Both the position numbers and the translations under genes were made by a program. The notes beneath the pieces were generated by a model that saw nothing but the letters and a program-made list of their open reading frames with translations, was not told the origin of the DNA and ran no database searches. Shown in pieces: positions 1 through 64,000 of a stretch of DNA of 64,000 nucleotides. Where the stretch lies: positions 36,952,001 through 37,016,000 of the forward strand of contig OX597827.1 of assembly GCA_951406725.2 (NCBI GenBank). Direction: 5' to 3'. Source of the stretch: Octopus vulgaris (taxonomy: Eukaryota). Positions within the stretch are counted from its first letter, which is position 1. Each line of letters begins with the position of its first letter.

Positions 1-338
1 ATTGCATTTTTTATGATATGTTTGTTTATTGAAAGAGAACCTCTGCACAAAAGATTGCTGAGAAGTGGAGCCCTCCTATATTGAAAACTTCTTGGCTTTG
101 GGTAACAGGAAGACCAGTTAATTATGATTTTATTCAACCTATTCCCCTCTCAGATTCATACACTTATTTCAGTGGTCCTTCAGTTTTTCTAAGTTCTGTA
201 AAAGAACTTGCAAGGTTGGGCCTCCAGCTAGGCCTTTTGTGATACCTTAAATATCAGGAACTTTTCATACTGATACACACGCACGCACACACACACACAC
301 ACACACACACGTCGATAGATACATAGAAAGATAGATAG

Positions 339-501
339 AGATCAAAACAGTTTGATCCAAACTCCTTGGTACTCCAAGTTTTAAGTGTGAAGTTAATCCT
401 CTGCTGTTGGACATTAGAATGGAGAAAGTCCAACAGCTGAGGATTATCATCACACTTGAAACTCAGAGTGCCAAGGAGTTTGCATCAAACTGTTTTGATC
501 T
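339..501. repeat. Fold-back (inverted repeat) element, ~74-bp arms, 15-nt loop
   Basis: 339-412 (agatcaaaacagtttgatccaaactccttggtactc...ctgttggac) is the imperfect reverse complement of 428-501. The right arm has ctgagga...gaaactcagagtg, a partial hammerhead-like core without a clear stem I. Confidence 0.9.
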
Positions 502-1384
502 ATACATGTAACTCCCAATAAAAGTGCCCTACCTTCGTAGTCGACTCACTCATATGTGTGTGTGTGTGTGAGCATATATATTTCAAAAATTGTAGAAAAA
601 TGTACAGGACAATGACAAAAACAAACATGACAAGATAAAATGTATGTATACAACAAAAAATATGCATATACAACAAAAAAGTTGTGCAGCCACAAGACAG
701 TCAGATATGGGGTAACACAAAGGAAAATGAAAATGTTCTTTAGGACTGGAGATGAAAGAAGGACAGATAGAGAGTCAGAACGGAGGAAGAAATAACAAAT
801 GGGTAAAAAGACAGGAAGTGTGTGTGTTGTGTGTTTCCCTATTTTAAATGTAAGACGCATATTGAGTGACAATTATATTCTGTTTCTAACATATTGAACA
901 ACTATGTAGTATATTCCTGGTTGGTTTCTATTACTATGGCAATGCCTGCAATGGTTGTGTTGTTAGTCAGGCAGTAATGTGTATGATGGCTTTTCCTATT
1001 GGCATTTACCTGATAATTAAGTATAGAACTGTTACTGATAGATCTGTGACTAGAGATCAGTGAATCAGTTAACTTTGGTAGTAATAATTGCTTGGTTTTG
1101 GAGTATCAGAACTCTTTATCTGTATTACAGATACACAGCATCAAGGTTTGTAAACCATATCAATATTCCAGCATGGAAAGTGAAAGTGAAACAGTTATGA
1201 TGATGAAGCTGATGATGATGAAAAATATATATGCTAATATTTAATGCTAACACACTACCACACTTGATACTTCTACAGGCAACCTTTTTTCTGCTCCACA
1301 TATATTTGTGTTTTTTACATATATATATATATTTGTTTTCTTTTTTCAAATACATATAATCATATACTTTGTATTTATATATAT

Positions 1385-1680
1385 GAAGGAGTAACCCCCC
1401 AACCCCCCAACCCTGAATTATGCGATATTATTTTATTCACTTAGTTTTACATGTTTATACTATTACTGCCTTCAAAGTATTCTCCATTTGCAGCTATATA
1501 TTGGCCCAGATGCGTTTTTCACTGTTTGAAGCAATCCTGGAACTCTTGTAACAAGATGCCTTTTAAAGCCTAAATTTTTTTTTCACAGAATGCAAAATTG
1601 GGTGAATAGGGTGAGTGGGTAAAGCATCACGCCATTTATTCACTTGTTCTTTGTAATTTGATACAGGCAATTGTGGAATC
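1385..1680 (-). mobile_element. Degenerate mariner transposon 3' fragment
   Basis: The minus strand translates as QEFQDCFKQ*KTHLGQYIAANGEYFEG, matching the mariner transposase C-terminal W..C....GEYFE motif. Confidence 0.65.
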
Positions 1681-1948
1681 ACTCATTATTGTCCTCAGCA
1701 CCCTTTTTCTTTCCAAGAATTTGTTTTCACATTTTCTTTCTTCTTCTACTTCTTCCTCCTTTCTTCTCTCCTCCTCCTCCTCTCCCCTCCCCCTCCTTTT
1801 ATCTACTTTGCTATTTGCACTGTCCTTGTTTTGTCCATATTTTCACAGTCTGTTTACATTTTCATTTTCATTTACTTTTTGCTTTCTTCGCTGGGTAAAG
1901 CATATAGTATTTTGTGAGTGGAATGAGTTTGCATCATTAACTGATGAT

Positions 1949-1989
1949 TATGCTGAGGATGGGTGACCACTCAAAAACTTGAGTCCATA
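1949..1989 (+). ncRNA. Degenerate minimal type-I hammerhead ribozyme (PLE-type)
   Basis: tatg-CTGAGGA-tgggt(gacc)actca-AAAA-cttgag-TC-cata. Stem I tatg/cata and stem II are intact; GAAA is changed to AAAA and stem III is probably ctcgag changed to cttgag. Confidence 0.65.
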
Positions 1990-2205
1990 TGTATCATGTA
2001 AGGCTACAGATGGGAGTGATGATCACTCTTTGCTAATACTAATTTGACACAGAAAGTGTGTCATTAGCCAGCTGGAAGAGATGTCTTCCTGTGGCTATAA
2101 ATGTCAGTAGCACTGTCCTGTATAGGACGTCACACATGGTTGGCAATTATATGTTATGATTCCATATTGCTACCGTTTATATCTTGCTCAGAGATTTAAT
2201 ATAAT

Positions 2206-2255
<50 letters not shown>

Positions 2256-2847
2256 GCACATGCAAACATACATATACATTTTTAGGAATTAATAACAGAT
2301 AATATCAGTAGTTATTAGATGGTGGTTTTTAACATATGATTTCCTTACCTGTTCATTCCTCAAAATTCAATCACTATGCACACACTCACACACACACACA
2401 CAAACGCATTCATGAACACACAAATACAGAAGATGTACATGCATGCACACAGATTTGTGTAATAAATGGTTTCAAGAGAAGATACCTATTATATTGGTGT
2501 ATTGATCCAACGGCAAAGTAATGCAGTGTATAGAGTGTAGACCAGAGAAGGCAGCAGCAGTAGGGAAAAGGGTGGTGTGATGATGTGGAGGAGGGAGAAT
2601 TAAAAAAAGGTAAATATATAGATAAATAAATAAATAAATAAATAAATGAAGGAATGAATAAAAGTGCAATTTAATGAACCAAACAAGAAATGAGGCTAAG
2701 GTACATATATGAATTCTTGAAGCTTGTGAATATCATGGAACGGTTGTGCTGGAATTAACAAGGTATGTTTAGTTGTGGCACTGTGATGATCTATGTGTAT
2801 ATAGGTTTAACTGTATGTGTATATGCTTGTGAATATGTGTGTTATAG

Positions 2848-2889
<42 letters not shown>

Positions 2890-2893
2890 TGTG

Positions 2894-2931
<38 letters not shown>

Positions 2932-2943
2932 TGTCTGTATGTA

Positions 2944-3133
2944 TATATCAGTTGAATAAAGTTACTACATGGTCTAGTTTTGACGTTTTTTATTATTGTA
3001 TTTTTTAAAAAATGTTTTACAATGTTGTAGTGTGTTAAACAAAACATTACGACATTGCAAAAAAATTTCTTTAAAATACAATAATAAAAAACGTGAAAAC
3101 CAGACCATGTTGTAAATTTATTCAACTGATGTA
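2944..3133. repeat. Fold-back element, ~88-bp arms, between TA-rich microsatellites
   Basis: atcagttgaataaagttactacatggtctagttttgacg... (2947-3033) pairs with ...cgtgaaaaccagaccatgttgtaaatttattcaactgat (3044-3130). Confidence 0.9.
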
Positions 3134-3236
3134 TTATTCTATATACATTTACACAAATTAGGAAAAAATATAATATATATATACATACATACATATATTA
3201 TGTCTATGTATGTATGCATATATATATATATATATA

Positions 3237-3434
3237 TTGGTAAAAATTGTAAGATAACAAAAGAAAGAAAGTGACCTCAATATTATGTAAATAGAGGAAA
3301 TTTATCTGTAAAATAATATGCGAGAATTATTCGATAGCAAAGATAAAACTCTGAGTTTCGGATGTCGAGGTGGAAATCCACAACACCATCTCTTCAGTTA
3401 TCTGGCCAGATAATTGTCACATATTATTTTACAG

Positions 3435-3437
<3 letters not shown>
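3237..3437 (-). mobile_element. PLE pLTR-like fragment with short inverted copy, inserted in (TA)n
   Basis: (TA)n on both sides; 3303-3330 is inverted at 3410-3437; it contains the hammerhead at 3341-3403. Confidence 0.7.
3341..3403 (-). ncRNA. Near-intact minimal type-I hammerhead ribozyme
   Basis: Minus strand: agataa-CTGAAGA-gatg...catc c-GAAA-ctcagag-TT-ttatct. It has a 6-bp stem I, an intact core, a quasi-palindromic stem III and a GUU cleavage triplet. Confidence 0.8.
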
Positions 3438-3479
<42 letters not shown>

Positions 3480-3524
3480 TATATACACAGAGGTTATAAT
3501 CTATTTAAATCTGAAATTATATAT

Positions 3525-4291
3525 TCATGCTTTCTTGTTCTTTTTGTGAAGTGTCCTGTCCATTGTGCCCCAGAGGTGTTCAATGGGGCTCATATCTGGT
3601 AACTGGCTTAGCAATTGAAGCTTTTTAATGCCATTCTCATCCAACAAATCTTGGAATAAATGATAACCAGATGGGGCAATGCCCAGCAAACATGGTGGGT
3701 GAAGCATCATTTCCCATTCAAACTGCTCCAGACTTTGGAATGTCATCCTCATTGTATGTGGCCAAGCATTATCCTGATGGAAGAATACCTTTCGTCTTGA
3801 AACCAAAGATAGTCATTTCTCTTGTAGCACAAGTGTTGATGAATGGTTGAATGACCAAATCCAAGATTCTCTTCTAGTTCTTCAACAGTTATGATGGGAT
3901 TTTTTTCCGCTAGGGTTTGCAGAACATCCTATTGAGCTCTATAGATCTTTCAGGCTGTAGTTTTCGGCTTGGAATGTCTAGAAACACCAGTGACATATAC
4001 TGATCTCCATATACTGCCTTAATATTTCTCATGCTTTCCATTACATTCTTAACCTTATTGAACTCATAAAGCAAAATAAGCCAAATATGCTCCTTTGTCA
4101 CTTCCATTATAGCTTTGAAAATAATAACTGTTAAAATCGAATTGCATTCTTCAAAACTTGCACTAAGGATAAGTACAAAATAAAATTACTACCTGTTTTT
4201 ATAGCAAGTTGATGCAGGTAGTTTATCCTGTGTGCTTCTGACTTTTAGTTCATGCAATTGAAAAAACTGCATTATTTATGGGATGACCTAG
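3525..4291 (-). mobile_element. Degenerate mariner transposon, joined to a small Tc1-type fragment at ~3525-3640
   Basis: MEVTKEHIWLILLYEFNK (N-terminal HTH), FFHQDNAWPH and LHPPCLLGIAPSGYHLF (YSPDIAPSDY-like), with frameshifts. DMSPIEHLW is a Tc1-type motif. Confidence 0.85.
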
Positions 4292-4310
4292 TGGTGGGGG
4301 TGTATGCAAG

Positions 4311-4475
4311 ATGCAGGCATGGCTGTGTGGTAAGAAACTTTCTTCCCAGCCACATGGTTCCAGGTTCAGTCTCTCTGTGTGATACCTTGGGCAAGTGTCT
4401 TCTACTATAGCTTTAAGCCAACCAAAGCTTTGTGAGTAGATTTGGTAGACAGAACCTAAAAAAAGCCTGTTGTAT
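4311..4475 (+). mobile_element. Octopus tRNA-derived CORE-like SINE, 5' part
   Basis: ggctgtgtggtaag...ggttcagtc...ccttgggcaagtgtcttctactatag...gtgagtagatttggtagac, matching the full copy at 54485-54900. Confidence 0.8.
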
Positions 4476-4487
4476 ATATATATATAC

Positions 4488-4707
4488 TTAAAAGATGGAA
4501 GTGGGAATAGCACAGAAGAAAGTCTAAGACATTTCAATTTAAGAAGGAATTTAATAAAAATTATATAAAGAAAATATTACCAGTTTTGATGTATCTCATC
4601 TTATCAAACATTAGTAAAAATTTATAAAAATTTGGAGTAAAAATAGTTTATCTTCTGTCTGGGGGTCAGACATGTTCTTGACCCCCAGACGGAAGATAAA
4701 CTGTTTA
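4488..4707 (-). mobile_element. PLE pLTR-like fragment in (TA)n with a decayed hammerhead and a terminal 24-bp hairpin
   Basis: Hairpin agtttatcttctgtctgggggtca / tgacccccagacggaagataaact (4645-4702). Minus 4573-4612 reads aatgt-TTGATAA-gatg(agata)catc-AAAA-ctgg-TA-atatt. Confidence 0.65.
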
Positions 4708-4948
4708 TATATATATCTATGTATGTGGCTGCATGGTAAGAAGATGCTTCCCAACCACATGGCACCTTGGGCATGTATCTTCTACCGAAGCCTTGTGAGT
4801 GGATTTGGTAGATGAAAACTGAAAGAAGCTCATCGTATATATATAAATACATATATATTTATATATTATTGTATATATATATATGTATGTATGTATGTAT
4901 GTATATAGCTATGTGTATGTCTTTGTGTCTATGTTTGTCTCCCCACCA

Positions 4949-4984
<36 letters not shown>

Positions 4985-4987
<3 letters not shown>

Positions 4988-5530
4988 ACTATGAGAGATG
5001 TCTATAAATGGTCAAGTCAAGTCATTCAAAGATATTTTCAACAGTAGTGAAGCACAACATTACAGAGATTTATTATAATATAGCCATATTTAATAAAGCA
5101 CCAGGATAATTACATCATATAATGATAAATGGGGAGATAGAGGTGATGACAAGGGGAGAAGCAGTAGTAAAGGTGTGTTATGTCCCCATAATTTGGCAGT
5201 TTAGCAAAAGAGACTGATAGAATAAGTACTAGGCTTAAAAAATAAATCCTGGGTGTCAATTTGTTTGACTAAACTAGTGCTCCAGCATGGCCACAATCAA
5301 ATGACTGCAACAAGTAAGAAATAAAAGAATGTATACATATATATATGCTGTTGGATTTATAACACTTTTCCTTCACCCCTTTAATTCTATATCATTTGTA
5401 CTGTGTAAGTCGGATTCTTATACATTTTTGTATTTCATGTATTTAATATACTTTATATATTGATCTGTCTAATTTGCTTATCCCTACATTTACTTACGTA
5501 TATGTATTTATAAGTATGTGAGTATGTACG

Positions 5531-5581
<51 letters not shown>

Positions 5582-6157
5582 TATATATACGTGTGTGTGT
5601 AAGAATGTATGTTTATATGTACACATGCATATTATATGTATTATGTGTATATGCATTTATGTGTGTGTGTGTGTGTATACATACATATGTATGTATGTAT
5701 GTATATTTGTGTGTGAGTGTGTTTGTGTTTGTGTGTGCATATATATATATATATATGCACACACACACATACAAACACAGGTGGATACCTCTCTCTCTCT
5801 CTCTTAACACCCACACACACACACACACGCACACACAAAACTGTTTCCCTTAAACTCAGTAGGAATGTTTTGTTCAGTTTAATTTTAACACAGTTTTATA
5901 TATTTAAAATCTATTGCTGACATTTTAATGTCAGAACCTGCTATAAAGATGGCTGTTAAGGCAAGAACTCTTTGATGTTGCTTCTCCCCTTGTCATCACC
6001 TCTATCTCCCCATTTATCATTATATGATGTAATTATCCTGATGCTTTATTAAACATGGCCATATTATAAGGAATTGCTATAACGTTGTGCTTCATTACTG
6101 TTGAAAATATTTTTGAATGATGTGACTTGACCATTTCTAGACAACTCTCATAGTTAG
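4985..6157. repeat. Inverted repeat, ~178-bp arms, ~815-bp spacer
   Basis: 4985-5163 is the imperfect reverse complement of 5979-6157. It is flanked by (CA)n on the left and TG-rich repeat on the right; the spacer holds a SINE fragment and microsatellites. Confidence 0.9.
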
Positions 6158-6649
6158 CTGTGTGTATGTGTTGTGTGACTGTGTGTGCTTATGTATGTAT
6201 GTATGTGTATATGTATGATGTGTTATGATATTCTTTATTGATTGATGTACTGATAGAATGTTGATACAAAAAGCCAAAGTTTTGATGATTTGCACATCAT
6301 TACTGTCATCCATCAAGGTTGTGTTGTATCTAACCTTTGCCACAGACCAGCTATCTCCTACCTCTGCTTTTTCTACTATAATGGCCTCTACTCTTCAGAG
6401 CTCTCCAACCATACCCACCAGACATATGTCTTTCTTTGTCTTGTTATCTATATTATGTGTACCCCACTGCATTCTTCCAGAATCTACACCAACCATTAAG
6501 TTGCATTCTTCTTTCCAGATATTCTTCACACTGGAATTGTATTCCTTCCTATGTTTTCCCTGAATTGTTAACTATTGTTTTAACAGTATTTCTGATATGG
6601 CATAGAAGAAGGAACAGTGCCCATAGCCATCACAGACTTCTGAAGACAG

Positions 6650-7840
6650 GTGAGATCTACCAAGTTGATGTTCACTTGGAACAAATTCAAGTTGTCTGTC
6701 AGTGAAACATGAGCAGGAAGAGAATTTCAGTGGAATGTAGAAGTTCTGAAGAAGAACTTGGGAATAGTAAGTGGAGAACCTGGGAATATTAATTGAATAA
6801 CCTGGGGTATAAATACAATATGGCAGATAAAATGTAGAAAATCGAGTTAGACATTCCACAATTGAAGTGGCAGAGTTGAGGTGCAGAGGCCATAATAGTA
6901 GTAATATTAGAGAGATGAAATCACATGTTTGTGAACCAGAGACGGGAATGGTTTCTCTCAGCAACATCCCAGATATGGGAACAGTGCTCTATATTTTTTT
7001 GTCTGTTTTTTCTTTTAGTCAGTGCCCTTGACCTGTTACAGGACTAATGGAAAGGAGAGGGGTACCCTTAAATTGGAACCCTGGCTACATGTGCTTGTAA
7101 TGGAATAAATTCCAATAAAGTTATCCAAGTTGCTAGGTGGTAGTTAAGTCTACCATCCAAGTAGGTCCTGCCTGAATTTGAACTCAGAACGTGAAAAGTT
7201 GAAACAGATGTTACAAGGTACCCTGTTCAATGTTTTTACATTTTTGTCAATTTCCTCCCTTAGATTGGTAATTTTTTTATTGACCCCCCACCCCCAAATG
7301 AAGAAAAGTCAAAGGTGACCTCAGCGGGATTTGAGCTCAGAGCATTCAGTTGACCACAGTTGTGAGCATCACTTGAGTTTTATAGATCATTAGTAATTAT
7401 TTTGAATGGCTGAAGTATTTTCTGGATCTGCAGTGGAAGGCCAGTCTTTGTGATGTAATTTTGACTATGTGGATGATGTGTATTCACTAGAAAAAATTCT
7501 CAGAGATGGTAAGCCTGAGCATTTGTAGTAATTTTAAGGAATTTAGTTGCATGGTATCTACGTTTTGGGTATGTGGGGTACAATGTTTTTATTTTTTTTT
7601 TGGTATGTGCTGGGATTGCCTCTTTTTTCTGTTGAAGAACACAAGATTGGCATGGCTACAGTGAGGATATTTTCAGTGTTTGTATTTATTGCATGTAGGA
7701 TTGGAGTGATGTATTTAGGTTGCATGATAATGATAATTTAATGTCAAAAGTCTGGGAACAATGAAGGGTTGTATCATCTGCAGAGAAGTGTATGTTGCTG
7801 GAGTTAACAGCAAGTAGGTTGTATTATGTTAATGAGAAAA
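6650..7840 (-). mobile_element. CR1/L2/Jockey-type LINE RT 3' remnant, interrupted by SINE fragments
   Basis: NLLAVNSSNIHFSADDTTLHCS (YADD-type motif, ~7760-7820) and the tail YSINIPRFSTYYSQ. A second similar tail lies on + at ~6340-6560 (HSSFQ/SHWNCIPSYVFP). Confidence 0.55.
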
Positions 7841-8596
7841 ACCATTAAACAGTTTCCTGATTAACAAACCACAACATTCCTGATAATTTGAGTAGACATA
7901 ACTTTTAAATCAATGTAATTTAAGCTAATTAATCAAGAATCACAATTATGTAATTATACATTTAATGATGTATATTTTAGTAATACAGCTGATGAGCACA
8001 AAGCATGAACTATATGTGAAGTTTATGCTTTCCTGCTTCTCTACTAAATATGTTACTCTTAAAGATGATTCTAAAGGATGATGTATATATGTACATGCAA
8101 ATCGGTCCCAACTGGATTTACTTCAATATAATAGCATGCTGGAGTTTAACAAACTGTTATTAATTCAGGTCTTAATTACTGTGGGTGTTTTTCTTATGTT
8201 TATGAATCAATTCTCTGGATGAGTAAAAGAGATCAAGACGCTTAACTCTGCAATATCAACCATTCAAGATTATGATGATTGAAGACATGCCCTTAGAACA
8301 AAGATGCACTTGATGTCTTCAGGAGAAGTAGAGAAGTATATATGTAAAGTTACACCTTCCATTCTTCCAACCAAATATTTATAAGGTCCTCATGTTATAG
8401 AATCTGTATGATTTATTTATGTATTTGGGTGTAGCTAGGGTGAGTGTATGTATACATATGTGTATGTATGTATTCTTTTATTATTTTACTTGCCCCAATC
8501 ATTTGACTGGGGCCATGCAGTGGAACTGAACCCAGAACCATGTGGTTGGGAAGCAAGCTTCTTACTTCACAGCCGCTCCTGTGCCTATGTATGTAA

Positions 8597-9060
8597 GAAA
8601 AGAAAAAGAAAATGGAGATAGTGAAGTTAATAATTGTTTATTATTAACAACAAATCAAACATCATCCCTTACAGCTGTTTCAATTAAAACTCAGTGAATT
8701 AATTAAATATTAAATTCATATGCCCTGAGCATAATATCTTCAGAGGAAAAAAATATACCCTTCGATGTTTTATATTTGTATTTATGGATTCATTATATCA
8801 GGCTGCAAACCTCTCACCTGAACACATAAAAATACCGATCATAAACAGTATCATTCAGTCTGATATAATGAATCCATAAACACATATATCAGACATCCAA
8901 GGGTATATTTTTTCCCCTCTGAAGGTATTATGCTCAGGGCTTATGAATTTAATATTTAATTAACTCATTAAGCTTTAATCAAAACAGATGTAAGGGATGA
9001 TGATTGATTTGTTATAAATAATAAACAATTAACTTCCCAATCTCTTTTTCTTTTTCTTCT
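8597..9060. mobile_element. Fold-back element (~205-bp arms) with a hammerhead in each arm
   Basis: 8597-8805 pairs with 8856-9060. Minus 8665-8748: ttcct-CTGAAGA-long stem II-GAAA-cagctg-TA-aggga. Plus copy 8914-8997: ccct-CTGAAGG...AAAA-cagatg-TA-aggga. Confidence 0.85.
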
Positions 9061-10209
9061 TTTATATGATTATAAACTATATGTTTATATATATACCTAT
9101 TATTTTAAGGAACTCAATTGCCCCACAATATTAGGCATTGAACCAGTATTTCTTTAGATGACACCATCCCTTCATGAGGTTAAGATAACCTCTAGTTGAA
9201 TTTATATATATATATATATATCATATATGTGTGTGTGTGTGTGTATGCAGGCATGTATGTATGTATATATGTATGTGACTGTGTGTCTAGAAGTTTGCTT
9301 CCGAGCCACATGGTTTTGGGTTTTATTCCACTGCATGGCACCTAAGGCTAGTGTCTTGTACGATAGCCTTGGATCAGCCAAACCCTTCTGAGTGGATTTG
9401 GTAGAGAGAAACTCAAAGAAGCTTGTCATTTATGTGTATACACACATGCACACATATGCAAAAACATGCTTGTAAATATGTGCATAGATTCAATGTAGAA
9501 ATGAATATTGTTACTATAAAACAACAACTACTAGAATAACAACTCAGTTATTACTCCATTACTATTAACTACATCTCCAACAGCAATATCTCTGCAGTCA
9601 TCACAACCACCAGCATCTTTAATATCATCAGCAGCTCAAGAACAACAACACCAGAATTATCTCCACAATCATTGCTAATACTGATGTACTCTCAATACAT
9701 TAAATTTAATCTACCAAATCTTCAGGTTATATCATGGCTAAGACAGATAAATAATATGTTGTTAAGTTGAAGTCCTAAAGATGTATTGTGTAATCTTATG
9801 AATTTTATACATCTGTACATGTCTACTTATATGATATTATGTCACATTATAATCTCATAATGAAACATTTTAGATATGCCTTGAAATCTGTTTGTCTGCT
9901 TTATTAGTATATTTCACCATTCCTAAAGTTCTATGTTATATTGGATTATCTTGGTTTTGCTGCATGCTGAACACCAGTAAAATTCTCTTCATTGATGCAG
10001 TCTCTGCAGACTGACTGGATTCTTTTATTTGTTGATTTGTGCCATACTATCTAGTCATCATAAGTAGTGTGATTCATATTGATGTGCCTTGCAATATTCA
10101 GTAGATCCCCATCAAATTAACACACACACATGTACGCACGCACAAACACACACGTACACAATAAAAAAAATAAATATAATATCCAAGGAAGAAAAATAGC
10201 TTCGAGCAA

Positions 10210-10331
10210 ACCATAGTAAATATAAAAACAACTTTCAGGGATAACAGTAGTTTATTGAGACAGAAGCTTGTGGATTTGTTTTCTTATTGAAGTACAATAA
10301 ATTGAAAAAAGTTCTTTTTATATTTCATGGT
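10210..10331. repeat. Short fold-back element
   Basis: accatagtaaatataaaaacaacttt / aaagttctttttatatttcatggt, plus inner tttattg/caataaa. Confidence 0.65.
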
Positions 10332-10364
10332 GCACACCCAGGGTTAATGGGTATGCAAATAAGA

Positions 10365-10617
10365 ATACAAGAGTTAAGGAATGGAACTGATAAGATCCAG
10401 GCTACATATGCTTCATACTGAGTGGAACCTCGGAAGAGGTAAATATCCAAGCAAGGTGTGTACTGCATGCTACTTTTCAGGCCTAGGATATCTTGATTGG
10501 CCTGAAGAGCAACCTGTGGTATACACCTCGCTTGGATATTTACCACTTCTGAGGTTTTGCTTGCTATGAGATATATGTAGCCCAGATCTTATCTACTCCA
10601 TTTCTTAACTCTTGTAT
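10365..10617. mobile_element. Fold-back element (~119-bp arms) with a hammerhead in each arm
   Basis: 10365-10483 pairs with 10499-10617. The two-arm consensus is ggc-CTGAAGA-gtagc...gcta(c)-GAAA-catatg-TA-gcc (plus 10499-10582, minus 10400-10483). Confidence 0.85.
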
Positions 10618-10637
10618 ATATAATAATAATAATAATA

Positions 10638-10681
<44 letters not shown>

Positions 10682-10700
10682 TATAATAATAATAATAATA
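10618..10700. repeat. (TAA)n microsatellite
   Basis: Direct reading. Confidence 0.95.
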
Positions 10701-10774
10701 AAGGATGAAATCGTTAGAAATTTGATCAGTGGCCAACATATAAAATAGACATATTAAGGTGAATTCATATACAG

Positions 10775-11475
10775 AGATTTATAATAGTAGAAAATATAAC
10801 TATAATTAAGGGCACATGCCTATGTACTGAAAATAGATGTTAAATCATTGAACCACTTTAAATTATCACTTTTATAATGCACACATGTTGAAAGCAAGGG
10901 AGTAGGCTGACAGAAATTCATAAAATAATTCAGATAGCCTTGGATTGATCAATATCTGGATTTGTCTAATGATTTTTCCTCATCAACAAAGCATACTGAG
11001 GGAAATAAATGAAACATTTATAAATACTCACAGAAAAGCAAATGCAAAGCTGTGATTACATACACATACCACAAATAATTTTTAATGATTTTTATCCTTT
11101 ATTATTATAATTGAATAATTTCCTTTCACTTCAGGACAGTTTAGTCACTTCCGTACTACTCTGACCAATTACACACGTCTTGTGGTAGTCTATGAAATTT
11201 GATGCAGATATATTGGTGATATTTGTATGCAATCACAGCTTTGCATTTGCTTTTCTGTAGGCATGTATAAATGTCTCATTTATTTTCCTCAGTATGCTTT
11301 GCTGATGAGGAAAAGTCATTAGACTAATCCAAAAATTGATCAATCGAAGGCTATCTGAATTATTTTATGAATTTTTCTTAGCCAACTCCCTCACTTTCAA
11401 TATGTATTTTCAGCATATAGGCATAGTACTCTCTGTGCCCTTAATAATAATTGTATTTTATACTATTATAAATCT
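10775..11475. mobile_element. Fold-back element (~260-300-bp arms) with a hammerhead in each arm
   Basis: 10775-11072 pairs with 11216-11475. The consensus is gctttg-CTGATGA-gga...tcca-GAAA-ttgatcaa-TC-caaggc (plus 11296-11351, minus 10937-10992); GAAA is mutated differently in each arm (AAAA, GATA). Confidence 0.85.
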
Positions 11476-11486
11476 ATATATACATG

Positions 11487-11702
11487 TAAAAAATTAGAAA
11501 AAAAACACCTTTTATCAATTCAAAATAAACAATTAAATTACACCATCTAGAAAATTACATATAATAGAAATATTAAAATAAAAATAACAATAAAATGTCA
11601 ATGATTAAGTAAATTGCAAAAAAAATAATAAAAACGTATATAATTGGTGTAATTTAATTGTTCATTTTGAATTGATAAAAGGTGTTTTTTTCTAATTTTT
11701 TA
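11487..11702. repeat. Fold-back element, ~58-bp arms
   Basis: taaaaaattagaaaaaaaacaccttttatcaattcaaaataaacaattaaattacacca / tggtgtaatttaattgttcattttgaattgataaaaggtgttttttctaatttttta. Confidence 0.9.
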
Positions 11703-12134
11703 TATATATATTTCATTGTGGGAAATTTGATTTAGTATTTCTAAATTGAATTTTTTCCCTGTAAGTTTGGATTTATATTCCCTCAAATAATAATAAATAT
11801 ATATATAGATAGATATATATATACACATAAATATACAAGGATGATATAACCCTAAGATGGAAGATAACAAACTTTAACAATAGGTCATAACATTTGTTTC
11901 TGCACTACCCACCAGCTTTAAGTTGCTGAGTTTATATTCAAGGATCATTAGTGAAGAACATTTTTTTAATAATTATTGTACAGTTAAACGCTGCCCAGCA
12001 ACAGCCATGTGTATCTAGCCTTGGAATATACCCCAGTGTAGGATATCATGTGGTAGTCAAATAATGATGTAAGAATGCTTATACACCAGTTAGAGGATTT
12101 TATCCAAATTATATTATATACACATCCATCCATA

Positions 12135-13359
12135 CAGGGTCTTGCAGATAAATTGAGACAATTTCTACGATGGATAAAACTAGTTATAAATACTAATATA
12201 ATGGTAGTAGACAGATATAGTTTTAATGTAACATTTATTACAGTTACTGCCTCCACCTGAGAATGAAATTTTCATGCAGCTGCTGCATCCTCCACCTTTT
12301 TGATTTTGCATGTCACATGCACAATGCAGGTCTTCAAACTGTTGACACTCAAGTGTGGTGAAGTACGCCCCATAAAAAGTGATCAAGAAGGTTGAAGTCT
12401 GGGCTATCACTGGGCCTGATGTTTGCTCTCACGAAAAATGACACCTTCTTACCAAGGAAGGCCTGTGTTGCTTTTGACCTATGGGATGGTGCAGAATCTT
12501 AGATAAGCACTACATTGTCAAGCCCAAACTTCTGCTCCATACAAGGTAACAGAGATTTCTTTGGGATGTCCAGATACTCATTTGTGTCGATCTTCAAGCC
12601 AGACTCAATGAAGTGTGGATCCATAACACTTCTATCACTCACCACGGCTCCAAATACCATCACAGAAGCAGGATTCTTAGTCTCAAAACAGGGGAAGGGG
12701 CGTCAGAAGAGTTGTACACAATTACTTAAGAATTTCTATGATTCACCTCAGCATCCACAGTGAACTTCTTGTCCACAAACACTAGAGCTTTTCCTGTACC
12801 TTGATGCTTGATGAATGAGAGAAGCTTTGGGCATCTCTCAGCTCTCATTGCTTAGCCCTTGGCTGTTAGGAGGTGATGGTGGTGTCAAACATAGCTAGTC
12901 ATGCCAAGGTTCCTGTTCACAGCTCTGGACACTGTGGAAAGGGAGACATTGCGTTTCTTTGCAAGAGTTGTCATAGATGTGGATGTGTTGGCTTCAATCA
13001 AGCATTTGAGGCCAGTGAGAAACTTTGGATTGCACTTGGAATCATTTCAAGTCTTGTGTTCTTTTCTATCAATCTTTCCCTCTTCTTTAAATTGTTTATA
13101 CACATGATAAACTATTGCATTTGGAAGTTTTGTCAGCTGAACAATTTTATTGGCAGTTTGCCCAGCACATGCCAAAATAACAGTGGCAGAACGATTCTGT
13201 TGTTCTGTGACTTTCTGTTGTCGAATCAGTTCACTATTTACTTGAAAAATAAAGAGGGGGATTAGGTTTTCAAGCAAGCAAGGTTTTGTCGAGAAATGAA
13301 ATGTTAAATCCATTAAGTCAACTGCTTAAAATTGCTCTTAATTTATCTGCAAAACCCTG
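12135..13359 (-). mobile_element. Tc1/mariner-superfamily transposon, DD37D (maT) type, both TIRs present, transposase pseudogenised
   Basis: TIRs cagggtcttgcagataaattgagacaattt / aaattgctcttaatttatctgcaaaaccctg with TA on both sides. Transposase motifs PASVMVFGAV and *DSAPSH...PSDSPDFNLLD; 37 residues lie between the 2nd and 3rd D; stops present. Confidence 0.9.
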
Positions 13360-13508
13360 TACATACATATACAGACATATATACATTTATAAATATATAT
13401 ATATATATATATGTGTATTTAATATAAATATTAGGGAAGTTATTTCCAAGTCCACAGGGGAGAGAAGTTCAATTTCGTAGTACTAAAATGAATTACTCAC
13501 TGTATTAT

Positions 13509-13549
<41 letters not shown>

Positions 13550-14264
13550 TAGATAGGTTTAAGAGACAGAATCACCCAGGATGAACGAAAAATTAAATGT
13601 AAACATAAACTGAATTGCCTATTTAATAAGATGACATAACATTTGATTTGTTAGAAAATAAATAAAACCCTAATTTTAGATCAAATAAAATTTAATCATA
13701 ATACTTAGATATAATGTTTAATCATAATTTATTATTTAGTATAACTAGAATATATTTACTTATTTATATATAAACGTAAGATAATATTTAATTAACTTCT
13801 AATTTCAGATATTTTAGTTTCTTCATAAAAATTTATAGTATAATATTAGATGATATTATTCTAAACTTTTGATCTTAATTTAGAAACTCAATTTTAAGAA
13901 TAATAGTATAATCAATATAGATTAATTGTATTATAATTATAAAAATAATAAAAAATTATACTTTTACTGATTTTTACTAATTTTTACTGACTTTTACTTG
14001 ATTCAAAATATTTTAAATGCTTTAAAATTATAAGTTGAGTAATTTAGTTTACCTAGAAATTTATTATTTATCAAAGTTAACATATAAATAATATAAATTA
14101 ACCAGGAAAAAAAGGACAATTCCCATCATACACTCACTTCTGGCTTCTCCTGATTTATTATAAATAATAGAAAATACCCTTTAAAGACTTTTAAATATTA
14201 ATGTATCTGTATATGTGAATGAGTGTGTGAATCATCATTTAACTTGTATATAATTTTTTTTAAC

Positions 14265-14650
14265 TCTTTCTTGTTTCTGTCATTTGACTGTGACCATGCT
14301 GGGGCACTGCCTTGAGCTTTAGTCAAACAAATCAACCCCAGAACTTTTAAGCTTAGTACATATTCCATCAACTACTTTTGTCAAACCACTAAATTACAGG
14401 AATGCAAACAGACCAACACTGGTTGCCAAGTGGTGGTGGGTGACATATATAGACACAAATACACACACACACACACACACACACTTCCTTTAGTTTCTGC
14501 TCCCCAAATCTACTCGCAAGGCTTTGGTTGTCCTGAGGCTATATAAGATGAAGACACTTGCCCAAGGTGCCATGTTGAACCCAGAACCATGCAAACCTGG
14601 AACTATGTGGTTGGGAAGGAAGCTTCTTACCCCAGAGCCACATCTGTACC
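14265..14650 (-). mobile_element. Octopus tRNA-derived SINE (diverged, near full length)
   Basis: Reverse-complement match to 54485-54900. Confidence 0.75.
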
Positions 14651-15038
14651 TTTGGTCACACAAAGTTTATTGGAGGCAGATTTTCTATGACCATTCCTTT
14701 CCTGTCATCAACCCTCAATTGCTTCCAAGCAAGGTAATAATTCCTGTGGTCAGACATATTTCAGTTGATAGGAAAAGAATTATGTTGCCTGTATGATGGT
14801 GTGGCTCATATACAATCATTATATGATGTCAAGACCAAGCAGTGTTCAAACACATGCATACAAAACAGGTTTCTTTCAGTTTCCATCACCTAAAGCCACT
14901 CTAAAGGTTGTGTGGTCAGCTAAAGTAGAAAATACTTGCTGCACAGTGGGACCAAACCTAAGACCACACGGTTGAGAAGCAAACTTCTAAACATAGCCAT
15001 GCTAGCACCTATGCCTATATATATGTATACACATATAC

Positions 15039-15079
<41 letters not shown>

Positions 15080-15485
15080 AAGAGAGAGAGAGAGAAAGAT
15101 CTTTGATGTTTATACATCAATTTTGCTCCCCACCCTCTCTGTCTCTCTTTCACTCTATACGTTTATATATACAGTATAATTTCCCATGATATAAACCCAA
15201 TTCTTTTGTTTTCGTTAATCCACATATATAGTCCACATTTTTTCTCTTCACCACAATGGAGAAAACCTCTACTCTTTAAATGATTTTTTTATGGCATATT
15301 GTTTCTGTGTGCGTGCGTACGCACACACATGCATGTGTGTGTGGTGCATGTATGTGTTTGTGCTTTATGTTTGTGAATATGTGTATGTGAATATGTGGGA
15401 GTTTGTATGTATATATACATATATGCATATAAATATATGCATATATGTATATATACGTATATATATCTATATCTATCTATCCATC

Positions 15486-15541
<56 letters not shown>

Positions 15542-15961
15542 TATGTGTGTGTGTGTGTGTGTGTATGAGCACGTGCATTGTTCATGTGTGTAGAGGTGTG
15601 TATCTGTTTGTGTGTGATGAACAGTATCTAATATAAAAATTAACACACATATCATGTCTGGCTAAATTAATCTTTGGTGTCTGATTTTTCCACAGTTAAT
15701 AACATCGAGAAATATAATGTTCATATCACCAGAACTGCGTGTATATATTTATGTATGTATGTACATGTGTGTTTGTGTATGCATGTATGTATGTGTATAT
15801 GTGCATATGTATATATGTATATATCAATGTTTGTGCATGTGTGTATGTATGTGTAAGTATGCTGGCAAGTATGTATATTAATACTCATACACATATGGTG
15901 GGCTTTGTTATTTGTCATATTTTATGTGGGGTGTAACTGTCTGTCTCTGTCTGTTCGTCTG

Positions 15962-16000
<39 letters not shown>

Positions 16001-16044
16001 TGTAATCTATATGAGTGTGTATAATATATTCGACAAATATAACT

Positions 16045-16468
16045 TTATTTCATCTAGTTTCAGCTCATGAGCTGTGGCCATGCTGGGGTGAGCACAATCA
16101 TGGAGCACTGCCTTTCGTTGAGCAAATCAACCCTAGAACTTATTCTTTCTAAGCCTAGTACTTATTTTATCACTCTTTCGCCAAACCGCTAGGTTACAGG
16201 GATGTAAGCACACCAACATCAACGTCAAGCAATGGTAGAGGGACAAACACAGACAGGCAAGTATGTACACACTCACACACAAACATATATATATATATAT
16301 ATATATATACAACGAGCTTCTTTCAGTTTCCATCTACCAAATTCACTCATAGGGCTTTGGTCAGCCTGAGGCTATAGTAGAAGACACCCAAGTGCCATGC
16401 AGTAGGACTGAACCCAGAACTGTGTGGTTGGGAAGCAAGCTTCTTACCATACAGCCACACCTGCACCT
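16045..16468 (-). mobile_element. Octopus tRNA-derived SINE
   Basis: Reverse-complement match to 54485-54900, including the internal (TA)n. Confidence 0.85.
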
Positions 16469-16868
16469 ATATATATATATATATATATATATCTCCCTCT
16501 CTCTCTCTCATTCTGCATTCTTTTCTCTACAACCATTCCCTTTTTTCTCTCCCTTTCTCTTACTCCTCCTCCTCCCTCCCGTCGTTGACCTGCGATGAGA
16601 ACTCTGCTACTGTCTTTCTTCTCCTGGCTACCTTCAAGTAGAGACAGCACATCTGTTGCTCCCTCGCTGTTCTCAAAAGATAGCGTTCGTAAAAAATTTT
16701 ATCTCGTTCGGCTTAACAGCCCTTCTTGTTTGTGTTACTGTTATTCTCCTTGTCCTGTCTTTTACTGTTTATATTTTGTACTGTCGTTACTGTCCTGTTT
16801 TTGTTACCATTTTTACCCCTCCGCAAAAAAATCTCAAATTTTATTTAATTTGATTTTCACGGGAAGGA

Positions 16869-16944
16869 TTGTTTCATTAAAGTCATGTATCGCCTTGACC
16901 TTCGAAACGTGGAGTAGATGAAACAAAGGCGACTGATGAAGGGA
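16869..16944 (+). ncRNA. Candidate non-circularly permuted hammerhead ribozyme
   Basis: ttgtttcat-taaag-tcatG-TA-tcgcct-tga-ccttc-GAAA-cgtgg-agtag-atgaaacaa-aggcga-CTGATGA-aggg. All core nucleotides are present and stems I and III pair well; stem II is weak. Confidence 0.55.
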
Positions 16945-17155
16945 AATTTTCCTTGTTTTGTATGTCCTGTACTCTATTTTTTCGTTGTTTAAGAAAAATG
17001 TCCATTTTGGTTTTGTGTTTATGTTTTCGTTTCTCATTGTGTTCGACGTATTTTTGGTGTCCTGTACCCATATATGCATGTATATATACATGTAGAGGTA
17101 GTACGTACATATATGTATGTATATATGCATATGTTTTATTTATTTATTAATTTAT

Positions 17156-17204
<49 letters not shown>

Positions 17205-17351
17205 TCATCATCATCATCGTTTAGCGTCCGTTTTCCATGCTAGCATATATATATATATATAAAACAAATTAAAGTTGTAAGGTACTGCACGAGTGAAAAT
17301 ATATATGAAGGAAAGTTTGAAAATGGAAAGGACTTTTAGAGATGTTTATTG

Positions 17352-17393
17352 ACTTAACCAGTTTCACTTTTTCAGAAAAAGATTGTCAAAAGT
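17352..17393 (-). ncRNA. Decayed minimal hammerhead in a (TA)n-flanked PLE-like fragment
   Basis: Minus strand: actt-TTGACAA-tcttttt(ctg)aaaaagt-GAAA-ctgg-TT-aagt. Confidence 0.55.
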
Positions 17394-18030
17394 AAAATGT
17401 AAAGCTTTGTATAAGCTTCCAAGTCTTATGATGCTATCAGCTTCATGTATGCAAACATGGTCATGTATGTATATATGTATTTATGTGTGTGTGTATGTGA
17501 GTGCGTGTGTGTGTGTTGCATGCATGTATATTCACCAACACACATACATTAATTATGCTATATTAAGATTTTACTCTAAAGCTGCTTATATTGCATAATT
17601 TGAATTTTATTCTACTGATGCACCACTTTTTCAAGCCAGTGTATAATTTATACCCCATCTCTATATACTTGTGGCTTGATGATTCAGTTTCACTTCTGAG
17701 AGGACATGAGTACTTCCACAATAATGGCACAGTACAAATCTGAACTCTCTTGGTCACGTTTGGGACAATTTTGTTTTATTTAGCTCAGAAGTATATTGAG
17801 GTTTAGCACAATATGTTTATAAAAAGATTTTCCCAGATGAAAAACTGCGGCATCCAGATTTTTAACGACAGTCATACACTATATATGTAATATTGATAAA
17901 GATTTTATTCTAGAGCTACTTCTATTGCATAATTTCCATATATATATATATTTATATACCTATATATCTGTCCCTCTCTGACACCACTGTTTTTATCAAC
18001 ACCTACAACTACTTCTTCCATGTCACTGAC

Positions 18031-18367
18031 TCCTTCCCTTGAATCTCTAGTAATCTGATTTATTGCATCCTTTGATCTCTTTGCCACTCCCTATACATTA
18101 AATAAACTGATTGGCACATAGCTTACCAGTTTACCAAAGACTTTCCAGACATCTGGCTCAGTAATTACATCCTAGTCTTACACCATTTCCACTCAACTGG
18201 TCATTCTCGGCAACATCGAACTATATTCAAACTGGCCTTGCATAGAGGTCACCCAGACTCTCATCTACGAATTGAGTAGGAATTCATTTTCTCTCTCCAT
18301 ACTTCACATTTCAATCCCTCCCCATACTTCAGTCCCTCATGATCTAAATTCTCTGCCTCTTTTCATT
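18031..18367 (+). pseudogene. Penelope-like element GIY-YIG endonuclease remnant
   Basis: SFP*ISSNLIYCIL*SLCHSLYIK*T...VLHHFHSTGHS...LRIE*EFIFSL, matching PLE EN FTCTSSNLIYCI.C..C..LYIG.T and HF...GHS. The remnant probably extends ~17950-19570. Confidence 0.8.
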
Positions 18368-18644
18368 TATACTGCTCTCCACACACAATTACACACACCA
18401 CCCAACTCTTACATTCCCACTATCCCCTCAACTTCTACCCCTACATGTACATCTACACTACATGTTTAGCCCATTACCTAACATCACATACACTATTTAC
18501 ATTCAAACAGATATACATACACATACACTTTTCTTCTTCCTACTTCACAAACATACCTATCTCCACACTTATAGTAGTAATCATATAATAACACACCTAA
18601 ACTTCCCAACACCTATCATTTTTGTCACCAATATTCCACCTAGT

Positions 18645-18980
18645 GAAGGCACATGGCTCAGTGGTTAGAGCATCGAGCTTACGATCGTGAGGTTGTGAAC
18701 TCGACTCCTGGACTGGGCTGTGTGTTGTGTTCTTGAGCAAGACACTTTATTTCACGTTGCTCCTGTTCACTCAGCTGTAGAAATGAGTTGCGACGTCACA
18801 GGTGCCAAGCTGTATCGGCTGTTGCCTTTCCCTTGGATAACACTGGTGGCGTGGAGAGGGAAGACCAGTATGCATGGGCGACTGCTGGTCTTCCATAAAC
18901 AGCCTAGCCCTGACTTGTACCTGGGAGGGTAACTTTCTAGGTGCAATCCCATGGTCTGTGTCATAAGCGAAGGAGGTCTC
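18645..18980 (+). mobile_element. tRNA-derived SINE with CORE-like domain
   Basis: A box tggctcagtggttagagc, B-box-like gaactcgactcc, then tgtgttcttgagcaagacactttatttc. Confidence 0.8.
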
Positions 18981-19571
18981 AGATTCCACCTAACATTTCT
19001 ATCCAGTATGATGTATATAACATCCTCATAAACACATGCATAAACAGAAAACTGCACAAATGCATACATATGCAGGCATACAGGCATTTACACACACACA
19101 CGAGTACACACAGTACCCACAGTACACACACACATACATTGGATAATCTTATACACATAACATATGTCAAATAGCCTTATACACATAGAAAACATGGACA
19201 CACACTCTCACACACATGTGTATACATATGCACTAACATACGATGTATACATACACACATTAGCTTCATACCCACATGCATTTGCTCATTCACACATGTC
19301 CATTCCATGGCTTTCCCCATAGCCCATCACATCACTGTGATCTGTCACAGTTGTACCCTTTGCTAGTCACACTGCTAGCAACCCCTTCTTCCAGTCATTT
19401 CAGCATGTGGTGACTGTCTAATTGAGTCACGTTTGTTCGTTTTTCTCTCCATTTTTTTTTCTCTCCTTGTCTTTTCTTTCTGTAGAAGAGCATATGCTAA
19501 TTTTTCTGTGTGTAAATCTAATACACTTTGTTTTGTTTTTTTACCTCATCTTAGTATTGTTGTATTATTGC

Positions 19572-19621
<50 letters not shown>

Positions 19622-19849
19622 TGCGTGTGTGTGTGTGCGTGCATGCACGTGTGTGTGTGTGTGTACATGGTGTTTGGAGTAAATTTGTCAGTTTGCATAA
19701 ATGGAAAAGAAAACACAAAATTTCAGTCAAAATAAAGTTATCTTAAAGTATCAAAGATCATCATCATCATCATCATCGTTTAATGTCCGCTAGATTATGA
19801 TATCAGCTAGATAAAAGATATCAACTAGATTATGATTGGATGATAAGAG

Positions 19850-20330
19850 TTTACTCAAAGCACCCATCTTCATCTTCCACCATAGCCTCAAGATGGCTTG
19901 ACACTAGAACCTTGCACATACATTCCTTATTGTGTTCTTGAGAAGATCTTGAAACACCTTTTTGATCTTGGCTCCCAGCCTGGTCTTGGTGTTGCAGCAG
20001 AACAATTAGTGTCTTTCTCAACTGCATCCCACACATAGGAACTAGGAGGCCAGAAATTGGAGCTGGTGAAGTCAAAAATTCTCCAACAACCACTTCTGAC
20101 ACTTTCCAGAAGTTTGGCAAGGAACCAAATCCTGCTGTCACACATGTGTCCTTCTGGTAGCACTATGGCCTCTCTAGCTAGGGTTTGAGTACAATCTCCA
20201 GCAGCTTCATGTAGCCATCTGAATTGAGCCAAAGGCCCTGTTCAAAGATGTGGGGTGGCATGATGTCACTCTCAATGGGACAGGAAACAAAAGTCATCTA
20301 TTGTTTTGGTTGAGATCACCTGCTTAACTG
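19850..20330 (-). mobile_element. Second maT/DD37D-like transposase remnant
   Basis: DFTSSNFWPPSSYVWDAVEKDTN, similar to the WPP.SPD.NPLDYYVW region with a deletion. Confidence 0.65.
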
Positions 20331-21054
20331 ATAGGAATAAACTGAATAAAATAGTGAAAAAATAAAGGAAAGGAAATCTATGGCAAATGGATGCAAACAT
20401 TACATCGCTTTCTTCCAGGCTGTAAATTTTCATTTCTACATAAATTATAATTAGTGTTACATTAAATCATGAAATTGTTGAGAATTTTAAGAAAGAACAA
20501 AACAAACTGATTCACAGCCTCCAAATCCAATGGATTAGTGTTAAAATGAAGATTTATAAAACATTCAAAATATTTTCCATTTGGTTACCTGGAATGAGCA
20601 TATAAACTCCATCACACATTGTCATTTGGCATATGTACATTAAAGGAAGCCACTTCTGTACTACAGCGACATGTATACCCACTACATGAGTACATGCTTA
20701 TACACGCATATATATACACCAAAATAAAATCACTTTTTCACTTATTTTCCCAAATCACTGTATCCAGTTTCACTCAGGGAAGCTTTGGTACTTTTCTTGT
20801 CTCCAGCTTGAATTTAATGAACTTAAGTCTTTAAACAAAACAAACACAGATATATATACATATATGCATAAACAATAAATATATATATGCACTCATATAC
20901 ATATACATATTTAAACACATAAATCCCTACATAATATACATACATGGTTGCACATACATATACACCCATCCACGCATACTTCACACATGATTCTTCAAGG
21001 TGAACATCAAAAGAGGTTAGTTGTTACATGTTTGTTACACAGCAAGTTTAATTA

Positions 21055-22288
21055 TCTATCTTCTATATTAAAAGGCAAGTTGTCTGTGTGTTGTATGAAC
21101 CACCTCTACTCCTACAATTTTCAACCGAATTTCACCAAATTTAACATGTGTGCTCTCTGTGGCTTGGGACACATTTTCTTATAATTTTTTCCTTGAAATT
21201 CCGTGCCCCAAACATAAATAGACTACTCTCAATTCGCCTAAGATTTGAACCCACCACATCTGTGCAACAGTACACATACAATTTTCAGCATTCCTTTAGA
21301 AGTGCACTTCTCCAAGAAAATGACACCTAATTTCTAAAAAATTTATGAAAATGAGAAATATATCCAAAATAAATGAAGTATGCAAAAATTAGGAAGATTC
21401 ATTTATTTTTAAATATTTTATACTAAAAAATAAAACATGAAAAATGGGCACGTGCAAATATAAACAAACATGTCAGATGATACAAGGGGCAAAATAAAAA
21501 ATCAGATATAACGAAAAATAAAAAATCAGATACAAGGGGCAATAACTTGCATCAGATATTATTAATGATAAAAGGGGCCTGACAATAACGTTTGCAAATT
21601 CTTGATTGCTTTTAATCAGATTTTTTACTGCACACACTGGTAAGGGTTAGTGTAGCACGCGCTGCTGCCATGTAACAACTATTTGCAAATACCTGTTCAG
21701 TGGTAGCAGTACATGCTAGAAATACCTGCCAAATTGGTTAATGTTTACAAGTACACCTGCACATCAACCCCCACCTCTTTTCTTTCTTATATATATGTAT
21801 ATATTAGTGTGTGTGTGTGTGGTGTGCGTGTGTGTGTTTGTACCCCCATCGTTGCTTTACAACCGATGTTGGTGTGCCTACATACCTATAACTTAGCGGT
21901 TCGACAAAAGACACTGATAGAATAATTAGTAGGTGGTGCTCCAGCATGGCCGCAGTCACATAACTGAAACAAGTAAGACAATAAAAAACTATGCCAATTT
22001 TAATCCCAAGCAAGGCTGGGTATATATATGTGTGTGTGTCTGTTTGTCTTTGTACCCCCACCATTGCTTGACAACCGATATTGGTGTGCTTACCTCCCCA
22101 TAACTTAGTGGTTCGGCAAACGACACCAATAGAATAAGTACTAGGCTTACAAAGAATATATCCTGGGGTCAATTTCTTTGACTTAAGGTAGTGCTCCAGT
22201 ATGGCCGCAGTCACCTGACTGAAGCAATTGAAAGAATAATAAAATCTACACCATTTTAATCCCAAGCAACTTTGGGTATCTCTGCTAG
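21055..22288 (+). mobile_element. Non-autonomous Helitron containing SINE fragments
   Basis: 5' a|TCtatcttctatattaaaagg; 3' hairpin cccaagcaactttggg then CTAG|t. The ends resemble those of 56139-56538. Confidence 0.7.
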
Positions 22289-22623
22289 TATTCTTATATA
22301 TTTGCTGTCCACTTTCTTAACTCTTCTCCATTGTCTCAAATTTGTCAATGAAGCCATTATGTTATTTCTCAAGTTGATCATTATACAATGAATATATCAA
22401 TATTAACTATATGTGCCAGAATCATTAGCAAATTGGGCAAAATGCTTCACAACATTTCATCTGTCTTTACATTCTGAGTTCAAATTCTGCTGAGGCTGGC
22501 TTTGCCTTTCATCCTTACGGGGTTGATAAAATAAGTACCATTTGGGCCCTGGGGCTTATGTAATCGGCTCGCCCACTTCCCCAAAATTGCTTGTGCCAAA
22601 ATCTGAAATCAGTATTAAGTATA

Positions 22624-25585
22624 TGTTATATCATCAGTGACGATATATGATGATGTGTGTGTGAGTAACAATATATCACAGTACCAAATATAACCGTATT
22701 AGAAGAAGCAATATAACAAAAGTTGGTTATCTTATAACCATTCACACAATAACAATCTGATACTCCAATGCAGAATCAATAATGAGACTAATGCTCTCAC
22801 AGTCCGACCTCAACTGTCTACTGGCTCATCTGTTTTTAAGACTTGTATAGTCCACTGACAGTTACAAGCAGGCAGGGGTGTCAGGTCACTCTACAACATC
22901 TCCCCTTTTAAACTATACACTTCTCAGAGAATGTGGGTGTACACATTCCCTTTTTTAAAATTTCTCTCCCACATCTCCCTTTTTTCAAAAAATCAACTCA
23001 GTGGGCAATTGAGTATGTGATGCATGTGCTACAGGTTTTGCATTACCATCTTCATACCTATGCAAAATTATCACTCCGATGCCGTATTCACGAGCAGCTG
23101 AAGCTACTATAATCTCCTCTTTTGGATCATGGTGTGCTAAAATAGTTTGGAAGTTAGTATATCTTTTAACTGTTTGAAGGCTTCTTGACATTTTTGTGTC
23201 CAATTCCATTTTATTCCTTCCTTTAGTAGGTAATTTAATAGTGCACACAAGTTATGAATATTAGGGATGTTAATTTGGTAATAATTCACTAAACCCTAAA
23301 ATGCTTGTAATGTTACTTCATTCTTTGGTGGGGGCATATTTTTAATTGCTGATGCCCTGGTAGGATCTGGATACCGACCCTTTCTATCTATGATTTACTC
23401 CAAATATCTAATTATAGGCAAAAAGAAATCACACTTATTTGCTTTCAGTTTCAATCTATATTCACTTAGTTTTTTTAAATACATTTTTCACATTAGTTAC
23501 ATGCAGACCTCTAGATTCACTCTTTATCAATATGTCACTGAGATAGGAAATTGTGAATTCACTGTCCACTAACATTGCATCCATAATCTGTTGGAAGATC
23601 GCCAGTGCAACTTTTATGCCAAATGGCAACCTGTTGTATTTATACAGTCTTTCATGTGTGTTAATCACTCGGTATTTAGAGCATTCACTGTCTATTTTAA
23701 TTTGTAGATATGTGAGAGATCCAATTGAGAAAATATCTTGCCACTGTTTAAGTTCACAAATATGTCCTCCGGAGTAGGTAGCAGATAGCTGAACCTTTTA
23801 AGACATTTGTTTTACCCAGTGGAAAAATCAGCACACACTCTGGTTTTATTATTCTTTTTCATAATGTATACAGTTGGTAATGCACATTTAGAATATTTCA
23901 CTTTTTGGATACCTCCAATTTTTTTAGTCTCTTTACATCATCATCATCATCATTTAACGTCCGTTTTCCGTGCTAGCACGGGTTGGACGGTTCGACTGGA
24001 GTCTGGGAAGCCAGGACGCTGCCCCAGGCTCCAGTCTGATCTGGCAGTGTTTCTACAGCTGGATGCCCTTCCTAACGCCAACCACTCCGTGAGACACATT
24101 TTTTTTTTTGGTTTGAAAATTGGTACTGCTTTCTCTTTTATCCCAAATTTTGCTTTTATTTTTGAACATGTGCTTAATTTGTCTGAAAATATGTCTGGGA
24201 ATACTTTCTTTAATTCCTTTTTGCAATTTGTCCGAGTCAATGTTAGAACTTGTGCCTGTACCTATTACATTTGTGCAATAGGGGTTAATGGGTAGATCCC
24301 AGAGATCAAATTTCTCTATCCGATTCGTTCCAAATAAGTTATTGGTATTATTTAGTACATAAGCCTTTGCTTTTATCGTTCTACCTTGGAAAGTCATATT
24401 GCTATTGAATTTACCTCTAAACAATAATTCTTTTCCAAAACACCCTTTGCAGCTTTTGTCGTTTTCCTTAGTATCAGTTTACCTAATGTACTCCATGTTT
24501 TGTCATTTAATATAGTTATACCACTCACAGTATCAAGCTGTAATCTGACGGTTGTTCCATTTATTTTTATGTTAACAATCTTTCTTTGTATTTTGTTATA
24601 CTTATCATTTTCAGATACACAGTATACATTTTCATTATGCTTTCTCTGTGCATCATTTTTAGATTTTTTCCTTATTTTTGTGTGACAGTGAGAACTTTTG
24701 TAACTTTGAATACCACTCCTGAAACATTTAAGTTTTTTGAACAGACAGTCATACCGGTCATTTATTTGACTGCATCTCATGCACAGATCCACTTTGCACT
24801 TTCTAATGATTTTTTGGCCTTATAGCCTGTATGTTTGATATATTACATTCTTGTATTCTCTCATTGTTATGTTTAAGATTTATTATCTGTTGGTCTTCTG
24901 ATATCTGTTGAAGAGGAATATCCTGGTTCTGTTCTAGCTTAGTCAATATCCTTGTGTGAATTTCCAAATCTTGTTGTGATGTTAGCCCTTGAATGAATAT
25001 CAGGCACTTAAACATAGCCATCGTCAGTATCTTTAATTTGAGCTTATCACATTCCCGGCTTGCTATTCTGGCATATGTTATGAAGTCATCCTCTATGTTT
25101 TTTGTCAAATTTAAATAGAACCATCTTGTGTTGAACAAAGATTTTTTTCACTAAAAATTTTTGATAGTGTGCTCCTTGTGTCTTCAAATCATAATTCTCC
25201 AGGTTTTTGGGGTTGTATATGATTGATATACTTTTCATGTTCTACTGGTGCTAATTTTCTTAGCACAAGTTTAGTCTTCTGGACTCCTTTCCAGTCTGAA
25301 CATTTGTTCTTGAATATTTCCTCAAATCGACTATAATAAACAGCAAATGTAACACCTTCATCCAGATTATATCTAAATTCATTGATGGAGCTTGCCAAGG
25401 AATCTGATATAAATGCATTTGTAGCATTTTTCATTTCCTTGAGGAGAATGTTTCTGTTTTGCCAATATATTATGTAATTCTTCCATGATAAATAATAAGA
25501 TGGATTTTTTGTTCTTATATACAAAAATTATTCAATTCACAATAATCTGAGTGCCAACTGTTATATTGTCAGAGATGACAAATGA

Positions 25586-25639
<54 letters not shown>

Positions 25640-25866
25640 ACAATATATCACAGAACCAAATATAATTACAGAACAATAAGCAATATAAGAGTTGGTTATC
25701 TTATTATAACCATTCACACAATAACAATCCAATACTCCAATGCAGAATCAATAAGGAGACCAATGCTCTCACAGTTTGACCTCAACTGTCTACTGGCTCA
25801 TTTCTTTATCAGACTCATCCAGTCCACTGACTGTCATGTGCAGAGGTGTGAGTTCATTCCGCAACA
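22624..25866 (-). mobile_element. Gypsy/Ty3 LTR retrotransposon, internally deleted and degenerate
   Basis: LTRs 22624-22899 and 25559-25866 (TG...CA, diverged). PPT aaaaaggggaga before the 3' LTR; PBS-like tggcactc after the 5' LTR. Gag (SINEFRYNLDEGVTF), protease (LQLDTVSGIT), RT (YNRLPFGIK, ISYLSDILI) and RNase H (ASAAREYGIG) are present; no integrase. Confidence 0.92.
23936..24092 (-). mobile_element. RTE-tail-type SINE fragment inserted in the Gypsy element
   Basis: (cat)n-ttaacgtccgttttcc...ggatgcccttcctaacgccaacc; related copies at ~45320-45420 and 46090-46260. Confidence 0.7.
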
Positions 25867-26209
25867 CTGTATGATCTATCTTTATATGTGTGTGCGTTTA
25901 GTTATGTTTGTGAATAATTATACTTGTCTGAATTATCTATCTGTCAGTCTATTCCATTCTCTATCTTTCTTTCTCCCTTTCTATCGCTTTATCTATTTGT
26001 TTGTCCATTTATCTTTCTGCCTGCCTGTCTGTTTATCTATCATTCTTTAATCATCTATTACTCTTTTCATCTAACTGATTACCTGTCTCTATGAAATTGT
26101 GTGTGTGTATGAAATTAATACAGACAGCAGTATGCAATGTTCACCAGAAAGGAAAACCATAATTGTCACCATATATGACTAGGGTCAAAGCACATAATTG
26201 TATACATAT

Positions 26210-28420
26210 ATATTGATAGAGACTAGCCAAGTGGCGTCTTGTTTGAGCAAAAGTGCAGGAAAGGACAGTAAGAGAGCAGGAGATGCAGTAGATAAAATTA
26301 CTGGAGGTGCAGGTAAAAAAGGTGGTGTTAAAAAAGGGGTGATGGTGGGTGCTGGTGAGAATAATGTTGTTGAAGAGGTAGGTGCAGGTGTGACAGCATG
26401 AGTAGAGCAGGGGAAGGAGCCAGGCTGGGAGCCAGGAGTAAGGAAGAAACTGTGGACTGGGATGTCATGCAGGTTATGGGCATGTTTGAAGGAGGGAATG
26501 CAAGGGTTAAGGAAGATGTGTAAGGGGAAGGGGTCAGACTGGAGTTGAGAGAAGGCTCAGAGAATGGGGTGTTGTGGAAGGGTGGTAAACGAGGGGAAAG
26601 GAGGTGGGGAAGGGTGGGGAAGGTGCAGGGAGAGAGTAGTAGGGATAACTATGTAGGGTGCAGTGGCAAGCCATGAGTTGAGACTGGGTCTGAAAATCAT
26701 AGTCATCTCTGCAGAGCAGGCGTAGATGGAGGAACTGGTTGTAGGGGATAGAGAGCTTTGTGTGGGTGAGGTAGTAGGAGGAGAAGTTGAGGTAGGAGTG
26801 TGAGTCTGTGTGTTTGTAGTGAGTGGAGGTGGTAAGAGCAGAGTGGTGTATGCTAACAGAAATGTCGAGAAATTCGACAAGTGGCTGTGTAGTAAGTAGC
26901 TTGCTTGCCAACCACATGGTTCCGGGTTCAGTCCCACTGCATGGCATCTTGGGTAAGTGTCTTCTACTATAGCATCGGGTCGACCAAAGCCTTGTGAGTG
27001 GATTTGGTTGACCGAAACTGAAAGAAGCCCGTCGTATATATATATGTATGTGTGTGTACATGTTTGTGTGTCTGTGTCTGTCCCCCCAACATCACTTGAC
27101 AACTGATGCTGGTGTATTTACATCCCCGTAACTTATTGGCCTGGCAAAAGAGACCGATAGAATAAGTACTAGGCTTACAAAGAATAAGTCCTAGAGTCGA
27201 TTTGCTCGACTAAAAGTGGTACTCCAGAATGGCCACAGTCGAATGACTGAAACAAGTAAAAGAGAGTAAAAGAAAACAGTAAAAGAGAGAGGAGTTGGAG
27301 ACAGTGCAGGAGAATTCAATGGCAGGATGCAAGGACTGGATGAAGGAAAGGAAGGGGTCTGGGTGTTCGTGGGAGAGTGAAGTTGCACTGATACAGTCAT
27401 TGATATGATAACTGTATAGGTCATGAGTGAGACCAGTGAACTGTGAGAATATTTGGGCCTCAACATAGCTAACAAACAGGTTTGCATAGTTGTGGCCCAT
27501 TCTCATTCCCATGGCCATTCCCAAGATCTGTTGGTAAAACTCCCCCACAAATGAGAAGCAGTTGCGGGAGAGGACAAGTTGTCAGGCTGAGGTTGTGGAC
27601 GAAGGTTCAGGAAGTGTTTTAATGGAAGAAGACCACTGTGTGGGATCACCATGTACAGAGATTTAATACCAAGAGTGAACAGGAGTTGAGAGGGGCTATG
27701 AGGGAAGGAGAAAGAGTTAAATAAACCAAGATTGGTACTGTGAATGTGTGAGGTGGCACTAGGGTGGCAAGGACATGGTCAAGCTATTTGGAGATAATTT
27801 CAGTGGGGCAGTTGTGGACAGAGATGATGGGGCAGCTGGGGTTGTTAGGCATGTGGATTTTGGGAAGGAAGTAAATAGTGGGGTATGGATAATGAGGTTG
27901 GAGGCAGTGAGAGGTAAACAAGAAGAGGAAATGAGGTCATGGATGGTGGAAGATACAGTTTGTTTGTAGTTAGCCATGGGGTTGGAGGGTAGAGGGCAAT
28001 AGAAAGAGAGGTCTTAAAGTTGGTGGAACACTTTAGCCTTATAAAGGTCTGCATGCCATACCACTACAGCTCCACCCTTGCCATCCAGTTTGATGATTAT
28101 ATCTTGGCAGCATCAGGGACATCGAAGGGCTGAGAGTTTGGTTGGGGAGATGTTGAAATGTTGGGGATGCCTGCAGAAGTTGAACTGGTCCACAACACAT
28201 TAACAGATGCTTGAAAATTGATTAATTGCTTGAAACTTGACAGGAGCTGGTGTCAAGTGGGATGGTTGGTGGCCCAGGTCGGTGAAGCAGTCTTCTTCAT
28301 TCGATGAAGGTGGTGTCTTGTGGAATAGTGCATGTAGCCTGACACAGCACACAAAGTGTTGGATATCAGCATGAGTCTGAACTCATTCCTGGATGAAGTG
28401 AGAGGTATGACATGGAGACT
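26210..28420 (-). mobile_element. Penelope-like retroelement RT plus start of EN (degenerate)
   Basis: DIIIKLDGKGGAVVVW; YQQILGMAMGMRMGHNYANLFV...INDC; EFLDISV...YKHTDSHSYL...SIPYNQFLHLRLLC; FTCTSSNFIYCISC. Interrupted by a SINE. Confidence 0.9.
26878..27270 (+). mobile_element. Octopus tRNA-derived SINE inserted into the PLE RT
   Basis: Match to 54485-54900; it splits SNSS|VEFLD. Confidence 0.9.
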
Positions 28421-30065
28421 CCTACTATATTTATATATTATGTAGTTGAGTAGTATATCCTTGATTATGGCATATAACCGATCAGAAAGTTATCATCGAT
28501 TTCATGTCTACTATTGTAATTGACAATATTGGTGACTCATGTCTGCATTTGTTGCTGTTAATTATTTTTGAATAAAGCTGCAGGCTATTTATGACATCAG
28601 TGGTCTGAAAAGACACTGATATTCTATATGTTGTTGAATGTGAGATTGGCTATTATGCCACTATCAGACATCTGCCACTGAAGAGATTGAGCTGGTCAGA
28701 ATCATATGATCTGATATGGCAGTTTCAGTACCTGTAGTAGATGATTCCCTTCTGCCAATAATATAAACTGAGTGCTTTTATGCAACATGCATCTATACAT
28801 GAGAAATTCCAACCATGTTTCATGGTTCGCTACCTCAACAGCTCCAGTGGCTAAAAACATCGTCAGTAGGAACTATGTCTGGTTTCAGCCCCTACTCCTC
28901 TACTGTTTTCGACATATTGAGTGTGTTTTTTCCTTTCTCCTTTTTTCTTTCGTTCTTTGGTTTCTTCGATGCAGTGTCAACAAATGTCAACAGGCGAATA
29001 ATCATCCTGCCAAATTTCCCTTTAAATACTTGCCAGTAGGCTCCAGCAGCCATCACCAGCTAACTGTCACATGATGCTATCTAAGTTTCAACTGGTCAAT
29101 GGAGGGGAAGGACACATACTTTGGCTTGCGGCCTCTCTAAACCAACCTTCCAACAGTGTCTTGTTAGTTTCAGTTCCAGCAGCCAGAGCTGACCAGCTGT
29201 TAAGTGGTACAAGCCTTCAAACCAGGAGGAGGGTGCACAATGAATGAGATTGCTACCTTGGCCCACCTGTCAATCAGCAATCAGCACAATGAATGAGATT
29301 GCTACCTGTCAATCAGCAATGCAGTTTAAGTGCCAGCCAGCCTCACCTAGTGATTCTATTTCCCAATTGGTATATTTAACTCCAGTTTAACCACATCAAA
29401 AGAAACTATTAAAGTTTATTTGTTCATTATACATGGAAGGTGGATTAACATATCCAAGTTGTCTTTTATGTAGCTCTGTATATGTTTCAAATATAGCCCT
29501 AGTAATATGTCCAAGAAATTGCTAAATCAGTGATTTTCACAAGATGAGACTGCCACTATTGGTTGTAATTTAAAATTATATGGGTAAGGAATTTTCATAA
29601 CAGGCTGTCTATTGCAACCATAGTACTTCCTTTATTAGCTTCTTTAATTACCAGTATTGAGTTGGTTTCAATACATTAATAGTTTCCCATTCTTTTGCAC
29701 TGAAATTAGAATGTATCTCATGTTTTGGTAGAAACTCATATGGAAAATAAGTTATATGATTGCAAAGCCCCACTCTCTCATTCTTTCTGTCTGCTTCCTC
29801 AAATCACTTTTCCTCTCTTTTCTCTTTCAATTTTTATATTTGTTAACACTAGTAAGCAACTCACATTTTCCCCTCTACTCCTGAAAAGGAAGGTATAACT
29901 ATGAATATGGTTATTATGTAAGTTATGGCTTCAAGATAAGACCTTACATAATTTTTTTCTCTATAATTTTTTTATTTTATAATCTGTATTTTGTATTCCA
30001 TGTAAATTTATGTATCAAGCCATATTGCATCTATTTACCATGCCACCTCTGAGCATGTATGCATG

Positions 30066-30117
<52 letters not shown>

Positions 30118-30159
30118 ATGTGTTTTTACTCTCAGCGTGATGTGATGAAGAAGATGAGT

Positions 30160-30322
30160 GGAATTCCGCCAAGGTCGAATTTGCCTTTCATCCTTTCGGG
30201 GTCGATAAATTAAGTACCAGTTACGCACTGGGGTCGATGTAATCGACTTAATCTGTTTGTCTGTCATTGTTTGTCCCCTCTATATCCTCTATGTTTAGCC
30301 CCTTGTGGGCAATAAAGAAATA
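30160..30322 (+). mobile_element. Meta-domain-like SINE, 3' part
   Basis: ggtcgaatttgcctttcatcctttcggggtcgataaattaagtaccag, matching 44774-45008. Confidence 0.8.
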
Positions 30323-31604
30323 GAGTGGAAAAGAGTGATGATAGAAAAGAATTAGGAGGGATGAGTGAAGGTTGCAGGAGAGAGTGTTGGTTAGTGGAGG
30401 TGATCCATTGTTAATGTATATATTTAAAACAATGGCTTGATAGGCAAGATCATTTTATCTGTTTCAGTGCTGTACATTCAGAGTTTGTAACATAAATTCA
30501 CATTTAGATATTATGATTTGATGTTGGTTCTTCAAACAAGACCAGGAGAGTAGAATAAATGTATGTGGAGTAAAATATAATTAATACTTATAAAACCTTC
30601 TAAATTAACTGAGGGTTATGATAATTGAGTATATAGAACTACTAAAACATGATCGTTAAATGAGTCATCTACTGCTGAAAAATTCAATTATGAAGTGGAT
30701 GACACCCTCCCTAAATGTGTAGAAATCTTGTACAGGTACATATGTATGAAAGAAGGTAAAGCTTAAACAATGGTACTTCAATCATTCTTCCTTCAGATAT
30801 ATAGAAAATTAGATGTTACAAAAGTGTTCAGTTTACCTGGCATTTGGAAGAACATACCAAATTTCAATACCAAGTGGAACCTTCTTGAGAGAAGCAGACC
30901 ATATTGAAATGAAAGACACAATTTATATACAGTTGAAAGGTGCTCTATACTTAAAACTGTGATAATCCTGCTACCTGTTTAAATGCAAGATCCAAAATTT
31001 TAACGATTTTTTTCTGAAAACCTGAAATACATTACCACTACCAGACTAAATAGTTCTCAGTCACTTTTTACCTTTCCACATAAGACTGTTTTTACTCTCC
31101 TTCTTTGATCCTGAATCCTCCATATGTAAAGTTTAATTGATGGTATGTGATGCATATGCATGTATATATGTGATTCTGCATGAATATATTTTATTACTGA
31201 TCTCTCTTCGCATCTGTTGTTTTCCTGAACTCAATCTGTTATTTTGATTTTTAATTTTATATTTTAATTTTATTTTCATTTCTACATAATTCCACCTACT
31301 CTTTTTCTTTATCCTTTCTTCTTTCTGACCCTCTCCCCTCTTCTTCCTGACCTTTCTATATTTCTGTTGCTTTTCATTCCTTAGTTACTCTTCTTATCTC
31401 CAAAATTTATTCCTTAATTATTTATTCATCTATGTTCATCCTTAATTTTTCTCCCAATATGCAATAAATCTAGATATGACTGTCCTATTTCCTAGTCAAA
31501 AAATCCTGTTATAATCTTCTATACTAAGACAGTGTGCATGTCAAATGAAGAAAAAAATGTACTCAATATTTAAGATACCATGTATATATTATTATTATTA
31601 TTAT

Positions 31605-32165
31605 TGAGTGAGGGAATAGCACATACTATCAAAGTGACACTGGGGCACTAATATACAAAGTCCAATATAGCCATCATGACAATCTGCCTGACAAGGGTAC
31701 ACCAGACATATGCATCACACCCATATGTACAAGGCATGGTGACCTTATATCATGATAAAGAGCACATGGCCTTGCAGGTGAGGGCAAATTAGAATTTTCT
31801 TCAGGTCGAGTAGCCCATCACATTCAAAAGGTCTCTGGATAAGGGCTGTTTAAGGACAAATGAAACATGTTTCTGGGTTGGGTGGGGGGAATTATTCAAG
31901 CTACAAAGAATCTCTCTCAATACATGGCTATGATGCTCCCCCACTACTTTTGCATGTAATCAAAGACACACATATTGTTAGCCACTAAGGGACATACTCA
32001 TCTGGTTAAGGTCAAGTAACTGACAAATAAATCTGTGGTGTTGAGCAGAATATTTGCTGTAGCCTATCTTTTATACCAAGATAAAACATGTACATGATAG
32101 CACTTCCAATCAGTTAAGATCAGAAGCTATGAGAGCCAGTGCCTGGTACTGCATTGGGGCATTTA
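31605..32165. mobile_element. ~560-bp non-coding interspersed element bounded by (TTA)n on both sides
   Basis: A relatively GC-richer block sharply delimited by ttattatta tracts, with no ORF. Confidence 0.5.
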
Positions 32166-32538
32166 TTATTATTATCATCATCATTATCATCATTATTATG
32201 ATGGTGGTGAACTCGCAGAATCATTAGTACATCAGACAGTATGCTTTGCAGCATTTCATCCAACTTTATGTTCTGAGTTTATATTCTGCTTAGGTCACTC
32301 TACCTTTCATCCTTTTGGGGCTGAGGAAATAAGTACCAGTTGTAAACTGGGGATGATGTAATCAAATACTCTCCTCACAAAATTTCAGGCCTTTTGCCTA
32401 TTGTAGAAAGCCTTGTGCCTATTGTTATTATAAGCTAAATTTTCTTGAATTATAATTCTGAATTTTATACTGTCAATTATTCAAATTATTTATTTGAACA
32501 GTCTTCAAAATACAGCTTAGTTACTATTCATTGTCTAA

Positions 32539-32574
<36 letters not shown>

Positions 32575-33139
32575 CAGAAAACCCACCTGTTTTACATATT
32601 CATACACATATCTGGCAAGTCATATTAAAATAAAGAATTGTAATATAATGAAGCTGACATGACAAGTTTATTTGCTTATCAATAATAGATTGATCATTAG
32701 AATTTATTCACCTCATCATTATTTGACAGATTGTGTTAAGATTTAGTCATATCTACATGACACTAATAATATCAGATTTCTCCAAGAAATCTTGATAGTT
32801 GAGTGTAGTGTTGTTAGGTAAAGAAAAGTTGATGCTCACTAAATATAATGATGTTTAGGAGATTATGATAATGGAGAGAATGTAGTTATAGTAAGGTTGA
32901 ATATTTTTTTGATATCACACCATGTGTAATGTTTGGGAGAGAATAGAGACAGAAAATATTAAAGTTGAATATTGGCTGATTTATATCACATTGTATGTAT
33001 TAATGTTTGGGTGATTATAGAGAGAGTATTGCCATTGATTGAATATCGATTTCAAATTCTGGCACAAGGCCAGTAATTCCAGTCGTGTTGGGTTAGTTAA
33101 TTTAGTTGACTCCAATGCACAACCGGTATTTGTTTTATA

Positions 33140-33470
33140 GTGGCAATAACAACAACAACAACAACAATGACAACCACAATATTCCTCACTCAGACAACTA
33201 TAACAACAACAACAACAACAACAACACAAGCATACAAAACAGAAACAACTATTATAATAACAACAGTAACGATGGTGATAGCTACAATAACAACAATAAC
33301 AACATCCCACACAGATAACGATACCAAATACATCATCCACATCACTACCAACAACACCACCCACAATAACAATAGGCACAACACAAGCACTACTACCACC
33401 ACCACCACCAGCAGCAACAACAACATCAATACCAGCAACTACAACAACAACAACCACAACGATAATAACA
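33140..33470. repeat. Degenerate (AAC)n/(ACC)n microsatellite tract
   Basis: Direct reading; it produces poly-T/N/V artefact ORFs. Confidence 0.9.
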
Positions 33471-36400
33471 CTCTACACTCTGTCTTCTATAACCCCAACA
33501 ACAAATTTTATGACATGATGAGGATCTACCCCACAGACTTACCCTTTAACAAAAGGGTATCCCACCCCAAATTGACAGTGAAACAGAAGCAAAGATTTCC
33601 TTAGCTAGAAATAGACTCCGACATATCTTAGACCGATACAATAAATCCATGAAAAAACATAGTGAGGAGGGGACCCACCAACTCGGCTCATCTGTGGCCA
33701 AAGGCCTACAAAAACTGAAACAGTGATTCAGTCAGTGTTCAAAACTATGTAATGATACTTCATCTGACAATTGACTAAGTCTACCTTACAAAAGCAAGAA
33801 CGTCTCCTCTGATGATTTTGCATGCAGTTTCTGTATAGTAAGTTTCCCTCACAACTTTGGTTGACCCAAGTTTGTAGCAGAAGACACTTTCCCAAGGTAC
33901 TGCACTGTGGAATCAAACCTAAACTATCATAGCTGCCAAACTGTCTTCAGAACCACATAGACTTGCCAATACCGCTTTAGAAGCTTTGTCAAAGAAATAT
34001 TTTTATTTTGGTGCATAACTTTTTATATTCTTTTCCTATTTTCCCGTTGGGATAAGAGTTTAGAATATCAATGGAATTCTTTCCTTTCTATGGGGAAAAC
34101 TAAATTAAGTAAGGAAAAATAAACACTGATTAGAAATCAATAATGATCAATAGAGAGAGATGTTAGGGCACAGTAAATATTCACATTTGCATGATAGTCC
34201 AACTTCTCATTGATATCCCTCCTTATCTTGGGTTTCTTTGAATATTTATTCTGTTTCTTCTTATACTTTCTCTATTCATAGTGTGTCCATAACTTTCACT
34301 TTGATTTAATCTTATGTCTACATACTTTCTCTTCTTTCTTTTTCTTCTTTTCTTGTCAATCTTCCTTCTATCCTCTTTCTTTTTCTCTCTTACATTTCTA
34401 TATTCTCTGATTCCTTTCAATTTACTCTCTTTCTTTCAACTTTCTGTTCACACATACACTTGTTCTTTTAGATGGTCTTCATCTTCATTTTCATGATCAC
34501 CACCACTCATGTGGTGGTAGTGCTCTCACCATTGCCTTCACTATCACAGGCACCATTGCTGCTGCCACTACCATCATCATTTGTTTATTTATGCTGCTGT
34601 ATTAACCCAACAAATCCTATATCATCTCCCCCTCTATCAGAGTACCCTTCCTTGGACTATTATTCTACTACCCATGTAACTCTGTCATAAAGTACCTTTT
34701 TTTGACTAAAATTAATGCTGCCATCTTCTGTCACCAACTTTCTCTCTCATCAAGCATACAGACTACAATATGTGGTCTGTTGAACTGCTAGAAATAACAG
34801 CTAAATTACCTTCTGAAATGGACATGTTGAACAATGTAGTCCTACATACTCCTACAATGTTGTCACTGCAGAATGTATATGAGTACATATTTTTTTGATC
34901 AGTGTTGTCCTGGGGCTAAAACCAATATTATTGATTCAGTCTTGGTCTACCTCCATATAGAAAGGAACCACCAATTCTTCTTTGGCCCACCTCACACCAT
35001 TCCCTACCATGAATTAAATTGATCTATCAACATTTTCTATGGTCTACTTTCTCCATTATACCACCTTTTACGAATTATCATGCCCTCTGTGGTCTATCCT
35101 ACCACAAGGTATTATCAAGTGCCAAATACATTGCCTTCTATGTCCTACTATATCAAGATATCAACAAGTGTCAATTACCATGCCTTCTGTAGTTTACTTT
35201 GCCACAGTGTACCACCATATCTTCTGTAGTTTACCACTTTCTTCCCTTTTATCACCAAATATATAGTCATCTACTGTGGTCAGCCTCTACTGGTTCTACC
35301 CATGACTCTCCCAGTAATATTCATTTTTCATCTATGTAACCCTGTTCACTCAAAGCAGTTTTTTCAACAAGGAAGTCTATAGATTGTAGATCAGTTTGCT
35401 AAAAATAATAACAATTCTCCTTAAATTACACCCTGCTAACTTAAATAAGGAAAGAATACATTAGTTAATACTTGTTCATGGTTGATGTGGAGCTAAACTG
35501 CATCTCAATATGTTGTACCTACAATATAAGTTACTATTATTACATATCCAGCATTACCACATTTAAATCCTTGTTCAACACTACCACTTTGCCATTCAGG
35601 TGTACCTTTAGTCGAGCCCACTCTGTTATTGACATTCAGAAAAGACTTAAGCTTAACTCAAGGATAATTCACTATGTTGTTGTCACCCTTCCTACAGCAT
35701 ATTAACTTGCATGGTGCTATTGTCTATTAGAGGTCCATATGGAAGTGGCTTTTCCCTGGAGGTCTACTGCTAGATTCTATGATAAGCTAACAAATGAAAA
35801 TCTGACAAGCTTATTGATGAGTATTGATTACCAGTTTATCAGCTCAGGGTGAATAATTAGTAGTTAGCAGCAGCCAATAAGTTCTGAGTTCTTCCTCACT
35901 TTCAACTCACTAATTTCACAGGTTCTCCAAAAGTCATTGACATTGTACTTTCTCCTTTAACTAAAACATAGAAATACGAAAATAAATCTGTTTTAAGTCT
36001 ACAGGTTCATTAAACTGGAGCTTATCTAGGTTTCTGGGGAATATAAGTAACTAAGGGTATGAAACTTCTCCCTGGATGAGATTGCAATCTCATATGCCTG
36101 TAAAGTTACTCCCCACCTAATGCTAGTATTAGTTTCAGGTGAGTAGACTGAAGCAATGTTAAGAGAAGTGCTTTGACTAATGAACCAACCTAATACACTA
36201 TCTGATCATTGATCACATGACCTAATGATTACTAGTTCAACTCCTTAACTAATGTGCCATGTACCTTCACAGAGATGTAAAAATAATTTACTTGATATAC
36301 TCTTCATTCACAACTCATACTTCAATAATCATGCCAATTCAATACATCAAAATATAATACAACTACAATATTTCAGGCTGTTAATCTAATCCCTGCAGAT

Positions 36401-37909
36401 GAAACAATTTTTTAAAAAACTTTTATATCTTCAATCTTATCCAACGATGGATAAGATATCTAGTTGAATTTGCGAACCTTTGCATTTTGATTTAAATAAT
36501 TTAGTTTATGTAATTCATCTTTTACCTTCTCGTGGTGGTGGTGGTGGAGTGGGGGTGATAAGATAGGTGACCATTTAGTTGATGGAGGGAGGTTTTATGT
36601 TGATGCCCTTATACCTGTTTGACAGATAAGTACTTAATCTGTGCTATATTTTAACTGGCTGGATTTCCAATTGCTATCAGGGATCTTATTTCTGAATATT
36701 TACACAATATCAGTGTCATGGTGTTAATTGTTCACTCATGTTGAGCTAGTTAATCATGATATATTTCAAACATCTGAGTCACCATGGACTGCTTTATTCC
36801 CAGGTTGTGCTGTATGTATGGAATATCATTGGCTCTGTAAATGATAACTGAAGCAAACTCATGAACTTTGATATTTATTGCCAGATATAAGGTGTGAAAC
36901 TGGCAGAATTGTTAGCACACTGGGCAAAATGCTTAGTGGTATTTCTTCTACCTTTATGCTCTGAGTTCAAATTCCACCAAGGTTGACTTTGCCTTTTATC
37001 CTTTTGGTGTTGAGAAAATAAGTACCAATCTTGTACTGGGGTTGATATAATCAACTCACCCCACCTCTGAACTTACTAGCATTGTGCCAAAATTTGAAAC
37101 CAATATTTATTGCTGGACATGATATATTTTGCATTCGCTGTTTACAATGAAAAATATAAATATACAATTGTCAAGTAAGAGGGGAGAAAAAGTGTGCTGT
37201 ATCTGTAGAAGCTACTTATGGGACATCATGTGAATGTTCAGAATTGATCTGTCCAAGAACCAAAGTCATCTGTACAAAGACTGAAGCTGTCTGTTCAATT
37301 GCTGGAGGTCATCTGTCTGGCAAAAGGTGAGACATGTCAGCCACCCTCAACACTCTGTGATGTGTTAGACATGAAACAGTTATTATGAGGTGATAAGAGG
37401 GTGAATTCTAGAGCATCAGAGAAGCCATATCACACCACAGCTTCACACTGATTGGTTGATTTATAGATCAATCACATGAAACTGTGGTGGCTCACTTGTA
37501 GATGCTTAATCAAGTATCTAGTAATTAAGGGTACAAATCACTACACCACATTAGACCCAAACTACATAGATTAAGTTTAATCACAACAACATCTCTTCAT
37601 CTCCTCTCTCAACACCAACTGCAATAATAAAAGTAACAAGTTATTTCATGCCCTTTGTTTTCTCACACATCATTTTTGTGTTTCAACTGTTGTCTTTTAG
37701 CCTCAGTACTGTTCTAATTCAGTAGACCTACGATTGAAGATTTTCAGTTCCTGTCCATTATGTCTGTTTATTATATCCATGTGTTTTGTGGGAGATTTGG
37801 CTACCAGCTTTAGGAGGTTGAACACCTATATAGAGGATCCCTATGTTGTGTCTCCATGCTTGCAAGAAAACCACTATCCTTCACATCAGTTCACCATCTC
37901 TCTCTGTGG

Positions 37910-38155
37910 TGGAGGCGCATGGCTTAGTGGTTAAGGTGTTGAACTCAAGATCGTAAGGTTGTGGTTTCGATTCCTGGATCGGGCGATGCGTTGTGTTCTT
38001 GAGCAAAACACTTCATTTCATCTTGCTCCAGTCCACTCAGCTGCCAAAAATGAGTAATCTTGCGATGAACTGGCGTCCCGTCCAGGTGGGGAATTTCTAC
38101 ACCACTGTACCCGGGAAACTGGCCCTTATGAGCCTGGCATGGCTCGAGAAGGATA
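37910..38155 (+). mobile_element. tRNA-derived SINE with CORE-like domain
   Basis: tggcttagtggttaagg, ggtttcgattcc, tgtgttcttgagcaaaacacttc; the head is shared with 18645 but the tail differs. Confidence 0.8.
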
Positions 38156-38177
38156 CCTCCATACACACATCTCTCTC

Positions 38178-38548
38178 TGTAACACTCACATACATGAGAT
38201 CTCCATATATAACACTAACATAGATGAGAACTATATTCATCTGACCATCTTTCTTTATAACATAAACATAGTAAAGTGCTCTGTTCATCTCTCCACAACA
38301 CTGACATAAACGAAAGCCTTGTTCATCTGATCTATCTACAACACTTGACATAAATGAGAGCCCTTTTCATGTTTGACTCCTCCATTTATAACACAAATAT
38401 AGCTGACAGCCCTCTGATCTGTTTGTCTTCTCTCCCTACAACAAATAAATGAAAACCCTGTTCATCTCCTCCTCTACAACACTCGCAGAGATGAGAGCCC
38501 TGTTCATTTGTTCATTTCCTCTCTTTATAACACTAATGTAGATTAGAG
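38178..38548. repeat. Degenerate minisatellite, ~9 units of 30-51 bp
   Basis: Recurring core TAYAACACTRACATARATGAGAGCCCTGTTCATCT separated by variable pyrimidine-rich linkers. Confidence 0.8.
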
Positions 38549-38669
38549 AATTAGCAGGCATCAGTTAACGAGGTGATGTAATAATATTGTTTCGATTACT
38601 TTTATTTATTTATCAAAGAAATATGATCACTATGAATATTATTCATGCTAGAGATATTGTGTGTATGTG

Positions 38670-38729
<60 letters not shown>

Positions 38730-40639
38730 TCTGTGCGTGTGTCTGTGCATGTGTATTGTACATAAAAGTGAGAGTGGCAGTGCGTTTGTGTGTATACATT
38801 TTAAATGTTATTTTTTCTATTATAGATAATAGTGGTAGTAGTAGTAGTGGTAGTAGCTTGTCTATTGTACTACATATTTCATAGAAAGAGATAAAAGGAT
38901 TTGGAGACATTAATTATTCAAAATTATTCCTTTTATTACACTACAGGTGTGAGTGTGTATCAATTTGTCACTATGCATGTGTCTGTGTGTGAGTGAGTGT
39001 GTGTGTTGTGTGTGTATCCGTGTGTGCATGCACATGTGTGTATCTCAGTGTCATTATGTATTTGAATGCTTGTATATCTGTGTATGTCAATGTCCTGGAT
39101 GTGTGTATACATGTCAATGACATTATCTATGTGTCAACATATGTACACACACACACACACACATAGATGTGTTTGCTTTCTTTGATTAACGAGGAAAAAA
39201 CATTAAAGAATAATATATATAATTCCTTTTTCTTTTGGAGTAAATCTCATTAATCATTGATTTGAGGAAAAGGTTAGAAAAGGAGAAGGGTGAAGGGTGG
39301 CAGTGGTAGTGGTATGGATGATAAGGATGATGGTTGAAGGGGATTGCTTCTTACTGAAGACATGGAGCCTGAGGTTGTTATGCAAGGGAAAAATGAAATG
39401 CGGTAAGTGTATTATAGTAGTAAGTTAGCCATGAACAACACGCAATTAAGAATCTCAGATAGCTCAGCCTCACATGCTCTCCTAGGAGCTATCAACATAT
39501 ATATGTATGGGCACAGGTGTGGCTGTATGGTGAAGAAGCTTGCTATCTGACCATAGGGTCTTGGGTTTAATCCCACTGTGCGACACTTTGGGTAAGTGTT
39601 TACTACTATACCCCAGGGTGACCAAAGCCTTTTGGTTTGGTAAAGAGAAACTGGAAGAAGCCTTTTGTATATGTGTTTGTGGAGGGGGGGTACCCTTGAC
39701 TTGACATCACATGATGATTGTAAATGAGTATCATTTTTGTACAAGCGATGTTGTTTTGTTTCCAGTCTTCTATGAAAAACACATCTGGCCATAAGAAATA
39801 TTGCCTTACTGGAAACAAGAAAAGGTTGGTGACAGGAAGAGTATATAATCATAGAGAACCTGCCTTGAAACATTTTGTCTGAGCCATGTAAACATGGAAA
39901 AGTGGATGTTAAATGATGAAGATGTATGTACACGTGTATGTATGCTTAACAGCCAACATTGCATCTTAAAGATCAGCCTTCCTCTTTAGTGCCAAAATAT
40001 ACTTTATGTTTGATCAAGTAGGACTCATAATGATGGGATTTTGCTGATGTATATGTGATGGTGCTATTACCACACACACACACACACACACGTACACACA
40101 CACGTGTACACACACTCACACGCACACGCCCATAGCATCTGGCTTGGCATCTGGAAAAAGGAAACTCAGGGGATCAGGAAAGCCTCTCTAAATAACACAC
40201 TATAGCTGCTGGCTCTTGTAATGATTTCTAACGTAGGCATAAAAAACTTTTGGAAGGAGGGACTTTGTCAATTAAACTGATTTCACTGTATTAATGGTTG
40301 AAGGATGAAAGACAAACTTGACTTAAGCAGGATTTAGACCTTCAATATGAAGAGCTGCAAGAAATACCACAAGGTATTTTACTAATGCTCTAATGACTCT
40401 TCCATCTCATCATGCTACCACTAGTTGTAATAACTGTTCCTTATTTAAGCACAAGGAGTAGGGACTACTCAATTCCATTGGCTGCAATACTTGACTGACA
40501 CTATTTTAATGGTCCAGGATAGACAAAAACCAGAGTTGACCTCAGTGGGATTTGAACTCAGAACATGAAAAAACTGGAATAAATGTTGCAAAGGGTTTTT
40601 TTCCAATGCTCTAGCGATTCTGCCAGTTTATTATTTAAT

Positions 40640-41440
40640 TATGCCCAATTCAGTTACCATGCCATGTCAAAATGGAAAACAACCCTGTCACCACAAAGCA
40701 GAGAGAAGGTAATTAAAACCAGCCATTATCCATAAGAAGAGGAATGTTCCCAGGAGACTTCTTGTCCCCTTTACTCTTTTACTTAATCTTTAACTCTGTT
40801 AACAAATATGTTGAATGAAGCTAGAAATACTTATAAAGGCCATGGACTTATTGCAAATCATCTCGACAGATGACATAATATTTACAACTAGAAAACCTAA
40901 AAATTGTTCACAAATAAGTATCAGTTAAATATATGCATTTGTGAAGCTGCTATAAAAGATAAATTAACTAAAACCAAGAGCACTAGATTAGATATAAGCA
41001 TTAAAATCAGAATTATCCACACTTCAAGAAAGAAGCTAATACAACGCCAAATATATAGAAGTAAAAAAGAAAATTGGAGAAATGTGCTACTACAAAGCAG
41101 TCAGATTAATATTAAAATAACTCAATACTTCAAATGATAGGTATAAATACAAACGCATTAGCTATCCCAGTAATAATGTATAGCTTAAATGTAATAGAAT
41201 TGAAAAGCTTAGACAAGAAATTTACTAACAATGTGCCACAGTCACAAGCCTAAAGCTAATATAGATAAAATAAATTTACACTGCATATAGAGAGGATGGA
41301 GTCTGATACAAACTGAAAACTTCTACAAAGTAATAACAGTAGGACAAAATAAATACTTAGAAGCAATTAAGGGGAAGCTAGTTTGTAGGATAAAGGAAAC
41401 ATGCAAACAAGAGTGTTTTAGTGAAAATGGTACTCTCCTT
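40640..41440 (+). mobile_element. R4/Dong-like non-LTR RT remnant
   Basis: IRRGMFPGDFLSPLLF and a downstream NHL..TDDI motif, heavily frameshifted. Confidence 0.55.
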
Positions 41441-41444
41441 CCCA

Positions 41445-42272
41445 TGTGACAAAATGGTATGACCCAGCCACTATAAAGTCAGTAGTAATAGAGTTGTTGT
41501 ATGAGTTCTCTGTTGGGGTCAGTGTCAGTTATATGTTATATACGAGTTTAAGTTACCATCAAGGTAGACATTTTAAAGTCATTGTCTTATTGAGCTGTCA
41601 GTGATAGCACGATAGATGCGTCAAAGATAATATGACACTAAATACCGCCAGAACATAATAGTGCTAACAAGAATATTACAGTGCTGACAATAACATACAA
41701 GTGGATGAGGATCCACATTATAACAGTGGTGATGAAGATATAAACAATTCATGTGGACAGTGTTGGAAAAGAATTGTTTCTTGCAAGAAAATAGACAATT
41801 CACGCGGACAATATTGAAAATTTTTTCATGTGGAGAAATTAAAAACTCAACAGAGGAGTAACAAACATTTTTGTTGCACATATTTTATGAAAAATCCGTA
41901 AAATTATGGAAAACTTGTTAGAGGGTCTAGCTGAGTTGCAACAACAACAACTCAAAGAAGAACAACAAAAATGAATGTTACAGCAATAAATGCCACAACT
42001 AACGAAGTTGGTAACTAAGCTGGAAAATACATTTTCACCAGACCATGTAGTAAATTCAATAAATGAATTTAAATATGATCTGGAAGACGGAGTCATTTTC
42101 AAGGCATATTATTGAAGATTTGAACAAATTTTTGAAAAAGAATACCAAGACTGGATGGATGAAATGAAAACATGTCTAATACTGAGGAAACAGGCGACGA
42201 TAAAGCGTGAGAAATACTGTAACTTTATATTGCCTAAAGAAGTTTCTGACGTAAATTTCACGGATACAATTG
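41445..42272 (+). mobile_element. Gypsy LTR plus gag 5' remnant, related to 22624-25866
   Basis: LTR-like end attataaca then PBS-like tggtgatgaag; gag NSINEFKYDLEDGVIFKAYY*RFEQIF...LILRK..IKREKYCNFILPK. Confidence 0.75.
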
Positions 42273-42953
42273 ACAGTTCCCTTGTAAATGTTAACTTACA
42301 ACTGTACAGACATCAATCAACTGCCTTAATCTTTCCAATATGAGAAAGCCTGTCTCACTATCTCACTATAGCTATAAGGTCTGTCTTGCCTGTTCAGTAG
42401 AACTTTTTCTGACCATTTTTGGGGTCTTCCTCATTAGTATTGCTGATCGTGTTTTACCAGTGTCAGAGGACTTGTCTCACATGTTTTTGTAAGATACTGT
42501 AAATCTCATGGGTACTCCACCATCACCAACTTGACAAAAGTGTAAAATGGTAAAAAAACAAGAAATATTATAAAGTCATGAGAGTGACAGAAATATTCAT
42601 ATTAATATGGGGCGAGAGGAAATAAGAATTAATAACTGCACAATATTTCTCAGTGGCCTTTATTCCTTTTACTGTCTTTGAAGTGAAAGTAAATTTAATA
42701 AGTGTAAATGATATAAATCTCTTCTTGAAGGTGTGTGTGTCTATGTATATCAAATACATAGCAGTGTGCGTCTATGTCTTTGTTTTGGGTTTAAGTATAG
42801 ATGTGTTCTTATTATCAGTTATGGATACATGGTAGTGTGTGTGTGTGTGTTTTTATCAATGTATATGATATACAACAATGTGTGTGCATATGAATATATG
42901 ATAATGTGTGTGTATGTATTAATGCTCATTTGCACATACACATGCAGACATAC

Positions 42954-42995
<42 letters not shown>

Positions 42996-44299
42996 GATTA
43001 TTATTATCATATTATGAATAATAATTCTTTCTTCTAAAGGTATAAAGCCTGAAATTTGTGGGGAGGGGACTAGTTGATTACATTGATCCCAGTTTTTCGC
43101 TGGTACTTAATTTATTGACCCTGAAAGGATGAAAGGCAAAGTTGACCTTGGTGGAATTTGAACTCAGAATGTAGCAATGAGCGAAATACCACTTAGTACT
43201 TTGTCCAGCAGGCTAACAATTCTGCCTGCTTGCCACCTTATTATTATTATTATTATTAATATTATTATTATTATTATTATTATTGATGATGGTGGTGATG
43301 ATGATGATGATGGTGTGATGTGATGTGTTGGTCGAAGTGTTTGAGCATTAAACAGAATATCTTGTAGAATATATTAACAGCTTTTATGTTCAAATCCTGT
43401 TGAGGGGTATGTTGCTTTTATATTTCTGGGATCAATAAAATAAAGCATCAGTCAAGTACAAGAGTTGATTGAATTGACTAAACTCCTCTCTACAAATCTC
43501 TGGCCATGTGCCAATATCAAAAACGATTATTATTATTATAAAGGCAATGAGCTGAGGAATCATTAGTACTGGAAAATAACTTTGAGGCATTTGTTTTAAC
43601 TCTTTATATTTTGAGTTCATATCTCACTAAAGTCAACGTCACTTTTCATTCTTTCTGGGTCCATGAAGTTATATACTTGTGAAGTATTGGGTTTGATGTA
43701 ATCAACAAAACCCCCATCTCAATGCCTGATCTTATACTGCTACCAACAAAGTTTCTATCTCACCCTTCTGTAGAAATGAAAGAGAAAATTGAGGAGTACA
43801 TCAGAAGGATGAGGAAGTTAATGAAGTTAAAACTAAATAGTCTAAATCTCATGAAGGCTGTATATACTTGTGCCATATTGTTAGCAAATCTAGACTATTA
43901 CTATTTTTTGTCTCTATCTTTGCAAATCTGTCATGAAAGCTTTCTCTTGCTAGTTGGATTTTATTCATTTTTCTGGTTTTTAACTACATTTGGCTTTTTA
44001 GTTTTCCTATCTCTGTCTCAAATAGTTTGATGGGTACAAAGGTAATACAGACAGACAAGCACACCCACACATTTACACCTACATACACAAATGAAGACTG
44101 AAACACATTACCATATACACACATGCACACTTCACACACACATGCACACTCACGAACACATATGGAGATACACATCCATACATAACCACACAAACCTATA
44201 TACATAGATGCACTCAAACATGCACATACAATGTGACACAGGTACACACACAAATACACACACAAACACACAAACATGAACACATAAACACATGAATAT

Positions 44300-44412
44300 G
44301 ATACATACATACATACATACATACATACATACATACATACATACATACATACATACATACATACATACATACATACATACATACATACATACATACATAC
44401 ATACATACATAC
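44300..44412. repeat. (ATAC)n tetranucleotide microsatellite
   Basis: Direct reading. Confidence 0.95.
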
Positions 44413-44773
44413 ATGCATATGTGTATACACATGCACACAAACAAACAAAAAGAACTCAGCTCTGATAATGGACAGAGTCAACGACTATTGAAGAGGTCGC
44501 AAGATGCAATGAAAATTTTAAAAAGAATAAATAATTAAATGAGTGGAAATCGAACCAGTGAGCATGTTAAGTAATAAGACACTAAAAGAGAATGATTTTC
44601 TCCAGACACAATAAAATATATTTTTTTTATTCTTACTAAAAAAACTTTAGATCATCTGTGTAGAGCAAATGGTTAATTTTTCCTTCACTATTTCTAAATT
44701 GCTAACCTGTCTTTGCTTTTCTTAATACTAAACTGAGTGTGTAGAAGAGAAGACTGTGTTGGTATGGTTATGT

Positions 44774-45008
44774 AAGGCAGCGAGCTGGCAGAGACGTCAG
44801 CACGCCGGGCAAAATGCGTAGCCATATTTCGTCTGCCATTATGTTCTGAGTTCAAATTCCGCCGAGGTCGACTTTGCCTTTCATCCTTTCGGGGTTGATT
44901 AAATAAGTACCAGTTACACACTGGGGTCGATATAATCGACTTAATTCATTTGTCTGTCCTTGTTTGTCCTCTCTGTGTTTAGCCCTTTGTGGGCAGTAAA
45001 GAAATAGG
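44774..45008 (+). mobile_element. Meta-domain-like tRNA SINE, full length with TSD
   Basis: gagctggcagag...gagttcaaattcc...ggtcgactttgcctttcatcctttcgggg; 15-bp TSD ggtatggt(t/c)atgtaa. Diverged copies lie at ~22420, 32205, 36895, 43035, 43540 and 55290. Confidence 0.9.
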
Positions 45009-45544
45009 TATGGTCATGTAATGTGTATGGATGAGGACAGCTGTATAAAGAAGTGCCGATCTCTAAATGCGGGAACATAGAATATGGTAGTGAAACATGA
45101 TCTTTGAACATCGGGCTTCACGGTGGCAATTACAAGTGACTGAGGCCTTTGAATATATGCTGTACTTGAGAAGACCCATCAAACCAAATGAAATTGTAGT
45201 CATGGCTGGTGCTGGTGTCATGTAACTGTCAGTGGCATGTAAAAGCACGCTTCAAACATTGGGCCTCACAGAGGCAGTGATAAGTGATTGAGACATTTGG
45301 CAATATGCTCTGCTTGGTATTAGGAAAGGCATCCAGCCATAGATACCATGCCAAATCAGATTGGAACTTGATGTAGTTTCTGTCAGACCCATGCCAGCAT
45401 GGAAAGCAGACACTAAATGATGATGGTAATGATGATGATGGTAATGATGATAATGGTAATGATGATGATGATGATGATGATGGTGATGGTGATGATGATG
45501 ATGATGAGGAGGAGGAGGAGGAGGAGGATGATGAGGATGATGAT

Positions 45545-46090
45545 AATAAAGAGTCTCCTTGGAAAATTCCTGTCTTGATATTAATTTGCCTTAAGGCTAT
45601 ATCACCTGATCTACTTTCCATTTCCTCATGCTATAGCTAATTAAATCTCTTATGTTGTCTGCCATACTGAAAATATTCAAACATTTACGTATCTATGAGT
45701 GTGGCATCATATCATAGGCTTTCTTATCATCTATCCATACTATTGTTAAATTTTTCTTTCTAGATTACACTTCTTTTAGAACTACTTTGTCTTTGTATAG
45801 TAGATCATGCTTCCCTTCTAGCCTTCTTCCTGCAACCTCCTGGAACTAAATCCTGGCTGTCAAGGTGCTCATAAATGCTCTCTGAAAGCATACCTGTTAA
45901 CAACTTCCACACTAATGGTAAGCAAATGGATGGTCTATAATTACTGACTATATTGCTCCTGTTTTTGTCTTTCTGAAGGAGTACAGTTCTCCTTCTAGTC
46001 ACCCAATTAAGTATGACTCCTCCATTCAGCCAATCCTGAAGTTGTTCCCTCAATCTCCTATGTAAGGTTCTAATTTTTTTTAACCATTAT
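45545..46090 (-). mobile_element. R4/Dong-like non-LTR RT remnant
   Basis: TVLLQKDKNRSNIVSNYRPSICLPLVWKLLTG, WIDDKKAYDMMPHS and INIKTGIFQGDSL. Confidence 0.8.
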
Positions 46091-46739
46091 CATCATCATT
46101 TAGCATCCCTCTTCTATGTATGCATGGGTAGGACGGTTGACAGGAACTGACCTGGCAGAAAACTACCTCAGGCTGTTGTGTTTGTTTTGGCAGGGTTTTT
46201 ATGGATGGATGCCCTTCCTAACACCAACCACTCTTCAGAGTGGACTCAGTGCTTTCTATGTAGTGCTAGCACAGGCAAGGTTAGTTTTAGCATGATTTGT
46301 AATGCTGGTGAACAAGATGAACAGTTTACAGTGTGAACAGGATGCTTTTTATGTGGCACCTGATGTTGCATGTAGGACGGTTCTGGCTATCAACTGAATT
46401 TATTGTAAAGATTGCCTCACCACCTTCCTTTAACCAGAAAGGGAAGGCTGTGCTTATATGCCTGCTAGCCATGGCAAAAGAGATTGTATGGTGGATGAGA
46501 ATGAAGGGGCTGAAGACAAACACTGTGTTACTGTATATGCTAATGTATATCAATGTGTGGAGCAATATTTTAATTTATGCATGTGTATATCAATGTATAA
46601 AGCTATTTTTTATTGTGTGTCTGTATGAATATGTTAATATGTGTGTGTTTATGACTCTGTACAAGTATGCATGAATTAGTGCATTATGTATGTATAGCAA
46701 TGTCTGAGTCTGCATGTGTGTGTGTGTATTTGCACACAT

Positions 46740-46777
<38 letters not shown>

Positions 46778-47534
46778 CTGAATGTTTAAATATAATTGAT
46801 GTAAATTAAATGTAAATTTTAGTTCCTCAATCAGTGAAAGATATGAGGGCGGAGTAGGGCTACTGTTAGTAGAAATGGAAGATGTGTGTGATGTTATTTA
46901 GCCCCTGTGCAGACCTATTATTAAAGACAATCTAACCATGACCATCCCATTTAAAGAAAATATTTGAGACAACACACAGTCAAATGTGTTCTTTGTGATT
47001 TAGCTGTTATTTGAGGGAGATCTGGTTGCTATATTTAGTAAGACCAGTGTGTAGGGCCTTCCTTAGTGGTTGGGGTGCAACAGTGTTGGTAGACAAGAGA
47101 TGTAACTAAATGGATTGGATGTATTTACATTCAAAACGGGAACAGATTAAGAAATGAGACCTAAATAAAGTACATGATTGATAAACCTTTACTGATTAAT
47201 GGTGAACGATTGAAGTTGAAGAGGTTAGAGACTGAAAAGAGATTAATTAGTGGTAGAACAAGATTATGGAACTGTGTATGTGTATGCATAGTGGTTTGGG
47301 TGCTGATCATTATGTATGTATAAGTGTGTGTGTGTTTGTGTGTGTCTGTATATTTATGTGTATATGTTTGTGAGTGTCTGTGTGTGTAACTTTACATATA
47401 TTCATGTATGTATTTATTTATCTATATATTTATTTCTTTGAGATTTAATGAAGCTTTTCTTCATAGAATTCAAGTCTGGCTCTAACAAAAAGTTAAAGCT
47501 TTTTTTTGTTTTGTCAAGACAGTTTATCTCTTAT

Positions 47535-47748
47535 CTTTCACTTGTTTCAGTCATTTCACTGCGGCCATGTTGGGGCACCACCTTGAAGGGTTTTAGTTGA
47601 ACAAATCAACCCCAGAATTCATTTTTAAGCCTAGTACTTATTGTGTTGGTCTCTTTTGCTGAACCACTTAGTTACGAGAGGTAAGCAGACCAACACCAGT
47701 TGTAAAGCAGTTGTGGGGAGCAAACACAAACACAAAGACCCATATACA

Positions 47749-47784
<36 letters not shown>

Positions 47785-48040
47785 TATATACATACATACA
47801 TATATACATTATTCCCTGTAAGTTAGGAATAATATTCCCTCAAATAATTATTATACATATATACATATACACACATACACATATATGGTGGGCTTCTTTC
47901 AGTTTCTATCCACCAAATACACTCACAAGGCCTGGGTCAGCATGAGGCTATAGTAATAGACTCTTGCCCAAAGTGCCATGTGGTGGGACTGAACCTGGAA
48001 CCATGTGGTTGGGAAGCAAGCTTCTTACCACACAGCCATA
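47535..48040 (-). mobile_element. Octopus tRNA-derived SINE with a small insert in its internal microsatellite
   Basis: Reverse-complement match to 54485-54900; insert at 47810-47850. Confidence 0.8.
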
Positions 48041-48314
48041 CCATCCAGAAGTTTGTGAATATCAGTTTTTGCATATATATATAGATACATGTGTGGATGT
48101 ACTTTCACTCATATAATGGATGTGCACATTTCTGGAGTACATACATATATGTATGCCTTAAGTATATATGGGATTATGTATATATGTAGGAAACTCAAAT
48201 AGAGAATCCTTGACATGATTTACAAGTGTTCATCTATTGTTCAGTTCCATGCACCACCTTGGTCAGTGTTTTCTCCTATAGCTCTACAAGCCAAGCAATG
48301 TGTGTGGAAGCCCA

Positions 48315-48362
<48 letters not shown>

Positions 48363-51174
48363 GTGTGTTTGTGTGTGTGTGTGTTAGTGTGTTTGTGTGT
48401 GTATGTATTTGCCTGCATCTCTGTTTGTTCTCCCCATCACCACCACTTGACAAGCAGTATTGTTTTGTTTATATCCTTGTAACTTAGCAGTTCAGCTAAG
48501 AACTGATAGAATAAGTACCAAATGATAAAATAAGTGCCAAACGACAGAATAAGTACCAAACTGATAGAGTCAGATAGAATAAGTACCAAACTTTTAAAAA
48601 AGTATTAGGTTCAATTAGTTCAACTAAAGCCCTTCAAGGCAGTGTCCTAGCCTGGCCAAAACCCAATGACTGAGACAAGAAAAAGAAAAAAATAGAGATA
48701 TATTAGTTTTGGAGGAATAGTTTTTTTATACCAATCTGTTGTTTGATAGTCCACTGTAGCACTTACGATAATAAGTAGAAACTTAGCTGGGTACAAGAGC
48801 TGTAAATCCAAATTCATCATCATATGAGACATTCAGTTAAGACAAACCTCACGTCTCCAGAGTTTGTGATTTTACAATACCACCACAAGGTCTCACTTTT
48901 CTTACCCTGAATGTTTAGTAATGATGTCTAAATAGGAGAGGTTATGACTTTCCCAGTTGGCTGAGATCTTTAAAAGACAAATGATTATGCTAGCTAATGT
49001 AGCTCTAAAGTAGTGGCAAAAATATTACAATCATTTATCTTTCTGTTCGCAAGATGAGTAAGAAACACTATAATTTGTTTCATGATGGATGCATTTTTTA
49101 TAAATGATTTTGAATCCTACAAGTGTAAGCATAATCTCTTCAACCTTGAAACTTTATAAGAGGAGTTCATATCTATCAGCTATAAAGCAGAGCTAGTTTC
49201 ATTCCTACACTGTGTCTTGTCCTGTCTCATGATGTTGTGAACTTACCTGAGGGCAGCTCGAGGTTACCAACAAAAGGGTGTGGGTGACATTAATTTTTTT
49301 CATTCATCTTCAGAACCTATCATGAGACTTTTGTATTTTCTTAGTAGTGTCTATTGCAGTAGCCTGATAGCCTAATTCTGTTAGCTGTATTCATATATGT
49401 ACTCATACATGTATGGTCTCTTCTGCTTTTAAATATTTGAATTCTTCCTCTGGAGAAGAAACTGGTTTCTAACAAAGATACTAAGCTTCATTGTTGGAAT
49501 GTTGACAACAAAGACAAATTCATGTTTAAAACTTGAGAAAAGCCTTGCACATTTTTACTGTTCCACTTACAGATTGTAATTATAATGTCTGAGTTAGTTG
49601 GTTGATGTCTACTTGCCTGTCTGCCTGCCTGTATGTATGTATCCATGCATGCATGTACATAGCTTCAGCACACAAAACTATTGTTCTTAAAAAGAACGTT
49701 ACTATTAAAAGTGGCAAGAAGGTGCATTGGCTTGCCAAGTATAAACACATATATTATGTGTAATACTATATTTCTGTGCTATAACAATTTGTACATATGT
49801 TGGACTACTTTGAACTCGGAACTGTTTTCTCTTAGGGTTTCTGTAATGCTATATAATGTATTTACTTTTATTGTTCTAACTGCTAATCTTATTGCTATAA
49901 GTAAATATATTTTCACATTGTTTGTGTTATGGCAAACTACAAGAAGACTCCTGCTGGGAGGCTTCTGTTGAGTTTTGAACCCTCACACTTAGATTCCTTA
50001 GCTGAAGGTCATAGCCTGCCATTATTGCTATAAGAGGTAAGACCAGTTTAGGAAAATTGTGTTGCCATAAAAAACATTAACGCCTACATGAAAATGGCTT
50101 AGCAAATCAGATCAGCTGGTATGTAACCAAGTGAAATGAAACCATTCCACCAAATAGCATGTTTAAATTTTCTAGAAACCCTATGGAGCATTATAAAAAC
50201 TGGGATTTGGGGTTCTCAAGCAAGTAAGCTCTGGTCTTGTGAGTGGATTTGATAGATGGGAACTGAAAAAAGCCCATTGTACTCTTCAAGGTGGTGCCCC
50301 AGCATGGCCGTTGTCTGATGACTGAAGCAAGTAAAAGATAAACGAATATGCATGCAAGTAAAAGGTAAACGGATATCTTAGATTGTACAAGACATGTAAG
50401 TCTTCCTGCATTCTGCTATGCCATATAGTGCACTGGCCTCGAGAGTAATCAGTTGAAATACTTAGGATCTTGCTTAAGTATGTCCCAAGCCTGTCAGCTG
50501 GCTTTCTAGATCTTAAAAGACCCAGTGCTTCTAGTGGACACACAGAACTGGAACAAATTGTTGCAAGGCTTTCTACACAATTTTCCAACAATGCACATAC
50601 ATACATACATACATACAAACATACATACATACATACATACATACATACATACAAACATACTTACATACATAGGTGTGTGTATGTATGTGTGTGTAGACAA
50701 GGTTATAAAATAAAATTGATCTCTCCACAATTTGTACAGCATATGTTTCTGGTCTTGACTAGCTCCTGTGATTATTCTAACCAACCATGCATGACACAAT
50801 GTGTCTGTTACTGATTGTAAGTGTTCTATAATTAAGAGAGAAACTTATGGACATGATTAATGATTACTTTAATGATTCAAGTCTTAGATGTGTGGATCTT
50901 AGAATTCTATGAAACAGTGAGGAATTACACTTGGCTATCATCTGAGAAAACATTAAAAACATAAGAAATATTATTCAGAACTGTTTAATGTCTGGAAAAT
51001 AGACATTCACCATACACTTGTAATAGCAACAGCAACAAACAGCTTTAATCAGAAATGAATGGTTAAATTTCTGCAAGAATTTATGCTTCAATATAAATAT
51101 CTAAAATCTTTAACTAACAGATAAAGCATAGATTACAAGTATTTTAATAATAAATAGTAAATAATTGGTACATA

Positions 51175-51582
51175 CTCTTTTACTTGTTTCAGTCATTTGA
51201 CTGTGGCCATGCTGGATCACTTTCTTTAGTCGAGCAAATCGACCCCAGGACTTATTCTGTGTAAGCCTAGTACTTATTCTATCAGTCCCTTTTGCTGAAC
51301 CACTATATTATGGGCACATAAACACACCACCATCAGTTGTCAAGCAGTGTTGGGGAGACAAACACAGACACACAAACATATAGACACACATAAATATACA
51401 TATATATATACATATGCACGACGGACTTCTTTCAGTTTCTGTCTACCAAATCCACTCACAAGGCTTTGGTCAGCCTGAGACTATAGTAGAAGACACTTGC
51501 CCAAGGTGCCATGCAGTGGGAATGAACCCGGAACCATGTGGTTGGTAAGCAAGCTACTTACCACACAGCCACTCCTGCGCCT
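51175..51582 (-). mobile_element. Octopus tRNA-derived SINE, full length
   Basis: Reverse-complement match to 54485-54900. Confidence 0.9.
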
Positions 51583-52769
51583 GTTTAGAAATATTAATTG
51601 TGTGACATTCATTGACAAATTATCTGGTTTTTCTTATTATACAATACAATAGCTATTGCAAACTTAACCATAAATAACAGCTTTCTAGCACAATGAGAAC
51701 ACCTGTGTATAGTCAATTATTATTATATTAATAACAAAATTCACAATTTTTAGAAGCTAAAGTGTAAAAATCTTAGTCCATAAAACATTTTTTTATCTCT
51801 TCTCAGCTTTTACTATCATTTAGAAACTATTTTTGTGTGTGACTATTTTTTGGCCTTTCGTCAAAATTGACCAATGCTGGCATTGTTATTTTTATATACA
51901 ATTAATTTTTGTGATCATAGAATTTCCCACAAGATATCTGCTAGATATTTCAACAAATTATATGAAGATTTCAGATATTCACAGCCAGTAGACTGTAGTT
52001 TGCACATGAGAATTGTGCTCAAGATCTTTCATAGCATGGACAATTGATAGGATATATCTTTTTAAACCCATTTGATTGTTTCAGTTATGCTGGAGAACAA
52101 CCTTGAAGAGTTTTAGTTGAACAAATCAACCCCTGTACTTTTGTACAAGTATGGCACTTATTCTATCAATTACATTTGTCAAATTGCTAAATTGTGGGGA
52201 TGTAAACAAACCAATATTGGTTGTCAAGCAGCGGGAATGGTGGTAAACACAAACACATACACATGCATGCATGCACACACACACACGGGACTCCTACACA
52301 GTTTCCATTTACCAAACCCACGCACGAAGCATTGGTTTAGCCTGTGGTAATAGCAGAAAATACTTGCCCAAACTGCCATGCAGAGGGAGAGACTAAACCA
52401 AAAACTTTATGGCTGCAAAACCTTTTGTTTGGCTAAAATCTTGTGATTATGTAACCAATGTATTCTGTGAAAATTACATCCACAAAATTAAAGAATATTC
52501 TGCCCATCTCACTTCAAACCACTGGGGAAATTACTTTGGAGGGAATGAATTAATTGCTTTAATGTGCTCTACCACTGAAGTCTGTTGTACTGATGAATTA
52601 AAAGAACAAAGCCAAACAAGAAGAAGTAAAACAGCTGGGGAATCTTTTCAATACTATGTTGTTGGATTTCTGCAGTTGACTTGAATACATGTACAAGGTA
52701 TGTTCTACACATACTGATTTCTGCACTGAACTCCTTTCACAGAGAATCCAACAGTGTCCCATATTCCCT

Positions 52770-54480
52770 TGTATCTGTAGTAGTGTAGTAATTCTCACTT
52801 TCATTAATACAGCAGACTGAAAAGATGGGCTGTAAATAGGCTTTACTCTTCTGAGAATGAGAGTACAGGATCTGTCAGGAGTAGCTTTAGTCATTAACCT
52901 GGCTGGTCAGCAGACATACATATTTAAATGCTATTTCTAAGCCTCATTTTCAACTAGCTTTAGTAAAATTGACAGTAGTAAATATAACGTATATATCAAT
53001 AATATTAATACGCTTAGTTTTGTTTGTTTTTGTAAATACCTGTGGTGTGTGTCACACTTCAAAGGAAGAAGTGAATAGCAAAGCGAGAGAGAGGAGGACG
53101 AAGAGGAAGCAAGAGAGAAAGAGAGACAGACATACAGTGAGTGGTGACGACATTTGTTTTGTGTTTTTAAATGTTTCAGAGAGGAAGTAAGATAGAAACA
53201 GATAGAGAGAGTGAGAGAGACAGAAAGAGAGAAAGAGAGTATGAGAGAGACAGAGAGAGAGTGAAAGAGACAGTGAGTGGTGATGGAATTCGTTTTGTGT
53301 TTTTAAATGTATATCATATCGCAAGAAAAGTAGATACATAGACACAGCAAATATTGGATATCACTTAACACTTTTCATTACCATATGAGGATAAAATTAT
53401 CTTGCAAGTGGCTGAGTACTCTACAAACATACATATCATTAACGTAGTTCTCAGGGAGATTCAGCGTTACACAGAATATAACAAGGCTGGCCCCTTTGAA
53501 GTGCAGCTACAGCTCATTTTGGCTAGCTGAGTGGACTGGAGCAAGATAAACCTTCAAATGGTAGGAAGAAAACAGAAAAAGATCCTATATAGGGGCAGGA
53601 AAATCTTTTTAGTTTTTACAGTCACTATGGGTGTTAATCTGGTCCTAACAGCAGTATTTGCGGGTCTCACAGATCTGGCATTTCTGGGTCTCACAGGCTG
53701 TTATCATCAAACTGAGCGTGAGTTGAGGATGAATACATGATGGAATAGCAATTATTTCGTCTTAGCTTTCACTGCTTATACTAAACACATGGGCTCTGTT
53801 GTATATTTTGCAGTCTGCGATATATTCAAACATGTCAGGGCCGATGTAATTGGTGAGCTGGTGGAATTTATCCTCTGCTGCTGCATTGAATGATTCTAGG
53901 AAGTTGGTAAAGGTAAAAGGCTAATGCTTCCATCGTTTTCTGGTAGTAGGTGAGGCTGGGTCAACATCGAAATTTTCCAGGCATAGTGCTTTGTTCATTT
54001 AGAAGAGTAAATTGTGGTAGTGTAGTAATTCTCAGTTTTCTTAATACAGGAGACTGAAAAGATGGGCTGTAAATCGGTTTTACTCTTCTAAGAATGAGAG
54101 TACAGTATAGTCAGGAACCTATTTCTTTACTACCCACAAGGAGCTAAACACAGAGAGGACAAACAAGGACAGGCAAATGGATTAAATCGATTATATCGAC
54201 CCCAGTGCATAACTGGTACTTATTTAATCAACCCCGAAAGGATGAAAGGCAAAGTCGACCTCGGCAGAATTTGAACTGAGAACGTAGTGGCAGATGAAAT
54301 ACCGCTAAGCATTTCACCCGGCGTGCTAACGTTTCTGCCAGCTCGCCGCCTTGTCATGAACCTGGTCTAGTCATGAACCTGGCTGGTCAGCAGACAGCCA
54401 AGTTTAAATATCATTTCTAAACCTCGTTTTCATTCCAAAGCCTCGTTTTCAATTGGCTGTAGTAATATTGACTGTAATAT
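52770..54480 (-). mobile_element. Second-family Gypsy-like LTR element remnant (two LTR copies plus gag N-terminus)
   Basis: Direct repeats ~52776-52955 and ~54013-54455. Immediately after the latter, on minus, is MNKALCLENFDVDPASPTTTRKRWKH*PFTFTNFL...LTNYIGPDMFEYIADC (Gypsy gag-like). Confidence 0.65.
54121..54352 (-). mobile_element. Meta-domain-like SINE inserted in the LTR, with TSD
   Basis: Reverse complement of 44774-45008; TSD gtca(g/t)gaacct. Confidence 0.9.
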
Positions 54481-54484
54481 TGAT

Positions 54485-54900
54485 AGGCGCAGGAGTGGCT
54501 GTGTGGTAAGTAGCTTGCTAACCAACCACATGGTTCCGGGTTCAGTCCCACTGCGCGGCATCTTGGGCAAGTGTCTTCTGCTATAGCCCCGGGCCAACCA
54601 ATGCCTTGTGAGTGGATTTGGTAGACGGAAACTGAAAGAAGCCCGTCGTATATATGTATATATATATATATGTGTGTGTGTGTATGTTTGTGTGTCTGTG
54701 TTTGTCCCTCTAGCATTGCTTGACAACCGATGCTGGTGTGTTTACGTCCCCGTCACTTAGCGGTTCGGCAAAAGAGACCGATAGAATAAGTACTGGGCTT
54801 ACAAAGAATAAGTCCCAGGGTCGATTTGCTCGACTAAAGGCGGTGCTCCAGCATGGCCACAGTCAAATGACTGAAACAAGGAAAAGAGAAAGAGAAAGAG
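54485..54900 (+). mobile_element. Octopus tRNA-derived CORE-like SINE (OR-type), young full-length copy
   Basis: tRNA-like head (tggctgtgtggtaag; ggttcagtccc), cttgggcaagtgtctt core, internal (TA)/(TG) tract and (aaagag)n tail; at least 15 copies or fragments in the window. Confidence 0.9.
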
Positions 54901-55439
54901 AGTAGTAAATACAGCATGGATAGTTACAGTAATAATATCAGTAATTATTATCACAGTGTCCTCTTTTGTTCTTGTTCTCTTCATTCTTTATATGATTGGT
55001 GTTTTTCAACTTCGTGTCAGTTCTAAATCTTTGAAAAGGAATTGCACATTCCCTGCTGTGTGAGATTCAGTTACTTCACCAATTCCCAAGAAAAGTGTAC
55101 CTTCTTTACAGTAACCATCACTAATTTACTTAGCAGAAACTGATTTCTTCCTACATTCTATTTGCTGAATTATCACATCTGATGGAAGCAGTTTCAACTG
55201 AGATTTGCTGTCAAAATCGATCTAGATCACTTTTAAAAGCCCTTTACAGAAAATCATGATTAACGTATTGAAGTTCCCAATCAATAGCATTATATCTCAC
55301 TGAGATTAAGTTTGCTTTTTATCCTTCCAGGGTCAATAAAGTAAAATACTAGGGTCGATTTAATCAGCTAACTCCAACCCACCAAATCTATGACCTTGTA
55401 CCTATATTAGAAGTGGATATATATATATTGGATGGCTTG

Positions 55440-55960
55440 TTACAATCTTATAGTATCTGTATTTCAGAATCCCCTACCCTAGATAACTAGTTGTTTGTGG
55501 AAAGTGTGTCTTACATTCATTATATGAATCATATATTCACCTATCAATTTTATTACAAAATGCACAGCTATGAAACTTCAGATGCCTTTTTGGTTGCATT
55601 GTATGAAGATGTTGTTTCCAAACATGTTTGATGAATGTCATTTATATAAATGAATAATATTCTCTCACCACACAGAAATAATGAAGCCTTAATTATAGTA
55701 TGAGTATATAAATGAAATAAAGCTAATGTAGGCATACTGTTACCCAATGATATTATTACCTCCAACTGTCTTAAAGTAGATAACATAATGATCTTTTTTA
55801 CATCCTATCAACCTCCATGATGAACATCATTCCAGCAACTTCTTTTCAATATTCTCTTCCTTCTTCTGTTCATATAATAGGTAGTTAATTGTAAAAGCCT
55901 TCACACTTTGCTACTCTCATATTGTTAATGCACAATCTACCTTTAATTTTCATCCAAAAG
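55440..55960 (-). pseudogene. Possible degenerate DNA-transposase fragment (Sola-like)
   Basis: Across frameshifts: GNSMPTLALFHL...K and TFIKHVWKQHL..MQPKRHLKFHSCAFC, resembling the MP....HL / F..W....P......F..C..C pattern recalled from Sola-like transposases. Confidence 0.3.
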
Positions 55961-56138
55961 ACTTTCCTTGTGGCAAGGAATGCTTTGAAATATTTTATTT
56001 TATTAGAGTTACTTCTTGCTATTTGACTTTTACAGATACATGACTAGGTGGCTGCTCTGTCACTGATTCCATTAGAGTTGTTTCTATACACACACTGTTG
56101 AGTTCTTGGTGGCTGCTTAGCTAGATTCAGTCTCTACA

Positions 56139-56538
56139 TCTCTCTATATATAAAGATGAAGTTGTCTGTATAAGGCAGGTTTGGTAGCTTTCAACTAACA
56201 CTATCTCCTCTGAGACCCTGCGGTGCAAGTTGACAAAAATTGAGAGTATGATAGAAGAAGGCTTGCTCTTCCTTCCGTAGAAGAAAAATTTCAAATCAGA
56301 CCATGTTAACACCAAAAATTATTTACATCAAAAAGGTGCTTTTTTTTCTATGAAAATCTCTATTTTTTATGATTTTTTTGACTGCTGTGTTGCCATTTTT
56401 CGGTGTATTTCACCCAGAAAAATGTTCACTTAAAGAGAATAACAAGCTACATAATGCAAAATTTTTACTTTTCAAAAATTCCATTTCTAAAGGGTCAAAA
56501 AGAAAACAAACCCGAGCAACGCCGGACGATACTGCTAG
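56139..56538 (+). mobile_element. Non-autonomous Helitron
   Basis: A|TCtctctatatataaag at the 5' end; hairpin cccgagcaacgccgg then CTAG|T at the 3' end. Confidence 0.8.
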
Positions 56539-57105
56539 TCTGAATATAATATCAGTACTTTTAAAAGCAGTGAAAATGTTTTTTCTTTTTTATTCTTCAG
56601 AGAGTGGTGTCAAGTTCATCTACTGAATTACTCTTTGGTATCATTTTTCAGTTTGGAAAACAATAGAAGTGTGCCAGAAATTAGTTCATTAGCATCAGTC
56701 TTGGAAATACGACCATCTAGAATTAATGGCTCTGATAGCAGACATGAAATCTTAGCTTCAGCACAGGATATGCAAATTAGAAATAATAATTACACCCTAA
56801 ATTTACATTTTGTTCCTTGGAAGCATTCATCATTCTCTTCTAACAAGATAATTAAGAACTTAATTAGACAAATCTTCAATGGTTTGATGCTCTTCCTGTC
56901 ACCAATGCGCACCTGTTTCCAAGCAAAGTATTATTTCCCTTAGCACTATGGACAATGAACATCTCAGTGCCCAGACAAAATTATGAACAAATGACACTAT
57001 TTAAATGAATGGTTTAATTTGTTTTCAATATTAAGGGAAGAATACACACGCACATGCACATACATAAACATTCACATACATACACATACACATACACACA
57101 TACAG

Positions 57106-57157
<52 letters not shown>

Positions 57158-58559
57158 ATATTTCTGTGTGTAAGGGAGATTCATACTCACATTATTCACA
57201 AGGCATTTGTTCCGCTCATGGCCTCAGTAGAAGATAGCTGACAGCATCCACATAGAGGGAACAAACCATAAACCCCATGGTTCCTCTCTGTGTTTCTGTA
57301 TGTGGTATTTTATAGCACTGCACACATTATATGACTATTTGTATTATTATTAATCTTAATCTTGGATCTAATCTTATTCTGTTTCCTATAATCTTCAAAA
57401 CTTTTTTTTGATTTTTGGTATATTATAACTGCTGGTATTCTCTTCTACAGATTTAGCATTATTATTATAGTTAAAATAATAAAAAATGTACATTTTGAAT
57501 ATGAATGTACTTTTTCTTTCTACTTGTTTGGTATGGGAGAAGCAGCAGTGCTCATGGCCTTCGTAGAGCCTCCAAAACAAGAGAGATTGATGCTGTTTAT
57601 GGTTTTGAACATTTGTAAGTCTGTAGTAAAGGCATGAGCAGGGAGGAAATTTCAAAGGGTTACATTTTGTCAAGGAAGAAATGGGTGTGGGGATTAGTGC
57701 AAGACCTGGTGTGGGTGGATATAACAAGGGCAAGAGGAGGAGACACAGGGTGTCTGAAATACCTAAGTGAGGATGGTATGAGCTCAGCCATCTCCAAAGA
57801 GGAGAGATCATTATGGTAGCAGTAGAAAAGGCAGAGAGAGGATACAGTAAATGTATGAGCCAGAGAGTAGAATATGTCTGTAAAGGACTTTATACCAGTC
57901 AGTTGCACAGCTCTATTTTGAAAATGTCTATGTGTGTTGTATCAGCACTAACCCAGATGTGAGAATAATACTCCATCATAGGCCCACCTGAACTTTGTGT
58001 GCATGTATTTGTGTTTGTGTGTATGCATGCATATATGCATGCCTTCACTTTTCTTTTTACTTAGTTTATTCTTCCAAGTTGTAGGGAGATGGTTTCTAAC
58101 AAAGAAACAAAGCTCTATCATTGGAATTTGGAAAACATTACTTTTCAAACGTTAGGAATGCCTTGCATATTTTTACTGTTCCATCTACAGATTATATCTG
58201 TAAAGTACATGCTGGTGGGTTTCTTTTTTTTTTCCCCATCACAAAAAACAACTTCTCCAAATTGTCAAAACCAAGTGTTAATGATTATTGGTATAAATGT
58301 GAATTTATCATCAATATCAATAAGCTGAAAGTTTTTAAAAAATTTCCAGCTTCTTTACATTGATTTTAGAATAGATATTCACATCTGCTAAACTATTAGC
58401 CTCTATGGCTGTACATCATCCTTCTTTTCTGCCCCAAATATGTATATCAGGCCTGTAATGTTTCCACTTGGTAGAAATTTTGATGGGAATTTACACCAGT
58501 ATTCCTTGTGCATGTATATGTGCATGTGTTAAGCCTGTACATATGTATGTATATTTGTG

Positions 58560-59900
58560 TATATGTTTTTCTGTTAGCAAAAAGCAAGGGATATTGTAAA
58601 ACATCATATGAACAATGAGTTTCATTTATGAACGTGATGCTATTGTTACAACATTTCAAAACAATATCTCATTTACCATGTTGTTCTCCAACCATAATAA
58701 TAGCCACTTCGTTACACTCAGGAACATTGAATCAATGGACATGTTCTCTGGCTGGTCTTTTGTTGGCATCAATGACAACTTAAAAGTCCACAGTTGAAGT
58801 ATATTCTAAAGCATACTGAGAGCTTCTCACATAAGAATTCTATTCGTAAAGCATTTCATGCAGCTTAAAAATAAGTTCTAATCTTCTACCTGGACAATTC
58901 TTGTTGCGATACTGTGCTTCTTTTCGATTGTCACCTGTGAAATATATTTGTAAAAATTGTGGATCTTTATTCGGTAAAGGCTTAAGAGAGACAATTATGT
59001 GATAAATTTGTCCTTGCACTTTAAAAGTTGGCATAAACCCACTTTCCCTAATAATTTTTGCCCCAAATGATGTCATTTGAAAAGCACAATTGTATGCTTG
59101 AATATTTTTAAGGAAGTGATTTGATTCTGAAATGGTTCCCCCCAAAAAAGATGTTTTATAAGTTCTGGAGGCTCAAGTTTTGGTAAATGGACCTTACCTT
59201 TAGAACAACACATACCTAATGATTCCTTGTCCCACTTCCTAGCACCACACTTTATCCATGTTTTGCACAAAGAGCCCAGAGAGACAATTTTTTCAGATGC
59301 ATAAATTTCTGTAATTTTCTTTCTTTCTCTGCAATCTTATTTCCATATCTTTATCGCCTTCTTGTTCTCTTGTCCTCCTCTCATATTCCCTCATATTTTG
59401 CAACTTAGCGTTCTGGTGGTTTTTATTTTCTTCTACAATTTTTCATATTAAGTGTTTGAATTCCAATTCTTTTGTCTTTTTTACTGTTTTGTGATATTTC
59501 ATTTCTTTTCATGCTCATGATTGTTTATGGGAAAGAGAGCATCGTAGTGGCCATTGTCAATTTTGTCACTATATAACACTGAAATCTTCCTTTCTGTAAC
59601 TGTTCAACCACAAACTGTTGAACAGAGGAAGAATAATTCCATCATCATTTTTGCGATAAACCTGAATTGCAACATTGTACAATTAACTAATGGCAGCTAA
59701 TTCAACATTACTGCTGTATGTTCCATCCCTGCTCGTGTATGCTTGGTATTCATGTATTATACTATTAGGAATAAAAGAATGAAAATACTTCCATTTATTG
59801 CATATGTATTGTACAGACTCTTCCTGAAAAATTTGATAATTTCTGTTGTTTCTGAGCAAGAGTGACACAGCTCTGAACATACAGTTACCATCACCCATGA
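58560..59900 (-). mobile_element. Degenerate Helitron N-terminal coding region with OTU cysteine-protease domain
   Basis: OTU: GDGNCMFRAVS...ELAAIS...GHYDAL. Helitron region: CGARKW...MCCSKGKV, FLKNIQAYNCAFQMTSFG, FKVQGQIYH, PQFLQIYF, NEVAII, SYDVLQYPLLF. Confidence 0.88.
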
Positions 59901-60397
59901 CCTTATTAAATTAATGTTCTTGTTGAATATTTTTCAATAAATTCAGTAAGGAACTTCAACTTCAGTTTAAACTTTAGATGGTTTTGTGAACAGAATTACA
60001 ACACCAAAAAGGATAAGATACTAAGTGGTAGCAATTTCCCCTTTAGAAATCTGTTTCTCTAACTTTGCGATAGATGAATGAGTGATTATAATATAATATT
60101 GTAAATAATAAAAATGAAATTAATAAGGTACTTCACCTTCAATGTTGACTTGAAACATTGTATTTGTGAAAAGAAAAGTGAATTGCCTCTATGTATTCAG
60201 TAGATGATAACTTCTTTACCATCTTTTCATAAATGGAAAAAAAGAGAATACTTCAGTTATTCTTGGATAATTTCGGTTTAAACATTGTCAAATACTTGTC
60301 TATAGATTTGTGAGTGTGTGTATGTATGTTACAGAGAAAGAGAAAGAGAGAGAGAGACACACACACACACATACACACACAAAGAGAGATAGTGAGA

Positions 60398-60459
<62 letters not shown>

Positions 60460-60781
60460 CAGACAGACAGAGTGAGAAGCAGAGAAAAAGAGAGTGAGAG
60501 CCAGATAGAAAGAGATACGATAGAGAAAGAGATTGAAAGCACGTGTGTGTGTGTGTGTGTGTGTGTAGCTCCGAATGACAACTGAATTAGTGTTACTATC
60601 CCTTTGCCACTCCATATTTGTCACTTATGCAACTCTGTCTTCCCCTTCCCTAATATCTGTCACACTTTCTATGCCATTATGTTTACGCTCACACTATCAC
60701 TCTTGCACCCTCCTCATTTTATCAAATGATATCCCAACTTACCACTCCAATTTTATAAGTTATAAGATATTCATATATATA

Positions 60782-61042
60782 AAGTAAAGGCTATTTGCCA
60801 ACAAAATGTGGCTATCCCAAAAGGGATGATGCTACTGTTGTTTTAGCCCCAAGAAACATTGTGTCTTGCTGGCTATACAACACACTATCTATGTCCTTAT
60901 GTTTTCGAACAGGGAGCTACTGTATAAGCACACTGATAGTATGTTGTATAGCCAGCTAGAAACAATGTTTCTAAGGGCTAAAACAACAGTAACACCGTCC
61001 CTTTTGGGACAGCCACATTATGTTAGCAAATAGCCTTTACTT
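60782..61042. repeat. Fold-back element, ~119-bp arms, 23-nt loop
   Basis: 60782-60900 pairs with 60924-61042 (aagtaaaggctatttg...cttat / ataag...caaatagcctttactt). Confidence 0.9.
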
Positions 61043-61103
61043 CTTTAAAGAACTGTTACTGAATGTCTCCCTTTGAGAGATTTAGAAATAATTATACATA
61101 TAC

Positions 61104-61135
<32 letters not shown>

Positions 61136-61181
61136 ATATTTTATATATGCATGTGTGTGTGTATGTGTATATATATGTGTA

Positions 61182-61224
<43 letters not shown>

Positions 61225-63413
61225 CTGTTTGTATTTTAGCTATCTATATATGAGTGTATGTGGATACATGCATATACACATTCAAACATACATACACATA
61301 TACGCACATGAATGTATGCATATGTACACATATACATATGCACTTGCATACATAAACAAACACACACATGCACACATACATACACATATACACACACACA
61401 GAGTAGTGGTGAGGATGAAAGCCCCATGATGGGAGTCAGTTTATGGAATAGATAAAACTGCCAGTGCATGAAATCAAGTGTCTTTATAGACAGGAATTAT
61501 ACCAAACATCAAACTATCGAAATATTCACTGACCAAACTACTTTATCAAATGATCCATAAACCATTTTGTCGTACTATCATTCTTTTGTTCTTCCATTCT
61601 TCTGTTCTGTGTTGTTGCCAATAACGCTTGCTGGCGTCATTCTTTTCTGTGTTGGTCTGTTTTTCCTTCCTCCTAAACTGTCCATAACCTCTTCCTTGTT
61701 CCATTATAACCTTTAATGGTTTATTATTCTTAAAATAATTACTGTGGATCCATCAGATATGATTTACTGCCTCCTTCCATTCTCTCCATGTCTGATTCCC
61801 GATATGGTTATGTGTTAATAAATGCCTTTGAACTCTCTTAATTTCATTCTCTCTGTTTTGTTGTTAGTGTGAAGACTGAGAGTTTTGCATCATTTTGAGA
61901 TGTTTCTATGGCCTTGAGTTGTTCTAGCAAGTTGTGTATAATATTATTTAACTATGTATGTGTGTGTGTAAAGATAAACAAGCAAGCAAATAGATATATA
62001 TATATATATATAAGCATAATGTGTGTGCATTTGTATGTGTATTAGTATGGATATGCATACACATTCATATATGTATATGTGTGTGGGGGTGTGTGGGGGT
62101 GTATGTGCATGCATGCACACATCCATTAATGTAGTTGAGTTGTTTGTGTATGTGACTGTGTTTTATGTGTATTTGTTCCCCTTCTCCTACAAGAGTTGAT
62201 AAAATATGTACCAGTTATGTAGTTGGGGTTGGCTGTGGTAGATGATTATATGACTGACTTTATACTCTCCACCATAAACCTTTGTTAGATGCTATCTTAC
62301 ATATTTATATCAAAATATGTTTCCTGCATTCACAATCTACCTCTGCTCTTTTAAGCTTAGTGTTTTAATGCAATTTACTGTTGCAAGCTAAACTTGCTTT
62401 TCTCTCTATTTGTATCAAGATATCTGTCCCAAATTATTTGTATCAAAATATCTACACATATCAGCCAATATCTAGTGTCTTCCTCTGCTCTCTTGATATT
62501 AGTGTTTTCTTGTTAATCAATGTTAGAGACTTGCTGGTTTTCTCTTCATGTGCAGTGAGTCTTCCATGTTTCACAAACATATTGCAGTATATCTTCTACG
62601 CTGACTTCTGGATACGTATCTTTTAAAGAGAAAGAGCGGGGGGAGGGGGAGACCACCTCATTTATTTTGAACTGATGTAGCAGTTTTAAATTTATTCTAT
62701 CTTTGAATCTCAGCTCCTGTGTCATTCCCAGGTCTTTTTGTGTCCATCCAAATAGTCTTACTATTGTGTCCACTTCACAGTAGAACTGGCAAAGGACTAA
62801 GGCAACTGAGGAAATGTAGTGATTAAGATGATTGACTAATCTTGGCAAAGCTATGTTTTTGGAAGTATAATGTGTATATACACAACTAGGCTCCTTGTCC
62901 GATTTCCTTGTCAAGCCTTCCCTATTGCTTCTCATCTCTCTGTCACTGATCCCTCCATCACTTGCCTAACTGCATTATTCTCTGCTGTAATTAAATGCAA
63001 GCAGAACAATATATTTCACCATCATAATTTTCTGTGATATCTATCATATTTCTCAGAACCTAGAGCTACTTTATTTAACATTTTGCCCTCTTTCTTAACA
63101 TTGTCCTTCTCTGCTCACATTTTACATTGATCACCCTTCTGTGCTATCATATTATCTCACCCTCCCCCACACACTACATATGTCTCCTCCCTCACACTCT
63201 TACAACCTACTTACCCACAAGTCTTCCTTTCTCTCATCCTTCCCCTTTCTACTTTATCATTACTATTCTTCTGATGTTCTTCACCCCTGCCTCACATACA
63301 AACACATATGTCATGAATGATGCATGTGTGTTTGTGTGTGTGTGTGTGTTTGTATAGTGTACTATTTGGTGAGGTTAACAAAAATGTACTCCATCTGGTG
63401 AGAGATAAATATA

Positions 63414-63705
63414 ATTTGATAAACACAATATATGTTTTTATGCGCTACTATTAGCTTTATGTGCTGAGAGCAGGCCAGACACCATTCTTAACATGTCTGG
63501 TATCCTAGCACAATCTTCAGACACTAAAAATGAGATAATAGGATGAGAAAAAGTGAGCTGTTGTCCCATTTTTAGTTTGTTATGCCATGTCGGCAGTGTC
63601 TGAAGAGTGTGCTAGGACACCAGGCATGTTAAAAAAATAGCTCTGGCATACTCAGCACATGAAACTAATAGCAGCACATAAAAACATATACTGTGTTTAT
63701 TAAAT
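63414..63705. mobile_element. Fold-back element (~111-bp arms) with a hammerhead in each arm
   Basis: 63414-63525 pairs with 63595-63705. Plus 63596-63677: gtgt-CTGAAGA-gtgtgct...agcacat-GAAA-ctaatag-CA-gcac. The minus copy 63442-63524 keeps TA at the cleavage site. Confidence 0.85.
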
Positions 63706-64000
63706 AAAAAATATATATTATTTGCTTGTTTCTTTTACATATGTTGTTCCATGCTATCATGGGTTAGGTGAGTGCATATTATTAAGACATTGTTTTATAG
63801 CTCATTGCCTCTTCATATACCCTTACTGCTTATCAAGAGATTTTTCTTCTACACATCTTCAAAAGCACAGAGGGCTTGTGCATATGTATGTACAAGGTGT
63901 TCAGGATAAATTTGAAGAGTTATTTTAATGTTTCCTTTTTTCAGGAACAGCTTGATGTTTTGGTGAACTGTCAACAGCGTTGGAGAACATAAAGATTAAA

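Follow-up and report, generated by a model that had tools for sequence, protein, structure and literature searches.

We present a computational analysis of a 64,000-nt stretch of Octopus vulgaris DNA (hereafter the window) and of a motif within it that is, in our assessment, probably an active hammerhead ribozyme of a new arrangement. Its CUGANGA strand is predicted to be detached from stem II and held by a four-way junction, and it likely cuts the RNA of its carrier element after position 16889, by which the 5' end of the template copied into new insertions would be set. That the motif is more than a chance arrangement is plain from its recurrence.

The whole motif occupies 16816-16944 on the + strand, which is larger than the 16869-16944 of the preliminary description, and its wiring is different. 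From 5' to 3', all on the + strand, the 5' strand of P0 (16816-16820), whose partner is the bases directly after CUGAUGA, is followed by the P0b hairpin (16821-16862; junction-proximal stem 16821-24/16859-62) and by the 5' strand of stem II, GAAGG (16863-16867), which lies upstream of the cut site and in which 16863 is G10.1. Next stand the 5' strand of P4 (16869-16877), which corresponds to the helix 'I' that links stems I and II in Eckert's scheme; a stem III strand with the GUA triplet (16883-16889; triplet 16887-89), the predicted cut falling between 16889 and 16890; and the stem I strand 3' of that cut (16890-16896). The segment 16899-16912 carries the 3' strand of stem II (16899-903), GAAA (16904-07) and the other stem III strand (16907-12). 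After it come the 3' strand of P4 (16918-16926), the second stem I strand (16927-32) running into the CUGAUGA core (16933-39; together 16927-16939), and the 3' strand of P0 (16940-16944), which overlaps a competing local hairpin at 16939-16954. In the window copy the core is intact and two peripheral changes are present; a CpG change breaks one pair in the junction-proximal stem of P0b, and the last pair of P0 is broken. The majority core of the family is CUGAAGA, the window copy carrying U at N7.

The strand order of the motif is cut site, then GAAA, then CUGAUGA, that is S-G-C in the nomenclature of Eckert et al. (PMC10085705). Both the non-circular order and the placement of GUA, GAAA and CUGAUGA given in the preliminary description were thereby borne out, as were the pairings that it had assigned to stem I (16890-95/16927-32), stem III (16883-88/16907-12) and a 9-bp helix (16869-77/16918-26), all three of which covary across subfamilies. 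Rfam hammerhead models gave no match in 15000-19000 of the window at E<=10, nor in 10 loci at the gathering threshold. As a single word, CUGAUGA shows no enrichment in the window (10 occurrences versus 13.4 expected), and the local fold at the motif is unremarkable (z -0.91).

The motif is carried by a 5'-truncated copy (about 16493-17158, + strand, between (TA)n tracts) of an 811-bp non-autonomous Penelope-like element (PLE), designated family A1, in which the predicted cut lies 277 nt before the end of the unit. The element had been described beforehand as young, microsatellite-flanked and probably PLE-related, which stands, with an extent of about 16500-17075, which is too short. At least 2946 candidate copies occur in the 2.8-Gb genome, the best 40 at 96-97% identity. 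The copies possess a fixed 3' end, 5' truncation, a (TA)n target, partial tandems and inverted pairs, and many of them have a tail of about 40 nt; the hallmarks given for PLEs in the consulted part of PMC8557442, namely 5' truncation, partial tandems, inverted 5'-truncated copies, a 30-40 nt tail and a (TA)n target, are thus all found in the family A element. No meaningful ORF and no RT or GIY-YIG frame occurs in the window copy, for which the 811-bp unit is too short, so the element is non-autonomous; an autonomous partner of family A was not found in the flanks of 60 loci. Complete tandem units occur in sister subfamilies (L116/L117 and L179), with spacings of 836 and 926 bp. Just 5' of the element, window positions 16100-16470 hold an older, different dispersed repeat with 75-83% identity to copies in many loci.

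The pattern searches specified nothing but the core words and two pairs of stem III, stems I, II and P0 being absent from the patterns. Core-only patterns in S-G-C order returned 1629, 2815, 2574 and 1257 matches against 146, 64, 202 and 329 for the respective controls, while one further core-only pattern was without excess (144 versus 136). The matches were represented by 18 majority sequences of 1 to 58 copies each, comprising the A group (8), B, C, E, F, G (2), J, K, H and I, and these groups do not align to each other except for a 32-nt match between F and K. The core words CUGANGA, GAAA and an NUH triplet are present in them, and the seven-part architecture (P0, P0b, II, P4, III, I and the core) recurs with different sequences in unrelated families.

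The insertion 5' ends furnish a possible genomic record of cleavage. In family A1, a hand tally of listed rows placed 40 of 44 TA-to-element junctions at or 3' of the predicted cut, 7 of them exactly at it and 4 upstream; these 44 distinct junctions come from the first 100 of 170 rows, with TA-flanked ends as the only visible kind, and 15.6 would be expected at or 3' of the cut under a uniform spread (P 2e-14). The cut position proposed in the preliminary description is in accord with this tally. With a wider pattern, whose loci overlap the A1 tally, 25/25 listed junctions were at or 3' of the cut (P 6e-12); subfamily A3 gave 14/19 by hand tally of listed rows (P 2e-4), and the Naiad family (C) gave 11/23 listed junctions after two apparent duplicates were dropped (P 0.02). 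One-strand counts over the genome found 218 within 30 nt, 20 where the triplet was retained and 59 in the downstream window, which corresponds to about 14 junctions per nt just after the cut, 1-2 upstream (an estimate from the triplet-retained count and the listings) and 2.8 further downstream. Most junctions lie 2-9 nt past the cut and not exactly at it, microhomology blurring the exact positions, and the excess at the exact site has P 0.13 once 3 nt of microhomology are allowed. As many insertions begin at the predicted cut, cutting in vivo is likely; read-through copies are common there, so cleavage would be partial. The junction pile-up is likely the genomic footprint of cleavage, with transcription start at the same place as another possible origin.

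An unlikely alternative is that the motif is a conserved protein-binding or priming structure, derived from a hammerhead and no longer cutting, and that the pile-up marks a pseudo-LTR transcription start or a reverse-transcriptase stop. It would accommodate the spread of junctions over 0-10 nt past the site and the many read-through copies, PLE transcripts are described as starting in the upstream PLTR (PMC6765202, in the part consulted), and a cut in the 3' UTR would sever the template of an RLE element. The core in young copies is no better conserved than its flanks (8/305 versus 145/4418; 22 of 29 intact), which is expected for dead insertions but lends no support for function. Against a non-cutting structure, no family majority sequence has lost a catalytic nucleotide or the NUH triplet, though the flanks do not align; this conservation is partly built into the search patterns, yet stems I, II and P0 lay outside them. 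The edge of the pile-up moreover follows the predicted site across subfamilies that differ in local sequence, and we favour the reading of an active hammerhead.

The departure from known hammerheads resides in stem II. The preliminary description had paired aggg with ccttc, for which none of 4 pairs changes on both sides and the duplex energy is 0.0; outside the A group, the same site makes 0-3 bp in the nine scorable majority sequences. In every multi-copy family, a segment 19-28 nt 5' of the cut pairs instead with the strand before GAAA, and the G10.1-C11.1 pair closing on GAAA is formed through this upstream partner. The stem II sequence varies between families, with a G-C start in every one. 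The bases after CUGANGA find their partner, at zero offset, in a segment that lies still further upstream (P0), the P0b hairpin filling the gap to stem II. Since CUGAUGA runs into P0, a junction of P0, P0b, stem II and the core would interrupt the A9-G10.1 link, and these elements are predicted to form a four-way junction.

Covariation was evaluated on 38 distinct A-group copies, in which 16 of 30 pairs change on both sides and 94.9% are paired, a result reached in 0/500 shuffles; slid controls were 40-46% paired with 2-6 pairs of two-sided change. By helix, two-sided changes were found at 4/5 pairs of stem I, 3/5 of stem III, 5/6 of P4, 2/5 of P0 and 2/4 of P0b. Of the three stems for which a covariation check had been proposed beforehand, I and III show two-sided changes and aggg/ccttc shows none. 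The upstream stem II is invariant within the A group (0/5), its support coming from comparison between families only. A strict junction test, which admits zero unpaired bases at any of the four crossings, was passed by 16 of the 18 majority sequences at <=10/1000 shuffles, with a descriptor devised after inspection of these same sequences. The failures, H and I, are both single-copy; two further majority sequences rest on 2 copies, and A3c passes in a different register.

A plain type-SGC hammerhead, in which stem II is formed with the bases after CUGAUGA at the cost of one extra nucleotide and the upstream helices represent an off state, is considered very improbable. In the A group, the GGGG that follows the core is conserved, can make 4 pairs and is 92.8% paired, and PLE hammerheads can have a base left unpaired 5' of stem II (PMC4209133, in the part consulted). 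Two of the 4 pairs are G-U, however, the duplex energy is 0.0 with no two-sided change, and families B, C, E, F, G and J make 0-2 bp there while their upstream partner makes 5-6 bp in each. The conservation of GGGG is explained by P0, and the detached arrangement with an upstream stem II remains the preferred one.

The scores of single loci were compared with those of metagenome and viral sequences. A stem I score >=11 was reached by 94 of 149 pattern-picked loci, against 5/120 metagenome and 0/120 viral matches listed; both tests were passed by only 47/149 single copies. As a trial of the junction descriptor outside the sequences it was made from, two metagenome loci (L276 and L392), which resemble coral Naiad ends, had a junction score of 47, whereas the other 238 of the 240 metagenome and viral matches listed scored <=33. 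A further metagenome contig (L290) bears another S-G-C motif in which stems I, II, III and P4 are present along with a hairpin; its junction is incomplete (score 26), and the motif runs antisense to an RT frame that is unrelated. A chance arrangement amplified with the repeat, with which the unenriched CUGAUGA, the ordinary fold and the missing Rfam match would agree, is hardly credible in view of the same architecture with different sequences in non-aligning groups and other animals, and is contradicted by the strict junction test, the A-group covariation and the metagenome matches.

Structure prediction provides an outline of how the RNA could fold. Without pseudoknots, the window copy forms the P4-III hairpin and P0b, and families B, E and G1 form P0 too; stems I and II measure 5-7 bp in all families. 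For the A1 majority sequence, the unconstrained fold is at -42.0 versus -36.0 with P0 enforced, the local hairpin outcompeting P0 by about 6 kcal/mol. A competing downstream hairpin had indeed been noted in the preliminary description; its competitor is P0 and not stem II. In the proposed mechanism, the nested fold of P0, P0b and the P4-III hairpin would form first, leaving two short strands free in the multiloop and two in the apical loop. The strands of the hairpin loop would then dock onto those at the base of the hairpin itself to create stems I and II and the core. A partial cut after 16889 would produce the 5' end of the template RNA, so that insertions would start at or just past the site, and reverse transcriptase would be supplied in trans, most likely by a Naiad.

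Docking could take place between two copies or within one. We lean slightly towards a dimer, as in partial-tandem transcripts, and PLE hammerheads are thought to act as dimers in the parts of PMC4209133 and PMC6765202 consulted. A monomer is a plausible alternative that falls somewhat short of an even chance; a rough estimate of reach from crude geometry would allow it in A1, C and F and forbid it in B, E and G1 with P4 intact.

The same design was found at the 3' ends of Naiad PLEs. By eye, family C matches the 3' end of the published Naiad_Ovul consensus (PMC8557442 supplement), and in the consulted part of that supplement the design is visible in the consensi of three Acropora Naiads, Naiad_Obim and Naiad_Ovul. 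It is also visible by eye in supplement parts 9, 12 and 19, to which hydrozoan, cubozoan and crustacean names were assigned from the file order. This survey covered 60/81 CGAAAC and 60/62 CTGATGA places, with 13/23 and 13/25 for two other cores, and in the parts surveyed several Naiads, bivalve ones included, show no such design. Naiads were reported without canonical hammerheads, the consulted part of Craig et al. (2021, PMC8557442) giving only loose 'HHR_core / HHR_half_core' notes. Family A has the ribozyme design and the target in common with Naiads and does not align to family C; no Naiad ORF, which would have an N-terminal GIY-YIG, CxC and RT, was seen beside 30 family C loci. By eye, the nematode Naiad entries (parts 13-15) have complete stems I, II and III around a core whose order is C-S-G, a type (CSG) known to Eckert from two sequences in the consulted part of PMC10085705. 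Two entries of the hemichordate region (parts 25-26) have a common structured-looking 3' sequence, with no hammerhead core in the passage seen.

A second class of carriers is formed by families B, E and I, in which the motif lies downstream of an ORF with RT, zinc knuckle and PD-(D/E)xK nuclease (nuclease motifs by eye). These RLE-type families are presumably members of the HERO clade. The RLE ORF (P0001) matches RVT_1, its best solved match being the R2 protein, and Pfam gave no name to the RLE fragment. The motif is intact behind the ORF in 22 of 30 ORF-picked RLE loci. At one locus (L240, G000:C2:57491500-57498500), a near full-length RLE element directly follows a 564-bp copy of its own 3' end with the motif, an arrangement that resembles, in this one example, a PLE pseudo-LTR. 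Many family B copies are without the upstream stem II strand, and a G run often stands in place of the G/C tract that bears stem II. In L062 and L155, a second GAAAC, conserved at the very 3' end, follows a small hairpin some 80 nt beyond the family B motif on its 3' side. The window itself holds, at 28843-28909 on the - strand, a decayed copy of the family B motif at the 3' end of an RLE-type element. Viewed by eye, family B (L061-L090) and a Naiad entry in supplement part 12 (cubozoan region; PMC8557442, part consulted) have an almost identical middle section of the motif, which hints at a possible exchange of the module.

Taken together, a wider reading can be offered tentatively, as one that we hold possible but somewhat doubtful. 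The motif would rank as the seventh hammerhead arrangement in nature, its catalytic core containing a four-way junction, and as a module by which Naiad PLEs of several animal phyla routinely process their RNA and which moved between Naiads and RLE non-LTR retrotransposons. Cutting would require head-to-loop docking of two copies, with the result that tandem transcripts undergo processing and lone ones escape it, and in nematode Naiads the rare type CSG, another form of this reversed ring, would be in use. For its part, the detached arrangement would overturn the explicit assumption that CUGANGA and stem II cannot be separated, extend the non-circular permutations, known from a few hundred metatranscriptome sequences, by thousands of copies in animal genomes, and account for the apparent absence of hammerheads in Naiads. 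The 5'-end pile-up would offer a direct handle on the role of PLE hammerheads in retrotransposition, an open question in the consulted part of PMC8557442, and a 3'-UTR ribozyme common to two retrotransposon orders would be unexpected.

Among known systems, the circular order C-G-S of canonical types I, II and III is not that of the octopus motif. The closest is type SGC (Eckert et al. 2023, PMC10085705), which, in the part consulted, has the same S-G-C block order, a 2-4 nt linker between stems I and II, a helix joining the other ends of these stems and continuing into stem III, and two core pseudoknots. Block order, short linker and joining helix are all found here. The octopus motif differs in that the link between CUGAnGA and stem II is replaced by P0 and P0b, with the ends of the RNA lying in P0, and in that the joining helix (P4) is tied to stem III by both strands. 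Eckert et al. assume, in the part of PMC10085705 consulted, that CUGAnGA and stem II are inseparable by more than 1-2 nt; as stem II here does not lie within that distance, the motif resembles SGC in its working without being classified there. Its strands follow the reversed ring of types SGC, CSG and GCS, a ring that is here predicted to be opened between A9 and G10.1.

The consulted part of the main text of Eckert et al. (PMC10085705) mentions no octopus, molluscs or retrotransposon hosts. The accessible part of Perreault (2011) describes core insertions in hammerheads, none of them of this kind, and that of Forgia (2023) adds nothing on this arrangement. Neither this arrangement nor any permuted hammerhead in a retrotransposon was described in the literature that our search reached; Weinberg (2015) is cited for extra-helix hammerheads, so partial prior art for an additional helix is possible.

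With regard to the carriers, Naiad PLEs are alike in their partial tandems, inverted 5'-truncated copies, 30-40 nt tail and (TA)n target; unlike them, family A has no ORF, and the full permuted fold is undescribed in the consulted part of PMC8557442. The minimal type-I PLE hammerheads (Cervera and de la Pena 2014, PMC4209133, part consulted) also reside in the repeated 3' part of a PLE and are proposed to be dimers, but they are circularly permuted and their helix III is short and palindromic, whereas the octopus motif has a helix III of 4-6 bp and the reversed order. The non-LTR retrozymes, as described in the consulted parts of PMC7229834 and bioRxiv 10.64898/2026.07.22.740005, are similarly non-autonomous, ribozyme-bearing, PLE-related repeats; they are multimers of 170-400 nt with type-I hammerheads and circular RNA, while the octopus element has an 811-bp unit, mostly partial tandems and the permuted motif.
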